From contig JADFJJ010000006.1 of the NCBI GenBank assembly GCA_022566215.1, positions 1 to 61,326 of the forward strand: a DNA stretch of 61,326 nt, given 5' to 3'. Origin of the DNA: Pseudomonadota bacterium (GTDB taxonomy: Bacteria; Pseudomonadota; Alphaproteobacteria; Sphingomonadales; SMXR01). Below are positions 1 to 61,326 of the stretch, piece by piece (the first letter of the stretch is position 1; each line of letters opens with the position of its first letter). Made by a program: the position numbers and the translations under genes. The notes beneath the pieces are model-generated. The model was not told the DNA's origin and ran no database searches. It saw only the letters and a program-made list of their open reading frames with translations.

Positions 1-1
1 C

Positions 2-1828
2 AAGCTTTTCCCCCATGAGTTGGCGCAAATCGCCGGGCGCGCCGGGCGGCACCTGAACAGCGGCACCTTCACGACGCTGGCTGAAATTGAAGGCGAAGGC
101 CTGAGCCCCGAGGATATCCGCAAAATTGAAAACCACTCCTTTGCCCCCTTGAAACGCCTGGAATGGCGCAACGCGGCGCTCAATTTCAAAACTCCGCTGG
201 CGCTGATCAAAAGCCTGGAGGAGGCCCCTGCCAACCCGCTGCTTAGCCCCGCCCGGGAAGCGCTGGACCTGAGGGCGCTTAAGACCCTTGTCGCCAGGGG
301 GGTGGAGGCAAATACCCCCGAGATGGTTCAAACTCTCTGGACAGTTTGTCAAATTCCGGATTTCCTGGGATTCTCCGAAAACCATCACTTTTCCCTGCTT
401 CAGACCCTGTTCGGGTTTTTGTCTTCTGCCTCCGGCAAAATCCCTCATGAGTGGATGGCCCGGCGGGTGGCCGAGCTGGATAACTTCCAGGGCGGCACCG
501 AGACCCTGATGCAAAGGATTGCCAGGATCAGGACCTGGACCTATATTTCGCACCGGGCCGACTGGCTGAAGGAGACCGATCATTGGGCCTATACTACCCG
601 GCGCCTGGAGGATAAACTCTCGGGCGCCCTGCATGAGCGGTTGCAGCAGCGTTTTGTCGACAAGCGGACCACCGCGCTGATGAGCAATATTAAAGGGAAA
701 CACGTGATGACCAAGGTTGACAGCGAGGGATTGGTGACGATCGAGGGGCAGCCGCTTGGCGCCCTCAAGGGGTTTTGCTTCCTGCCCGCCCGCGGCCTGG
801 AAGGGGAAGACGCCAAGGGGCACCTGAAAGAGGCTGAAAAGGGCCTGCGCCCGGTGATCGCCGCCAGGGCGGAAGAATTTACCGGGGCCGGGAATACGGA
901 CATCATTCTTGAGCTCTCGAACAGCTCCGGCCGCGCCCGGATCCTGTGGCGGGGCGACGTGATCGCCCGTCTGGTCAAGGGCCAAGGCATTTTAAGGCCT
1001 GGTATACAGCTGGCCGGCAACCCGTTGCTGGAAGACCAGGACCTAAAAGCAGTCAAGGGGCGATTGAAGGCCTGGTTCGAGGCCGAAATGGAGGCCCATC
1101 TCGGCCCCCTGCTCACTTTAAGCGAAGCCGTCGCCAGCCACCAGGCCGACCTGCCCGGCCTGACCCGCGGGATGGCTTTCAAAATGGTCGAGAATCTGGG
1201 CGTAAGCGCCAAGGCCTTTGTCCTTGATGACCTGAAAACCCTTAAGCCCGAGGATCGCAAGGCGCTCCATAAAGTAGGGTTCTGGTTCGGCGCGCACTTC
1301 GTTTATTTGCCCAAACTCCTCAAACCAGCGCCGACCAAATGGCGGCTGGCGCTGTGGGGCATCTGGGAAGAGATCAAAGGCTGGCCGGAAATACCCGAAG
1401 CCGGGGTCATGTGGGCGGAGACCCTGAAGGGGACCCCGCGCGGATTTTACCAGACGCTCGGCTACCGCCCGGCGGGGTCGAAGGCGGTCCGCATCGACTG
1501 CCTGGAGAGGCTGTTCGACGCGGTCCGGCCGCTCGGTATCAATAACAAGTTTTTCGCCGTCACACCCGAAATTATGGGCCTGGTGGGCCTATCGGGTGAG
1601 GATTTCGCCAACGTGATGAAGTTTCTCGGCTATTATTACAAAAAAGAGCTGCCCGGGGCCAAGCAGGGCGAAGAGGCCAAGCCCAAATACAGCTTCAAAT
1701 GGGACCTGAAAAAGACCGCGGCCAAAAAAGCCCAAGGACCGGGAAAACAGAAGCTGGAGGAGAGGAAAATCGAGGAAAGCCCCTTTGCCGAACTGAAACA
1801 CTTGAAATTTTCCAGCGGCAAATCCTGA
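2..1828 (+). CDS. SUV3-like/MgpS-type SF2 helicase, C-terminal part (5' end lies outside the window)
   Basis: Frame is open from base 2. Helicase motif VI QIAGRAGR is present. It precedes S4-fdxA-carD as in many alphaproteobacteria. Confidence 0.85.
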   Translation, partial: KLFPHELAQIAGRAGRHLNSGTFTTLAEIEGEGLSPEDIRKIENHSFAPLKRLEWRNAALNFKTPLALIKSLEEAPANPLLSPAREALDLRALKTLVARGVEANTPEMVQTLWTVCQIPDFLGFSENHHFSLLQTLFGFLSSASGKIPHEWMARRVAELDNFQGGTETLMQRIARIRTWTYISHRADWLKETDHWAYTTRRLEDKLSGALHERLQQRFVDKRTTALMSNIKGKHVMTKVDSEGLVTIEGQPLGALKGFCFLPARGLEGEDAKGHLKEAEKGLRPVIAARAEEFTGAGNTDIILELSNSSGRARILWRGDVIARLVKGQGILRPGIQLAGNPLLEDQDLKAVKGRLKAWFEAEMEAHLGPLLTLSEAVASHQADLPGLTRGMAFKMVENLGVSAKAFVLDDLKTLKPEDRKALHKVGFWFGAHFVYLPKLLKPAPTKWRLALWGIWEEIKGWPEIPEAGVMWAETLKGTPRGFYQTLGYRPAGSKAVRIDCLERLFDAVRPLGINNKFFAVTPEIMGLVGLSGEDFANVMKFLGYYYKKELPGAKQGEEAKPKYSFKWDLKKTAAKKAQGPGKQKLEERKIEESPFAELKHLKFSSGKS

Positions 1829-1834
1829 ATATAC

Positions 1835-2224
1835 ATGACCACCCCTCCCACAAAACAGCGCCTCGATCAATGGCTGTGGCGTGCCCGTTTTTTTAAAACC
1901 CGGACGCTGGCCAGCACCATCTGCCGAAAGGGGAAAATCCGCATCGATAGCGCCCCCCAGAGGAAGGCCGCAGCCAGCGTTGTTCCCGGCCAGGTCTTGA
2001 CCTTTCCGCAAGCCGGCGCGATCCGGGTTGTCAGAATCCTGAGCCTGAGCTGGCGGCGCGGCCCGGCTGTGGAGGCGGCGGCCCTTTATGAGGATTTGAC
2101 CCCGCCCCAGGAAAGGCTTAAAACGGGCCTTGGTCAAAGACGTGCGCCGCGCGGCGGCAGACGGCCGACAAAAAAAGACCGCCGGGCGATTGAACTGCTC
2201 AAGGCGGACCAGGTCACCACCTGA
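1835..2224 (+). CDS. hslR: RNA-binding S4 domain protein (Hsp15/HslR-like)
   Basis: RLDQWLWRARFFKTR S4 motif; C-terminal GRRPTKKDRR typical of Hsp15. Confidence 0.85.
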   Translation: MTTPPTKQRLDQWLWRARFFKTRTLASTICRKGKIRIDSAPQRKAAASVVPGQVLTFPQAGAIRVVRILSLSWRRGPAVEAAALYEDLTPPQERLKTGLGQRRAPRGGRRPTKKDRRAIELLKADQVTT

Positions 2225-2238
2225 CAGACAGCGAGACT

Positions 2239-2503
2239 AGAGCACATTAGCCCCATCTGGAAGCCATTTGATGGCTTTGCTGCAAAGCATACAAAGGAGT
2301 GGTTTTGAACATGATGCGGGACATCATGGAAAAGCCACGGCACCTGTAGGGAAAGCAGCAAAGCCACGAAAGAAGCAGGGTTCTTTTTCTGCCTGGCGGC
2401 GTTAGCCCGGGACTTTTGGTGATCACACCAATTCGCCCGAACTGCCTGGCCAGGCAAAAAAATTTACCCTGTCAAATAATTCCAGTTGGGACTAATGTGC
2501 TCT
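2239..2503. mobile_element. MITE-like palindromic element, long form (AGAGC...GCTCT family)
   Basis: Imperfect terminal inverted repeats of about 33 bp (AGAGCACATTAGCCCCATCTGGAA... / ...TTCCAGTTGGGACTAATGTGCTCT). Left end is preceded by CT (CTAG). The internal segment ATTTGATGGCTTTGCTGC...GCAGCAAAGCCA is shared with 34826-34985. Confidence 0.75.
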
Positions 2504-2505
2504 GC

Positions 2506-2970
2506 ATGGTAAACCGCATCAAGGCCCTGTTTAACACCCTGAAAAATGAACCCGCCCCCGAAGCGGAGAGCTTTTCCGATAAGGAAATCGCCAGTGCGGC
2601 GCTATTGGTTGAGGCCGCCGTTATGGACGGCAATCTTGACAGGCGTGAAAAAGAGACCATTTCCAATTTGCTGGTCGGCCGCTTTCATTTATCCGGCGAA
2701 GAGGCGCAAGAGCTGTTCGCCCGGGCGCTAAGCGCCCAGAAAGACGCCACCCATCTGATGCGCTTCACCCGGACGGTCAAGGATAACTATTCGGAAGGAG
2801 GGCGCATAGACCTGATCGAAATGATGTGGGAAGTGGCTTTTGCCGACGGCATCATTCATGATTTTGAGGAAAACCTGATCCGCCGGGTGGCGGGCCTGAT
2901 TTATGTCTCCGACCGCGACCGCGGAGAGGCCAAAAAACGGGTCCGGGCTAGGTTTGAAAGCGGAAAATAA
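2506..2970 (+). CDS. TerB family (tellurite resistance-like) protein
   Basis: AALLVEAAVMDG and MMWEVAFADG...EENLIRRVAGLIYVSDRDRG motifs; ATG at 2506 chosen as start. Confidence 0.85.
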   Translation: MVNRIKALFNTLKNEPAPEAESFSDKEIASAALLVEAAVMDGNLDRREKETISNLLVGRFHLSGEEAQELFARALSAQKDATHLMRFTRTVKDNYSEGGRIDLIEMMWEVAFADGIIHDFEENLIRRVAGLIYVSDRDRGEAKKRVRARFESGK

Positions 2971-3044
2971 AAGGGCTTGTCCGTTTTTAATTTTTCTTGC
3001 ATAACTCAAAAAAAATCCAGGGTCTACTATTCAAGGGAGTTAAG

Positions 3045-3383
3045 ATGACCTACGTCGTGACCGAAGCCTGCATCAAGTGCAAATACATGGACTGTGTGGA
3101 AGTTTGCCCGGTGGATTGTTTCTACGAAGGGGAAAATATGCTGGTCATTAACACCAGTGAATGCATCGATTGCGGCGTTTGTGAGCCGGAATGCCCGGCC
3201 GAAGCGATCCTGCCCGATACCGAAGATGGACTGGAGAAGTGGGTGGAACTGAATACCAAATACGGCGAAATCTGGCCCAACATCACGACCAAGAAAGAGT
3301 CGCCATCCGATGCCGAGGAGTTCCAGGGGGTTGACGACAAGTTTAAAAAATACTTCTCGGAAAAGCCCGGCGAAAGCAATTAA
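3045..3383 (+). CDS. fdxA: 7Fe ferredoxin FdxA
   Basis: [26 protein letters not shown]...[12 protein letters not shown]; SD GGGAG upstream of ATG 3045. Confidence 0.95.
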
Positions 3384-3466
3384 TTTATAAAATCCGCTAA
3401 ACTCGGCTTACATCCGGCCGTTTGGCACTAAATTTCCATTCCGGGGTACAAAATTACAAAAAATTG

Positions 3467-3475
3467 TGTTATAGT
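3467..3475 (+). promoter_or_regulatory. Putative extended -10 element of the carD promoter
   Basis: TG-T-TATAGT preceded by an A/T-rich spacer, about 195 nt upstream of the carD ATG. Confidence 0.5.
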
Positions 3476-3670
3476 ACATACTTAGGCGGAAGCCTGGTGT
3501 GGCGAAAACACAATTTTAAGAGGATAAATGCGCGGCTCAGAGGCCGCGATTTGATGAAAAGTATCAGGACAGGGTTCACAATCTCAGTGACACTGCGGGG
3601 GGTTTTTGCGTCCCTGAATTGTCCGGATACCACACTGACAACCAGAGCAAGATGAGAAAAGAGTAACGGA

Positions 3671-4174
3671 ATGGCAAAAAAGAAGAAATATCCATTTTCG
3701 GATGGCGACTATGTTGTTTACCCCAAGCACGGGGTAGGCAAAGTGGTTGGAATTGAAAATCGTGAAATTTCCGGTGCAAAACTGGAATTGTACGTGGTTC
3801 GCTTTGAAAAAGAGCGCATGACCTTAAGGGTTCCGGTCCTCAAGGCGATAGCCTCGGGCATGCGCAGGCTTTCCAGTCAGGCAACCCTGGATGAGGCGTT
3901 TTTGACCCTCAAGGGCAAAGCGCGGGTCAAACGCACCATGTGGAGCCGGCGCGCCCAGGAATACGAAGCCAAGATCAATTCCGGCAGCCTGGTCTTAATC
4001 GCCGAAGTGGTCCGCGACCTGTTCCGGAAAGATGACCAGCCCGAACAGTCCTATTCCGAGCGCCAGATTTATGAAGCGGCGCTCACCCGGCTGGCCCGCG
4101 AGCTGGCCGCTGTTGAGGCCATCGACGAAGCGGAAGCGATGTCCAAGCTGGAAAAGGTCCTGATCGCGGCTTAA
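3671..4174 (+). CDS. carD: CarD family transcriptional regulator
   Basis: VVYPKHGVG, MWSRRAQEYEAKINSG and QSYSERQIYEAA motifs. Confidence 0.95.
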   Translation: MAKKKKYPFSDGDYVVYPKHGVGKVVGIENREISGAKLELYVVRFEKERMTLRVPVLKAIASGMRRLSSQATLDEAFLTLKGKARVKRTMWSRRAQEYEAKINSGSLVLIAEVVRDLFRKDDQPEQSYSERQIYEAALTRLARELAAVEAIDEAEAMSKLEKVLIAA

Positions 4175-4193
4175 AGCCTAAGTTTCAGATAAC

Positions 4194-4462
4194 AGGGCCA
4201 ACGCCCCACTTCCGAGTGGAACTGTGTTGGCCCTGATTTCTTTTCAGAACAGGCAAATTGTTGATAACGATATGGGGTATCGTTGAAAGATTTTAACGCA
4301 TTCTGAGAAGAAATCAGGGCCAATCCAATTTGGACCACGCCTAAATCGGGCAGGAAGGCGTCTAAACCGGTTCAAATAGTTGGCTAATCCTCACCGGCTT
4401 CTCCTATTCCTGACCGATTTCTGCTGTGGCACAGCCCTCATCGGAAGTGGGGCGTTGGCCCT
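4194..4462. mobile_element. MITE-like element with perfect 22-bp terminal inverted repeats
   Basis: AGGGCCAACGCCCCACTTCCGA (4194-4215) and TCGGAAGTGGGGCGTTGGCCCT (4441-4462). An internal 23-bp IR with 1 mismatch lies at 4227-4249 / 4301-4323. Confidence 0.75.
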
Positions 4463-4488
4463 AAGCCCGGGTTCGCCTGGGCTTTTTT
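4463..4488 (+). terminator. Rho-independent terminator, probably of carD
   Basis: AAGCCCGGG-TTCG-CCTGGGCTT hairpin followed by a T run. Confidence 0.75.
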
Positions 4489-4495
4489 ATTTACC

Positions 4496-4623
4496 CCCTC
4501 ACCCCAACCCTCTCCCTCGGCCTGTCCGCCATAGCCTTCGGCGGCGGCGGAAGGGGAGAGGGAGTAAAAGAAGTGCTCTGCCGAGGTCCCCTCTCTCTTG
4601 AGGGGAGAGGGCTAGGGTGAGGG
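4496..4623. repeat. REP/RIME-like palindromic pair (CCCTCACCCCAACCCTCTCCC ... GGGAGAGGGCTAGGGTGAGGG) with a nested insert
   Basis: 21-bp IR with 2 mismatches (4496-4516 / 4603-4623). The GC-rich hairpin insert CCTGTCCGCCATAGCCTTCGGCGGCGGCGGA lies at 4521-4551. Confidence 0.7.
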
Positions 4624-4724
4624 TGACATTTCTTAATATCGTCATGCTAGATTTAGTCCGGCATCTAGTGCCTTAAATATCTTTAGAAAACCCCTGAGGC
4701 TTTTTTATCCCCCCTGGGCTTTTT

Positions 4725-6212
4725 TTATCCTTCGATGACGATTTTAACGCGCTGGCCGGATGTCAGGGTCTCGCCATCACCAAGCCCGTTAAGGGCGCGG
4801 AACAGCTCTTCCCGGTACTCCCAAACCTCCATGCGCCCGGCCAGCGATGAGACGGTATCACCCGGTTGCACGGTAATAACCCTGATTCTCAATGGCCTGA
4901 TAGCCGCCGCTTCGCTGGACGACAGCTTCCTGAAGCTGTCGGTCATCTGGCCCAGGCGGGGGGCATACTTTGAGGTTCTGGCGGCCGGGATGATGAGGAC
5001 AAAATGATAAGCATGGGCGCCGTCATAGCGCCACGCCACCAGCCGGACATCCAGCTCCCCGCCCTCGGATGTAAGGCGGGCAATCCCGGTAATGCCGTCC
5101 ATGCCCCTTGAGGAAAGGGTGCGGATATTTCCCAAAGGCGCCGGCGGATCGCCCTCGAACAGCGAAGCCCAGGCCTGGTCGAGGTAAAAGCGGTTGGTGG
5201 TGTTGGGGGAAATTTCGCCGCCGGTAAAGAAAAACCGCACATCGTCGGGACCCAAGCCGACCACTACACTGGCGGTGTTCATCAAGGCGAAACCGGAAGG
5301 CGCGGTGAAGGCTAGCCGGAACCCTTTATGCAGGAAATCATCGCCGCGGATTACCCCCTGGGCCGGGTCATCGCCGAACATCATGCCATCAATGGCATCG
5401 AGATAGCGGTCGCGGTTTCTGTTCCGGGTGGTGGGCTGGGGGTCGAGCGCGTCAATGCGCGTTTGCTGGTCTTCGATACGCTTTGAGGTCAGTGGGTGGG
5501 TGCGAAACAAATTGGGCGTCTGGTCTGTTCCCCGGCCCTGTTTTTGGGCTTCATATGCCGCGGTCGTCTGCAAAGCCTCGAGCATCCGGACCGAACCCAT
5601 CGGGTCATGGGTGGTCTTCAGCATATATCTGAGCCCCAGTTCATCCGACTGTGATTCCTGTTTTCTGGAATAGGACAACAGGTAAAGCTGGGCGCCGCCG
5701 CCGACCAGGGAAGCCAAATCCTGGTTCTTGATCAGCCACCCGGCGCCCGCCGCCAAGCCCCCGAAAAATATGGATTTGGTATAGCGGTTAGCGGCGTGCC
5801 GGGCGGTGATGTGGCCAATCTCATGGCCCAGAACGCTGGCCATTTCCGCCTCGTCACTGAAGTAAGCCATCAGCCCGCGCGAGATATGGACATAGCCGCC
5901 CGGCAGCGCAAAAGCGTTGACAATTGGGCTGTTCAAGAGGGTAAACGAAAAGTCGGTACCGGGCATTTCCGAGGCCGCCGCCAGCCGGTCGCCGACCTCC
6001 TCGACATAAGCAGCCAGGACCTGATCCTCATATTTCCCGCCAAATTCAGCCACCAGTTTGGGGTGCTCCCGGGCGCCGATCGCGGCCTCCTGGGAGGGGG
6101 TCATGAAGGGGGTAAATTCCTTCTTGCCGGTGGCCGGGTTGACGGTACAGGCGCCAACCAACAGCAGCACCAAGACCACCGCAATGTGTTTTTTGTAAAT
6201 CGCTCCCGTCAT
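4725..6212 (-). CDS. M48 family zinc metalloprotease lipoprotein with C-terminal LysM-like region
   Basis: Lipobox VGAC; NAFALPGG, HEIGH and THP motifs; C-terminal VQPGDTVSSLA...ALNGL; ATGA overlap with the upstream gene. Confidence 0.9.
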   Translation of the reverse strand: MTGAIYKKHIAVVLVLLLVGACTVNPATGKKEFTPFMTPSQEAAIGAREHPKLVAEFGGKYEDQVLAAYVEEVGDRLAAASEMPGTDFSFTLLNSPIVNAFALPGGYVHISRGLMAYFSDEAEMASVLGHEIGHITARHAANRYTKSIFFGGLAAGAGWLIKNQDLASLVGGGAQLYLLSYSRKQESQSDELGLRYMLKTTHDPMGSVRMLEALQTTAAYEAQKQGRGTDQTPNLFRTHPLTSKRIEDQQTRIDALDPQPTTRNRNRDRYLDAIDGMMFGDDPAQGVIRGDDFLHKGFRLAFTAPSGFALMNTASVVVGLGPDDVRFFFTGGEISPNTTNRFYLDQAWASLFEGDPPAPLGNIRTLSSRGMDGITGIARLTSEGGELDVRLVAWRYDGAHAYHFVLIIPAARTSKYAPRLGQMTDSFRKLSSSEAAAIRPLRIRVITVQPGDTVSSLAGRMEVWEYREELFRALNGLGDGETLTSGQRVKIVIEG

Positions 6213-6946
6213 GATCCGCACCTTTCTTCCTGCAGCCCAAAAGGCTGGTCCAGAAAACGGATCTGGACCGGGGTTTTGACCTCGATCATCGGTCCGCCGG
6301 AATAAAATACCCAGCCCCTGGCCTCGACCATAGTATCAGGTTCTGCGCCCTCCGTTAACCGGGTGATTTGGGCTCTGGTTTCCTCCGGCAGCCGCTTAAA
6401 GGAACTCCTGGTGAACTTGATGGTGAAATCCTTGCGGTAATCATCGCCGAAATTGAGGTAGATGGTGCCGCGCACATCGGCGGCCTCTGTGATACGCCCC
6501 TGGATGATGGCGAAGGTATCGAACGCCCTTTTTGCATTATCGGCGCACACCACCGGGCTTTTCCGCCACAGGCCGACCTTAGCCTCACGGGCGGCATCTT
6601 CGGCGGCAAGCAGTACCTGAAGCCGCTGATCGTCCCGCTCATAAACCGGCATAACGATCGCCCGGCCCTCTGACACCAGGGTATTTTGCAGCCAGGCGCC
6701 ATCGCTGAGGATCACATGGGCCAGCACCTCGCCGTAACGGGTGCGCCCATCCTTGGGTGAAAGAACCCTGAAAGACCCGTGCTTGATTTCTTCAGGCAGG
6801 GCCGCGGGGAAAACCCCGAGCAGGCGGATGGTTTCTCCATCCGAAACTTCTGTCCCCTCCAGGTCATTGAACAGACCGGCATCTTCGGCTCCAGCAGCCA
6901 CAGCCGCAACCAGCACAATCACTCCGGATAGTAGCCATCCTTTCAT
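6209..6946 (-). CDS. Thermonuclease (SNase)-family secreted protein
   Basis: Signal peptide; RYGEVLAHV, AAEDAAREAKVGLW and YLNFGDDYRKDFT motifs. Confidence 0.8.
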   Translation of the reverse strand: MKGWLLSGVIVLVAAVAAGAEDAGLFNDLEGTEVSDGETIRLLGVFPAALPEEIKHGSFRVLSPKDGRTRYGEVLAHVILSDGAWLQNTLVSEGRAIVMPVYERDDQRLQVLLAAEDAAREAKVGLWRKSPVVCADNAKRAFDTFAIIQGRITEAADVRGTIYLNFGDDYRKDFTIKFTRSSFKRLPEETRAQITRLTEGAEPDTMVEARGWVFYSGGPMIEVKTPVQIRFLDQPFGLQEERCGS

Positions 6947-7044
6947 GGCGGCAAGGCTAGCATTAAAGGGGGTTCGCGAAAAAGCTTAAAAAAGTTGAAC
7001 GGCGCACCTTTGCGGTATAGATAGAGGACCGCTTATCCCAAGAC

Positions 7045-7121
7045 GCGCCCGTAGCTCAGTTGGATAGAGCACCAGATTCCTAATCTGGGGGCCGTGGGTT
7101 CAAGTCCCGCCGGGCGCACCA
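7045..7121 (+). tRNA. tRNA-Arg(CCT)
   Basis: 77-nt cloverleaf: GCGCCCG acceptor stem, anticodon arm CCAGA-TTCCTAA-TCTGG, GGTTCAAGTCC T-arm, encoded CCA. Confidence 0.97.
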
Positions 7122-7122
7122 T

Positions 7123-7231
7123 CCGTCTTCGCTAATTTTGCCTTGGCAAAATTTAGCTACGACGAGATTAATGAGGAGCAGCGTGCGAAGCGGATGCCTC
7201 GTCGAAGTGCAGCAGAGCGAAACGAAGACGG
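7123..7231. repeat. Branched palindromic REP-like element abutting the tRNA 3' end
   Basis: Outer IR CCGTCTTCG/CGAAGACGG; inner hairpin GCTAATTTTGCC-TT-GGCAAAATTTAGC; CGACGAG/CTCGTCG pair. Confidence 0.6.
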
Positions 7232-7325
7232 GCTTTACCCCGTCTGGCCCAAGAAGCCTTGAATTGTTAGCAGGAGTGTCACACCATAGCTTCACGTCAC
7301 GGCGGACTGGGTTAAATCCCGCCCC

Positions 7326-7847
7326 TTACTGTGTGGCGACGTAAGCGTTAAAGGCCGCGGAAAAGCCGGCGAACGAGACCGGCAGGGCGGTATTCTGCTC
7401 AACGTTGGGGCGGCCGAACACCAGGCGTCCCTCACCGGCGGCGCGCATCGCGGTAATAACCTCGGCGTTCAGCGGGAACTGCAGGCGGCAGCCATCGGCC
7501 AGACACATGGTATAGGTCAGGTTGTTGATGAATTGATCCTTGGCAACCTGGATGCCGGCGCCTTTTCTCAAATCAACACCAAGCGGCAACGTGACGATCA
7601 TGACATCGGTGCCGTTCGCCAGGCGGCGGATCTGAAGCCGGGCCAGCCGTTGTCTAGTTTCCTTGTTGACAATATTCTGGCTGAGCTGGCACACTTCCCG
7701 GCCTTCGGGCGCGATGCAGGTCAACAGCCAGTCCTGGTAATTGTCGCGCCGGGTGAATGTCCCTTCCTCTTCCTGGGCATTGAGGGTTGGCGTGGTGGCG
7801 ACCATAAAACTGACCGCCACGGCGCTGAAAAGATTAAATGTACCCAT
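7326..7847 (-). CDS. ialB: Invasion-associated locus B (IalB) family protein
   Basis: Signal peptide; YQDWLLTC...CQLSQ, LPLGV, CLADGC and VSFAGFSAA motifs. Confidence 0.85.
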   Translation of the reverse strand: MGTFNLFSAVAVSFMVATTPTLNAQEEEGTFTRRDNYQDWLLTCIAPEGREVCQLSQNIVNKETRQRLARLQIRRLANGTDVMIVTLPLGVDLRKGAGIQVAKDQFINNLTYTMCLADGCRLQFPLNAEVITAMRAAGEGRLVFGRPNVEQNTALPVSFAGFSAAFNAYVATQ

Positions 7848-7980
7848 GGTATCAAGTCCTTATTGTTTAAGGTTTTTAAATTTCTGTTATAATCAAGGCC
7901 CTTGCCAGCCTTAAGGCCCTCTTTAGCACCAAATTTCCGGGATTAAAAGGGAGGGCCTTAATGTTGCGTTTTTTGATGTT

Positions 7981-8694
7981 TTACAAATCCCCTTTTAACA
8001 TTTTCCGACGCCCCTTCCAACCGGGCAGCATTTGATCCATCAGGGCGTAAAATTCCCGGCCGTGGTTCATATGCTCCATATGGCACAGTTCGTGGACGAT
8101 AACATAATCGATCAAACCGGTCTCCTTCAGCATCAGTTTAGCGTTCAGCGTCATGACGCCCTCACGGCCCATCGAACCCCAGCGGCTTTTCATCCAGCGG
8201 ATTTTAATCTCCGGCCGATCATGGTTGCGCCCGGCAAACGGCGGGAACAGTTTTGACAGCCGGTCCTCGAAAACACCCCTGGCCTCTTCGAGATACCAGG
8301 CCTTGAGCGCCCGTTCGATTTTTTCCGGGGCGGGAGCGCCGCGAAGCGTCAGGATAATAACCCCGTCCCTCAGCTCCGCCCGGTGGCGGACGCCCTTGAT
8401 GATGCCAAGCGGATACCTCGTCCCGAGGTAAAAGTGTGCCGCCCCATCGCGGTAGACCGGGGCATGCCCGGCGATTTTTTCAAAACGGTTTTGATGGCGT
8501 TCGATCCACCTGCGTTTTTTGAAAATCCAGTCCTCGATTTCCCGTAAAGGAGTGCGGTGCGGGGCGCGCACCACCAGCTCGCCGCCTTCCCTGATCTGCA
8601 ACGCCAGCGTACGCCGCGCCGAGCGCACCAGAGTGTAGTCCATCCCACCGGCCTTCCGGGCTGAGGTTTCGGGTTTTTTCTTCTTGAAGAACAT
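7981..8694 (-). CDS. YgjP/DUF45 (SprT-like zincin) metal-dependent hydrolase
   Basis: MKSRWGS and DYVIVHELCHMEHMNHGREFY motifs; TGATG overlap with the upstream gene. Confidence 0.9.
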   Translation of the reverse strand: MFFKKKKPETSARKAGGMDYTLVRSARRTLALQIREGGELVVRAPHRTPLREIEDWIFKKRRWIERHQNRFEKIAGHAPVYRDGAAHFYLGTRYPLGIIKGVRHRAELRDGVIILTLRGAPAPEKIERALKAWYLEEARGVFEDRLSKLFPPFAGRNHDRPEIKIRWMKSRWGSMGREGVMTLNAKLMLKETGLIDYVIVHELCHMEHMNHGREFYALMDQMLPGWKGRRKMLKGDL

Positions 8695-9584
8695 CAGCCC
8701 AAAGCCTCCGCAAAATAAGGCGCCAATACGACCGCATTGGAGGGATGCGGGATGCTGTCGGTGGAGACCACCGGGGCGATACCGGCGGCTTTGAAGGCTT
8801 TGGCCGCTTGCTCATCATAGAGAGCGTGGACCACCGCGGCGCTGACCGAGGCCGCCCCCGCCTCCAGCGCGGCCCGCGCGCAACCGATCACGGTCATGCC
8901 GGTGCTGATGACATCATCGATAATCAAAACCGGCCGCCCGGTCAGGGCTGAGCCTTCAAGGGTGACTTTGATGTCCCGGTCCCCGCGGCGTTTTTTCAGG
9001 GCGGTGATCCAGTCCAAACCAAGTGCCTCGGCAAACGGGCGGGCGATGTGGAAGGCCTCCTCATCGGGGCCGATAACAAGGGTATTTTTTTCAATCCCCC
9101 GGCCTTTGAAATAAGCCGCCAGCGGAACCGCCCCGGACAGCGCGCTCCCTTTGATGCCGGGAAAAATGCTTTCCATGGTGTGGCTTCTGTGCAGATGCGG
9201 CTCGACCGTGATCAGCCTGTCGATCCAGGGGGATATAACCCCGGCAAATATTTTTTGGCTGAGCGCTTCGCCTTTCCGGAACACCTTGTCCTGGCGCATG
9301 TAAGGCAGGTACGGCGCGACCAGCGTGATCCTGTCCGCCGCCAAATCCCTCACCGCCGAAGCCGCCTGGATGACCTCGAATATTTTCGCATTGGGATGAT
9401 GAAGGGGCCGGAATAAAATGGCCTCATCAGCCCCCTGCTCTATCCTGACCAGGGTTTCCCGGTCCGGGAAGGTATGAAGAGCAACCGAAAAATAAGGACA
9501 GCGGAGCACCGCCGCCAGCGCGCGCGCCTGGGTCTCGCATTCCGGGAAGCCATAAACGGCTTTGTGGTGTTTTGCTCCTGACAT
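8694..9584 (-). CDS. prs: Ribose-phosphate pyrophosphokinase-like protein (short, accessory type)
   Basis: FPDRET, APYLPYMRQDK, GPDEE and PRPP-binding IIDDVISTGMT motifs. Confidence 0.85.
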   Translation of the reverse strand: MSGAKHHKAVYGFPECETQARALAAVLRCPYFSVALHTFPDRETLVRIEQGADEAILFRPLHHPNAKIFEVIQAASAVRDLAADRITLVAPYLPYMRQDKVFRKGEALSQKIFAGVISPWIDRLITVEPHLHRSHTMESIFPGIKGSALSGAVPLAAYFKGRGIEKNTLVIGPDEEAFHIARPFAEALGLDWITALKKRRGDRDIKVTLEGSALTGRPVLIIDDVISTGMTVIGCARAALEAGAASVSAAVVHALYDEQAAKAFKAAGIAPVVSTDSIPHPSNAVVLAPYFAEALG

Positions 9585-9589
9585 GGCCT

Positions 9590-11083
9590 CTATCTGATTT
9601 TATACCCTGAATTCTCTTCCGCCATAGCCCGGGCGAAAGCGAAATCGGACCCGATCTCAGCATGGATACGGTATAGCGGCTCACCCTGTTTGACCTTTTC
9701 CCCGGTCTTTTTCAAAAGATCAACCCCGGCGCCCTTGAAATGAGGCGCGCCGGCGGCCCGGGCGATGCGCGCCAGACGCCCGCAATCAAGCGTTTTGACC
9801 TGGCCTGATTTTGGCGCCTTAACCTCGAAAACTTTGGTTCCGGGGTGCGTTTTTTCCGCCTTACCCTGATCACGGATAATGCCGGACATGGTCTCAAGCG
9901 CCTGGCCGCTCTCGAGAATTCTCTTGGCGGTCCGGTAGCCCTCGCCGCCCGGTAATTTGGCGTCAAACTCCAGGATCCGGCCCGCCAGCATCAAGGAGCG
10001 TTCGCGTAAGTCTTTCGGCCCGGCCTCGCGGCACGCCAGCACATCCATGACATCGCGCGCCTCAAGCACCGGGCCGATCCCGAAACCGACCGGCGCGGTC
10101 CCGTCAGTCAGGACCACGTCGACCACCATATCAATTCTCCGGGCGATATGTTCGAACAGCTTCCTCAGGCGCATCGCCTCTTTCCGGGTCTTGACCTTGG
10201 CGGTCGGGCCGACCGGGATATCGATCACCAGATGGCTGGAGCCGGCAGCGATTTTTTTCGACATGATCGAGGCCACCATCTGCTCCGGAGTGTCAATGCC
10301 AAGGGGCCTCTCGACCGAGATCATGATGTCATCGGCAGGCGACAGGTTGACCTTGCCGCCCCACACCAGGCAGCCATGGTGTTTGTGGACCACCTGCTTC
10401 ATTTTTTTCAGGTTCAAGTCGACCTCGGCCAATACCTCCATGGTATCGGCGGTCCCGGAGGGCGAGGTTATGGCGCGCGATGAGGTCTTGGGTATGGTCA
10501 GGCCGTAGGCCGCGACAATCGGCACAATCACCATCGAAGTGCGGTTCCCGGGCAAGCCGCCGACGCAGTGTTTGTCGACCACCAATGGGTAGGCGTGGTC
10601 CCAATCGAGGATATTCCCGGCCTTGGCCATGGCGACCGTCAGGTTGAAAATTTCCTCAACCGTCATGAAGCTGGCGCATGAGACCAGAAAAGCGGCGATC
10701 TCCATCTTGGAATAGCGGTAGGCGGCAATATCGTCGACGATCTCCCTGATCGCCCTGGCGCCCAGAACTTCGCCATAGATTTTGGCGCGGACATGATCAA
10801 GACTGGCCGGGGGGGTTGCCGGGGTGATCGAGACCTGGCCGCCCTCCTTGAGGCCAAGACGCCGGAATGCGGGGATTGAAAGCCCAAGCTCCATACACCC
10901 GAGGATCTTTTCATCTTCAACCACATTCAGGGTGGCAAGGATGGTTTTGCCGTGGCGGCCGGAAACTTCAACTTTGTTTAAGCCCAGAAACTCTTCGGGT
11001 TTGTAAATTTTGCAGGCGCACGAGAGATAGGCAATGTTCTCCCCGTAGGTATCAATTTTCAGGCATTTTACGCTTAGCGTCAT
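9590..11083 (-). CDS. Thymidine phosphorylase family protein, AMP-phosphorylase-like (about 500 aa)
   Basis: DKHCVGGLPGNRT, KTSSRAITSPSGTAD and N-terminal extension typical of the AMP phosphorylase subgroup. Confidence 0.9.
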   Translation of the reverse strand: MTLSVKCLKIDTYGENIAYLSCACKIYKPEEFLGLNKVEVSGRHGKTILATLNVVEDEKILGCMELGLSIPAFRRLGLKEGGQVSITPATPPASLDHVRAKIYGEVLGARAIREIVDDIAAYRYSKMEIAAFLVSCASFMTVEEIFNLTVAMAKAGNILDWDHAYPLVVDKHCVGGLPGNRTSMVIVPIVAAYGLTIPKTSSRAITSPSGTADTMEVLAEVDLNLKKMKQVVHKHHGCLVWGGKVNLSPADDIMISVERPLGIDTPEQMVASIMSKKIAAGSSHLVIDIPVGPTAKVKTRKEAMRLRKLFEHIARRIDMVVDVVLTDGTAPVGFGIGPVLEARDVMDVLACREAGPKDLRERSLMLAGRILEFDAKLPGGEGYRTAKRILESGQALETMSGIIRDQGKAEKTHPGTKVFEVKAPKSGQVKTLDCGRLARIARAAGAPHFKGAGVDLLKKTGEKVKQGEPLYRIHAEIGSDFAFARAMAEENSGYKIR

Positions 11084-11195
11084 GTCAGTCCCTGGAAGCC
11101 CTGGCCACTTGGCCCGTTGCTTTTCCGGTTAAGCGGTGTAAACTTAAATCACTCACATAAGAAAAAATGACGCAAAACCGCAAAAAGGTCAAACA

Positions 11196-11714
11196 ATGAA
11201 AATAAACCGGCTCTCTCAGTCCCTTGCCGCCCTGGCCCTGATTATCCTCAGCCCGGCCAAGGGATACGCCGCTGAGCCGGTTTTGTGGGAAACCTTCGAG
11301 AACTGGAAGGTATATTTGTCCACTACCGCTGGCGGGGATTTTGACCTTTGCATGGCCACCAGAACCTACCACAACGAGGAAATGCTGGTCTTTTACGCGG
11401 ATGCCAAAACCTCGGCGCTGGGCCTGTTTATCGAGGATTGGAAACTGGACGCACGCGACCGGTATCCGGTTCACCTGCAGTTTGACGGCGGACCGCTGAT
11501 CGAAACCGTTGCGATTGCCGATGAAACCAAGGAATCCGTTCTGTTCGACCTGAACCTGAACCAGCATATCCAGGCACTGACAGAGGCCGCGATAATGACG
11601 CTGCACACCGGCGCCGGAGCATTGGATTATGACTTAACAGGTGCTGAAGAGGCCATTAAAAGCGCTGCTATCTGCGCGGTGAACAATGCCCCGCCCGGCT
11701 CATTGGAGGAATAG
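11196..11714 (+). CDS. Hypothetical secreted protein
   Basis: Signal peptide ending GYA-A; acidic mature region with two Cys; fills the gap between divergent operons. Confidence 0.65.
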   Translation: MKINRLSQSLAALALIILSPAKGYAAEPVLWETFENWKVYLSTTAGGDFDLCMATRTYHNEEMLVFYADAKTSALGLFIEDWKLDARDRYPVHLQFDGGPLIETVAIADETKESVLFDLNLNQHIQALTEAAIMTLHTGAGALDYDLTGAEEAIKSAAICAVNNAPPGSLEE

Positions 11715-11817
11715 CGGTTCTCCTTATTGGAGAGATTTTTTTCTGATCCCGTTTGACTCTTCCAAAAACCCCGATATAGTTTTTCACCGGCTAACAATTA
11801 ACACATCAGGGGATATT

Positions 11818-14800
11818 ATGACCGAGGTTTCTGTGAAAGGTCGGTTGACCAGAATTCTTATTTGCGCGGGCGTGGTTTTTACTGCTCTGTTGACCATTTC
11901 CGGCACGGCATTGGCCGAGGTCGATGAAAAATATTTTGAAGCGCTGGAATACCGCCTGGTCGGCCCGTTCCGGGGCGGGCGTTCGACAGCGGTTGCCGGG
12001 GATGTCCACAATCCCCTGACGTTTTACATGGGCGCCACCGGCGGCGGGGTATGGGTAACCCATAACGCCGGCCAGACCTGGGATAATATTTCCGACGGCC
12101 AGTTCAATGTCGGCTCAATCGGCGCGATTGCGGTTGCCCCCTCTGATCCAAACGTGATTTACGTCGGAACCGGCAGCGCTGGCATCCGCGGGGTTTCGGT
12201 CTCAACCGGCGACGGCGTCTACCGTTCAACCGACAAGGGCAAAACCTGGAAAAACGTTGGCCTTGCCAATTCAAGAACGATATCCGCGATTGTCATTCAC
12301 CCCGCCAATCCCGACCTTTTATATGTCGCCGTTCAAGGCTCATCATGGGGGCCGACCGAAGAGCGCGGCATTTACCGCTCAAAGGACGGCGGGGAAACCT
12401 GGGAAAATATCCTTTATGTCAATGACACCACCGGCGCATCCGATATCGTCATGGACCCGGCCAACACCAGGATCCTTTATGCCGGGATGTGGGATCACCT
12501 GAGGCGCCCCTGGGAAATCCGCTCCGGCGGGGAAGGCTCAGGTTTGCATAAATCAACCGATGGCGGCGATACCTGGGAGACAATAAATGAAGGTTTGCCG
12601 GAACTGATTGGTAAAACCGGGGTTTCCGTTTCGGCCAACCCGGACCGGATTTACGCCATCATTGAGGCCGAGGACAAAAAGGGCGGGCTTTACCGGTCTG
12701 AGAACGGCGGCGAGGATTGGACGCTGATTAACGATGATCGCAGGCTTTACCAGCGCGCCTGGTATTACACCCATGTGTTTGCCGATCCTGTTGACGAAAA
12801 CACTGTTTATGTCCTGGATGCGGGAGCGTCCAAATCGATCGATGGAGGGAAATCCTTTGAGAGTTTTGCGCAAGACGTCCACGGCGACCATCATGGCCTT
12901 TGGATTAATCCCGGGAATACCGACTTTATGATCAATGCCAACGACGGCGGCGGGACCGTTACGGTTGATGGCGGCAAAACCTGGAGCCGCCAGGATAACC
13001 AGCCCACCGCCCAATTTTACCGGGTCAATGCCGATCATGGCTACCCTTACAAAATTTATGGCGGTCAGCAGGACAATTCCAGCGTGGCGATTTACAGCCG
13101 CGGACCCGATGGCGGGATTGGCCGCGATGATTACGGGTCGGTGGGCGGGTGTGAAAGCGCCCATGTCGCCTTTGACCCGGATAATCCGCGCTATGTTTAC
13201 GCCGGGTGCTATCTGGGCTTGCTGTCCGAATATGACCAGGAAACCGGGCTCACCCGCGGGATTTCCCTGCTGCCCCATATCGGGGCCGGGGTTTCGCCGA
13301 GCGAGCGCGCATACCGCTTTAACTGGAATGCCCCGATTATTGTATCATCCCATGACCCAAACGTAATTTATTACGCCGGCAACGTCCTTTTCAAATCCAC
13401 CGACCGGGCCGAAAACTGGGAGGTTATAAGCCCCGACCTGACCCGCGATGATGAGGCGCATCAAGGCCCGATGGGCCAGCCCATCACCAACGAGGTGGCC
13501 GAGCATTACAATACCATTTTCGCACTGGTTGAATCACCCCATGATGCTGGCGTTCTTTATGTTGGCAGCGATGACGGCCTGGTAAACATCACCCGCGATG
13601 GCGGCGCCACCTGGCAGGACATCACCCCGAGACGGCTGGGCGAGGTGATGATCAATTCGATCGAGGTTTCCCCGCACACGCCCGGAACCGCTTATCTGGT
13701 CGCTACCGGCTATAAGAATAACGACCACGCGCCGATGATTTTCAAGACCACCAATTACGGGGCTAGATGGACCAATATTTCGGACGGCATTCCGGAACAT
13801 GAATTCGCCCGCGTGGTCCGCGAAGACACGGTCAGACCGGGGCTTCTTTTTGCCGGAACAGAGCGCGGTGTTCATATCTCCTTTGATGGCGGGAAAACCT
13901 GGCAGCCGTTCCAGCAGAACCTGCCCGCGGTTCCGGTCACCGACATCAAGGTCAATGGCAACGACCTGGTGCTTGCCACCCAGGGCCGCTCGTTCTGGGT
14001 GATGGATGATATCTCATCGCTGCGCGCCCACAACGAGGCCATGGAAGAGGCCAATATCACGCTTCTTGACCCGGCCGACGCGGCTTATTTCAATACCGTT
14101 GGCCAGGTCTATCGAAATCCGGTCCAGAACCCGGAAGACGGGGTTTATATCCATTTTGCCATCAACGACGTTGAGGCGGCCGGGGAAATGACCCTGGAAA
14201 TCCTCGATGAAAGTGGCGATGTGATCAGGACCTACCTCACCGAGGGCGAGGAAGAAACGGACTTTGAGACATTTGAGGCGGTAGAGGGGATGAACCGCCT
14301 GGTCTGGGATTATTCCGGCGAGCCGGTAAAACCTCTGGAAGGCTATTTTAATTATGCGAACTTCAGCCCCTCCTACCTGATGCCGCCCGGGAATTATTCG
14401 GTGCGGCTGTCATACGGTGAGGAAAGCCAGCAGCAAAGCTTTACGGTTTCCGATGATCCGCGCTCGCCAATCCCGGGTTTTATGAAGGGAGAACAGAATG
14501 AGCTTGTTCTCGACCTTTACAAACGGATTTATGAGCTTCATGAAAATATTCTAGACCTTCAGCTGGTCAAGGCCCAGGTGCAGGAAAAACTGGATCTGCC
14601 GGATGACATCGGCATGCCGGGCTCGGTGGTTGAAGCCGGCGAAGACCTGATTGAAAACATTGACGCCTGGATCGCCACCCTGATCAACAAAGAGCGGACA
14701 AACTTCCAGGACAGTCTCAATTGGGGAGATAAATACCTCGACCTCCTTCATTGGACATACATCAGCTTCCAATCGGAGGTTCCACCGCTGAACCGGAACC

Positions 14801-15006
14801 AGGTTTCCGAATATCACAATCTGGTTGGCCAGTGGGATGATATCGTGGCCGGGCGCGACCGGATAATTGCCGAGGATATTGTCAACTTCAACGCCCTTTA
14901 TTCCGAAAAAGAAATCCCTGCGCTTATTATGCCGGGGGTCCTTCCGGAGGAACCGGAAACGGACGACACCACCAAAGAAGAAACCGAAGAGAGCGAGGAT
15001 CAATAA
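11818..15006 (+). CDS. VPS10/sortilin-like BNR-repeat beta-propeller protein (glycosyl hydrolase-like), copy 1
   Basis: Signal peptide; many Asp-box SxDGGxTW repeats; GPFRGGR, DHHGLWINP and YRFNWNAP motifs. Confidence 0.9.
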   Translation: MTEVSVKGRLTRILICAGVVFTALLTISGTALAEVDEKYFEALEYRLVGPFRGGRSTAVAGDVHNPLTFYMGATGGGVWVTHNAGQTWDNISDGQFNVGSIGAIAVAPSDPNVIYVGTGSAGIRGVSVSTGDGVYRSTDKGKTWKNVGLANSRTISAIVIHPANPDLLYVAVQGSSWGPTEERGIYRSKDGGETWENILYVNDTTGASDIVMDPANTRILYAGMWDHLRRPWEIRSGGEGSGLHKSTDGGDTWETINEGLPELIGKTGVSVSANPDRIYAIIEAEDKKGGLYRSENGGEDWTLINDDRRLYQRAWYYTHVFADPVDENTVYVLDAGASKSIDGGKSFESFAQDVHGDHHGLWINPGNTDFMINANDGGGTVTVDGGKTWSRQDNQPTAQFYRVNADHGYPYKIYGGQQDNSSVAIYSRGPDGGIGRDDYGSVGGCESAHVAFDPDNPRYVYAGCYLGLLSEYDQETGLTRGISLLPHIGAGVSPSERAYRFNWNAPIIVSSHDPNVIYYAGNVLFKSTDRAENWEVISPDLTRDDEAHQGPMGQPITNEVAEHYNTIFALVESPHDAGVLYVGSDDGLVNITRDGGATWQDITPRRLGEVMINSIEVSPHTPGTAYLVATGYKNNDHAPMIFKTTNYGARWTNISDGIPEHEFARVVREDTVRPGLLFAGTERGVHISFDGGKTWQPFQQNLPAVPVTDIKVNGNDLVLATQGRSFWVMDDISSLRAHNEAMEEANITLLDPADAAYFNTVGQVYRNPVQNPEDGVYIHFAINDVEAAGEMTLEILDESGDVIRTYLTEGEEETDFETFEAVEGMNRLVWDYSGEPVKPLEGYFNYANFSPSYLMPPGNYSVRLSYGEESQQQSFTVSDDPRSPIPGFMKGEQNELVLDLYKRIYELHENILDLQLVKAQVQEKLDLPDDIGMPGSVVEAGEDLIENIDAWIATLINKERTNFQDSLNWGDKYLDLLHWTYISFQSEVPPLNRNQVSEYHNLVGQWDDIVAGRDRIIAEDIVNFNALYSEKEIPALIMPGVLPEEPETDDTTKEETEESEDQ

Positions 15007-15007
15007 C

Positions 15008-18000
15008 ATGAGCACGACAAAAACCTTAAAAAAACTGTTGGGCTTCACGGCGCTGGCCGGGGCCGGCCTGTTCGCCTTGGCGGCCGCCGCCGAAATGGAT
15101 TCCGACCTGTTCGAGGGCATGAAAGCCCGCTCCATCGGCCCAGCCGGAATGAGCGGGCGTATCTCCATTGTCGAAGCAGTGGTCTCGGACCTCAATATTA
15201 TTTTCGCCGGGTCGGCTACCGGCGGGGTGTGGCGCTCCAGGGACGGCGGCATGACCTGGCAGCCGGTTTTTGATGATATGGATGTGGCCTCGATCGGCGC
15301 GCTGGCGATCAACCAGCAGAACCCGGATATTATCTGGGTCGGCTCGGGCGAGGGCAACCCCCGCAACTCCACCTCGATCGGGGCCGGGGTCTATAAATCA
15401 ATCGACGGCGGCGATACTTGGATCAAGGTAGGGCTGGAAAACTCCGAGCGCATCAACTGGATCCAGCTGCACCCAACCAACCCTGACATCGCCTATGTCG
15501 CGGCGTTGGGAACGCTTTGGGGTCCCAATCAGGAACGCGGCCTCTTCAAGACCACCGATGGCGGCAAGACCTGGAACAAAATCCTTTATGTCGATGAAAA
15601 CACCGGCGCCACCGATATCAAGATGGACCCTTCCAACCCCAACAAGCTGTATGCCGCGATGTGGGAGTTCCGGCGCTGGCCGTACTTCTTCAAATCCGGC
15701 GGCCCCGGCTCCAGCCTTTACAGATCCTACGACGGCGGGGAAAACTGGATAGAGATCACCGAGGAAGACGGCCTGCCGGGCGGCGAATGGGGCCGCGCTA
15801 GCTTTGCCATCGCCGCCAGCAACCCGGACAAGGTCTATCTGGTTCTGGAAACAGAGAAAAATAATGTCGCCGCCCGCTCGGATGACGGCGGCGTCACCTG
15901 GACGGTCACCAACGAAGAGATCAACAACACCGGCCGGCCCTTCTATTACACCGAAATCCAGGTCGACCCGAAAAACGAAAACCGGGTTTATAACATCCAG
16001 TCCACGGTTCACATGTCAATCGATGGCGCCAAGACTTTCGAGATGCTGCCGATGATCAACTGCTGTTCGGCGCCGAACGCTATCCATATCGATGTCCATT
16101 CCATGTGGATCAATCCCAATAACCCCGACCACATGATGCTCGGGAACGACGGCGGAATTGCCATTTCCTATGACATGGGGGCGACCTGGCGGCATGTCGC
16201 CAATCTGCCGCTGGCGCAGTTCTATCACATCAATGTCGACAACGATCATCCCTACAACATCTATGGCGGGTTGCAGGACAATGGCTCGTGGCGCGGCCCG
16301 TCCGAGGTTTGGGAAAACGGCGGCATCCGCAATTTCCACTGGCAGGAAGTATTCTTCGGTGATGGCTTTGACACCCTGCCCGACCCGGAAGATTCGATGC
16401 AAGGCTACGCCATGGCCCAGGGCGGCGCCCTGGTCCGCTGGGATATGCATACCGGTGAGACCCGCTTTATCGCCCCGACCCGGGTCGAGGAAGGGGTGGA
16501 TCTCCGCTTTAACTGGAGCGCCGGCCTGGCCCAGGATCCATTCGATCCAGCAACCATTTATTACGGCAGCCAGTATCTCCACAAATCCACCGACCGGGGC
16601 CTGACCTGGCAGGCGATCTCGGGCGACCTGACCACCAACAATCCCGAATGGCAGACCTTTAAAGAAACCGGCGGACTGACCCCGGACGTGACCGCGGCTG
16701 AGTTTTACACCACCATCACCGCGATCGCCCCAAGCCCGGTTGAGGAGGGGGTGATCTGGGTCGGCACCGATGACGGGCGGCTGCACATCACCCGTGACGG
16801 CGGAGCAACCTGGGAAAGCCTGGAGGGACGCCTGCGCGGGGTTCCCGACAATACCTGGATACCGCATATTGAACCCTCGCCCCACGACCCCTCGGTGGCC
16901 TTTATCGTCTTTGACAACCACCGCCGCTCCGACATGAAGCCTTACATCTACCGGGCCGATAACTATGGCCGGCGTTTCACCAATATCACGACCCGTGAGG
17001 TCAAGGGTTATGCGCTGTCTATCCAGCAGGATCATGTCGATCCTAACCTTTTGTTCCTGGGCACCGAGTTCGGCCTTTTTGTCTCCACCAATGGCGGCGA
17101 TGACTGGATGAAATGGACCGCTGGGGTTCCCACGGTTTCGGTCATGGACATGGCCATTCAGGAGCGCGAGAACGACCTGGTGCTGGGCACCCATGGCCGG
17201 GCCATTTTCGTTATAGACGATTACAGCGGCCTGCGCGGTCTGTCGGAAGACGATTTCGGGGAACGTTTCAAGCTGCTGTCTATGACCGAAGGCCAGCAGT
17301 ATTATTCCAAACAGTCGCCTTCGCTGCGTTTTGACGGGGCTACCGGCTATCGCGGCCCCAACGAGGCGCGCGGGGTGATGATCACCTTTATCGCCTCCGG
17401 TGATGACCTGACCCATCCGGATGCCGATCAGGAACGCGCCCGCAAGATTGCCCGGCGCAGCTCGGATGACGAGGCGGAAAAGCCTGGCCATGAAGGCAAG
17501 CTGACGGTCGAGGTGAGGAACGCCGGCGGCGAATTGCTCAGGACCTTCAAGCACGACCTTCACCAGGGTATCAACCGGATTGTCTGGGACATGCGGCGCG
17601 ATGGCTCGAAGCCTTTCCCGAACCCGGACAAGCCGCCCAAGGACACCCTGCCCCCCGGCCCTGAGGTGGTTCCCGGCGAATACCAGATCACGCTGAAGTT
17701 CGACGGCCAGGAAATCAGTGGCACGGCCACGGTCGCCGGCGACCCCAGGACCGGACTTTCGGCGGAAGCGCTTAAGGCCAATTACGATGCCGCGGTCGAG
17801 GTCGGTGAAATGCTGACCACCACCAGCGAGGCGCTGACCCGGTTGATCGAGGCCAGGGATGACATCGAGCTCCTGAAAGAATGGGCGGCCAAGGCCAAAA
17901 AAGCCTCCGGGGAAGAAAATGACAACCAGGAAGAAGATGTTTCCGAACAAGCAGCCGCTGATTCCACCGATAGCGGAGAAGAAAATGGGGAAGAAAACGA

Positions 18001-18349
18001 AACACCGGATAATCCTTATGACGCTTTCATCAAGGAGGCCGATGCCACGCTCGAAAAACTGAATGAGCTGGAGAAGAACATCTGGACGCCGCCCGATACC
18101 AAGGGCTTTGTCGATACCTCGTACAAGCTGACCAACTATATTTTCACGGCCTCTTTCTATGTTCAATCGAGCTATGATGCGCCCTCGGCAACCGCTAAGG
18201 CCGCCATGGAGGAAGCCCGCCGGAAACTGGCCGAGCGCATCGGTGAACTGGATGCTATCTTCGCCGGGGATATCGCCAATCTGAGGGATCAGGCGGCGGA
18301 GCTGGAGCTTGGCGTATTAAGGCCGGTTGAGCCTTTGGGAGACTCCTGA
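15008..18349 (+). CDS. VPS10/sortilin-like BNR-repeat beta-propeller protein, copy 2
   Basis: Signal peptide; IGPAGMSGRI, Asp-box repeats, RFNWSA; ATG 1 nt after the stop of copy 1. Confidence 0.9.
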   Translation: MSTTKTLKKLLGFTALAGAGLFALAAAAEMDSDLFEGMKARSIGPAGMSGRISIVEAVVSDLNIIFAGSATGGVWRSRDGGMTWQPVFDDMDVASIGALAINQQNPDIIWVGSGEGNPRNSTSIGAGVYKSIDGGDTWIKVGLENSERINWIQLHPTNPDIAYVAALGTLWGPNQERGLFKTTDGGKTWNKILYVDENTGATDIKMDPSNPNKLYAAMWEFRRWPYFFKSGGPGSSLYRSYDGGENWIEITEEDGLPGGEWGRASFAIAASNPDKVYLVLETEKNNVAARSDDGGVTWTVTNEEINNTGRPFYYTEIQVDPKNENRVYNIQSTVHMSIDGAKTFEMLPMINCCSAPNAIHIDVHSMWINPNNPDHMMLGNDGGIAISYDMGATWRHVANLPLAQFYHINVDNDHPYNIYGGLQDNGSWRGPSEVWENGGIRNFHWQEVFFGDGFDTLPDPEDSMQGYAMAQGGALVRWDMHTGETRFIAPTRVEEGVDLRFNWSAGLAQDPFDPATIYYGSQYLHKSTDRGLTWQAISGDLTTNNPEWQTFKETGGLTPDVTAAEFYTTITAIAPSPVEEGVIWVGTDDGRLHITRDGGATWESLEGRLRGVPDNTWIPHIEPSPHDPSVAFIVFDNHRRSDMKPYIYRADNYGRRFTNITTREVKGYALSIQQDHVDPNLLFLGTEFGLFVSTNGGDDWMKWTAGVPTVSVMDMAIQERENDLVLGTHGRAIFVIDDYSGLRGLSEDDFGERFKLLSMTEGQQYYSKQSPSLRFDGATGYRGPNEARGVMITFIASGDDLTHPDADQERARKIARRSSDDEAEKPGHEGKLTVEVRNAGGELLRTFKHDLHQGINRIVWDMRRDGSKPFPNPDKPPKDTLPPGPEVVPGEYQITLKFDGQEISGTATVAGDPRTGLSAEALKANYDAAVEVGEMLTTTSEALTRLIEARDDIELLKEWAAKAKKASGEENDNQEEDVSEQAAADSTDSGEENGEENETPDNPYDAFIKEADATLEKLNELEKNIWTPPDTKGFVDTSYKLTNYIFTASFYVQSSYDAPSATAKAAMEEARRKLAERIGELDAIFAGDIANLRDQAAELELGVLRPVEPLGDS

Positions 18350-18381
18350 TACACAAACTTTGAATTTTCAGGAGCCCGGTC

Positions 18382-18924
18382 ATGAAACTGCCCATCCTTT
18401 TGCGGAAAATCCACCATTGGGGGTCGATCGTGATTGCGATCCCCCTGGTGGTCATGATCGGCGCCGGGATTTTCCTGCAATTAAAAAAGGAGATTGACTG
18501 GATCCAGCCGCCGAGCCGGACGGGGGTGGTCACCAACCAGGTTCCGCCAACCACGGTGGCGGAGCTTTTTGAGGCTGCGGCGGGGGTTCCCGAGGCCGGA
18601 ATCAACACCTGGAGCGACCTGGACCGGGTCGATTTCAAGCCTGACAGGGGAATTATAAAATTCATTTCGAAAAGCCGCTGGGAGGTCCAGGTGGACACCA
18701 CAACGGTCGAGGTGTTGCAGGTTTCCTACCGCCGGTCTGATCTGATTGAAAGTATTCACGACGGCTCGTTCTTCGCCGGGGAGGCGACCAAGCTTTATCT
18801 GTTCCTGCCGGCCGGTATCGCCCTGTTTGTTCTATGGCTGACCGGCCTATATATGTTTTTCCTGCCCTATTTTAAAAAAGCACAGAAAAAAAATAAGAAA
18901 AATAAGAAAAAGGCCAGAGTTTAA
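18382..18924 (+). CDS. PepSY-associated TM helix domain protein
   Basis: RKIHHWGS N-terminal TM helix; LIESIHDGSFF; C-terminal LWLTGLY TM helix. Confidence 0.85.
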   Translation: MKLPILLRKIHHWGSIVIAIPLVVMIGAGIFLQLKKEIDWIQPPSRTGVVTNQVPPTTVAELFEAAAGVPEAGINTWSDLDRVDFKPDRGIIKFISKSRWEVQVDTTTVEVLQVSYRRSDLIESIHDGSFFAGEATKLYLFLPAGIALFVLWLTGLYMFFLPYFKKAQKKNKKNKKKARV

Positions 18925-19364
18925 AGGATGGTCATGTTGGATTCGGCTGATATTGTGATGCCGGATACCGCCGCCGGAAAAAATCCTGAAACGAAGAATT
19001 GGAAATTATAGTTTATTTCCACCTCGATATTGCTTCCGGAAAAAGCGCTGGGGTTAAAAATGACGGTGACTGTCAATTCGTTTAAATCCATCCCCGTTGC
19101 CCGCCCCCTGACGTATGTGACCACTGCATCGGTGGTGGTGCTGGTCGGGCTTTCCGCTCCGCGGACACTGCCATAGCGCGCCCCCTCTGACGCCAGATGG
19201 TTAATAGTGGTCAGGACAAACAGCCCCCGGCCAATATCAAAAATCATCAGGGTTACGACAATCAGGATCGGAAAACTTAGGGCAAATTCTATCGCCGCAT
19301 TACCCCTGGCTTCACCCAAAGCGGCAAAAATCCTGATCCTTGATAAACGCTTTAATCCGGGCAT
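18921..19364 (-). CDS. tadE: TadE/TadG family minor pilin
   Basis: Prepilin motif RG-NAAIEFALSFP; ASEGARYG. Confidence 0.85.
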   Translation of the reverse strand: MPGLKRLSRIRIFAALGEARGNAAIEFALSFPILIVVTLMIFDIGRGLFVLTTINHLASEGARYGSVRGAESPTSTTTDAVVTYVRGRATGMDLNELTVTVIFNPSAFSGSNIEVEINYNFQFFVSGFFPAAVSGITISAESNMTIL

Positions 19365-19368
19365 CGTC

Positions 19369-19833
19369 TCACCTGATCCGCATGTTGGCTGAGCCGGAGA
19401 TGGTAAACGAACCAAAAACCACAGGTAAATTAAACAGGAATATAAACGGTTTGGTGACCGTTACACTGACATACATCAGGCTAATCGATCCATTGGAGCA
19501 GATATCACTGCAATTGTTGCCAGTGCCGTTCGGGCACTCACAAAACGTGGTTACGGTCACCGTTATCAAATCCGCTTCATCACCGGCCGCCTCCCTGGTC
19601 TCGGATATAATGGTAGCCGTATCCTGGGCATTCGGCTGGCCCAGAAGCGCATACTGGGCGCCCGAACGGGCCACCTGTTCCAGTTCATGGGTTTCTATCG
19701 CCATGCGGCTGATGTCGTACCCGCCCAGCATCAAAAGAATAAAGACCGACATTATGAGGGCCAGTTCAACGACCACGCTGCCGGACCGGTCCCGGACCAG
19801 CCCAAGAATGTAATTTTGCAAACGGTTTTTCAT
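19369..19833 (-). CDS. tadE: TadE/TadG family minor pilin
   Basis: SG-SVVVELAL prepilin motif; ARSGAQYA; CECPNG...C...C. Confidence 0.85.
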   Translation of the reverse strand: MKNRLQNYILGLVRDRSGSVVVELALIMSVFILLMLGGYDISRMAIETHELEQVARSGAQYALLGQPNAQDTATIISETREAAGDEADLITVTVTTFCECPNGTGNNCSDICSNGSISLMYVSVTVTKPFIFLFNLPVVFGSFTISGSANMRIR

Positions 19834-19838
19834 AATGC

Positions 19839-21119
19839 TTATTCCACCAGTCTCGATTTGATCAGGAACGGGTTAAAGGTTATCAGATTGCCCTCCGGGT
19901 CGGTATTGGACATGAAACTGTTCCCGGTAAATGTTATGGTATCGGCAATAATAAAGGTGTTGGCATCCACAGAAGAACTGCCGCCGGTATAGGAAATATC
20001 CCCGTTGGGGGCATATATAATGCCATCAATATCCATGGAGGAGCCGCCGGTAAAGCCATGATTGACACCACTTTCATTTCTTGATTCAAAAAAGAATATC
20101 CCCTGATACACACCGCTGTCAGGGGCAGTAAAAGTAACACTGGCGCCGCCTGAAATATCAAAGTTGTTGGCAGTGCTGCTGGTGTTCACCATATAGAACA
20201 TGACATTGTCGCCGACAACGGTGGCCTGGGCGCCAATATGAAGCCCGGCGCCGTCCAGGATATAAATCCCCGGTTCAAATGTCACCGTGCCATTTGTCGT
20301 AATATTGATGTCGTTGCAATAAACCCCGGGCGATAAGGTTGCATCATTGTGGCCGCTGATCTGCGTTCTGCTGGTGAAATCACAACCGGAAACCTCGGGC
20401 TCCGGCATTGAACCCAGAGGATCCGCCTGGGACACCTTGACCACCGGAGCGGGGGAGATACAGTTTCCCGATACCCCGCCGGCAGCAGAAATCATGGTGG
20501 CGGTCAGGCAGGCCGCGCCATTTATCGTGATTGCGCTGGAATCACTGGAATTGGCGATAACTCCGCAACCCAAAATAACATCCGCTGTGCCGGTCACGGT
20601 TATGGTGCCTGATTCACTCGGGTTGAGGGCATAAAGGCAGCCTTCGCCAATCCCGGCGGTAGCGACCGCCCGGGAAGCGGCGGTTTTATCGGAAGTAGTC
20701 AGAAGCGCGGACAGGATCAGCGGCAGCGGGGTGGTGACAATCGCTTCTACGGCCATTTCATTCCCGAGCTCAGCGCCACTTAAGGGTGGACAATTAATGG
20801 TCAGGGTTTGGCCGAGGCCGGTATCGAAATTGTTTCTCTCAGCGGCTTCTTTTGCAGCATTAAAAATGCTTGGGCCGGACGAGCAATTGTCCGGGTCGCC
20901 GCTTTCTTCCTCGACGTTTCGGAAATGCTCCAGTGCTCCCGCAACCGCGGCAGAATCCGCCATGGTCTGGGTACGGCGCTTGTCGATATGCCACGAGGCA
21001 ATATCAAGTCCAAGCGCAATAAAACCGATGAAAACCGGCAGTAAAATGGCGGTATAGGCCAGGACAGCCCCGTCCTGCCGCTTCACGAACTTCCTGAAAA
21101 ATCCAATCATCTCAATCAC
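19839..21119 (-). CDS. tadG: TadG-like pilus assembly protein
   Basis: DG-AVLAYTA, ALGLD and QTMADSAAVAGA motifs; Gly/Ser/Thr-rich C-terminal domain; start may be the ATG at 21110. Confidence 0.85.
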   Translation of the reverse strand: MIEMIGFFRKFVKRQDGAVLAYTAILLPVFIGFIALGLDIASWHIDKRRTQTMADSAAVAGALEHFRNVEEESGDPDNCSSGPSIFNAAKEAAERNNFDTGLGQTLTINCPPLSGAELGNEMAVEAIVTTPLPLILSALLTTSDKTAASRAVATAGIGEGCLYALNPSESGTITVTGTADVILGCGVIANSSDSSAITINGAACLTATMISAAGGVSGNCISPAPVVKVSQADPLGSMPEPEVSGCDFTSRTQISGHNDATLSPGVYCNDINITTNGTVTFEPGIYILDGAGLHIGAQATVVGDNVMFYMVNTSSTANNFDISGGASVTFTAPDSGVYQGIFFFESRNESGVNHGFTGGSSMDIDGIIYAPNGDISYTGGSSSVDANTFIIADTITFTGNSFMSNTDPEGNLITFNPFLIKSRLVE

Positions 21120-21169
21120 CCGTATGTTATTAGCAACAATTCCTCGCGCTTAAGGATAAGTAAAACAAG

Positions 21170-21196
21170 TTAAATAACTTCTAACAAATGGTTAAC
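21170..21196. promoter_or_regulatory. Putative CtrA binding site(s) upstream of tadG
   Basis: TTAA-N7-CTAA-N7-TTAAC, half-sites at 11-bp period. Confidence 0.6.
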
Positions 21197-21274
21197 AGGT
21201 CCGGGAAAAACCAGGCATTGAAGGGTATTATGCCTGAAACAGGGCAAAATTTCAAAATAATCTTTCATTTTCCC

Positions 21275-22735
21275 CTAAAGATAGGGACTAAACAGCCAAA
21301 ACCAGCCGTAGGCGGCGCGCTTTATCCGAGGCATAGCCTTGATTTTTTCAAGCGTAATATGCTCTGATTTTTCTATCCTTTTCTTGACCATCCTTGTCAG
21401 GCGCCCAGCCAGGGCGGGGTTAAAAACCTCAACGTTAAATTCGAAATTCAGGCGAAAACTCCGGGGATCCCAGTTGGTTGATCCCAACAACAGCCAGCGA
21501 TCATCAACAATCAGGATTTTGCTGTGGTCAAAGGGCGGAGGGGAATGATAAATATTGCACCCCCCTTCCAGAACCTGTCCGTATTGCGCCTTGGACGCCC
21601 ACTGGACATATTTTAGATTATTCTTCTCGGGCAGCAGGATATCCACCCTGACCCCTCTGAGCGCGGCATGGTTCAGGGCCGAGACCAGTACCCGGTCGGG
21701 CAGAAAATATGGGGTCATGATGGTAACTGACTTTTGCGCCATACCGAGCGCGCTGAAAACCGCCCAGCGGGTTTTCTTGGCATCCTCGTCAGGACCATCA
21801 GCAATGCCCCGGGCATAGGCATTGCCCTGGTTGCGCTCTACCGGGATTTTTGGCAGCCAGGTTTTTTCATCCAGTATTTCGTCCGTGGCAAAGGCCCAAT
21901 CCGTGACAAACACCTCGGCAAGCTGGGTGGTAATGGGGCCGCTCAGCTGGAAGTGCAGGTCTTTAATCACCTTTTTCTGGTCGCCATGCTGAAAATTGCC
22001 CTGGCGGATATTCATTCCGCCGGTAAAAGCCAGCTTGCCATCAACAATCAGGATTTTGCGGTGGTTTCTCAAGTTGAGGTAAGCCATGCGCCAGGGGGAC
22101 AGGCTCCTGTTAAAGCGGGCGACCGGAACTCCCCGTTTTTTCAAAACCTTGATAATAGAGGGCCGGTAATAGAGGGCGCCAACGGTATCCACCAGCACCC
22201 GGACCTCAACCCCCCGCTTCACCGCCGCCTCCAGCGTATCGGCGAACATTTTTCCGGCCTGGTCATAATCAAAGATAAAGGTTTGCAGACCAACTGATTT
22301 TTTGGCGCCCGCTATCGCCTTGAGCATGGCGGAGAAAGCCTGTTCCCCGTTCAACAGGAAGTCCAGGGTGTTCCCGGGAACCAACGGGAAGTCATTGATG
22401 GCGTCCATTAACCTGATGTGGGACCTGATTTCAGGCCGCTTGAGGAGGGTTGAGGAAAGCGCTGTGCTGGTTTTCCCCCTTTTTCCGGCTGAGGCGGTTT
22501 TGGCTTTGCCGGCCCGGATCCTGGCGGCCTTTCTTTCAATCCGGTTGACCCCGAACAACAGGTAAAACAATGTGCCGAAATAGGGCGCCAGCCAGACCAC
22601 TCCGGACCAGCCGATCGCCGCCCGGACATCGCGTTTGGTGGTGACAATGTGGCTGAAGGCCAAAAAGGAAATGACCAGGGACAGGACAATCAGGATCAGC
22701 CAATAAAATTCCAGAATGGTTTCGATAAACTCCAC
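21275..22735 (-). CDS. cls: Cardiolipin synthase
   Basis: Two HKD motifs (NHRKILIVDG, DHSKILIVDD); N-terminal TM helices. Confidence 0.93.
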   Translation of the reverse strand: MEFIETILEFYWLILIVLSLVISFLAFSHIVTTKRDVRAAIGWSGVVWLAPYFGTLFYLLFGVNRIERKAARIRAGKAKTASAGKRGKTSTALSSTLLKRPEIRSHIRLMDAINDFPLVPGNTLDFLLNGEQAFSAMLKAIAGAKKSVGLQTFIFDYDQAGKMFADTLEAAVKRGVEVRVLVDTVGALYYRPSIIKVLKKRGVPVARFNRSLSPWRMAYLNLRNHRKILIVDGKLAFTGGMNIRQGNFQHGDQKKVIKDLHFQLSGPITTQLAEVFVTDWAFATDEILDEKTWLPKIPVERNQGNAYARGIADGPDEDAKKTRWAVFSALGMAQKSVTIMTPYFLPDRVLVSALNHAALRGVRVDILLPEKNNLKYVQWASKAQYGQVLEGGCNIYHSPPPFDHSKILIVDDRWLLLGSTNWDPRSFRLNFEFNVEVFNPALAGRLTRMVKKRIEKSEHITLEKIKAMPRIKRAAYGWFWLFSPYL

Positions 22736-22833
22736 GCCGCCTCCTCGATTATTTTGTAAAGATAGCTTTTAATGCCATACTTTAGGCCATAAACTTGCCC
22801 GTGAAAAAATATTTATCAAGGGGTTTTAGCGCC

Positions 22834-23580
22834 ATGGCGGTAAATAAAGGTAAATCGGTGGCTTTGTTCGCCACCTGCCTGGTGGATTTGTGGCGTCCAG
22901 CGGTCGCCCGGGCGGCTGAACGCCTGCTGATAAAAGCCGGATTTAAGGTCGCGGTTCCAAGCGGCCAAACCTGTTGCGGCCAGGTCAATTACAACAGCGG
23001 GGATCAAAAAGGCGCCCGGAAACTGGCGCGCCGTCATATTATGCTTTTGGTGCCATTTGATTATGTGGTGGTGCCTTCCGGTTCGTGCGCGGACATGATC
23101 AAAAACCATTACCCCGCTCTCTTTGGCAACGATCTGGATGTGCAAAAGACGGCTCAAGTCCTTTCCGGCAAAACCTATGAGTTGACGGAATTCCTGGTTA
23201 GAATCGCCAGGTGGAAACCGTCCAGGGCCGGAGGGGTAAAAAGGAAACTGGTCTATCACGATTCCTGTTCGTGCCAGCGGAGTTTAAGGATTTACAAGGA
23301 GCCACGGCTGCTGCTGGAGGCGCAGGGAAAATATGACCTTCAGGCGCTCACCGGCGAAGACCGGTGCTGTGGCTTCGGCGGTCTTTTCTCCGTTAAATAC
23401 GGTGAAGTTTCCTCCCACATGGCGGGCAAGAAAACCGCCGCCATCGCAGCAACAGAAGCAGAAATTCTGACCGGCGCCGATCTTGGCTGCCTTTTGAACC
23501 TTTCCGGCAAGCTGAAAGCCGAAGGCTCTGCTTGCGAAGTCCGGCACATCGCGGAAATTTTGGCGGAGGAAGAGGCATGA
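22834..23580 (+). CDS. lutA: Lactate utilization Fe-S protein A (LutA/LldE)
   Basis: ATCLVD, QTCCGQ, YHDSCS and CCGFGGLFS CCG motifs. Confidence 0.9.
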   Translation: MAVNKGKSVALFATCLVDLWRPAVARAAERLLIKAGFKVAVPSGQTCCGQVNYNSGDQKGARKLARRHIMLLVPFDYVVVPSGSCADMIKNHYPALFGNDLDVQKTAQVLSGKTYELTEFLVRIARWKPSRAGGVKRKLVYHDSCSCQRSLRIYKEPRLLLEAQGKYDLQALTGEDRCCGFGGLFSVKYGEVSSHMAGKKTAAIAATEAEILTGADLGCLLNLSGKLKAEGSACEVRHIAEILAEEEA

Positions 23581-24974
23581 GCGAAACCCCGCTGGATTTT
23601 GAAAAGGGCGCCCACGAAGCCTTGGGGTCCGCCACCCTGCAGCAGGCGCTGGGCAAGTTCCAGACGGGATATCCGCTGTTGCGGGCGCGGGCGATGCAGT
23701 CCCTGCCCGACTTTGAGAAGGTGCGCACCAAAGCCGCAAGGATCAAGGACTTTTCACTCAAAAACCTGGACAAACTGACCGACCAGTACCGGGAAAAGGT
23801 CGAAGCCAATGGCGGCACTGTTCACATCTGCGAAACAGCAGCGGACGCCCGTAAAACCGTGGTGGAGATTTGCCGTCAGGCGGAGGCCAAAAAAATCACC
23901 AAATCAAAATCGATGGTGACCGAGGAACTGGCCCTCAATGACGCCCTTGAGGCTGCCGGGATGGAGGTTCTTGAGACCGATCTTGGCGAATATATCATCC
24001 AACTGGCGGGGGAACGGCCCAGCCATATTGTTGGCCCGGCGCTGCATAAAACCAAGGAAGAAGTGGCCCAGCTTTTCAAGGCTCATCACAAAACCAGGCG
24101 CAAGCGGGAAACCGGCGAGCAGCTGGTGCGCGAGGCGCGGGAGGTTCTGCGCGAGAAATACTTCGCCTCGGAGGTCGGCATAACCGGGGCCAATTTCCTG
24201 ATCGCCGAGACCGGCACGGCGGTGATCGTCACCAACGAGGGGAATGCGGATCTGTGCCGCATTCTGCCCAACACCCACATCGTCGTCACCAGCATGGAAA
24301 AGGTGATCCCGACGCTGGATGATTTATCGGTATTCCTGCGGCTGCTGGCCCGTTCCGCCTCGGGCCAGGAGATGACCTCTTACACCACCCTGGTCAGCGG
24401 GCCGCGGGGGCCGGGCGAGAGCGAAGGGCCGTCCAGCTTTCATGTCGTGATCGTAGATGGCGGGCGCAGCAAACTTTTGGGCACCGACCAGCAGGCGCTG
24501 CTGCGCTGCATCAAATGCGGCGCGTGTATGAACGTCTGCCCGGTCTATATGTCGGTCGGCGGCCACACCTACGGCTGGGTTTATCCGGGGCCGATCGGGG
24601 CGGTGTTGAACCCGGTGCTGAACGGCTTTGGAACGATGTATCACAATTACCAGGCCTCGACCTTTTGCGGGGCCTGTGAAGAGGTGTGTCCGGTCAAAAT
24701 TCCATTGACAAAAATCATGCGCGACTGGCGTACCCGGGCCTTCCAGGAACGTATTCCGGGCCTCGGCGCGCGGCTGGCCTTGTGGCTGTGGGCGGCAATC
24801 GCCGCCAACCCGTTCCTCTATAACCTGGCGGCGGGAGCCGGGATTCCAATCCTCAGGGCGCTGGCGGGCAAAAAAGGCGTTTTGAAATCCCTTCCCCTGG
24901 CCAAAGGGTGGATGAAGGGCCGGGTGCTTGATGCCCCCGAAGGGGGGCGTTTTGTCAGGGGCAGGAAGCGATGA
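23577..24974 (+). CDS. lutB: Lactate utilization Fe-S protein B (LutB/LldF)
   Basis: KSKSMVTEE, ETDLGEYIIQL, CIKCGACMNVCP and CGACEEVCPV motifs; ATGA overlap. Confidence 0.92.
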   Translation: MSETPLDFEKGAHEALGSATLQQALGKFQTGYPLLRARAMQSLPDFEKVRTKAARIKDFSLKNLDKLTDQYREKVEANGGTVHICETAADARKTVVEICRQAEAKKITKSKSMVTEELALNDALEAAGMEVLETDLGEYIIQLAGERPSHIVGPALHKTKEEVAQLFKAHHKTRRKRETGEQLVREAREVLREKYFASEVGITGANFLIAETGTAVIVTNEGNADLCRILPNTHIVVTSMEKVIPTLDDLSVFLRLLARSASGQEMTSYTTLVSGPRGPGESEGPSSFHVVIVDGGRSKLLGTDQQALLRCIKCGACMNVCPVYMSVGGHTYGWVYPGPIGAVLNPVLNGFGTMYHNYQASTFCGACEEVCPVKIPLTKIMRDWRTRAFQERIPGLGARLALWLWAAIAANPFLYNLAAGAGIPILRALAGKKGVLKSLPLAKGWMKGRVLDAPEGGRFVRGRKR

Positions 24975-25486
24975 AAACGCGCGCTGAGACCTTCGCCTGG
25001 AATGTCAAGAATCAACTCGGGAAGGTACACCGGGTAGCTTCGCTTGAAAAAGTGCCGGCGCTGGTGCGGCGGCTGGCCGAGCAATTGGGGCTGGAACCAA
25101 AAGCAGTCGTCGCTGCGGCCTCCGACCTGAAAGATCTCAACTGGAAAGGGCTGGAAGTTGAGCACCGTCCGGCGGGAATCGAGGATGTTCTGGGAATCTC
25201 ACGGGCAATGGCGGGAATTGCCGAAACCGGCACGCTGGTTTTCGCCTCGGGGAAATCCAACCCGCCGTCGCTTAATTTCATTCCTGAATACAGCATCGCC
25301 ATTGTCCGCGAGAGTGAGCTGGTTGATACCTCCGAGGAGGTTTGGGTCATCCTCAGGGAAAAGCAGCCGTTTCCCGCCACCATCAATATGGTCACGGGCC
25401 CGTCGCGCACCGGCGACATCGAGCAAACCTTGTTTCTCGGCGCTCATGGGCCGCGTGAGCTGCATGTGGTTATGGTAAAATCCTAA
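24971..25486 (+). CDS. lutC: Lactate utilization protein C (LutC/LldG)
   Basis: AETGTL and TGPSRTGDIEQTLFLGAHGP motifs. Confidence 0.9.
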   Translation: MKTRAETFAWNVKNQLGKVHRVASLEKVPALVRRLAEQLGLEPKAVVAAASDLKDLNWKGLEVEHRPAGIEDVLGISRAMAGIAETGTLVFASGKSNPPSLNFIPEYSIAIVRESELVDTSEEVWVILREKQPFPATINMVTGPSRTGDIEQTLFLGAHGPRELHVVMVKS

Positions 25487-26337
25487 AAGGCGTTCAAGGG
25501 CAGTTTCAGGTAAGAAAGACCGTTGTCTTCGGCTTTCGGGAAGTGGCCGGCGCGCATGTTGATCTGGACCGACGGCAGAATTAATTCCGGCATGGAAAGC
25601 GTGGCATCCCGGGTCTGGCGCATTTTGATATAATCGGCCTCGGGGGTGCCGCCGCCAACGTGGATGTTGCCTGCCTTTTGCTCGGCCACCGTGGTCACCC
25701 AGGCGGCATCGCGTTTGCCATCCGCGCCATAGTCGTGGCACATATAAAGCGTGGTCTGGTCCGGGAGGCTAAAAATTTTCCGGATCGAGGCATAAAGCGT
25801 CGCCGCGTCGCCGCCCGGAAAATCACAGCGCGCGGTGCCGCTGTCCGGCATAAGGATGGTATCGCCGACAAACGCCGCAGCGCCCACCACAAACGTCATG
25901 CAGGCCGGGGTATGACCGGGAGTGGCGATGGCCCTGATGGTCAGGCCGCCCAGCGGAAGTTCCTGGCGATCGCTCAGGTAAAGGTCAAAATCCGCTTCCT
26001 TTTGAACCTCGGCCGCATCGAGGTTGAAGATTTTGGCGAACACCCGCTGGACGCTTTTAATATTTTCGCTGATGCCAATCCGGCCGCCGAGCGTCTTGCG
26101 GAGGTATTGCGAAGCGGTAACGTGATCGGCATGGACATGAGTCTCCAGGATATAAAGGAGCTCTAACCCGTTATCTTTGATAAAAGAAATCACCTGGTCG
26201 GCTGACGCCGTACTGGTGCCCCCGGAAGCCGGATCAAAATCAAGGACGGAATCGATCACAGCGGCTTTTCCGCCATCCCAGACCACATAGGTGATGGTAA
26301 AGGTGGCGGGATCGAAAAAAGATTTTACGTTTTCCAT
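25483..26337 (-). CDS. MBL-fold persulfide dioxygenase-like hydrolase (Blh/ETHE1 type)
   Basis: ETHVHADH, TPGHTPAC, GTARCDFPGG, MCHDY and YLKLPLN motifs. Confidence 0.88.
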   Translation of the reverse strand: MENVKSFFDPATFTITYVVWDGGKAAVIDSVLDFDPASGGTSTASADQVISFIKDNGLELLYILETHVHADHVTASQYLRKTLGGRIGISENIKSVQRVFAKIFNLDAAEVQKEADFDLYLSDRQELPLGGLTIRAIATPGHTPACMTFVVGAAAFVGDTILMPDSGTARCDFPGGDAATLYASIRKIFSLPDQTTLYMCHDYGADGKRDAAWVTTVAEQKAGNIHVGGGTPEADYIKMRQTRDATLSMPELILPSVQINMRAGHFPKAEDNGLSYLKLPLNAF

Positions 26338-26358
26338 AGCCCTTCCTATCACATTTGC

Positions 26359-26982
26359 TCACAGTGGCGGGTTGGAATAAAAATGCCACAGGAAAACCGC
26401 TACCGATGCGCGGTGCGGGCGCCAGGGTTCGGCAATTTCATCCATTTTCTTCTGTTTTGGGCGCTCTTTCAAATTTTTCAATTTTTTGACCGCCTCCTGG
26501 ATCGCCAGGTCATCGGCGGGCCAGATGTCCGGCCGGCCAAGCGAAAACATCAAAAACATCTCCGCCGACCAGCGCCCGAAACCCTTTAATGCGGTGATGG
26601 TCTCGAGCACCTCCTGATCGGACTTTTTTATCAGATCCTTGGGCCTGAACCCGTCCAGAACCGCTTTAGATAATCCCCGCCCATATTCAATTTTTTGCCA
26701 GGACAAGCCAAACTCCCTCAACTCCTGATCGGATTTATCCAGAAAATTTTCCGGGATAACCTCTCCCATCGCCGCTTCCACCCGGTCATAGATGGTCGCT
26801 GCCGCTTTAACGGATAATTGCTGGCCGACAATAATGCGCAACAGGTGTTCAAAGGATGGCCCGCCCGAACGGCGCTCAACCGGATAACCCACCACCTTCA
26901 GGGCCGCACGGATATCCTTATCCTTTCTCGCCACCTTATCGAGGGCGATTTTCAAGTCCTTAGTCGTCAGCCGGAATTCCAT
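26359..26982 (-). CDS. alkA: DNA-3-methyladenine glycosylase II (AlkA/HhH-GPD family)
   Basis: IVGQQLSVKAA; HhH motif LKGFGRWSAEM; WPADD; WRPHR. Confidence 0.88.
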   Translation of the reverse strand: MEFRLTTKDLKIALDKVARKDKDIRAALKVVGYPVERRSGGPSFEHLLRIIVGQQLSVKAAATIYDRVEAAMGEVIPENFLDKSDQELREFGLSWQKIEYGRGLSKAVLDGFRPKDLIKKSDQEVLETITALKGFGRWSAEMFLMFSLGRPDIWPADDLAIQEAVKKLKNLKERPKQKKMDEIAEPWRPHRASVAVFLWHFYSNPPL

Positions 26983-26986
26983 GCCA

Positions 26987-28375
26987 TCACCTTTTGTCAA
27001 TCAATGGATAGGCGGCCCGGGTGCGCTGCAGGAAATGCCCGCCCTGCAGGGCCACCGAAACAATACTGGCGTAAAGCACCGCTTCCAGCAGCCCTAGCAC
27101 TCCTCTGCCAAGCGGGATCGCCAGATAGTAACTCAAGGGGGTCATGATAATGACATAGACAAAGGTCTGTATGCCGGTCGGGATCCAGGTCTCGCCCAGG
27201 CCCCTGAGGGCGTTCCCCAGCACCATCTGCAGGCCATCGAAAAAAATCACGTATGCGGTAAAGGCGATGAACGGGAGTGAAAACAAAATCAGCGCCGCGT
27301 CGTCGGTATAAAACGAAAATATCTCCCGATCGAACAGATAAATTACCGCCCCGGAGAGCAACAGGACCGCCACCCCCAGGCCAAACCCGGTTAGCCCCGC
27401 CAGCGCGGTATCCTTGGCATCGCCCCTCCCTTTGGCCATGCCGACGCGGATCGCCGTGGCGGCCCCCAGTCCCGCGGTGATCATGAAGGGTACGGTCATG
27501 ATGTTGAAAATCACTCCGTAAGCGGCCAGCGCCATTTTGCCGATCCACCCGGCAAAGATGGTCAGGGCGGCGAACGCCACCACCTCGACGCCAAGGCTAA
27601 GACCGGCGGCATGGCCTTTTTCCCGCTGCGCCCGCCATGAGCTCCACGCCTCTTTCCGGTAGCTGTGAAGCCGGTAGCGATGAAATGTTGGTGAGGTGAA
27701 CAGGTACAAAACGGTGGCTCCTCCCATTAAAAGCCTTAAAATCGTGGTCGCCCAGGCGGACCCCACCGCGCCCATTTCCGGGAAACCCAGCTTGCCGAAA
27801 ATCAGCACATAGTTTAGCCCGAGGTTCAGGATATTCCCAACCGTCATGATAACCACAGCCGGTTTTGGCCGGCCCAGCCCTTCGAGGAAAAATATTCCGT
27901 TCACATAAAGCAAATGGCCAACCAAACCAAAGCTCAAGACCGTCATCACCTTGCCGCCCTCGGCCGCCAGCTCTGGAGTTTGTCCGGCCAGGGTGAAGTA
28001 AAATTCACCGGGCAGCAGCAGGACCGTACAGGTCAGCCCGATCCAGATAGAATAAGGCAGCGAGCGCCGGAACACCCGCCCGCATTCGTCGTAATCCCCG
28101 GCCCCGAAAGCATGTGAGGTATGGATCAGGGTGCCCATCAGCAAGCCGATCGCCATCACCAGCACCACCATGATGAAGGTGCCGTTGCCAAGGTTGAGGT
28201 AGGCCAGGGCATCGGTCGAATAAATCCCGACCATGATGGTATCAACGATAATCAGGACAACGATGCCGAGGCGGGACAGCATCACCGGCCAGGCGAGCCG
28301 GAACAGCTCGCGGCTATGGCGCTTGAAACGCTTCCTCAACCACCCGGCGTCATGGATTTCCGCAGGCTTGTTCAT
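26987..28375 (-). CDS. MATE family efflux transporter
   Basis: LAWPVML, VDTIMVG, FGKLGFPEMGAVGSAWAT and FDGLQ motifs; about 12 TM helices. Confidence 0.92.
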   Translation of the reverse strand: MNKPAEIHDAGWLRKRFKRHSRELFRLAWPVMLSRLGIVVLIIVDTIMVGIYSTDALAYLNLGNGTFIMVVLVMAIGLLMGTLIHTSHAFGAGDYDECGRVFRRSLPYSIWIGLTCTVLLLPGEFYFTLAGQTPELAAEGGKVMTVLSFGLVGHLLYVNGIFFLEGLGRPKPAVVIMTVGNILNLGLNYVLIFGKLGFPEMGAVGSAWATTILRLLMGGATVLYLFTSPTFHRYRLHSYRKEAWSSWRAQREKGHAAGLSLGVEVVAFAALTIFAGWIGKMALAAYGVIFNIMTVPFMITAGLGAATAIRVGMAKGRGDAKDTALAGLTGFGLGVAVLLLSGAVIYLFDREIFSFYTDDAALILFSLPFIAFTAYVIFFDGLQMVLGNALRGLGETWIPTGIQTFVYVIIMTPLSYYLAIPLGRGVLGLLEAVLYASIVSVALQGGHFLQRTRAAYPLIDKR

Positions 28376-28395
28376 ATCCAGGGTCTGTCCTTGTA

Positions 28396-30189
28396 TCAGC
28401 CGGTAATCGGCGCTGTCGCCTCTTTCAGCCAGTCCCTGGTCTCTTTAGAAACCAGCGGGTTCAGTTTTTCCCAAACTTCGGCATGGTAGTCGTTGAGCCA
28501 CTTAATCTCGCCCCCGGTCATAATCCCGGTTTTCACCAGGCGCTTGTCGATCGGGCAGAAGGTGATGGTCTCGAACCCCAGCATGTCCTGTTCACCATTC
28601 ATTTTTTCTTCCTGAACAATGATAAGGTTCTCGATCCGGATGCCGTATTCGCCGGCCTTGTAGTAGCCGGGCTCGTTGGAATAGATCATTCCCGGCTCCA
28701 GAGCTATGGTGTTCTGGACCTTGGCGATCCGCCCCGGCCCCTCATGGACAGCCAGAAAACACCCGACCCCATGGCCGGTGCCGTGATCATAATCAAGGCC
28801 CACCTCCCACAAAGGCCGGCGGGCGAAACTGTCCAGCTCAGGACCGGTCGTGCCTTTCGGGAATTTGGCGGTGGCGAGCGCGATATGCCCCTTGAGGACA
28901 CGGGTGAAGCGGTCCTTTTCCTCGTCGCCCACTTCGCCGATCGGCACCGTGCGGGTGATATCGGTGGTGCCGTCGAGATACTGGCCGCCGCTATCAATCA
29001 GGTAAAGGCTGCCCGGCTTGATCGGCAAATTGCTTTCCCTGGTCAGTTTGTAATGGCAGATCGCCCCGTTCGGGCCAAAAGCGGAAATGGTGTCAAAGCT
29101 GAGGTCCAGCAAATCCCCGTTCACCTTCCTGAAGGCCAGAAGTTTGTCGCGGGCGGTCATTTCGTCCAGTTGGCCTTTCGGCGCCTCAAGCGAAATCCAG
29201 TGCAGGAAATTGGCCACCGCCGCGCCGTCTCTGATATGGGTGGCGCGGGTGCCGTTCAGCTCCACCCGGTTCTTTCTGGCTTTGGGAAGAGCGCACGGGT
29301 CGGCCGCCTTGATGATCCTGGCGCCGCTTTCCTTCAAAGTATCGAAAATCGCCGACGAGGCGGTATTGGGGTCGGCCAGCACCTTCTTGCCGGCTTTCCC
29401 CAGCGCCTTGACGCCTTCAAGAAAATCGCTCTTGGGGGCAATTCCAACTTCGTTTCCAAGATGGGCCTTGAGCGCGGCGTTGACCTTGACGTCATCGATA
29501 TAAAGGGTCGCCTTGCCGTCGGCATCCAGCACCGTATAGGCCAGCGAGACCGGGGTGTGCAGGACATCGTTTGAGCGGATATTGAACAGCCAGGCGATGC
29601 TGTCCAGCTGGGTAATAATCGCAACCTCGGCCCCCGTTTCCCTGATCGCGGCGGCGATTTGTTTGCGTTTGTCCTGATGACTGAGGCCGGCATACTTGAC
29701 ATCGTGGGGATGGACCGGGGTGTTGGGCTCACCGGGCTGGTCATCCCAGACGGCATCGATGGGATTGCCCCGGGTTAATACCAGTTCGGCATCGTGGATG
29801 GCCAGTTTGGTGCGCGCCTCCTTGACCCAGCCGATGGTGTGCAGGAAGGGATCGTAGCCGATTTTCCGGCCCCCGGTGAGGTTTTTCCCAAGCCATTTCA
29901 GAGGCGAGGTTCCGGGCACCCCGCAAATCTCAAAAAGCTTCGGGTCAACCTGCTTGTTCACCTGGATGGTATAGCGCCCGTCGACAAAGATCGCCGCCTG
30001 GTCCGCCATCACCACGGCGAAGCCGGCCGAGCCGGTAAAACCGGTGATCCAGGCCAGCCGCTGGGCGTAGGACGCAACGTATTCACTGGCGTGTTCGTCG
30101 GTCAGCGGCACGACGAAACCGTCCAGGTTTCTTTTTTTCATTTCTTCACGAAGCGCTTCCAGGCGGTCTTCGATTTTTAGGATCGGCAT
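28396..30189 (-). CDS. pepP: Aminopeptidase P (Xaa-Pro, M24B)
   Basis: DSGGQYLDGTTDITRT, HGTGHGVG, HEGP, SNEPGYY and GIRIEN motifs. Confidence 0.93.
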   Translation of the reverse strand: MPILKIEDRLEALREEMKKRNLDGFVVPLTDEHASEYVASYAQRLAWITGFTGSAGFAVVMADQAAIFVDGRYTIQVNKQVDPKLFEICGVPGTSPLKWLGKNLTGGRKIGYDPFLHTIGWVKEARTKLAIHDAELVLTRGNPIDAVWDDQPGEPNTPVHPHDVKYAGLSHQDKRKQIAAAIRETGAEVAIITQLDSIAWLFNIRSNDVLHTPVSLAYTVLDADGKATLYIDDVKVNAALKAHLGNEVGIAPKSDFLEGVKALGKAGKKVLADPNTASSAIFDTLKESGARIIKAADPCALPKARKNRVELNGTRATHIRDGAAVANFLHWISLEAPKGQLDEMTARDKLLAFRKVNGDLLDLSFDTISAFGPNGAICHYKLTRESNLPIKPGSLYLIDSGGQYLDGTTDITRTVPIGEVGDEEKDRFTRVLKGHIALATAKFPKGTTGPELDSFARRPLWEVGLDYDHGTGHGVGCFLAVHEGPGRIAKVQNTIALEPGMIYSNEPGYYKAGEYGIRIENLIIVQEEKMNGEQDMLGFETITFCPIDKRLVKTGIMTGGEIKWLNDYHAEVWEKLNPLVSKETRDWLKEATAPITG

Positions 30190-30277
30190 CGCTTTCTCCC
30201 GGTTTTCCCTTTGATGATGCGGAAATCTGTTTTAAAAGGTTGAGAGTAAAGACGAAAGCAAAAACTGCGGGGGGAGC

Positions 30278-32494
30278 ATGAACAAGAAAAAAGAAGCGCC
30301 TAAAGATCCGGATTCCATGAGCTGGCTTGGCAAGCTGGCGGCGGTTTTACTGCTGCTGCTGTTCGCCGTGTATTTGATCTTTTTTTCCACCCCAGCCGAC
30401 AAACCGGAAAGCGAAATGAAACAAAGCATGACCAAAATCAGTCCTCCCGTGGCCAAGGTCGTGGACCACACCTTCAGCCATCACGGCATTACCGTTGAAG
30501 ATCCTTACGCCTGGCTTTACGACAAAAGCTACCCGACGATTGACGATGAGGATGTTTTGTCCTACCTGCGCGCCGAAAACGCTTATACCGAATCGGTGAT
30601 GGCTCCTTATAAGGGTTTTTCCGAAACTCTTTTCCGGGAAATGAAAGGCCGCATTGCCGAAGAGGATGAAGGGGTTCCGGCCAAGGATGGCCCTTATTTT
30701 TACAGTTGGCGCTATTCCGGGGGAACCCAGTACAAGGTCTGGCTCAGGAACCCGGCCGGAGGGGGGAATGAGGAAATTATCCTTGATGAGAACGCAAGGG
30801 CAAAAGACAAGGACTATTACCGCCTGGGCGGCCTGGCGGTCAGCCCCGATCATTCCCTGCTGGCGTGGTCGGAGGATTTCAACGGGTCCGAGCGCTTTAC
30901 CACCCGCATCAAGAACCTGAAAACCGGCCAGGTTTTTGCCGAAGAAATTCCTGAGACCATCGGCCCGGCGGTCTGGTCTTCGGACCGCCAGTACCTTTTT
31001 TACACCGTCGTTGATGAACACTGGCGGCCCTATGAAATCCGCCGGCACAAAATCGGCGCCCCAGTGAAAGAGGACGTGGCCATCTATGCCGAACAGGACC
31101 CGGGGTTTTTCTTAAGCGTTTCCAGGACCCACAGCCGCGAATTTATCGTCATCACTGCCGGAACCCAGGTAACCTCGGAAATTTATGTTTTCCCTGCGGG
31201 TGAAAACGGCGGCGATCTGACCCTGGTATCCAAAAGACGTGAAGGCCATCGGTATGACCTGGATCACGCCAACGGCAAGTTTTACATCCGCACCAATGAT
31301 CACCACGTTAATTTCCGGGTGGTCAGCGCTCCTGAGCAAACCCCTGGTGAAGAAAACTGGCGCGAGGTCATCGCGGCCAAGGACAGCGATTATATTCGCG
31401 CCTTGATTGCCTTTAAGGATTTTCTGGCGATTCAGCAAAAAGTTGGCGGGATTGATCAGATCCGTATCCGCTTCTACAGCGGCGAGGAGCATTTCGTCGG
31501 TTTCCCGGAAAGCGTTTATGCCGCCGGGTTCGGCAATACCCCGGAATTTGAAACCAATACCGTTCGCCTTAACTATGAATCCATGATCACCCCGGAGACG
31601 GTATATGATTACCATGTCGCCGGGCGGGAACTTGAAACCCGCAAAGTTCAGGAAATTCCCTCAGGTTATGACCGAAGCCAGTACCAGACCGTGCGTCTGA
31701 TGGCTCCGGTCCGGGACGGGGTGCTGGTTCCAGTGACCCTTCTTTATAAAAAGGGGATGAAACAGGACGGCGGCAACCCGCTTCACCTTTATGGCTATGG
31801 CGCCTATGGGTACGGCATGCCACCCGGATTTATCACCAATGCCTTCAGCCTGGTGGACCGCGGGTTTGTTTACGCCATCGCCCATGTCCGGGGCGGTGAC
31901 GAGCTGGGCTATCAGTGGTATCTGGATGGCAAGCTGGAGAAACGCGCCAACACTTTTAACGATTTTGTCGATGTCGCCCGCTTCCTGATTAATGAAAATT
32001 ACACCCGGGCCGGAAATATTTCGATTGAGGGGCGGAGCGCCGGCGGCGAGCTGATGGGGGTGGTGATCAATCAGGCGCCGGAACTGTGGCGGGTCGCCCT
32101 GGTTGGCGTGCCGTTTGTCGATGTCCTCAATACCATGCTGAACGATGAACTTCCCCTGACCCCGCCCGAGTGGCCGGAATGGGGCAACCCGATCACCGAC
32201 CAGGCGGCGTTCGAGCTGATCCGCTCTTACAGCCCCTATGACAATATCGCGTCCAAGGATTACCCGGCGCAATACGTCTCGGGCGGGTTGAATGACCCGC
32301 GTGTGACCTATTGGGAACCGGCCAAGTGGACCGCCAAAATGCGCGCCCTGAAAACCGATAGTAATCCGCTGGTCATGAAAATAAACATGGGCGCCGGGCA
32401 TGCCGGCAAAAGCGGCCGTTTCACACGCCTGAAGGAACGGGCCGAGGAATATGCCTTCCTGCTGGCCCAGTTCGGAATGGCGGAAAAGAATTAA
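30278..32494 (+). CDS. ptrB: S9A oligopeptidase B (protease II) with N-terminal hydrophobic anchor
   Basis: EDPYAWL, GRSAGG nucleophile, NDPRV and GAGH motifs. Confidence 0.92.
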   Translation: MNKKKEAPKDPDSMSWLGKLAAVLLLLLFAVYLIFFSTPADKPESEMKQSMTKISPPVAKVVDHTFSHHGITVEDPYAWLYDKSYPTIDDEDVLSYLRAENAYTESVMAPYKGFSETLFREMKGRIAEEDEGVPAKDGPYFYSWRYSGGTQYKVWLRNPAGGGNEEIILDENARAKDKDYYRLGGLAVSPDHSLLAWSEDFNGSERFTTRIKNLKTGQVFAEEIPETIGPAVWSSDRQYLFYTVVDEHWRPYEIRRHKIGAPVKEDVAIYAEQDPGFFLSVSRTHSREFIVITAGTQVTSEIYVFPAGENGGDLTLVSKRREGHRYDLDHANGKFYIRTNDHHVNFRVVSAPEQTPGEENWREVIAAKDSDYIRALIAFKDFLAIQQKVGGIDQIRIRFYSGEEHFVGFPESVYAAGFGNTPEFETNTVRLNYESMITPETVYDYHVAGRELETRKVQEIPSGYDRSQYQTVRLMAPVRDGVLVPVTLLYKKGMKQDGGNPLHLYGYGAYGYGMPPGFITNAFSLVDRGFVYAIAHVRGGDELGYQWYLDGKLEKRANTFNDFVDVARFLINENYTRAGNISIEGRSAGGELMGVVINQAPELWRVALVGVPFVDVLNTMLNDELPLTPPEWPEWGNPITDQAAFELIRSYSPYDNIASKDYPAQYVSGGLNDPRVTYWEPAKWTAKMRALKTDSNPLVMKINMGAGHAGKSGRFTRLKERAEEYAFLLAQFGMAEKN

Positions 32495-33741
32495 CCCTTG
32501 AGGACTTCGTGGATGGCGCTGGTCAGGCGGCTTAAGTCGTCGGCCCCGATGATATATGACGGGGTCAGGTAGACAATATTGCCGAACGGTCTGATCCAGC
32601 AGCCCTTCTCGACAAAGGCCCGGCCCAGAGCTTCATGATCAGGTGTTTCTTTTAACTCAACCACCCCAATCGCCCCCTTGACGCGGACATTCTTAACCCC
32701 CCGGATATTCTGGCAATATTGCAATTCGTGCTCCATTTGACCGGAAATCGCCTGGATCTGCTCCAGCCGGGGCTCGGATTCAAACAAATCCAGCGAGGCA
32801 TTGGCGGCGGCGCAGCCGAGCGCGTTTCCCATATAGGTCGGGCCATGCATGAAGGCCTTGGCCGGATCGTCGGAAAGGAACGCCTCAAAGACATGCTCGC
32901 GGACAATCGCCGCCGAAAGCGGCATGACCCCGCCGGTCAGCGCTTTCGACAGGCACATAATGTCGGGGACGATCCCGGCCTGGTCACAGGCGAACAGGGC
33001 GCCGGTGCGCCCGAAGCCGGTAAAGATTTCATCGGCAATCAGAAGAAGATCATGACGGTCCGCCGCCGCCCTGATTTTTTTCAGGGTTCCGGGATCGTGG
33101 AATTTCATACCGCCCGCGCCTTGCACCAGGGGCTCGGTAATCAATGCGGCGATCTGGCCGCCATGCTTTTTCAAAAGAGCTTCCAGCGCCGCTTCGGTTT
33201 TTTCATCTTCAGGCAATCTGGCAAAAATCTCACCCGGAACAAAATCGGCGAAGGCGCGGTGCATGCCGCCCGGATCAGTGACCGCCATGGCCATGGTGGT
33301 ATCGCCATGATAGCCGCCCAAGAAGGAAAGGAATTTGGTGCGGCCCGGCTCGCCTTTATTGTTCCAGTACTGGACCGCCATTTTGATCGCAATCTCGACC
33401 GAGACCGACCCGGATTCGGCGAAAAAGACTTTGTTGAGGTCCCCGGGGGTGATATCGGCCAGGCGTTTGGCCAAGCGGAGCGCCGGTTTGTTGACCAGCC
33501 CGCCCATCATCACATGGGGCAACGCCTGGGCTTGTTTTTTGATCGCCGCCACGATCTGGGGATGGTTATAGCCGTGGGCGGCGGTCCACCAGCCGGCAAT
33601 GCCGTCGATCAGTTCCCGGCCGTCTTCCAGTTTCAGGCGCACCCCCCCGGCGCCCACCACCGCCAAGGGTTTGCCCGCCGTTTTCATCTGGGAATAGGGC
33701 AGCCAGAGGTGTTCCAGTCCTTCGCTGTACCAGGAGCTCAT
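32491..33741 (-). CDS. bioA: Adenosylmethionine-8-amino-7-oxononanoate transaminase
   Basis: WLPYSQM, GWWTAAHG, YHGDT, DEIFTGFGRTG and SKALTGG motifs. Confidence 0.95.
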   Translation of the reverse strand: MSSWYSEGLEHLWLPYSQMKTAGKPLAVVGAGGVRLKLEDGRELIDGIAGWWTAAHGYNHPQIVAAIKKQAQALPHVMMGGLVNKPALRLAKRLADITPGDLNKVFFAESGSVSVEIAIKMAVQYWNNKGEPGRTKFLSFLGGYHGDTTMAMAVTDPGGMHRAFADFVPGEIFARLPEDEKTEAALEALLKKHGGQIAALITEPLVQGAGGMKFHDPGTLKKIRAAADRHDLLLIADEIFTGFGRTGALFACDQAGIVPDIMCLSKALTGGVMPLSAAIVREHVFEAFLSDDPAKAFMHGPTYMGNALGCAAANASLDLFESEPRLEQIQAISGQMEHELQYCQNIRGVKNVRVKGAIGVVELKETPDHEALGRAFVEKGCWIRPFGNIVYLTPSYIIGADDLSRLTSAIHEVLKG

Positions 33742-33742
33742 G

Positions 33743-34744
33743 TTATGATTTGGGCCGGATCCCAAGGCGTTCAAAAAGTTTCAGATCCTCATTGCCGGCC
33801 GGGTTCGGGGTGGTCAGCAGTTTCTCGCCATAAAAAATCGAGTTGGCGCCGGCCAGGAAACACAGCGCCTGCATTTCATCGGACATATCCTCGCGCCCCG
33901 CCGATAATCTGACATAGGACATCGGCATCACGATCCGGGCCACGGCGATAGTGCGGACAAATTCCAGCGGGTCCAGCTCATCGGCGCCGGCCAGCGGGGT
34001 GCCTTCGATTTGAACCAGCAGGTTGATCGGCACCGATTCGGGATGCTTTTCCATGGTTGCCAGCGTCTCCAGCATGCCGGCGCGGTCGTCACGCCCCTCA
34101 CCCATACCCACGATGCCCCCGGAGCAAACCTTCATGCCCGCCTCCCTGACAAAGCCAAGCGTGTCCAGGCGGTCCTGGTAACAGCGGGTGGTGATGATCT
34201 GGCCGTAATATTCGGGCGAGGTATCGATATTATGGTTGTAATAATCAAGCCCGGCGTCTTTAAGGCGGAGCGCCTGTTGCTGGTCCAGCATGCCGAGGGT
34301 CAGACAGGTCTCAAGCCCCATTTTCTTGACCCCCTTGACCATCTCGATTACCTGATCCAGGTCTTTGTCCTTGGGCCGCGACCAGGCGGCTCCCATGCAA
34401 TAGCGGGTGGCGCCAGCCTCTTGTGCTTTTTTGGCGTCTCTCAAAACCTTTTCGACATCCATCAGTTTTTCGGCCTCAAGCCCGGTTTCTTTTTTGTATT
34501 TGGCGGATTGCGGGCAGTAGGCGCAGTCTTCGGGGCAGCCGCCGGTTTTGATCGACAGAAGCTGCGATAATTGCACTTCATTGGGGTCAAAATAGCGCCG
34601 GTGCAGGGTCGCCGCCTTGAAAATCAGGTCTGCGAATGGCAGCTCGAAAAGCTCAAGTATTTCGCCCCTTCGCCAGTCATGACGGAGGTCTGATTTGTTG
34701 GGCTCCGGAGCCCCGGCGGTTTCAATTTGATGCACCCGGCTCAT
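33743..34744 (-). CDS. bioB: Biotin synthase
   Basis: CPEDCAYC radical-SAM motif; [15 protein letters not shown] and [14 protein letters not shown]. Confidence 0.96.
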
Positions 34745-34825
34745 GAGGGGGAGAGAACCCCAAAGGCACATGAAAGTCAAGGACAAGCACCCCTAATTTT
34801 CCTTGGCGCAAGGGTCAGACATGTA

Positions 34826-34985
34826 AGAGCAACTTAACCTCAAATGGAAACAATTTGATGGCTTTACTGCACAGCATAGAAAGGAGAGGTTTTGAACATG
34901 ATGTGGTGCATCATGGAAGAACCACGACACCTGTAGGCAAAGCAGCAAAGCCATCAAATGGTTTCATTTGAGGTTAAGTTGCTCT
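34826..34985. mobile_element. MITE-like palindromic element, short form (AGAGC...GCTCT family)
   Basis: Perfect 21-bp terminal IR AGAGCAACTTAACCTCAAATG / CATTTGAGGTTAAGTTGCTCT, extending imperfectly to about 45 bp. The core is similar to 2239-2503. Confidence 0.8.
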
Positions 34986-34997
34986 AGGTTGCGCCCC

Positions 34998-36140
34998 ATG
35001 GACTCACTTTCCAAATTCGCCCGGAAAAAGCTTGCTGAAACCAGGGTCAAAGGGCTCTACCGCCAGACCATTCCCACCCGCCACAAGGACCCGGTTCATG
35101 TGGAGCGGGGGGATAAGATTTATGTCTCTTTTTCCGGCAATGACTATCTCGGGTTGTCCCGGCACCGGAGAGTGATCGCCGCCGCCGCCCGGGCGGCGGA
35201 AAAGTTTGGAGCGGGGGCCGGAGCCTCGCGTCTGGTGACCGGCGATCATCCGCTCTATCAGGAGCTGGAGACCGGGATCGCCACCTTCAAGGAAGCCGAA
35301 GCGGCGCTGGTTTTCGGCAGCGGTTATTTGACCAACCTTGGGGTTATCCCAGTGCTGGCGGGTGAAGGCGATTTGATCCTGGCCGACCGGCTGTGCCATG
35401 CCTGCCTGTTTGCCGGAAGCGATCTGTCGAAAGCGGCATTGAAGGTTTACCGCCACAATGACCTCGACCACCTGCGGGAAATCCTGGACGGCCAGCGGAG
35501 CAAATACCGCCATACCCTGATCCTGACCGATGGCGTCTTCAGCATGGATGGCGACCGGGCTCCGGTCGAGGAAATGACCGCGCTGGCCCGCAAGTTTGAT
35601 GCCTGGCTGATGGTCGATGACGCTCACGGCCTGGGCGTTGTCGAGCAAGGCAAAGGCTCAACCTTCAAGAACGGTCACCGGCTGGATGTCCCGTTGCAGA
35701 TGGGCACCCTGTCCAAATCGGTGGGGGCGTATGGCGGGTATATCGCGGCCGATGCGGTTGTGATCGACCTGATTAAAAACCGCGCCCGTTCCCTGATTTA
35801 TACCACCGGGTTGCCGCCGGCGGTGGTGGGAGCGGCGCTTGAGGGGCTCAAGATCATTAAAAACAATCCCGGGCTTTGTAACAAACCGATCCAAAAGGCC
35901 ACCCTGTTTTGCCGCGAGTTGGACCTTCCCGCGCCGCAATCCTCGATCGTGCCGATGATTTTTGGGGATATCGAGAAAACCATGCAGACCGCGGATAGAT
36001 TGGCCGAACAAGGGTTTCTGGTTCACCCGATCCGCCCGCCGACCGTGCCCGATGGCACCGCGCGCTTGCGTTTTTCATTTTCCGCCGCCCATCAGGATAA
36101 AGACATACTTAATCTGGCTGAGGTAATCAGGGGGCTATGA
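34998..36140 (+). CDS. bioF: 8-amino-7-oxononanoate synthase
   Basis: FSGNDYLGL, GVFSMDGD, DDAHG, GTLSK and IRPPTVP motifs. Confidence 0.95.
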   Translation: MDSLSKFARKKLAETRVKGLYRQTIPTRHKDPVHVERGDKIYVSFSGNDYLGLSRHRRVIAAAARAAEKFGAGAGASRLVTGDHPLYQELETGIATFKEAEAALVFGSGYLTNLGVIPVLAGEGDLILADRLCHACLFAGSDLSKAALKVYRHNDLDHLREILDGQRSKYRHTLILTDGVFSMDGDRAPVEEMTALARKFDAWLMVDDAHGLGVVEQGKGSTFKNGHRLDVPLQMGTLSKSVGAYGGYIAADAVVIDLIKNRARSLIYTTGLPPAVVGAALEGLKIIKNNPGLCNKPIQKATLFCRELDLPAPQSSIVPMIFGDIEKTMQTADRLAEQGFLVHPIRPPTVPDGTARLRFSFSAAHQDKDILNLAEVIRGL

Positions 36141-36808
36141 GCGCACTTTTTATTACCGCCACCGGGACCGGGATCGGCAAGACTTTGGTGACCGCGGCGC
36201 TCACCTTCCAGCTCAAGCAAAAAGGCCATAACGCCATTGCCTTAAAGCCTGTCATCAGCGGCTTTGAGGACGGGGGAAAACCCAACGACACCACAATCCT
36301 GGCGGCAGCCGCGGGACTAGACATTGGCCCGGCAACGATTGAGAGGATCTCTCCATGGCGTTTCAAGGCGCCGCTTTCCCCCAACATCGCCGCCGCCCGC
36401 GAGGGCCGGGAAATTCCGATCGAAGAGCTGGTCGCCTTTTGCAAAAAGACCATCGCCGGGAATGACTACACCCTGATCGAGGGGATCGGCGGCAGCCATG
36501 TTCCGCTGGCCCGGGGATATCTTGTGGCCGACTGGATCAAGGCGCTTGAGATCCCGGCGCTGGTGGTGACGGGAAGCTATCTGGGCACCCTCAGCCATAC
36601 CCTGACAACTTTAAGGGCGCTCAAGGCGGACCGCATCCCGGTCGCCGGGGTGGTGGTCAGCGCATCCCGGGAAGAGCCGATGGCCCTGGCCGAGACGGTG
36701 ACAGCGCTTAAGGACCAGTCGCCGGATACCAAAATTTTCCCCCTGAAGCGGATCCTGGAAGAACCGCTCTGGAAACACGCGCCAGACCTGATCCGGGTTT
36801 TTGAATAA
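36137..36808 (+). CDS. bioD: Dethiobiotin synthase
   Basis: TATGTGIGKT, KPVISG, IEGIGG and YLGTLSH motifs; ATGA overlap. Confidence 0.93.
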   Translation: MSALFITATGTGIGKTLVTAALTFQLKQKGHNAIALKPVISGFEDGGKPNDTTILAAAAGLDIGPATIERISPWRFKAPLSPNIAAAREGREIPIEELVAFCKKTIAGNDYTLIEGIGGSHVPLARGYLVADWIKALEIPALVVTGSYLGTLSHTLTTLRALKADRIPVAGVVVSASREEPMALAETVTALKDQSPDTKIFPLKRILEEPLWKHAPDLIRVFE

Positions 36809-36809
36809 C

Positions 36810-37562
36810 CTATCCCAGCCTTGATTTCGGACGGGTGATGAAGCCCGCCAGCCAGCCCGCCAGCAGCGCAATGATGATCGCCATAAGGCCATAAAGATGG
36901 GGCTGGTTCTGCGCCAGGCTGTAGACCACCCGCTCAAACCCGGCCTTGCCGATCCGGATTTCCTTGTCGGAACGGCCAATCAGCCGGCCCTCCCGGAACA
37001 AATAGGCCGAAGCGGTATAGGCACCGCTCGGGACATTGGCGGGAAAGAAAAAATCGGCCCGGAAAAGCGTCTCTGACTGGATCTCCATCGCCTCCGTGGC
37101 CACCTGATAAAGTCCCGCCCCTTGCTTGACCCGGATCAGTCCGGCCGCGTAATCCTCGAGCCCCGGCTGGCGGGCAAAATCCTGTTGGGCAAGGCCGATC
37201 TTCAGTCTGGCCAATTCTTTCTCCGGTGCAATCGCCAGCAACGGACGGGTGCTGGCCAGCGCATAATATTCCGGCACGCCCTGGAGGAGTTTGCCGCCGG
37301 TGTTGACCCAAAACCCCATAACCCGTTCTTTTTTGCGGACCATATGGGGGCGCTTTTCCCCGGTGATGACAATGACAATGTCATATCTTTCTCCGGCCAT
37401 GGTCTCACCGCGCTTGATGGCGCCGAACAGTAATAGTTCCTGTCCGGTAAAACTGTGGCGCAGCTCGATGTCATATTGGGAAAGATCGGTGACGATATCC
37501 TGGGCCCGCGCCGCCGGCGCCAACGCCATCAGGAAAGCTGTCAGGAATACCAGCCGTTTCAT
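36810..37562 (-). CDS. TIGR02186 family membrane protein
   Basis: FTGQELLLFGA, VRKKERVMGFWVN and K.GFE motifs; C-terminal TM; paired with TauE. Confidence 0.85.
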   Translation of the reverse strand: MKRLVFLTAFLMALAPAARAQDIVTDLSQYDIELRHSFTGQELLLFGAIKRGETMAGERYDIVIVITGEKRPHMVRKKERVMGFWVNTGGKLLQGVPEYYALASTRPLLAIAPEKELARLKIGLAQQDFARQPGLEDYAAGLIRVKQGAGLYQVATEAMEIQSETLFRADFFFPANVPSGAYTASAYLFREGRLIGRSDKEIRIGKAGFERVVYSLAQNQPHLYGLMAIIIALLAGWLAGFITRPKSRLG

Positions 37563-38479
37563 CGCGCCACCTCGATCACTGAATAAAGCTCAGCCGGGGT
37601 GGTGAAGAGGTCCCAGCCCATTTTGAAGCAAACCACCAGCACCAGCACCGCCAGCCCGGTGCGAAACTGTTCCGCTTTTAACTTATAACCTGCCCGCGCC
37701 CCCAGCTGGGCGCCGATAACCCCGCCGCTCAGCAACACCAGCGCCATCACCACATCAACCGTCTGGGTGTTGACCGAATGAAAGAACGTAACCATGGCGG
37801 TGACAAAAACAATTTGAAATAACGAGGTGCCGACGACAACGTTGCCGGGCATGCCGAGGATGTAGATCAGCGCCGGGATCATCACAAACCCGCCGCCGAC
37901 CCCCATGATCGCCGCCAGTACGCCGACCACAAAGCCAATTAAAATCGGCAGGTAGATACTGACCACCAGGTGAGATTTTTTGAACTTCATTTTGTGTGGC
38001 CAGGCGTGTATCCAGGCCGGGTGGCGCTTGCGGCGGCGGCGAACCCTGCGCCCGCTTTTTCTGGCCAGCCATGGAGAAACATTTTCCCACAACATCAGCG
38101 AGCCGATGGTGCCGAGGAAAAAAACGTAAGCCAGTGAAATCATAAGGTCGACCTGACCAATACTATTAAGATACGAGAAAATTTCCGCACCAACGTAGCT
38201 GCCCCCAAGGCCCCCGGCCATAAGCACCAGGCCCATCTTGATATCGATCCCGCTGCGCCTGAAATGCGCCAGCGCGCCGGAGACCGAGGATGCGGTAATC
38301 TGGTTGGCCTCGGTGGCCACCGCCACCGCCGGCGGAACGCCGGTAAAAATCAGCAATGGGGTCATCAGAAAACCGCCGCCAATCCCGAACATGCCGGACA
38401 AAAAACCGACCCCGCCGCCCATAAACAGCAACAGCAGAACATTCAATGACATCTCAGCGATCGGAAAGTATAATGACAT
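37559..38479 (-). CDS. Sulfite exporter TauE/SafE family protein
   Basis: GFLSGMFGIGGGF, MGVGGGF and VVGTSLFQ motifs. Confidence 0.9.
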   Translation of the reverse strand: MSLYFPIAEMSLNVLLLLFMGGGVGFLSGMFGIGGGFLMTPLLIFTGVPPAVAVATEANQITASSVSGALAHFRRSGIDIKMGLVLMAGGLGGSYVGAEIFSYLNSIGQVDLMISLAYVFFLGTIGSLMLWENVSPWLARKSGRRVRRRRKRHPAWIHAWPHKMKFKKSHLVVSIYLPILIGFVVGVLAAIMGVGGGFVMIPALIYILGMPGNVVVGTSLFQIVFVTAMVTFFHSVNTQTVDVVMALVLLSGGVIGAQLGARAGYKLKAEQFRTGLAVLVLVVCFKMGWDLFTTPAELYSVIEVAR

Positions 38480-38590
38480 CGATTTTATCTTTCCCCGGCA
38501 GTGATTGCCTCAGGCCGATACTTTTGCACGAAAGGCGTGGAAAAATCCAGAAAAGTCGCCCATATAGTATTTAAGCAGGAGGAGAATTAC

Positions 38591-40360
38591 ATGCCAACCT
38601 ACAAAGCCCCGGTCAAGGACATGCTGTTTGTCCTGAACGATGTCCTGAAACTCGAGAGATATTCCAACCTGGAAAGTTTCGCCGAGGCGACCCCGGACAT
38701 CATCGCCGCGATCGTGAAACAAGGCGGCAAATTCTGTGAGGAGGTTTTGCAGCCCATTAACCTGTCCGGTGATAAGGAAGGCTGCATCCGGCATGAGGAT
38801 GGCAGCGTCACAACCCCGAAGGGCTTCAAGGAAGCCTACGACCTTTATTGTCAGGGCGGCTGGGGCGGTCTGACCGCGCCAACCGAATTTGGCGGCCAGG
38901 GACTGCCGTGGGTTTTGAGTGTCATCATTCAGGAATTGACCGCCTCCGCCAATCTGGGGTTTTCATTGTACCCGTTCCTGACCGCGGGCGTGGCCGGGCT
39001 TTTGAACAAAATTGGCACTGACGAGCAAAAAAAGACTTATCTGCCGAACATGATATCTGGCAAATGGACCGGAACCATGAACCTGACCGAGCCGCAATGC
39101 GGCACCGATCTTCGGCTGTTGCGCACCAAGGCCGAGCCTCAGGACGATGGTTCCTACAAGATCACCGGCACCAAGATTTTTATTTCCGCTGGTGAACATG
39201 ACCTGTCGGAAAACATCATTCACCTGGTGCTGGCCAGGATTCCCGGCGGGCCGGAGGGTGTCAAGGGCATCAGCCTGTTTCTGGTTCCCAAATTGATCGA
39301 CGGCAAGCCGAACCGGGTAAGCTGCGGCTCGATTGAGGAAAAGATGGGCATTCATTCCAATTCCACCTGCCTGTTGAATTACGACGGCGCCACCGGTTCT
39401 CTGGTCGGCAAGGAGCATGAAGGCCTGAGGGGCATGTTCGTATTGATGAACGCGGCCCGCCTGGGCACCGGTCTGCAGGCCCTGGGCCTTTCGGAAGTGG
39501 CCACCCAGAACGCCGCCGATTACGCCAGAGACCGCCTGCAGGGACGCTCACTGACCGGCGTCAAGTTTCCCGACAAGGTGGCGGACCCGATTATTGTTCA
39601 TGCAGATGTCCGGCGCATGTTGATGAATGCCCGCTGTTTTAACGAAGGCGGGCGCGCCCTGGCGCTGTGGATCGGCCTGCAGATGGATCTGGAGGAAAAA
39701 GCGGAAACGGAAGATGAGCGCAAGACGGCCAAGAACCTGCTGGCGCTGATGATCCCGACCGCCAAGGGGGTGATGTCGGACCTGGGCTACGCCAACGCCA
39801 CCAATGCCCAGCAGGTGTTCGGCGGCCACGGCTATATCCATGAATGGGGCATGGAACAATTCGTCCGCGATGCCCGCATTACCATGCTGTACGAAGGCAC
39901 CAACGGCATCCAGGCGATGGACCTGGTGGGCCGCAAGCTGCCCAAGGATAATGGCGAGGCGATCCGCGCCTATTTCCAGATGATTGAAGGTTATTGCAAG
40001 GAGTATGAGAAGGACTATGCCGAGTTTACCGATCCCCTGAAAAAAGCGTTGGGGGATTTGCAGCAGGCGGCCATGTGGCTGATGCAAAACGCCGTCAAAA
40101 ACCCTGATAACGCCGGGGCAGCGGCGACCAGTTTTATGCACCTGATGGGCCTGGTGGCGCTCGGCCATATGTGGGCGTGGATGGCGGTCACCTCTGATCA
40201 GGCCCTGAAAGCCGGCGCCAGCGACAAGGCCTTTCACGAAGCCAAACTGATCACCGCCAGATATTTCATGAACCGCCATTTGCCCCAGACCGGAAGTTAC
40301 TATAAGAAAATCGAGGCCGGGTCCGAATTTATGATGGCCCTGCCCGCTGAAGCCTTTTAA
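38591..40360 (+). CDS. Acyl-CoA dehydrogenase
   Basis: GTMNLTEPQCGTDL, GTKIFIS, EEKMGIH and YEGTNGIQAMDL motifs. Confidence 0.95.
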   Translation: MPTYKAPVKDMLFVLNDVLKLERYSNLESFAEATPDIIAAIVKQGGKFCEEVLQPINLSGDKEGCIRHEDGSVTTPKGFKEAYDLYCQGGWGGLTAPTEFGGQGLPWVLSVIIQELTASANLGFSLYPFLTAGVAGLLNKIGTDEQKKTYLPNMISGKWTGTMNLTEPQCGTDLRLLRTKAEPQDDGSYKITGTKIFISAGEHDLSENIIHLVLARIPGGPEGVKGISLFLVPKLIDGKPNRVSCGSIEEKMGIHSNSTCLLNYDGATGSLVGKEHEGLRGMFVLMNAARLGTGLQALGLSEVATQNAADYARDRLQGRSLTGVKFPDKVADPIIVHADVRRMLMNARCFNEGGRALALWIGLQMDLEEKAETEDERKTAKNLLALMIPTAKGVMSDLGYANATNAQQVFGGHGYIHEWGMEQFVRDARITMLYEGTNGIQAMDLVGRKLPKDNGEAIRAYFQMIEGYCKEYEKDYAEFTDPLKKALGDLQQAAMWLMQNAVKNPDNAGAAATSFMHLMGLVALGHMWAWMAVTSDQALKAGASDKAFHEAKLITARYFMNRHLPQTGSYYKKIEAGSEFMMALPAEAF

Positions 40361-40391
40361 AGCCGAAGCCTATTAAGGAAAGAGAGCAACC

Positions 40392-41600
40392 ATGACCGAA
40401 GCCTATATCTATGACGCCGTCCGGACCCCCCGCGGCCGGGGCAAAAAAGACGGCTCGCTCCACGAAATCACGCCGATCCAGCTGGCTACCCAAGCGCTGG
40501 AGGCGGTGCGCGACCGCACTAAGCTTGATACCGCGCTGATTGATGATGTGGTGCTGGGCTGTGTCGGGCCGGTCGGCGAACAGGGGGCCAACATCGCCCG
40601 GGTGGCGGCCTTGAATGCCGGGTTCGACAACGGGGTCGCGGGGTTCCAGATCAACCGCTTTTGTGCTTCCGGCCTTGAGGCCGTCAATATCGCCGCCGCC
40701 AAGGTCATTTCAGGCGAGGCCGATTTCGTTATCGGCGGCGGGGTTGAGAGCATGAGCCGGGTGCCGATGGGATCCGACGGCGGGGCCATGGCGACCGACC
40801 CGGCGGTGGCGTTCAAAACCTATTTCGTCCCGCAGGGAATATCCGCCGACCTGATCGCCACCAAGTACGGTTATTCCCGCGATGATGTCGACGCTTATGC
40901 GGTCGAAAGCCAGAAGCGCGCCGGAGAATCCTGGGATCAGGAGCGGTTCAAGAACTCGATCATCCCGGTCAAGGACGTGATCGGCCTTACCGTGCTTGAT
41001 CATGACGAGAACCGGCGGCCCGAAACCGATATGCAGTCGCTGGCCGCCCTCAAACCGTCGTTCGCCGACATGGGCCAGAATTACGGCTTTGATTCGGTGG
41101 CGATCCAGAAATATCCGGAATTTGAGGCGATTAACCATGTCCATCACGCCGGCAATTCCTCCGCCATCGTCGATGGCGCCGCCGCGGTGCTGGTCGGCAG
41201 CAAGGAAGCGGGCGGGAAAGCGGGCTTGAAGCCCCGCGCCCGGTTAAAAGCGTTCGCCTCGGTCGGCACCGAACCGACCATCATGCTGACCGGTCCTTCG
41301 TTCGCCGCCGAAAAAGCCCTAAAAAAAGCCGGCATGGCCGTCTCCGACATCGATTTGTGGGAGATCAACGAGGCCTTCTCGGCGGTGGTCCTGCGCTTTA
41401 TGGAGGCAATGTCGGTTGACCATTCGGTCCTCAACGTCTGCGGCGGGGCGATTGCCCTCGGCCATCCCCTCGGGGCGACCGGGGCGATGATCCTGGGGAC
41501 CGTTCTTGATGAGCTGGAGCGGACCGGCAAATCAACTGCGGTGATCGCGTTGTGCATCGGCGCCGGGATGGGCACAGCAACAATTATTGAACGGGTTTAG
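40392..41600 (+). CDS. fadA: Acetyl-CoA C-acyltransferase (thiolase)
   Basis: NRFCASG, NEAF, GHPLGATG and LCIGAGMG motifs. Confidence 0.93.
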   Translation: MTEAYIYDAVRTPRGRGKKDGSLHEITPIQLATQALEAVRDRTKLDTALIDDVVLGCVGPVGEQGANIARVAALNAGFDNGVAGFQINRFCASGLEAVNIAAAKVISGEADFVIGGGVESMSRVPMGSDGGAMATDPAVAFKTYFVPQGISADLIATKYGYSRDDVDAYAVESQKRAGESWDQERFKNSIIPVKDVIGLTVLDHDENRRPETDMQSLAALKPSFADMGQNYGFDSVAIQKYPEFEAINHVHHAGNSSAIVDGAAAVLVGSKEAGGKAGLKPRARLKAFASVGTEPTIMLTGPSFAAEKALKKAGMAVSDIDLWEINEAFSAVVLRFMEAMSVDHSVLNVCGGAIALGHPLGATGAMILGTVLDELERTGKSTAVIALCIGAGMGTATIIERV

Positions 41601-41610
41601 GGGGAGCATC

Positions 41611-43767
41611 ATGACCAAAACTATCAAATTCTCCATTGATGCGGACGGCATCGCCACTCTCGTTATCGATGTTCCCGATCATTCCATGAATGTCCTGAAC
41701 CGGGAATGCATTGAAGACCTGGACAGCCTGGTCGATAAGGTTATCGCCGATGATAAAATCAAGGGGGCGATCATCACCTCGGGAAAAGACAGTGGTTTTG
41801 TCGCCGGGGCGGATATTTCCCTGATCAATGAGCTGATCCAACTGGCCAAAAAAGAAGACGCGGCCACAACCTTTGAAAACCAGTTCACCCTGAATGCGCT
41901 GTTCCGCAAGATCGAGACCTGCGGCAAGCCGTTTGCCGCCGCCGTCAACGGCCTGACGCTGGGCGGCGGGTTCGAGCTGGCGCTGTGCTGCCATTACCGC
42001 ATTTGCGCTGACGACCCCTTTATCAAGATCGGTTTTCCCGAGGTGATGCTGGGGATTCTGCCCGGCGCCGGGGGCACCCAGCGATTGCCGCGCCTGGCCG
42101 GGTTTATGGTCGCGCTGCAGTACATGACCACCGGCAAAAACATGAGCCCGCAGGAAGCCAAGGCGTTCGGCATTTTCCAGGAACTGGCGCCCCGCGGCAA
42201 ACTGCTTGAGGCGGCCAAAAAATGGCTGATGGAAAGCCCTGATCCGGTGGCGCCGTGGGACAAGAAGGGCTTCAGGTATCCAGGCGGTGGCGGCGCCATG
42301 CACCCGAAAGCGGTACAGACCATGATCGGCGCGGCCGCCATGGCCCAGGACAAGACCTTCCATAACTATCCGGCGGTCGAGGCGATCCTCAGTTGCGTTT
42401 ACGAGGGCAGCATCGTTCCTTTCGATACCGGCATCAGGATTGAAAGCAAGTATTTCACCAAGCTGCTGCTGGGGCCGGAGCCGGGCAACATGGTGCGCAC
42501 CCTTTTCATCAACAAACAGGCGGCTGAGAAAGGCATGGCCCGGCCCGAAGGCGTACCCGAAATGAACACAAAAAAACTCGGCATGCTGGGCGCCGGCATG
42601 ATGGGGGCGGGGATTGCTTACGTCTCAGCGCGCGCCGGGATCGACGTGGTGCTGTTTGACCGCACCATGGAGGAGGCCGAAAAGGGCAAGGATTATTCCC
42701 GCAAACTGGTGGAAAAGGGCATCAAGCGCAAAAAAACCACCAAGGAAAAGGGCGCGGCGCTGCTCGCCCGCATCCACCCCACCGACAGCTACGATGACCT
42801 TAAAGGCTGTGACCTGATTATTGAGGCGGTGTTCGAAGACCCCAAGATCAAGGCCGGCGTGATCAAGAAGACCGAGGCGGTTATCCCCAAGGACTGTTTT
42901 TTCGCCTCCAATACCTCGACCCTGCCGATCACCGGGCTGGCGGAAAATTCCCAGCGCCCGGAACAGTTCATCGGCGTCCACTTTTTTTCTCCCGTAGACA
43001 AGATGATGCTGGTGGAGATAATTCTCGGCAAAAAAACCGGCGACGAGGTTCTGGCCAAGGCGCTGGATTACGTCCGTCAGATCCGGAAAATCCCGATCGT
43101 GGTTAACGATTCCCGCGGTTTTTACACCACCCGGTGTTTTTCCACCTATGTCCAGGAAGGGGTCGCCATGGTCAAGGAGGGGGTCAAGCCCGCACTGATC
43201 GAAAACGCCGCCAAAATGGCCGGCATGCCGGTCGGACCATTAGCGATTGGCGACGAAGTATCGATCGAGCTGATGTACAATATCCAGAAATCCACCAAAG
43301 CCGGGGAAGGAAAGAACTATAAACCTCACCCTGCCGATGAGGTGGCGAAGCTGTTCGTGGAAAAGCTGGGGCGCCTGGGGCGCAAGAACGGCAAAGGGTT
43401 CTATGACTACCCCGAAGGCGGCAAAAAGCACCTGTGGCCGGGCTTGGCTGAGCATTTTCCGGTCTCAAAAACCCAGCCAACCCTGGATGAAGTGCAAAAA
43501 CGGCTGCTGTACCGCCAAGCGATCGAGGTCACCCGCTGCCTTGAGGAAGGCGTTTTGCGCGATGTGCCCTCCGCTGATGTCGGCTCGATCTTCGGCTGGG
43601 GCTTCGCTCCGTTTAGCGGCGGGGTTTTGTCCTATATCGACACCGTCGGGGCTAAAGCCTTCGTCACCGAAGCCGAACGGCTGGCGAAAACCTACGGCGA
43701 GCGTTTTTCCCCGCCCAAAGGTCTGAAAAAAATGGCCGAAGCCGGGGAAACCTATTATCCGGCATGA
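41611..43767 (+). CDS. fadJ: Enoyl-CoA hydratase / 3-hydroxyacyl-CoA dehydrogenase multifunctional enzyme
   Basis: GGGFELAL and PEVMLG...GGTQRL hydratase motifs; GAGMMGAGIA, ASNTSTL and HFFSPV dehydrogenase motifs. Confidence 0.92.
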   Translation: MTKTIKFSIDADGIATLVIDVPDHSMNVLNRECIEDLDSLVDKVIADDKIKGAIITSGKDSGFVAGADISLINELIQLAKKEDAATTFENQFTLNALFRKIETCGKPFAAAVNGLTLGGGFELALCCHYRICADDPFIKIGFPEVMLGILPGAGGTQRLPRLAGFMVALQYMTTGKNMSPQEAKAFGIFQELAPRGKLLEAAKKWLMESPDPVAPWDKKGFRYPGGGGAMHPKAVQTMIGAAAMAQDKTFHNYPAVEAILSCVYEGSIVPFDTGIRIESKYFTKLLLGPEPGNMVRTLFINKQAAEKGMARPEGVPEMNTKKLGMLGAGMMGAGIAYVSARAGIDVVLFDRTMEEAEKGKDYSRKLVEKGIKRKKTTKEKGAALLARIHPTDSYDDLKGCDLIIEAVFEDPKIKAGVIKKTEAVIPKDCFFASNTSTLPITGLAENSQRPEQFIGVHFFSPVDKMMLVEIILGKKTGDEVLAKALDYVRQIRKIPIVVNDSRGFYTTRCFSTYVQEGVAMVKEGVKPALIENAAKMAGMPVGPLAIGDEVSIELMYNIQKSTKAGEGKNYKPHPADEVAKLFVEKLGRLGRKNGKGFYDYPEGGKKHLWPGLAEHFPVSKTQPTLDEVQKRLLYRQAIEVTRCLEEGVLRDVPSADVGSIFGWGFAPFSGGVLSYIDTVGAKAFVTEAERLAKTYGERFSPPKGLKKMAEAGETYYPA

Positions 43768-44186
43768 CCCAGCTGTTTCAGGAAACGCTGGTCATTACGG
43801 GCAAGGGGCCGGGGCTTCACGACATCACCGGCGAGGTTGCCGGCTGGCTGCACGGACTTTCGGTCGATGCCGGGCTCCTTACCCTTTTTATCGCCCATAC
43901 CTCGGCCTCGCTGACCATTCAGGAGAACGCCGATGCGGATGTCTGCCGCGACCTGGAGGATTTCTTCGATAATCTTGTGAAGCGCGATCCCTCCCTTTAC
44001 CGCCACGGCGCGGAGGGGCTGGACGACATGCCGGCCCATATCAGATCGGCGCTGACCAGCACCTCCTTAAGCATTCCGGTCAAGGGAGGCAAACCGATGC
44101 TGGGGGTGTGGCAGGGGATTTACCTGTTTGAGCACCGCGACCGCCCGCAGCCGCGCAAGATACACCTCTCATTTCAGGGAAATTAG
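43764..44186 (+). CDS. yjbQ: YjbQ (UPF0047) family protein
   Basis: HTSASLTIQENAD, DDMPAHIRS and LGVWQGIYLFEHR motifs; ATGA overlap with fadJ. Confidence 0.92.
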   Translation: MTQLFQETLVITGKGPGLHDITGEVAGWLHGLSVDAGLLTLFIAHTSASLTIQENADADVCRDLEDFFDNLVKRDPSLYRHGAEGLDDMPAHIRSALTSTSLSIPVKGGKPMLGVWQGIYLFEHRDRPQPRKIHLSFQGN

Positions 44187-44216
44187 GAATTCGGGCGGCA
44201 ATCGGTCTCTTTAAAC

Positions 44217-44247
44217 GCAAAAAAGCGGCTTAGGTGCCGCTTTTTGC
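44217..44247. terminator. Bidirectional rho-independent terminator
   Basis: GCAAAAAAGCGGC-TTAGGT-GCCGCTTTTTGC between convergent yjbQ and microprotein 1. Confidence 0.8.
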
Positions 44248-44295
44248 AAATCTTCCGGTCTTTTCAGCCCGGTTTTGAGGAGAATAGCTGGTTTC

Positions 44296-44400
44296 TTAAA
44301 AAACCTGGGCGAACAGATTGATCAGGTGGTAGGAAAAAGTGGTCCAGTAAACGCCGGTGTAGGCCGTTACGATCATTAAGATGGGGTATGAGACGTTCAT
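44296..44400 (-). CDS. 34-aa hydrophobic microprotein, paralog 1 (MNVSYPILMIVTAYTGVYWTTFSYHLINLFAQVF)
   Basis: Translated by hand. ATG with SD AGAGGAG 7 nt upstream; terminator downstream; 20/34 identical to 46250-46354. Confidence 0.85.
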   Translation of the reverse strand: MNVSYPILMIVTAYTGVYWTTFSYHLINLFAQVF

Positions 44401-44454
44401 TGCTTTGCTCCTCTTGTGTTGATTTAAGAGTAGCAACGCTTGTTAAATATCCCC

Positions 44455-44481
44455 TTAAGGATCAGTTAATCAAAGCTTAAC
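44455..44481. promoter_or_regulatory. Tandem CtrA-type boxes upstream of microprotein 1
   Basis: TTAA-GGATCAG-TTAA-TCAAAGC-TTAAC, which reads TTAA-N7-TTAAC on both strands; a further TTAA at 44443. Confidence 0.75.
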
Positions 44482-44678
44482 GGGGGCAAAAAAATGAGGG
44501 CCGGTTTTGAGCCTTTAAAAAGTTCAATAAATGGCGGATTTGTGCGCCCTGTGTGGTCTTTCCGGGCAGTCCACAAATCAAGGATCACAGAAAAATAACC
44601 GGAGTTGAGTGATTAATTTCATTAAGATTTGCTAATGGGCGGAGCGTTGAAGTCCCGATTCTCTCCCTGCCTTTCGCC

Positions 44679-45206
44679 CTAAAAGGTTTTGAACCGGCCC
44701 TTGTGAAACAAAAGCGGCGGTTTATCTGTTTCCCGGTAGCGCACCACTTTGGCGACGATGATGATATGATCCCCCCCGGGATAGGTTTTTTCCACCACAC
44801 AGTTCAGGATGCCGCTGCAATTCTCCAAAAGCGGGACCCCTTCGCGGTCCGGGTGGGCCGCCACATCCTCAAAACGGTCCTGGCTGGGCCGGGCGAATTT
44901 CAGCGCCAGCTCCTCCTGGTCCTTACCCAGAATATTGAGGTTGAATTTCTCACCGGGCTTGAAAGAGTCCACCAGACCCGATTCCAGCGTCAGGCACCAC
45001 AAAATCAACGGCGGATCCAGGCTGAGCGAGGAAAAACTGTTGACCGTCAGGCCCGCCCAATGGCCCCCGGGCGCCAGCGAAGTGACGATTGTGACCCCGG
45101 TGGCGAATCCGCCCAGTGCATCCCTGAGTTTCCTGGCAACCTCCGGCAGCCCGGCGCTGTCAGAATCCTCCAGGTCGTACAGGGTGATATGCTCAGGGTT
45201 TTTCAA
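44679..45206 (-). CDS. Flavin reductase family protein
   Basis: LRDALGGFATGVTIVT, NSFSSLSLDPPL, GGDH and PLLFHKG motifs; TTGA overlap with the upstream gene. Confidence 0.9.
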   Translation of the reverse strand: MKNPEHITLYDLEDSDSAGLPEVARKLRDALGGFATGVTIVTSLAPGGHWAGLTVNSFSSLSLDPPLILWCLTLESGLVDSFKPGEKFNLNILGKDQEELALKFARPSQDRFEDVAAHPDREGVPLLENCSGILNCVVEKTYPGGDHIIIVAKVVRYRETDKPPLLFHKGRFKTF

Positions 45207-46090
45207 GGGGCCTCAGCCCAATCTTCCATGGTGTTGTAAAGGGTGGTGACAAACCTCTCGCCATTAATGAAAGACCAGCTCCAAACTTCATCAAATTCCG
45301 CGGCCGGATTGGCTGCCAGGACTTCCTCAAGGGTTTTGCCGGAGCTTTTCAGGGATCGAACGCGGCCTCCGATGGTTACCAGCATGTCCAGATATGTCTC
45401 AAGGCCCGCCTTGTCAGTAACCGGGCCATGGCCCGGAATAACAATTGTTTCCTCGTCAATCTTTGCCAGAACCCCTTCAATGGCGGGGATCAGTCCCTTA
45501 AAGCTGCCGCCGCTGTTGGTATCTATGAAGGGAAAGCAGGTGTTGAACATGATATCCCCTACATGCACCACATTGGCTCCTTTGAAATAAATGATGCTGT
45601 CACCGTCGGTGTGTGCGTTCTCGACATGGACGGCCCTGGCCTCAATGCCATTGATGTGAATAGAGACCTGGTCGTTAAAAGTGAGGACCGGGAGGGCGCC
45701 CGCGGAGACCTCTCGCTCAATCAGGCGGGTTCTGACATTGTCATGCGCCAGGATGACCGCCCCCTCCCGGCCAAGGTTTTCATTTCCGCCGGTGTGATCG
45801 CCATGGAGGTGGGTATTCAGGACAAACCGAATGGGGCCGTCATTAACCTCACCGATAAGGGCCAGAATTTCAGGGGTCAGGGGAGCCGTTTGATCATCGA
45901 TTAAAAACACCCCGTCCTCTCCGGCCGACACGCCGATATTGCCGCCCCCGCCAGATATGACGTAAAAATTATCTTTCAGGCGCTCCATCCTGACATCGCT
46001 AAAATCACAGACATGGGCGTTGGCCGGCTGGGTCATTAACACCGGACCACCCAGCATTAAGGCGAATAAACCTCTATTGAATATCTTCAT
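45203..46090 (-). CDS. Secreted MBL-fold metallo-hydrolase (cyclase-like)
   Basis: Signal peptide ending ANA; NTHLHGDHTGGN, AHTDGD and IPGHG motifs. Confidence 0.9.
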   Translation of the reverse strand: MKIFNRGLFALMLGGPVLMTQPANAHVCDFSDVRMERLKDNFYVISGGGGNIGVSAGEDGVFLIDDQTAPLTPEILALIGEVNDGPIRFVLNTHLHGDHTGGNENLGREGAVILAHDNVRTRLIEREVSAGALPVLTFNDQVSIHINGIEARAVHVENAHTDGDSIIYFKGANVVHVGDIMFNTCFPFIDTNSGGSFKGLIPAIEGVLAKIDEETIVIPGHGPVTDKAGLETYLDMLVTIGGRVRSLKSSGKTLEEVLAANPAAEFDEVWSWSFINGERFVTTLYNTMEDWAEAP

Positions 46091-46249
46091 CGGCGGCTCC
46101 TGTCTTTGATGGTGTGCGCCATGAAGATTGACCCACCCGGGTTATTTTTTCAAGACAACAAACACCAAATAAGGCTAGAAGCCTGTAGCAAGTTTAATCG
46201 AGGAGGAAATTTATGAAAGGAAACCAACGGGCTGAAGCCCTGGCGCGAG

Positions 46250-46354
46250 TTAGAATATCGCAGCCAGCATATTAACGAAGTGCAGCGTAAATGTCGTCCA
46301 ATAGAGGCCGGCATAAAGCGCAACGATCATCAATATTTTAAAACTTACGTTCAC
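46250..46354 (-). CDS. 34-aa hydrophobic microprotein, paralog 2 (MNVSFKILMIVALYAGLYWTTFTLHFVNMLAAIF)
   Basis: Translated by hand. GTG start with SD GGAGAG 7 nt upstream; same length as paralog 1 with a gapless alignment. Confidence 0.85.
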   Translation of the reverse strand: MNVSFKILMIVALYAGLYWTTFTLHFVNMLAAIF

Positions 46355-46403
46355 AGCAAAGCTCTCCGTTTTCTAATGCGCCCGTAAAATTAAACGTCAA
46401 AAC

Positions 46404-46419
46404 TTAAAAAAATATTAAC
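46404..46419. promoter_or_regulatory. CtrA-type box upstream of microprotein 2
   Basis: TTAA-AAAAATA-TTAAC, 50-65 nt upstream of the start, similar to the 55-69 nt position in paralog 1; the region is AT-rich. Confidence 0.65.
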
Positions 46420-46705
46420 TTCTTTTATGGGTTTGCATTTTTCTAATATCCTGAATACTTTAAAATAGTAGATAAATAGTTAACAAAACAAATAATTTTA
46501 AAAATTATTACTTTATGAATTAATATTTACATAGACGAAAAGGTGATTTTTTCTATAAAATACTTGGTTTTTCAGGCAAAAAGCCATTTTTTTTACTTGC
46601 TTAATAAATAAAGTTACAGAAAAATCATAATCTTCGGAGAAATAAATTTCAAATTTCTGCCATTATTAGGTAGATAAGTTACATAAATCAACGGTATCGA
46701 CTAAT

Positions 46706-47914
46706 ATGAAAACAATAGCGGTTATCTTCGGCGGAGAAAGTGTTGAGCACGATGTAAGCATCTTGACTGCCCTGCAATTCATGAATGCCATGGACCCGGA
46801 AAAATATTTATCCCTGCCGGTCTATGTCGCCCCGGACGGGGTCTGGTGGAGTGGTGAGAAGTTGCGGAAAAAGGACTTCTACCCGCTCACCCAGGCGGGA
46901 AAAAAGGACTTAACACCCCTGACCTTGCCGTTTGAAAGTTTCCGGCGCCAAAAACCTTACTTTTTGGCCAATCAAAGAAGCAAATTTAAAAAACAGAAAA
47001 AAATTCCCTTTGATTTGATAGTTCCGGCCATTCACGGCAGCCACGGCGAGGATGGCACCTTGCAGGGACTATTTGAATTCACGGGACTTCCTTACGCTGG
47101 ATCCGGGGTTCTGGCAGCGGCGGCGGCGATGGACAAGGCCTTTACAAAGACACACCTGAGCGGTTTAGGGATACCCGTTCTTCCCCATATTCTGGTCAAA
47201 AAGCCGGATGAAGGCACATTTATCAGCCCGGATGAGCTGGCCAAGGGGATCAAACAGGCTTTCGGTGCAAAACCGTATCCAGTGATTGTCAAACCCTGCC
47301 ATTTGGGCAGCAGCATCGGGGTGACGCCAGCTGAAAACATGGATGATGTCATAGCCGGCCTGCTGTTTTGCTTTCGCATCGATACCGCGGCAATACTCGA
47401 GCCGTTCGTCGACAATCTGGTGGAATATAATGTAGCGGTCTCCAGGGCTTTTGGGAGCCTGAGGACCTCAGTCATCGAACGCCCGTTGAAAGAAAGAGAA
47501 TTTCTGGCGTTCTGTGACAAATACCTGACCGGCGACAAGGACGGGCTGAAAACCGGGACGGCATCGGCTGAGGGCATGGCTTCCCTAAACCGGGTGATTA
47601 ACCCGGGTGAGCTGGGCAAAGCCAAAACGGAAAAGATCAAAACCTGGGCTTTGAGCGCCTTTAAAGAGTTGAATTTAGCCGGATCGGTGCGGATCGATTT
47701 TCTCGGCAATGAAAAAACCGGAGAATTATGGCTGAACGAAATCAATACCATTCCCGGCTCGTTTGCCTATTACCTTTGGCAGGAAAGTGAGCCTTCGGTC
47801 AGCTTCACCAACTTGACCACGGCCATTATCGAAGAGGGCCTTCGTCAAAGCGCCGCTAAATCCTTTGATACCGACCGCACTCTGGGCGGGGCAGCAATTT
47901 TCAAGAATGACTAG
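46706..47914 (+). CDS. ddl: D-alanine--D-alanine ligase family protein
   Basis: FGGESVEHDVS, HGSHGEDGTLQG, KPCHLGSSIG, RIDF and NEINTIPGS motifs. Confidence 0.9.
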   Translation: MKTIAVIFGGESVEHDVSILTALQFMNAMDPEKYLSLPVYVAPDGVWWSGEKLRKKDFYPLTQAGKKDLTPLTLPFESFRRQKPYFLANQRSKFKKQKKIPFDLIVPAIHGSHGEDGTLQGLFEFTGLPYAGSGVLAAAAAMDKAFTKTHLSGLGIPVLPHILVKKPDEGTFISPDELAKGIKQAFGAKPYPVIVKPCHLGSSIGVTPAENMDDVIAGLLFCFRIDTAAILEPFVDNLVEYNVAVSRAFGSLRTSVIERPLKEREFLAFCDKYLTGDKDGLKTGTASAEGMASLNRVINPGELGKAKTEKIKTWALSAFKELNLAGSVRIDFLGNEKTGELWLNEINTIPGSFAYYLWQESEPSVSFTNLTTAIIEEGLRQSAAKSFDTDRTLGGAAIFKND

Positions 47915-47946
47915 GGTCTGAACCCAATTGAGGTATAAGGCCCACC

Positions 47947-48729
47947 ATGGCAACAAATAAAAACACCGCGCTGTTTAAAAAAGAGCTGCCCTTCCCGGGA
48001 AAGGGAAAAGCGCCCGAAATTATCTGGTTGCATGGCTGGGGCCAGGATCACAGAAGTCTGCTGCGGTTGGCATCGCTTTATAAAAACCAGGCCAGAAACA
48101 CCCTTTACGATCTTCCCGGGTTTGGAAAATCGGCAATGCTGGAACCCGGGGCGGGGACCGCGGACTATGCCGATGCCATCATCAGGGACCTGCGGAAGGT
48201 TGGACCCGGCCACAGAATAGTCGCCGGACACTCCTTCGGGTGCCGGGTCGCCTTGAGAATAGCCGACCAGGCGCCGGAGTTGGTGGCGGGCCTGGTTTTG
48301 ATCTCGGCCGCCGGCCTGCGCCGTAAACGGGGACTTTTCTGGACCCTCAAGAGCCTGGGCTTAAAGCTACTCGGTAAAATAGCGCATTTATCCGACCGGG
48401 TTTTCAATACCGCCCTGAAGGCTAAATACAGTAAGAGGTTCGGCAGCCACGATTACAAGGCCGCTGGGCCTTTGCGTCCGACGCTGGTTGCAACCGTTAC
48501 CGAAGATCTGTCAGAAATATCCACCCGGCTAGGAACAAATGTGCTTCTTTTATACGGGGATGAGGACACCGAAACTCCGCCCGAGCTGGGGATTCAATAC
48601 CATAAACTTCTGGCCAACAGCTGCTTTAGGATTCTAAAGGGGTTTGGACACTTAAATATCTTGACCACGGGCGCTCACCAGTGTCAGCATAGTATTAATC
48701 AATTTATCAGGGATCTGGGGGGAAAATGA
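47947..48729 (+). CDS. Alpha/beta-fold hydrolase
   Basis: LHGWG, DLPGFG, GHSFG nucleophile elbow, YGDEDTETP and GH motifs. Confidence 0.9.
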   Translation: MATNKNTALFKKELPFPGKGKAPEIIWLHGWGQDHRSLLRLASLYKNQARNTLYDLPGFGKSAMLEPGAGTADYADAIIRDLRKVGPGHRIVAGHSFGCRVALRIADQAPELVAGLVLISAAGLRRKRGLFWTLKSLGLKLLGKIAHLSDRVFNTALKAKYSKRFGSHDYKAAGPLRPTLVATVTEDLSEISTRLGTNVLLLYGDEDTETPPELGIQYHKLLANSCFRILKGFGHLNILTTGAHQCQHSINQFIRDLGGK

Positions 48730-50390
48730 GTTCAGGGCTTTTCTTTTATGGCAGCGTCCTAGGATTCTTTCTTTTTGCTGCAATATTAAGCTTTGTCTAT
48801 TACCGCGGCACGGCCCTGTTGCATTTTCTCCAGCAGGAAGAATACGACAATGACCGCTTTTTGCGCTGGCTGTTCCGCCGCCGGGTGTTTGATAAAAAAG
48901 CCACTTTGCTGATTCTGATTTCCTTCATTTTATGGTATTTTCTCAAGGAACAGAACCCGCCGCTTTACAATTTTATCCTGCTCACTTTGTTCATTCCGGC
49001 CCTCATTATTGGCATCATGACAAGCCGGCCTACTAAAAAAGCAAAAAAACCGCTGGTCATGACCGCCCGCGCCCAGCGTATTTTATATACCTATTTGGTG
49101 TTGATCGGATTTTATTTCTCCGGCATTTTGCTAACCTTTGAAAAGGAAAATTTAACGGCATTGATGCTTTCGTTTGTGGTCTTTTTCCAATGGCCTCCAT
49201 TTTTCCTGGTGGCGGCAAATTTTATCCTTATCCCGGTCGAAGAAATCATTGCCGCGCGTTATGTGAAACAGGCCCGGAATAAAATGAAAGACCTGAACCC
49301 GGTGATTATTGCCGTTACCGGGTCTTATGGGAAAACCTCCATCAAGCATCTTCTTTCCCACATTCTCTCCAGCATGGCGCCCACCCTGGCAACGCCAGGC
49401 AGCGTCAACACGATCATGGGGGTTACCCGCATTATTCGCGAAAATCTGGAGAAAAAACACCGCTATTTTGTGGTTGAAATGGGCGCTTACGGTTCTGGTT
49501 CCATAAAAAAGCTCTGCCAGCTTGCGCCGCCGCAGCTTGGTATTATTTCCGGTGTCGGCCTGGCGCATTTCGAGCGCTTCAAATCCTTAAGGACAGTGTT
49601 CAAATCCAAGTTCGAGATGGCCAATGACCTGAACGCGAGAGACAAAAAAACCATTATTAATGGCTCGGAGATTCCGGATTATCTGTTAAAACCATACATG
49701 AAACAAAACCAGCATCTGGTGGTGTGCGGGTCCCCGGAGGAGCCAAATCCGGGAGCGGTAAATTTAGTAAAATGCCGGCAGACCACAGACGGCCTTGAGA
49801 TTGAGTTGAAGGTTTCCAGCAATGGAAGCTCCAAAATAATGGCCCTAAAAGTCCCCCTTTACGGCGAACACCAGGGGACAAACGTGATGCTGGCGGCAGC
49901 GGCCGCCTTGAACATAGGGGTTCCAATGGAAGTGATTAAGGCATCCCTCAAAACCATGCCGCAAATCCGCCATCGCCTGGAAGTAACCCGCACCAAAGCG
50001 GGCCCATTAATCATTGATGACGCCTACAATTCCAACCCAACCGGATTTGCCAGCGCACTTGAGACCCTGAAAGTGTTAAAGAATCCTGGCGGGCGGGCCA
50101 TCCTGATTACCCCCGGGATGGTGGAATTGGGCAAAAAACACGGCGCCCAGCACCATAGACTTGGCGAGGAAGCCGGAAAAATCGTGAACGTGGCGCTTGT
50201 TGTCGGCCCGGCCAGGATAAAAAGCTTTATCGAAGGTTTTCAAAAAACCGCCCCCAAGAGCAGTGTATTGAAGACATTTGAAACCCAAAAGGAGGCCGAG
50301 GATTGGGTCAATGAAAACGCCCGCAAGAATGATGTTGTCCTGTTTGAAAACAACCTTCCTGATATTTACGAGGCCGAGATCAGGTATTAA
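48726..50390 (+). CDS. murF: MurF-like Mur ligase with N-terminal multi-TM domain
   Basis: VTGSYGKTS, VEMGAY, HRLE, IDDAYNSNP and TPGMVELG motifs; about 5 N-terminal TM helices. Confidence 0.88.
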   Translation: MSSGLFFYGSVLGFFLFAAILSFVYYRGTALLHFLQQEEYDNDRFLRWLFRRRVFDKKATLLILISFILWYFLKEQNPPLYNFILLTLFIPALIIGIMTSRPTKKAKKPLVMTARAQRILYTYLVLIGFYFSGILLTFEKENLTALMLSFVVFFQWPPFFLVAANFILIPVEEIIAARYVKQARNKMKDLNPVIIAVTGSYGKTSIKHLLSHILSSMAPTLATPGSVNTIMGVTRIIRENLEKKHRYFVVEMGAYGSGSIKKLCQLAPPQLGIISGVGLAHFERFKSLRTVFKSKFEMANDLNARDKKTIINGSEIPDYLLKPYMKQNQHLVVCGSPEEPNPGAVNLVKCRQTTDGLEIELKVSSNGSSKIMALKVPLYGEHQGTNVMLAAAAALNIGVPMEVIKASLKTMPQIRHRLEVTRTKAGPLIIDDAYNSNPTGFASALETLKVLKNPGGRAILITPGMVELGKKHGAQHHRLGEEAGKIVNVALVVGPARIKSFIEGFQKTAPKSSVLKTFETQKEAEDWVNENARKNDVVLFENNLPDIYEAEIRY

Positions 50391-50397
50391 CCCTCGA

Positions 50398-51456
50398 TTA
50401 CAGCGGATTTGAAAGACCACTTTCAAAATCGAGCCCAAGTGACCTCGCCCAGGTTATGGTTTCTCGAATATCTTCCCCGAAGATGTTAAGGATATTTTTC
50501 TTTTCTTTGATTTGTTTGCTTCTGGAAAATATTATCCTTGGGTCTTTGGAATGCATATTAAATGTTGGTCCATTTAAAATTTCCGCCTGTTCTCTCCTGG
50601 AAAATTCCAAATCATAAAAATCACTTAATTTTTCCAGAGTTTCCTCGGGGTTCCGCAGAAAAGTAGCGCTTTTGAGAGATTTTACTTTTTGGCCACTATC
50701 CAGAACTATGGTATGTTGAAGAAATTTCATTTGCAAACCCCATCCCAGAGATATTTTCTGCAAACCAGTTAAAGGCCTTATTTGTTCAAGTTCGAGGGGT
50801 AAATTATCTGCAAAATCCCGAACCAAATCTTCAAGGATGTGGGCAATCGAAGCAGCCCGCTCATTTCCGCCATGCAAAATAGATATCAAAAAACTTTCCA
50901 GGTCGTCGTACAAAATCAGAACCCTTTCAGTTTGGGGACAATCAAGAATTTCCGGCAAAAGATTATTGGCCCCGTTAGAAGGTTTAAAAAGTATTTTTTC
51001 ACCCTTGTGAAAAGAACGGGATAGTAAATATAGCGTTATATCCCTTAAGTTTTTCCAGTTCGGATCAGCCGGATCAAAATTGGCTGAAAGCCGCTTGAAG
51101 GCGGCAAGCCCTAACAAGGCATGGGGTTCTTTCAGTGATAAATTCTTGCCCGGCAAATCCAGACATCTGGCCACCAATGTCGAACAGCAAAAAGAGGTAT
51201 GGAAAAGATAATTGGCTCGATTAGATTTTTGATGAAATTTGGCACTGTGGAGGGCCTGGATAATCTGAGGTGCTGGAATAACATCTTTCTTTTCGTTCTG
51301 GCCCAGGGTTCTGTAATCCAAAAAGGAAAGCGTCGACAGCTCTGACCTGGTTGTCGCTACAAATTCAAAAAGTCCTTTTTGCAAATCCATGGAAAAAAGG
51401 AAATTGTTTGGATCTGACACAAAGCTGACCATTTGATCCCGAATATCAGTCATCAT
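50398..51456 (-). CDS. Sulfotransferase-like P-loop protein, paralog A
   Basis: LFHTSFCCSTLVARCL resembles a degenerate 5'-PSB loop; LKEP; paralogous to the next gene. Confidence 0.6.
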   Translation of the reverse strand: MMTDIRDQMVSFVSDPNNFLFSMDLQKGLFEFVATTRSELSTLSFLDYRTLGQNEKKDVIPAPQIIQALHSAKFHQKSNRANYLFHTSFCCSTLVARCLDLPGKNLSLKEPHALLGLAAFKRLSANFDPADPNWKNLRDITLYLLSRSFHKGEKILFKPSNGANNLLPEILDCPQTERVLILYDDLESFLISILHGGNERAASIAHILEDLVRDFADNLPLELEQIRPLTGLQKISLGWGLQMKFLQHTIVLDSGQKVKSLKSATFLRNPEETLEKLSDFYDLEFSRREQAEILNGPTFNMHSKDPRIIFSRSKQIKEKKNILNIFGEDIRETITWARSLGLDFESGLSNPL

Positions 51457-51561
51457 TATTCCTCAATTCATACTTCAATAAAACAGTCATTTATTTTTCA
51501 AAGGCTACTGCATTCAGTTTCTACTGAACAAGCGATCAATGGTAAAAATTGGCAGAAATTT

Positions 51562-52605
51562 CTACAGCGGGTTTGAAAGACCTCCTTTATAATCAAGCCC
51601 CAGATCACGGCACCATTTGGCGGCCTCGGTAAACTCTTTCTGGTTTTCCAGGATAATTTTCAGGGTTTCCTTATTTTGGGTCTGCGGCGAATAGGCCTTG
51701 CCGGGCTCCTTTGAATGCGCTGTCATGACCGGCCCGGAGGCGACAGCTTCAAGGTCTTTCCGGGCAAAGCCCAAATCATAAAACGCATTCAGCCGGATTA
51801 AAATATTCGCGGGATCATCCAGAAATCTTTGGCAATCAAGGGTCGTTACTTTTTCAGGAAAAGACCCGGCTGCAGCCTCAAAAGCTTTCATCTGCAGGGT
51901 CCAGGCCAAAGCTGCCCGTTGCAGCGCCGTCAGCTCCGAAGGATCCGCCAGATCAACACCTTCGCCGAAATCCCTGATAAACAATTTCAGGATTCCACTG
52001 GCATAACTGAAACGGTCTTCGCCGCCGCTGATCACCGCCGCCAGAAAATGGTCCAATGAGCTGTATAAAAGCACCACTTTATCAGTACCCGGATAATCCA
52101 GAATTTCCGGCAGGATATTGTTTGCCCCGTTTGAGGGTTTCAGCAAAATCCCCTCACCCTCGACGAACCGCCGCGACAAAAGCCTTAAAGTCAGGTCGCA
52201 CCAATTATTCCACTGGTTGCTCCGGGCATCAAAATTTTTATTGCGGCGTTTGAACCCGGAAAGACCCAGCAGAGCAAAGGGCTCTTTAAGTGAAAGGTTT
52301 ATCCCAGGCGTATCCAGGCACCGGGCTATCAGGGTTGAGCAGCAAAACGAAGTATGAAAAAGGTAGCACGCCTTAAGGAGGGGCTGTTTGGTCATTTCCC
52401 CTCTCAGGGTTTCCAGGACCGCCGCACCCGGCAATTCTGTTTTTTTATGCCGGGCCTCGATTGCCCTAGTATCAAGGAAGGCCTTATTCGATACTTCCTG
52501 GCGGGACATACGGATAAATTGAAACCTTCCTTGTCCCAGGTCGAGGCCAATCAGAAAATTGGCCGGGTCCGCCAAAAATGCCGTTATCTGTTCCGGGGCC
52601 GCCAC
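51562..52605 (-). CDS. Sulfotransferase-like P-loop protein, paralog B
   Basis: LFHTSFCCSTLIARCL, LKEP and KPSNGANN; ends GLSNPL like paralog A. Confidence 0.6.
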   Translation of the reverse strand: MAAPEQITAFLADPANFLIGLDLGQGRFQFIRMSRQEVSNKAFLDTRAIEARHKKTELPGAAVLETLRGEMTKQPLLKACYLFHTSFCCSTLIARCLDTPGINLSLKEPFALLGLSGFKRRNKNFDARSNQWNNWCDLTLRLLSRRFVEGEGILLKPSNGANNILPEILDYPGTDKVVLLYSSLDHFLAAVISGGEDRFSYASGILKLFIRDFGEGVDLADPSELTALQRAALAWTLQMKAFEAAAGSFPEKVTTLDCQRFLDDPANILIRLNAFYDLGFARKDLEAVASGPVMTAHSKEPGKAYSPQTQNKETLKIILENQKEFTEAAKWCRDLGLDYKGGLSNPL

Positions 52606-52832
52606 GGTTATGCACCTTTTTTCTTGTTTCCTAAAAAAATTGCAGTCCAGACCCTACCGCCACTGTTATCCGGAAACAAGCCGAAGGGCCTACTTCTGAC
52701 GTTTAGAGGTGCAATGTTTCTGTTTACTTGAATTTCAAAACTCCCTACTCTGCGCCTATGAATTTCGGATCATTTTTTTAGAAGAAACCCGGTATAACAA
52801 TAAAATCCCATGAGCACACAACAGGATCTGGC

Positions 52833-53669
52833 ATGATAGAATTTATTTCCGGCTTGCACCCGTTTTTTGTCTATTTCACGATAGGTTTGCTGAGCACTTC
52901 AGCGATCCTTTATCTGGTGGGATATATCCTGAAAAAGCAGGATGCGAAAAAGGCCGTCCAGAATATGGCCTTGTGGCTCTTGTGGGGGGGCGCAGGGGTA
53001 ACGGTTCTGGCCATCGCCAGCGGCTTTTGGGCCTATTCAGCGCCTGACCTGGACAGCCCTGCAAACCTGGCGGTGAAGGGGCACCGCAACTGGGCGCTGG
53101 GAACGGCGATCCTGTTTTTCGCCCTGGCGGGATGGACCTGGTCATTTGTCCGCAAGGGCAAGATGATCCCGTTTTATTTTCCGGCGCTTTTGTTTGCCGG
53201 CGCGCTTTTAATCGGGATCACCGGCTGGAAGGGCGGTGATCTGGTATCCAGTTACCAAAACGGTAGCGAAGAGGCGGCTGCACTCCTTAACGCCGCAGCG
53301 CCTGATGAGGCGGTTGATGCCTTTTTTGCCGGGCTTATGGCGGGTGATGTGGAGGCCATCAGGGCGGTGACCGCGGCCGATGTTCTGATCCTGGAATCGG
53401 GCTGGGCCGGGCGTTCGCTGGCCGAATACGAGAGCCATCACATGCCCTCCGATATGGCATTTCTGGCCGCTATGGAGCGCGAAATTCTCAACCGTGAGAT
53501 AAAGGTTCTGGGCAAGACCGCATTTGTCGCAACCGAAAGCCGCTTATCCGGCGCCTTTCGCGAGACCGAATATAACCTCATGAGCGCCGAGACCATGGTG
53601 CTTGAATTTAACGGCGCGGACTGGAAGATTATACACATCCACTGGTCGTCCCGGCCGATCCGGGAATAA
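52833..53669 (+). CDS. DUF2231-like membrane domain fused to an NTF2/SnoaL-like (DUF4440-like) domain
   Basis: LHPFFVYF...H...GWKGGDLV four-TM domain, followed by AVDAFFAGL...YESHHM...WKIIHIHWSS. Confidence 0.75.
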   Translation: MIEFISGLHPFFVYFTIGLLSTSAILYLVGYILKKQDAKKAVQNMALWLLWGGAGVTVLAIASGFWAYSAPDLDSPANLAVKGHRNWALGTAILFFALAGWTWSFVRKGKMIPFYFPALLFAGALLIGITGWKGGDLVSSYQNGSEEAAALLNAAAPDEAVDAFFAGLMAGDVEAIRAVTAADVLILESGWAGRSLAEYESHHMPSDMAFLAAMEREILNREIKVLGKTAFVATESRLSGAFRETEYNLMSAETMVLEFNGADWKIIHIHWSSRPIRE

Positions 53670-53676
53670 GGGCCGG

Positions 53677-54582
53677 TCAGCCGGGCTGCATCACTTTACC
53701 GATCAAACTGCCGAGAAGCCGGAATTCCTCGAAGCGGGCGCTGGAGGAGCGCCAAGCCAAGCCGATCTGCCGCCCGGTGACGGTTCCCGTCAAGGGCACG
53801 GTTTTAACCCTTTTCCCCTTCAACAGTCCGGCGTTGATCGCCAGCATCGGGACCAGGGTCAGTCCCAGGCCCTCTTCGACCATCAGCACCAGGGTTTCCA
53901 GGCTGGTCGCCCTGAATTCCTCGCGGCTGGAAAGATGATGAAACTTGCAAACGCTGAGCGCGTGGTCGCGCAGGCAATGGCCCTCTTCCATCAACAGCAG
54001 GTTTTCCTTCTCCAGGCTTGAGGCGGCGATCTGCCGCCGTGACGCCAGCGGGTGGCCAGCCGGACATAACAAGGCAAATTCGTCGCTCCCGAGGATATCA
54101 ACCTCAAGGCCGCGCGACGGATAGGGAAACGCCAGCAGCCCGACATCCAGAAACCCCCGGGACAACAGCCCCAGGGTTTCTTCCGTTTGCCCCTCGCGCA
54201 AATAAACCTTCAGCGTTGGATAATTTTTTCTGAGGGCTTTCAAAAGCCTGGGCAGAACATACGGCCCGATGGTCGGGATCGCGCCCAGACGAATTTCTCC
54301 GGAAAGCGGCTCCCCGGCGCTTTTAACCAAATCCACCAGATCATCGGTGCGGGCCAGAATGTCCTCGGCGCGGTGCACCACATCAAGGCCGAGTGCAGTA
54401 AACCTGACCATCCTCTTGGTGCGCTCAATCAACGGCGCGCCGAGCAAACGCTCAAGCTCCATGATCCCTGCCGAGAGCGTACTCTGGGTGACAAAGCAGG
54501 CCTCAGCCGCGCGGCTGAAGTTCTGGTGTTCGGCGACCGCCACAAGATAGAAAAGCTGGCGAAGCGTTGGTTTGTATTTCAT
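53677..54582 (-). CDS. oxyR: Hydrogen peroxide-inducible genes activator OxyR
   Basis: LysR HTH (FSRAAEACFVTQSTLS); EEGHCLRDHALSVC with both redox Cys; ATSLETL. Confidence 0.93.
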   Translation of the reverse strand: MKYKPTLRQLFYLVAVAEHQNFSRAAEACFVTQSTLSAGIMELERLLGAPLIERTKRMVRFTALGLDVVHRAEDILARTDDLVDLVKSAGEPLSGEIRLGAIPTIGPYVLPRLLKALRKNYPTLKVYLREGQTEETLGLLSRGFLDVGLLAFPYPSRGLEVDILGSDEFALLCPAGHPLASRRQIAASSLEKENLLLMEEGHCLRDHALSVCKFHHLSSREEFRATSLETLVLMVEEGLGLTLVPMLAINAGLLKGKRVKTVPLTGTVTGRQIGLAWRSSSARFEEFRLLGSLIGKVMQPG

Positions 54583-54591
54583 GACCTATAT

Positions 54592-54628
54592 ATCGTTTTT
54601 TTCTATAATTATGATGGAAATTATCAAT
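54592..54628. promoter_or_regulatory. OxyR binding site
   Basis: ATCG-N7-CTAT-N7-ATGG-N7-CAAT versus consensus ATAG-N7-CTAT-N7-ATAG-N7-CTAT, between oxyR and dps. Confidence 0.8.
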
Positions 54629-54697
54629 TTTACAAAAATAAATCAAGGTAGTATATTAGGATCAACAAATGCAGAAAGGTTTTCAGGGAGATGCGAT

Positions 54698-55147
54698 ATG
54701 ACAGATGAACCCAACAGTTCACAGATTACCAAAGGCCTGTCCCGGCTTTTGGCGGATACCTATACCCTTTATCTGAAAACCCACAATTTCCACTGGAACG
54801 TTACCGGGCCGCAGTTCCGCTCGCTCCATTTGTTGTTCGAGGAGCAGTATACCGAACTGGCGCTGGCGGTCGATATGATTGCCGAGCGTATCCGCACGCT
54901 TGGTGTGCGGGCGCCCGGAAGTTACAGTGAATTTGCTGAATTGGCCACCATTGAGGAAGCCACCAGCGCTCCCAAGGCTGAAGGTATGGTGCGGCAGCTT
55001 GCTGCCGACCAGGATAAAGTTGTCAAAACCATCAGAAGCGTCTGGAAAGCCGCCGAGGAAGCTGGCGACGAAGGCACAATTGATTTGCTTTCAACCCGGC
55101 TTGCGGTACACGAAAAAGCCGCCTGGATGCTGAAAAGTTCACTTTAA
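54698..55147 (+). CDS. dps: Dps family DNA starvation/stationary phase protein
   Basis: [26 protein letters not shown] and HEKAAWML motifs. Confidence 0.95.
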
Positions 55148-55166
55148 ATTTAACAAGGAGAAGAAA

Positions 55167-55691
55167 ATGCCAAACACAGTTCCCAATGTAACCTTCAAGA
55201 CCCGGGTTCGTAACGATGCCCTTGAAGGACCCAACCCGTTCGAGTGGAAAGAGCTGACCACGGACGAGATTTTCAAGGGCAAAAAGGTTGTCCTGTTCGC
55301 CCTGCCCGGCGCTTTTACCCCGACCTGTTCCTCGACCCACTTGCCGGGCTATGAAGACAACGGCGGGGAATTTAAAAAGCTCGGCATCGATAAGGTGATC
55401 TGCCTCTCCGTCAACGATGCCTTTGTCATGTACCAGTGGGGCCAGCACCAGGGGGCGAAGAATGTCTTTCTGCTGCCGGACGGCTCGGGCGAATTTTCCC
55501 GCAAGATGGGGATGCTGGTGAAAAAGGATAACGTCGGGTTCGGCGACCGAAGCTGGCGCTATTCGATGTTTGTCGATAACGGCGAGATCAAAAAGATGTT
55601 CATCGAGCCGGGTTTCGAGGACAATTGCGGCTCGGACCCGTTCGAGGTCTCGGACGCCGCCACCATGCTGGACTATTTGAAAAACAATTAA
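55167..55691 (+). CDS. Peroxiredoxin (Prx5/type II)
   Basis: [17 protein letters not shown] and RSWRYSM motifs. Confidence 0.93.
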
Positions 55692-55819
55692 ATTCCAGAT
55701 CACTCTTTGATTACCAACGCCGGTGCAGACATTTCCTCCCCCCGTTTGCACCGGCAATCTTTTCCTGAAAACAAACCTTCTCTTTTGTGGTATGATTAAT
55801 TTCTTTAAGGGGTTTGCGT

Positions 55820-56359
55820 ATGCCCAAAAGACCCGGTGAAAACAGGATCGGCCCGGTTTGGACCGGCCTTGGCCTGTCGCTGATAGCCGGCGGCGCGTTG
55901 ATCGGCGCAACTTTTCTGGGTGACGCCCCGGCCAGCGCCCGGGGCGGCGCCGGGACCTATGCCCTAAACACCCTGCCTGATAATTATGGAACAACAGACC
56001 TGTTCTCAGGGAACCCGGTAGGCGGGGTCCGGCAGGCCTACCACTGTTATTATTATTCCAGCTATGATGAATGCTGCTATTATTACAGCGGCAGCAGTTA
56101 TTATTATTGCTGTTATTATTACGGTTATGACTATTGCTACGGCTCCAAATCCTCACGCTCGGACGAGAATCTCAATGAGGGCAATGGCTTTGCCGCCTTG
56201 CGGCCGGCCAAAGCGCCCGCCAGAAAACCCGTCAACGTCGGCGGTTTCACGGCGCTGGAAAAAGAGGCCAATGCCGGAAGCCTGGCTCTGGATAGCGGCG
56301 GTTTTGCCGGCGGCGGCAACCCGTCCGGGGCGGCCGGTTATGACAACACCTTTCTTTAA
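55820..56359 (+). CDS. Hypothetical secreted protein with a Tyr/Cys-rich core
   Basis: Signal-peptide-like N-terminus ending PASA; YHCYYYSSYDECCYYYSGSSYYYCCYYYGYDYCY segment; fills the gap between the peroxiredoxin and the sulfotransferase. Confidence 0.7.
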   Translation: MPKRPGENRIGPVWTGLGLSLIAGGALIGATFLGDAPASARGGAGTYALNTLPDNYGTTDLFSGNPVGGVRQAYHCYYYSSYDECCYYYSGSSYYYCCYYYGYDYCYGSKSSRSDENLNEGNGFAALRPAKAPARKPVNVGGFTALEKEANAGSLALDSGGFAGGGNPSGAAGYDNTFL

Positions 56360-56365
56360 GCTCCT

Positions 56366-57178
56366 TTACCAGATGGTCACGCCCCTGGGATTATCGCCCT
56401 TGTCCCAGAACGACTGGTCGTTGAAACGCTTGAAGAGATCGGGCGGCAGGATGGTTTTGCGCACCGTCTTGGTGACCTTGGGCCGGACCGTATGCAGCCC
56501 CGGGGTGCCAAGCCACGAATCATACACCGGCTCGGAATAGTCCAGGTTCTCAAAATCGTGCTTAAAGGGTTTTTCACCAACCAGGGCGTAAATCTTTTCC
56601 ATGATCCCGCCCGGGTCTTCCGCCAGACTGTCATAGCGGATGATCACCAGCTGGCCGGACTGCTCGCCGTAAAACGCTTCGCGGATAGCGTTGTGGGCAA
56701 AGCCGACCATGCCGGCGCCCCCGGCCAGGCCCTCGATCCGCCCGTAGACCGTGTTGGAGCGCTCAAAATTGTAAATCCGCGACAGGTCGAAGGCGTTTTT
56801 CCGGATCAGGCGCTCCATGCTGTCCATGATCCAGGCCAGGTTCCTGACACAGCAAAAGAAGTAAGAGTTGGGGAACAGTTTGGTCAGCGCCGGCAGCTTG
56901 GCGCACCACACCCGGTTGGTATCGAAGATCATCTTCTGTTTGCCGATCTCGCGGTAATGGACTTCGAACACCGACCTGAGATGATCTTCCTTTTGCTGGG
57001 AATCCATGAACAGCGCGAACTCGTTGGCGTTGCTGAGGGCCCCCAGCATGGCCATGTAAATGCCCCCGACCGGCCCCGACATGCGGGCGTAAATCTTCGG
57101 GTTCTGGCGCAGGATCGCGGCCAGCAAGGTCGAGCCCGCCCGCGGCAGGCCGGAAATAAAATGAATGCCGTTTTCCAT
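56366..57178 (-). CDS. Sulfotransferase family protein
   Basis: 5'-PSB motif SGLPRAGSTLL; 3'-PB motif VRNLAWIMDS; RYDSL. Confidence 0.9.
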   Translation of the reverse strand: MENGIHFISGLPRAGSTLLAAILRQNPKIYARMSGPVGGIYMAMLGALSNANEFALFMDSQQKEDHLRSVFEVHYREIGKQKMIFDTNRVWCAKLPALTKLFPNSYFFCCVRNLAWIMDSMERLIRKNAFDLSRIYNFERSNTVYGRIEGLAGGAGMVGFAHNAIREAFYGEQSGQLVIIRYDSLAEDPGGIMEKIYALVGEKPFKHDFENLDYSEPVYDSWLGTPGLHTVRPKVTKTVRKTILPPDLFKRFNDQSFWDKGDNPRGVTIW

Positions 57179-57329
57179 GATCTCTCATTCCCCGATGCGC
57201 CCTTCAAGGCTAACAGCGGGACAGGCGTAAATCAATGGAAGGGAATAAATTCTTAAGCTTTGCGGGAAAGTTCCGCTTCCAGTTCCTTGGGGCTTTTTTC
57301 ATTTTTCGCCGGCGCCGGGGACAAATTCG

Positions 57330-58229
57330 CTACGGGTTAATGTAGTGGCATCCTTCGCCGCCATGGTAAAAACCGTTTGAAAAGGCAACGTTCCCGGAAA
57401 GGGTTTCGAGCTGGTTTTGCCCCTCCCCGGGATCTAGCCTGTGATCCAGAACCTGGCGAAAGATTTGTGCAACCCCTACCATATCCACATCCTGGGGCGA
57501 CAAACGAAAACGGTAAACGCCGATATCCTGAAGCTCTCGAAGTTCTGCCAGCAAGCTGACGTAACTGTGGGACATGGTCTGAATTCCGTTGATGGTTAAA
57601 AACCCGTCACCCTCCAGTGTTTCAACGCTTCTGCCGTCGGGATCCTGATCACACACAAACTGGCACCCGTCTTTATGCAAGCTGTGCAGGCGCGCGTGGT
57701 AACACCGGGCCGATAATGCCAGCGGCATACGGCCAAAAACCTGAAGTTCCAACGGAACAGTGCTGTGTTCCGCCAAAATGCGGATAGACCTGGAAGGCAA
57801 CTCACAAGTCAGGCAAATCCGGTCAGCGCCGCAGCCAATCAGATAATCCATGGTTGCTTCGTTATAGACATTGATAAACGGACCAACCGCAAAGCGGCGG
57901 CCTTTGAGGCAGGATATGGCCGAGGTGTCATTGGCTTCAATATAAAATTCGGGCTTCTGGCTCAGCGCGTAAATGGCGCTTACTTCGCGTTCGTTCATGA
58001 CCAGCGCCAGCGTGGAAAATATAACTTCTTTGCCGGAGGCTTCCAATCGTTCGGCAATATCCGGAATTAGTCCTTCATAAAAAGGCAGGCGTTTTGAGCA
58101 AATGACCTCGCCCAGGCAAACGGTATCCACCGGCGCCTGATCGGCGATGCGAAAGTAAAAGTCGCGCAGTTTTTCAGGCGCCCAGTTAAAGAACACCGGC
58201 CCCAGGGTCAGTTTGCTGGTTGTTTCCAT
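57330..58229 (-). CDS. ubiV: O2-independent ubiquinone biosynthesis protein UbiV (U32 family)
   Basis: LGEVICSKR, SARCYHAR...DGCQFVC, NGIQTMS and FRLSP motifs. Confidence 0.92.
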   Translation of the reverse strand: METTSKLTLGPVFFNWAPEKLRDFYFRIADQAPVDTVCLGEVICSKRLPFYEGLIPDIAERLEASGKEVIFSTLALVMNEREVSAIYALSQKPEFYIEANDTSAISCLKGRRFAVGPFINVYNEATMDYLIGCGADRICLTCELPSRSIRILAEHSTVPLELQVFGRMPLALSARCYHARLHSLHKDGCQFVCDQDPDGRSVETLEGDGFLTINGIQTMSHSYVSLLAELRELQDIGVYRFRLSPQDVDMVGVAQIFRQVLDHRLDPGEGQNQLETLSGNVAFSNGFYHGGEGCHYINP

Positions 58230-58239
58230 TGTCACGTTT

Positions 58240-59229
58240 CTATTTCCATGATTTTTTATAAACACCAGCGGTCTGGCGCTGGCCTTCGGCGATCATCTCA
58301 AGCCCCGATGAGGGCATCATGTCTCCTTTTGCGGCAGCATCAACCATGCTGCGAATTTCCGGGATCAATTTCGAAAGATAGGCCTTGCCGCGCTGGCGGC
58401 CTTCAATTTTGATGGCGCAAACACCGGCCTCCATTAACGCCGGGATTAAATCCAGCGCATTAAGACTGGTAGGGTCTTCAAAAAGGTAGCTTGCTTTCCC
58501 CCCGGTGACGAACCGGCCCTTGCACAGGGTGGGATATCCGGCGGCCTCCCCCGCCTTGAAAGCATTGATAATATAGCCGCCAAGGCGCGAGATCAGTTGC
58601 CCCCCCTCCTCGGAATAACGCACATGGCTGGCGGGGGAGCAAACCCCTTCCTTATTCGGGGAAATGCCGGTAATATAGGACGACAGGCTGCACCGCCCCT
58701 CAGCCATGGGACAAAGACCGCCGAAGATAAAGACCTCGGTTTCGATGTTGATTTCCTGGTTCAGCTCCGTAATTTCCCCGACCGTCAGAACCCGCGGCAA
58801 AACCACGCGGCTGATACCAAACTCTTGTTGGTAAAACTTAATTGCCTGAGCGGTACTGGCCGAGGCCTGAACCGACAGGTGGCGCCGTAATTGTGGCTGG
58901 TGTTTTACAGCATATTCCAGAACACCGATATCGGCCACGATGATAGCATCAACACCGCAGGCGGCGGCATCGTCTACCGCGCGAAACCACGCTATCATGT
59001 TGCCTGCCGTGGCATACGTGTTGATAGCCACCAACACCTTCCGCCCCCGGTCATGGGTGAAGCGGACGGCCTCTGACAGCTCACTCCGGCTGAAATTCAG
59101 CCCCGGAAAGTTACGGGCATTTGTTTCGTCGCGAAAGCCCAGATAAATTGAATCTGCACCGGCATCTATTCCCACCTTCAAGGCTGCCGGTGTTCCTGCC
59201 GGGCAAACGATTTCAAGCGGCGAATTCAT
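58240..59229 (-). CDS. ubiU: O2-independent ubiquinone biosynthesis protein UbiU (U32 family)
   Basis: CPAG, TNARNFPGLNF, LCPMAEGRCSLSS, YPTLCKGRF and KIEGRQR motifs. Confidence 0.94.
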   Translation of the reverse strand: MNSPLEIVCPAGTPAALKVGIDAGADSIYLGFRDETNARNFPGLNFSRSELSEAVRFTHDRGRKVLVAINTYATAGNMIAWFRAVDDAAACGVDAIIVADIGVLEYAVKHQPQLRRHLSVQASASTAQAIKFYQQEFGISRVVLPRVLTVGEITELNQEINIETEVFIFGGLCPMAEGRCSLSSYITGISPNKEGVCSPASHVRYSEEGGQLISRLGGYIINAFKAGEAAGYPTLCKGRFVTGGKASYLFEDPTSLNALDLIPALMEAGVCAIKIEGRQRGKAYLSKLIPEIRSMVDAAAKGDMMPSSGLEMIAEGQRQTAGVYKKSWK

Positions 59230-59900
59230 GATATTATTTCTCTGCCAGAACGGGTTTTGGCAGTTTTTTCCAAATCATGAACCCGCCCCTGAAGCGATTT
59301 AAACTCATCCCCCTGTGCCGCCGTTTTCTGTTGAATAGGTCTGAAAGCGGCGTTGCGAAAAACTTCAAGATCGTCGTCTAAGCGATTAAATATGCGGCCC
59401 ATTATTCCGACCGAGGCTTGCAGGGGTTTTGCAAAAAGTCCCAAGCTGCCGAAAATGTCGTCCATAAGATTAATATCCGAGGCATCAATGGCATTGCGCA
59501 AGATCAGAACGGCTTCGGTGTCCCCCTCGATAACCAGATCGCGTGAGAAGGCCAGCGCATCGCCGTCGCACTTTCCTTCCAGCAATCCTATGAGCTGTAG
59601 GAAAGACGAACGGATGGTTGCAACCGGCTTCACCTTTGACGGATCACTAATGGTGCGCAAACTGGGGTGTTTTGGGCCTGGACGCAGCAAGAACGCAAAA
59701 GGCAAATCAATCGGATCAATCAAAAAGACCGGATCATCTAGCTCGGCCAACCGCTCAAATATCTCGGGGTGCCGGTTTCTCATGATCACCAAAGCGCGCC
59801 CCAACAGCGGGTTCAGCAGCGCCGGCGGCAGGGGTCTTAATGCCAGCCCCAAAAGCAGGACCGGTGAGAACGGCGGTGAAAATTGTTTGCTGAATGTCAT
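59226..59900 (-). CDS. ubiT: SCP2-domain ubiquinone accessory factor UbiT
   Basis: DGDALAFSRDLVIEGDTEAVLILRNAID; ATGA overlap with ubiU. Confidence 0.9.
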   Translation of the reverse strand: MTFSKQFSPPFSPVLLLGLALRPLPPALLNPLLGRALVIMRNRHPEIFERLAELDDPVFLIDPIDLPFAFLLRPGPKHPSLRTISDPSKVKPVATIRSSFLQLIGLLEGKCDGDALAFSRDLVIEGDTEAVLILRNAIDASDINLMDDIFGSLGLFAKPLQASVGIMGRIFNRLDDDLEVFRNAAFRPIQQKTAAQGDEFKSLQGRVHDLEKTAKTRSGREIIS

Positions 59901-60021
59901 GTGTTATCCAACGCCCTGGGTTCAAATCTTAATAACCCCACCTGGGCGGCACCCTGACCGACGCCCTGGTCTGCAGCCTGGCTTTCATCAAAGCACTTAA
60001 AAGAAGCTGGCCACCGTGTCC

Positions 60022-60035
60022 TTGATCTTAATCAA
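60022..60035. promoter_or_regulatory. FNR/FnrL-type box
   Basis: Perfect TTGAT-CTTA-ATCAA between divergent ubiT and the 60162 ORF. Confidence 0.88.
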
Positions 60036-60161
60036 GTAGTTCAGGACGGACTGCGAAAGACGGGTGGATTGCCGGTAAATATTTTATGACATTCTTGAGG
60101 CAAATCAAATTCAGAAATTTCCTTTTGCGGTAACCTTCATTTTTTTGCAGGAGAGCACTGC

Positions 60162-60971
60162 ATGATCGGGAAACGATCCACTGTCAACCTTGAAAAATAC
60201 ACTGTAAAAGACCTGAAAAATATGGTCGAAGCGGGCTTGAAAGTTGTTGAATGGCACAGATTTCTGGTCAAGAATAATGTACAACTTGTCAAAAATTTGC
60301 TGCCCAGGAAAGAGGCATTCTACCAATTTGATCTATCCCCCTCAAGCAATGCCGCCGGCTATGAAAGCCCCTCTCAGTTATCCTGCCACGCCCTCCGGAC
60401 CGGCAAACATGCGCACTTTCACATTTTTTTGCGGGATAAGACCATACCTCAAAATCACCGGTCAACCGGACGATTCGCAGTGAACGGCACGGATCAGCAT
60501 AACGGCAAAATCTGCCACCTTTTTGCTATTTCCATGGATCCTTACGGAATTCCAATCCGCCTTTTCACAACCAACCTGTCGATCACCGGAGAGAATTGGC
60601 GCCCGGCCCGGGATATTTTAACCAAGGCTGAACGTTTCCAGTTCGACCCCGCCCAGCCGTCCTGGGTGGTGAGCCGGTGGGTGACTGCCATGTTGCGCTT
60701 GTTTCGACCCCAAATCAGGGAAATGTTGGAGGAAAGAGATAGGGCCGTTGCAAAATGGAAAAGAAAACGCGCAGGCAAATACATTTTTGGAAATTGGGAG
60801 CTTTGTTTTTCTTCAATAAAGGAGATTTCCATTGAGGAACAAAACGATGCTCTGCTGAAAGAGTTGTCCAAACGCCTGGTCACCCACAGCAGTAATATGA
60901 GGGTTGGCAAACAAAGAAATCCTGGGGCAAGGCCGCAGGACCGGACAAACATCAACAAAACCTGCACTTGA
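60162..60971 (+). CDS. Hypothetical protein, DUF6969-like, possibly degenerate
   Basis: HAHFHIF, HLFAISMDPYGIPIRLFTTN and LFRPQIREMLEERD motifs; SD GGAGAG; family call is from memory. Confidence 0.6.
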   Translation: MIGKRSTVNLEKYTVKDLKNMVEAGLKVVEWHRFLVKNNVQLVKNLLPRKEAFYQFDLSPSSNAAGYESPSQLSCHALRTGKHAHFHIFLRDKTIPQNHRSTGRFAVNGTDQHNGKICHLFAISMDPYGIPIRLFTTNLSITGENWRPARDILTKAERFQFDPAQPSWVVSRWVTAMLRLFRPQIREMLEERDRAVAKWKRKRAGKYIFGNWELCFSSIKEISIEEQNDALLKELSKRLVTHSSNMRVGKQRNPGARPQDRTNINKTCT

Positions 60972-60981
60972 GAGACTTATC

Positions 60982-61269
60982 ATGAAACAATGCACAACCT
61001 TGGAAGAGGTCCGTAGCGAGATTGACCAGATCGATAGGGGGGTCGTCGTGTTGATCACCGAGCGTCTCGAATACGTCCGCCAGGCCGGACATATCAAACA
61101 GAACCGCACCGAGATCCGCGACCCGGCGCGGGTCGATGACATTATCACCAAGGTAATGGCCGAGACGCGCCGCAGTGGCGGCAACCATAAACTCATGGCG
61201 CTCATTTACCGGGTCATGGTTGAATGGTGTATCACCTACGAACTGGCCGTCTTTGATAACAGCAGATGA
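60982..61269 (+). CDS. Chorismate mutase type II / isochorismate-pyruvate lyase-like protein
   Basis: CTTLEEVRSEIDQID...ERLEYVRQAGHIK...RDPARV. Confidence 0.88.
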   Translation: MKQCTTLEEVRSEIDQIDRGVVVLITERLEYVRQAGHIKQNRTEIRDPARVDDIITKVMAETRRSGGNHKLMALIYRVMVEWCITYELAVFDNSR

Positions 61270-61326
61270 ATACGCGGAGGATTTTGAGGGCGGGAACAAA
61301 ATTGAAGAACGCAGGATGCCGAAATT

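Follow-up and report, generated by a model that had tools for sequence, protein, structure and literature searches.

What are the two very short, mutually related ORFs that this locus carries behind CtrA-type boxes, and what could their products do? We examined them in a 61-kb window, the whole stretch of DNA that was analysed (61,326 nucleotides). An earlier note on this sequence had placed two 34-codon ORFs on the minus strand; re-reading both from the sequence gave the same coordinates and translations, but the start codon of the second, c2, is GTG and not ATG. The ORFs and their Shine-Dalgarno (SD) sequences are as follows.

44296-44400, minus strand: microprotein gene c1, 34 codons plus TAA, ATG start
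44408-44414, minus strand: c1 SD AGAGGAG, 7 nt before the ATG, read from the sequence
46250-46354, minus strand: microprotein gene c2, 34 codons plus TAA, GTG start
46362-46367, minus strand: c2 SD GGAGAG, 7 nt before the GTG

As the earlier note had claimed, the two peptides align without gaps; they share 19 of the 33 non-start residues, 11 of the 19 through different synonymous codons (including Ser TCA versus AGT). The GGAG-type SD that it described 7 nt upstream of each start is also present, and its GGA core at c2 is kept in a three-genome alignment.

A third copy lies on contig C43 of the same genome. A homologue search recovered a family of 10 loci, distributed over 4/4 genomes of one genus with two or three copies per genome. 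The frame is intact at nine loci and 34 codons long at eight of them (30 codons in G003_C159b), while G002_C20b is a pseudogene with an in-frame TAA. Searches of 397 other genomes of the order and 400 of the class yielded no member. Only one class-level match fell beyond the genus (G559, E 0.007), and it was rejected because it is out of frame within the gene of a 326-aa membrane protein. Since the family is restricted in this way, the suggestion that it extends across alphaproteobacteria fails: its range is a single uncultured genus of Alphaproteobacteria from marine sediment. A set of 1.84 billion representative proteins contains five family clusters, four with representatives of exactly 34 aa and one (P0005) of 53 aa with an N-terminal extension; a search with a 46-aa extended frame returned a single cluster, P0001. 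Two further candidates were set aside as false positives, P0006 (188 aa, E 8.5e-4), a repetitive, unrelated-looking protein, and L062, which lies inside a larger ORF and has no N-terminal half. An all-length hmmsearch gave no credible longer relative, so the family is not a fragment of a larger one.

The earlier note had not recognised the peptides, and we found no Pfam or NCBIfam family at E values up to 10. Matches to PHROGs were weak (phrog_8349, of unknown function, with 8/19 members; best E 0.021) and were treated as noise, and the only match in a PDB profile search, a NuoL segment (E 0.42), was treated as chance. In the ESM Atlas the best feature scores (0.78-0.79) belonged to unrelated hypothetical clusters and fell below the chance-match level, and tblastn against plasmids found no family member. 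Literature searches on CtrA and TTAA-N7-TTAA, small membrane proteins, YWTTF and the Sphingomonas CtrA regulon, supplements aside, also brought up no description of the family. By sequence comparison it is thus an orphan, matching no described family.

We compared copies within the family for signs of selection on the peptide. c1 and its G001 orthologue are identical at 32/33 residues, with 4 synonymous-only codons (dN/dS 0.05), and c2 and its G002 orthologue at 26/33, with 13 such codons (dN/dS 0.064). Across all 18 family pairs for which it was computable (dS was saturated in the remaining 18), dN/dS ranged from 0.05 to 0.68, indicating purifying selection. Both environmental variants within the ORFs (44302 in c1 and 46262 in c2) are synonymous, and the metagenome loci L058 and L059 differ by five ORF substitutions, all synonymous, with far more diverged flanks. 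These ORFs might instead have arisen by chance in a duplicated non-coding element, such as a small RNA or a promoter repeat, as they are very short and their translation is a prediction. That idea, already disfavoured, is barely credible given synonymous-biased divergence over 10 loci and additional metagenome loci, retention of the 34-codon length in nearly all intact copies while flanks diverge, and an SD and start codon in every copy examined. Judged by these patterns, c1, c2 and the C43 copy are genuine protein-coding genes, presumably translated.

The family peptides are hydrophobic (GRAVY 0.92-1.42), with a net charge of -1 to +1 and 5-8 aromatic residues out of 34. All begin with MNVS, MNIS or MxxS, directly followed by the hydrophobic helix, and a core motif, Y-x-(G/A)-x-Y-W-T-T-F-(S/T), recurs in most. 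AlphaFold2 predicted one long helix over residues 5-33 (pLDDT 93.7), in agreement with the single-helix membrane peptide proposed earlier. Flp and type IVc prepilins carry an N-terminal leader ending in Gly, then a conserved Glu-Tyr motif; the earlier note had reported this motif missing, and no Gly-x4-Glu-Tyr occurs anywhere in the alignment. Concentration of conserved residues on one helix face was not significant (conservation moment 0.168 versus a permuted mean of 0.126, with 25% of permutations reaching the observed value). Conservation thus spreads beyond one face, a poor fit to simple one-sided docking, and the conserved belt Y18-W19-T20-T21-F22-S23 spans all faces.

To evaluate the CtrA-type boxes, we searched for CtrA and for its site across the genome. 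CtrA is encoded by a 236-aa ORF on contig C8 (NF045991, 383.9 bits; cut-off 350). On both strands of the window, TTAA-N7-TTAAC occurs only three times, always upstream of c1 or c2, where 0.29 matches were expected and 0/100 shuffles reached three.

44465-44480, minus strand: TTAA-N7-TTAAC upstream of c1
44466-44481, plus strand: TTAA-N7-TTAAC upstream of c1
46404-46419, plus strand: c2 CtrA-type box, TTAAAAAAATATTAAC; the gene strand reads GTTAA-N7-TTAAG

Genome-wide, 18 of 21 matches fall outside ORFs of at least 100 aa, which together cover all but 7.5% of the genome; other spacings (N3-N6 and N8-N13) gave 1-7. The matches make up 15 distinct sites. Three precede family members, and the others include the ctrA promoter, a ccrM-type methylase (N6_N4_Mtase plus RAMA), mraZ, a DUF6456/HTH pair and two hybrid histidine kinases; none of the 12 has a convincing small ORF behind it. 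Because CtrA is encoded and the box has the genome-wide distribution of a functional intergenic motif, including a site at the ctrA promoter, CtrA-type promoters at c1 and c2 are a well-founded prediction. The earlier description of a cell-cycle-regulated family stands as far as this promoter type is concerned, while cell-cycle regulation itself was overstated.

Around c1, the following elements are present.

44443-44481, minus strand: CtrA-type box cluster
44465-44481: GTTAA-N7-TTAAC
44454-44469: TTAA-N7-TTAAG
44443-44446: fourth TTAA
44402-44439, minus strand: 5′-UTR hairpin pairing the SD (fold -12.3 kcal/mol, z -3.4)
44214-44245, minus strand: intrinsic terminator, a perfect 10-nt inverted repeat with a loop of 6 and a U-run

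The GTTAA-N7-TTAAC box is palindromic, the TTAA-N7-TTAAG box overlaps it, and the fourth TTAA lies 8 nt beyond; tandem boxes had been claimed here, and overlapping ones are what we find. The cluster is identical in the C43 copy and the G001 orthologue. Co-conservation of the box is thus complete among the three c1-type loci but not across the family, since TTAA-N7-TTAA lies upstream of 6/10 loci and is missing from G001_C106, G002_C20b, G003_C159a and G003_C159b. The terminator reported downstream of c1 is real according to both its inverted repeat (stem 44220-44229/44236-44245, then the U-run) and its fold (z = -2.8), and a matching GC-rich stem and T-run can be read downstream of the G001 orthologue. 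Having its own terminator, c1 is a stand-alone unit. No inverted repeats, which would mark a mobile element, were found flanking c1. Upstream of its promoter, the only repeat is one of 20 nt and 80% identity (44497-44516 / 44682-44701).

The c2 promoter region and its neighbours contain the following features.

46389-46394, minus strand: -10-like TTTAAT of the putative c2 promoter, TAA core invariant in the three-genome alignment
46172-46184, minus strand: weak hairpin resembling a terminator, between c2 and the MBL gene, from a sequence scan
45203-46090, minus strand: secreted MBL-fold hydrolase (Lactamase_B), downstream of c2
44679-45206, minus strand: flavin reductase (Flavin_Reduct, 130.7 bits)
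46706-50390, plus strand: divergent operon for a Ddl-like ligase, an alpha/beta hydrolase and a Mur-ligase-like protein

A perfect box had been described at both ORFs; the box is there at c2, but it reads TTAAC only on the strand opposite the gene. Between c2 and ddl, non-coding conservation in G000, G002 and G003 is strongest at the island TTAA...TTTTTTAAG, which is also kept in the metagenome loci L058-L061. All of these retain TTAA-N7-TTAAG, and the c2 orthologues of the two other genomes keep the half-sites but not the terminal C. The box sits where a -35 element would be, 9-10 nt before the conserved TAA-containing element, and TTTAAT would then be the -10 element of c2. The divergent ddl operon, 287 nt away, is an equally plausible target of the box. 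Contigs from three RNA-library runs of two studies contain c2 and extend past the box promoter, and a sigma-70-like promoter (10/12 matches) lies upstream at 46652-46624 on the same strand. Thus, the box may lie within a longer transcript, with the caveat that these are unstranded Logan contigs that may include DNA. The contigs also cross the hairpin at 46172-46184, which is therefore a partial stop at most.

These contigs continue from c2 into the 5′ part of the MBL gene, which starts 160 nt downstream on the same strand beyond weak terminator-like hairpins, as would be expected if c2 regulated the MBL-flavin-reductase operon as an upstream ORF or leader peptide and its translation, not its product, mattered. 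We find this very improbable: c1 and the C43, G001 and G003 copies have no such downstream gene, the c1 terminator is strong, the gene after the G002 c2 orthologue is on the opposite strand, and selection acts on the amino-acid sequence throughout rather than on a few regulatory codons.

The neighbouring genes gave a mixed picture. Domain content (Ddl N and C, alpha/beta hydrolase, Mur ligase M and C) bears out the claim that c2 is divergent from ddl-hydrolase-murF, and this operon adjoins the c2 orthologue in 3/3 genomes with visible context. The MBL and flavin-reductase genes said to be bracketed by c1 and c2 were correctly identified (the best NCBIfam match of the hydrolase is SoxH-related, at 87 bits under a 280-bit cut-off), but their arrangement is peculiar to this genome. 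In G001, the c1 orthologue follows a YceI gene. In G002, a Mur-ligase paralogue lies between two family copies, the second of which is divergent from it. In G007, which belongs to another genus, ddl and a homologous MBL gene are on opposite strands with one ORF between them, and the ORFs listed for that ddl-MBL region include no family-like microORF.

With the c2 orthologues beside the operon in all three genomes and the second G002 copy divergent from the paralogue, we considered whether the peptide is a stoichiometric small subunit of a membrane complex, for example one for respiration, transport or envelope synthesis, resembling CydX or KdpF, or alternatively a partner of the Mur-ligase-like protein, which has a hydrophobic N-terminal region of ~180 aa. 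A belt on all helix faces is also what a helix buried among helices should have. However, the family genes lie outside any complex operon, c1 has its own promoter and terminator, and there is no Pfam or NCBIfam small-subunit match and no PDB chain below E = 0.42. Moreover, the Mur-ligase-like gene is found in 9/9 genomes of the taxonomic family, whereas the microprotein occurs in four of one genus, so the gene is independent of it. Complex prediction with residues 1-185 of the Mur-ligase-like protein gave no answer (score 0.00 against a mark of 0.32, no controls) and is neutral evidence. A stoichiometric subunit of this kind is improbable.

Bacterial small proteins with a single hydrophobic helix and regulon membership include the modulators MgrB, MgtS, AcrZ and MgtR and the subunits CydX and KdpF. 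The family has the same small size as these enterobacterial proteins and, by prediction, the other two properties; it differs in having no sequence relationship to them, as the Pfam and NCBIfam searches indicate, and in its stand-alone, multi-copy genes. The reading we favour, at a probability of about 0.5, is that these are orphan membrane microproteins of the CtrA regulon that act as accessories or modulators of a larger membrane protein. In c1- and c2-type promoters, the TTAA-N7-TTAA box would overlap the -35 region, so the peptides would most likely be made while CtrA~P is active. The helix would then insert in the inner membrane and serve as an accessory or modulator subunit, like other bacterial small membrane proteins, and an envelope function would be adjusted in a CtrA-timed manner. 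Here we infer translation, CtrA binding, membrane insertion and the existence of a partner. The heterogeneous gene contexts of the family loci count against this reading.

The promoter arrangement resembles that of Caulobacter crescentus, in that a CtrA gene is present and the box overlaps the putative -35 region. In Caulobacter, promoters activated by CtrA mostly carry a single site at -35, and pilA has further sites upstream (PMC11264516); c1 likewise has additional phased sites in front of a gene for a very small membrane protein. Unlike PilA, the family peptide is no pilin and has no Gly-cleavage/Glu5-type prepilin motif, and its box is a predicted one that 4/10 loci do not have.

The main rival to the modulator reading is that these are type I toxin-like modules, in which SD sequestration and a hypothetical antisense or trans-acting small RNA would restrain, at the RNA level, the translation of membrane-perturbing peptides, and the CtrA box would do no more than gate transcription. 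Type I modules are described as combining a small hydrophobic toxin with an antisense RNA (PMC6563280 and PMC8309996). Like Ibs, Ldr, TisB and Fst, the family is short, hydrophobic, single-helix and multi-copy, with a narrow taxonomic range and locations that differ between close relatives. C43 carries a duplicate, at 95% identity, of a ~330-nt unit made up of the promoter, the ORF and the ~50 nt that follow it, and the family copy G002_C20b is inactivated. The SD-pairing hairpin of c1 recurs in the C43 copy (-15.4, z -4.3), where the inner stem differs in sequence, and in G001 (-12.2, z -3.4), so that 3/3 c1-type UTRs have it. The patchy, genus-restricted, multi-copy spread, the pseudogene and this hairpin agree with a type I toxin-like element no less well than with a modulator.

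Against a toxin, the hairpin is absent from 5/5 non-c1-type UTRs that we folded, and a simple consensus scan found no opposite-strand sigma-70-like promoter within or just downstream of either ORF; no antitoxin RNA was detected, the RNA data being unstranded contigs. Most of the peptides are near-neutral and have no charged tail, and neither plasmids nor PHROGs gave a credible match. The contiguous polar and aromatic YWTTF is more strongly conserved than is usual in such toxins, and together with dN/dS values down to 0.05-0.06 this points to a specific interaction and not to generic damage of the membrane. On balance, we consider a toxin-like module unlikely.

A bolder reading, which we hold to be rather unlikely, is that the peptides are lineage-specific, CtrA-timed effectors, made only in the CtrA-active phase, that act as an on/off switch for envelope or division machinery. 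The divisome would be one candidate target and the unusual membrane-anchored Ddl/Mur-ligase system beside c2 another, and the family might have been born recently in the ddl-MBL intergenic region of the genus. SidA of Caulobacter is a 29-aa inner-membrane division inhibitor that binds FtsW (PMC4211646). The family would be a cell-cycle-programmed counterpart of the damage-induced inhibitors SidA and DidA: it falls in the same size class, is likewise alphaproteobacterial, is predicted to be single-helix and under a global regulator, and has one copy (c2) next to cell-wall-ligase-type genes, and SidA-type proteins act by binding a large membrane protein (same source). SidA is controlled by LexA and the SOS response, whereas the family promoters are CtrA-type, and the likeness drawn here is one of description.

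If the modulator reading is correct, the predicted CtrA regulon gains an unannotated family of small membrane proteins, and an uncultured alphaproteobacterium of 1.9 Mb wires lineage-specific microproteins into its cell-cycle circuit. The annotation has value because 34-aa genes are routinely missed, and the family offers a candidate case for work on how young small genes come under global regulators. The reach of the finding is limited, the family belonging to a single uncultured genus, and no long-standing question becomes directly testable through it.

Some features of the RNA-library contigs deserve mention. Contig depth was 23 at c2 and 2.6-4.7 in pieces of the MBL and flavin-reductase genes, and no contig covered 44806-45543, most of these two genes; neither depth nor such gaps can rank genes. 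Past the c2 box, the contigs of two runs, one from each study, end at 46591 with no loose end while a DNA-like run continues, and that of the third extends beyond 46600; as this third run reads on, an RNA end at 46591 is a weak hint. At c1, contigs of two runs, with the same caveat about strand and DNA, hold the 3′ two-thirds of the gene.

The earlier note on this DNA had described two minus-strand ORFs encoding 34-aa membrane microproteins, and reading the sequence bore out both the positions and the translations:

44296-44400, minus strand, c1, 34-codon ORF with ATG start
46250-46354, minus strand, c2, 34-codon ORF with GTG start

The two peptides align without gaps and share 19 of 33 non-start residues, 11 of these 19 being encoded by different synonymous codons. 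As had also been claimed, both starts are preceded at a distance of 7 nt by a ribosome-binding site, here of GGAG type, and a terminator is present 3′ of c1. Pfam upheld the identities of the neighboring genes.

Comparison of nine family loci gave 36 pairs; dS was saturated in 18, and dN/dS was 0.05-0.68 in all 18 pairs for which dS could be computed. Between c2 and its orthologue in G002, another genome of the genus, 26 of 33 residues are identical and 13 codons differ only synonymously (dN/dS 0.064). Two metagenome versions of the G002 orthologue have five differences within the ORF, all synonymous, with far more divergence in the flanks, and neither of the two strain variants that sequencing runs revealed within the ORFs changes a residue. 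The frame is intact in all nine intact copies, eight of which have 34 codons and one (G003_C159b) 30. Since frame and length are kept while the in-frame stops upstream vary between copies, the conserved protein starts at MNVS. These comparisons make it very likely that the family ORFs encode protein; that they are chance ORFs in non-coding DNA is barely credible. The gene family is real and unannotated.

Six-frame profile searches recovered 10 family loci, distributed over all four genomes of the window's genus (three in G000, the genome of the window, two each in G001 and G002, and three in G003). The same searches revealed no family member in the other 397 genomes sampled in the order, including five other genera of the same family, and none was found among 400 genomes sampled across the class. 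A single marginal class-level match was rejected, as it lies out of frame within a larger gene. The third G000 copy, on contig C43, encodes a 97% identical protein. The copy lies in ~330 nt that are 95% identical at the DNA level and that run from the promoter through the ORF to ~50 nt beyond it, adjoining the contig end. One G002 copy (G002:C20; L010 146-247, minus strand) has an in-frame TAA at the conserved Tyr18 codon and is a pseudogene or a sequencing error; P0005, a metagenome relative, has Tyr at position 18.

When each GTDB species was represented by one genome, a pattern scan returned only loci matching in sequence those known from G001-G003, in records titled as Sphingomonadales, Alphaproteobacteria or Proteobacteria MAGs, and a scan of JGI metagenomes added four loci, all of the G002 c2 type. 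An HMM search of 1.84 billion representative proteins (all-against-all) gave six matches. True members account for five of them, four with a called length of 34 aa and the fifth extended at its N terminus to 53 aa. As no credible longer relative appeared, the peptide does not represent part of a larger protein. Pfam, NCBIfam, PHROGs, PDB sequences, plasmids and the ESM Atlas yielded nothing usable for the peptide, which is an orphan outside every described family that could be tested. The sequencing runs that contain the stretch are labeled marine sediment metagenomes and come from three studies; the family's range is narrow and its host uncultured.

The proposal that two copies bracket a metallo-beta-lactamase-fold hydrolase (MBL) and flavin reductase pair did not extend to G001-G003, where this arrangement is not conserved. 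A Mur-ligase paralogue sits between the two copies of G002, while in G001 YceI precedes c1 and the c2-like copy lies beside a TIR-domain gene. Downstream of c1, synteny (UPF0047, fadB) is common to G000 and G001. The c2 orthologues are divergent from a Ddl-like/alpha/beta-hydrolase/Mur-ligase-like operon in all three genomes with visible context.

46706-50390, plus strand, operon of a Ddl-like ATP-grasp ligase (402 aa), an alpha/beta hydrolase and a MurF-like ligase
G001:C106 (L025) 946-3123, minus strand, TIR protein of 726 aa with an N-terminal TIR (TIR_2/ThsB_TIR), divergent from the G001 c2-like copy

The Ddl-like ligase scores below the NCBIfam Ddl cut-offs. The MurF-like protein has a hydrophobic N-terminal region of ~180 aa with, by eye, several TM helices; to our knowledge, a membrane-anchored Mur-type ligase is unusual and uncharacterized. 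Its gene occurs in nine of nine genomes of the taxonomic family, most without the microprotein, and the mraZ locus is elsewhere, on contig C39. Genome searching also revealed a 96% identical MurF-like orthologue with one in-frame TAA (G001:C108:840-2501; L047). In another genus, the MBL gene is on the strand opposite ddl with one ORF in between, and no family-like ORF is among those listed at this locus; this suggests that c2 originated in, or moved into, the ddl-MBL spacer within the window's genus. That c2 serves as a leader peptide is highly improbable.

The CtrA-type motif TTAA-N7-TTAAC, previously noted ahead of both ORFs, has three matches in the window (both strands), all upstream of c1 or c2; 0.29 were expected, and none of 100 shuffles reached three. 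At c1, within 44443-44481, a palindromic GTTAA-N7-TTAAC overlaps TTAA-N7-TTAAG and is followed by a fourth TTAA, giving four half-sites at spacings of 11, 11 and 12 bp. This multi-site promoter recalls that of Caulobacter pilA (PMC11264516). A box is also present ahead of c2, at 46404-46419, but there the full TTAAC is only on the strand opposite the gene.

The genome encodes a CtrA orthologue scoring above the curated NCBIfam cut-off and has 21 TTAA-N7-TTAAC matches at 15 distinct sites, six of which are palindromic (GTTAA-N7-TTAAC). Eighteen of the 21 fall wholly outside ORFs of at least 100 aa, a compartment that makes up 7.5% of the genome; control spacings of N3-N6 and N8-N13 between the same half-sites gave 1-7 matches outside ORFs. 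The sites, on G000 contigs C8, C24, C32, C39, C79 and others, precede ctrA, a CcrM-type methylase gene, mraZ, a divergent DUF6456/HTH pair and two hybrid histidine kinases, with further sites ahead of GMP synthase, an epimerase/M24 peptidase pair and several proteins without a Pfam domain. Three of the 15 belong to the microprotein genes. This predicted genome-wide pattern resembles a working CtrA regulon.

In c2 orthologues from three genomes, strong non-coding conservation nearby is limited to two islands: TTAA-N3-TTTTTTAAG and, 9-10 nt downstream, a -10-like element containing TAA. The metagenome versions also retain both. This distance puts the box on the -35 position, as is usual for CtrA-activated Caulobacter promoters (PMC11264516).

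Contigs of three RNA-library runs from two studies contain c2 with its flanks, and those of two runs contain the 3′ two-thirds of c1 with the terminator. The assemblies, which are unstranded and could include DNA, are consistent with transcription without proving it. The contigs extend upstream of the c2 box into the region of a predicted promoter:

46624-46652, minus strand, sigma-70-like promoter (10/12 match), just upstream of 46591

Contigs of RNA-library runs in two studies stop at 46591 without a loose end. This end and the promoter may reflect a second, longer transcript spanning the c2 box.

Several observations count against a family-wide link to the box. Four of the 10 family loci have no box within 130 nt, c2 orthologues do not retain the terminal C of TTAAC, the divergent ddl operon might also be served by the c2 box, and the RNA-library contigs reach upstream of it. 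Of the undescribed cell-cycle-regulated membrane peptide family proposed earlier, the family stands and its predicted CtrA link is credible, but the box is found at only six of 10 loci. In G003, two diverged members in tandem (G003:C159, L011/L012; 605-709 and 1398-1490, plus strand) are without a CtrA box, and a TGTGA-N6-containing stretch upstream of the first hints at different regulation. The pair has on one side a Crp-family regulator gene, represented by its 3′ end, and on the other a single-domain response regulator and a membrane protein.

AlphaFold2, with a 19-row alignment, predicted a single helix at residues 5-33 (mean pLDDT 93.7). The peptides are highly hydrophobic (GRAVY 0.92-1.42), with a net charge of -1 to +1 and 5-8 aromatics among 34 residues. 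The c1 peptide, of ~3.9 kDa, contains neither Lys nor Arg. M1, S4, L8, W19, T21 and F22 are invariant, and Y14, Y18 and T20 nearly so. Since the conserved residues Y18-S23 form an unbroken belt (25% of permutations attain the conservation moment observed), conservation defines no single helix face. This pattern argues against simple one-sided docking and would fit a helix ringed by other helices, either a partner's or those of its own copies.

The best-supported reading, to which we give roughly even odds (about 0.5), is that of a CtrA-regulon single-pass membrane microprotein that assists or modulates a larger membrane protein. Its first half is predicted from sequence, family and box evidence. 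That the peptide would act as a modulator is suggested by the general behavior of such proteins and by its strongly conserved polar/aromatic core; the role of a stoichiometric subunit is improbable. In kind, the peptide resembles the enterobacterial MgrB/MgtS/AcrZ class of small membrane regulators. It likewise resembles Caulobacter SidA, a 29-aa inner-membrane protein that binds FtsW and is under SOS control (PMC4211646).

The peptide also resembles type I toxins, and a type I toxin-like module is the main alternative. Such a module would suit units that are multi-copy, genus-restricted and variably placed, one of them apparently pseudogenized. It would also suit a hairpin that pairs with the SD in each of the three c1-type leaders (z -3.4 to -4.3; the C43 inner stem is of different sequence), but folding the other five leaders gave no such hairpin. 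As a simple consensus scan showed no antisense promoter at either ORF and motif conservation is unusually tight, we consider a toxin unlikely. The peptide joins a well-populated kind, the bacterial single-helix microproteins tied to a global regulon, as a new orphan, and does not represent a new type of system.

We also observed a 20-nt inverted repeat (44497-44516/44682-44701; 80% complementary) that lies between the stop of the flavin-reductase gene and the promoter of c1, flanks 165 nt and is followed by a T-run on the minus strand. The region has no Rfam match at gathering thresholds, and the repeat may represent a structured RNA or a terminator of unusual length.
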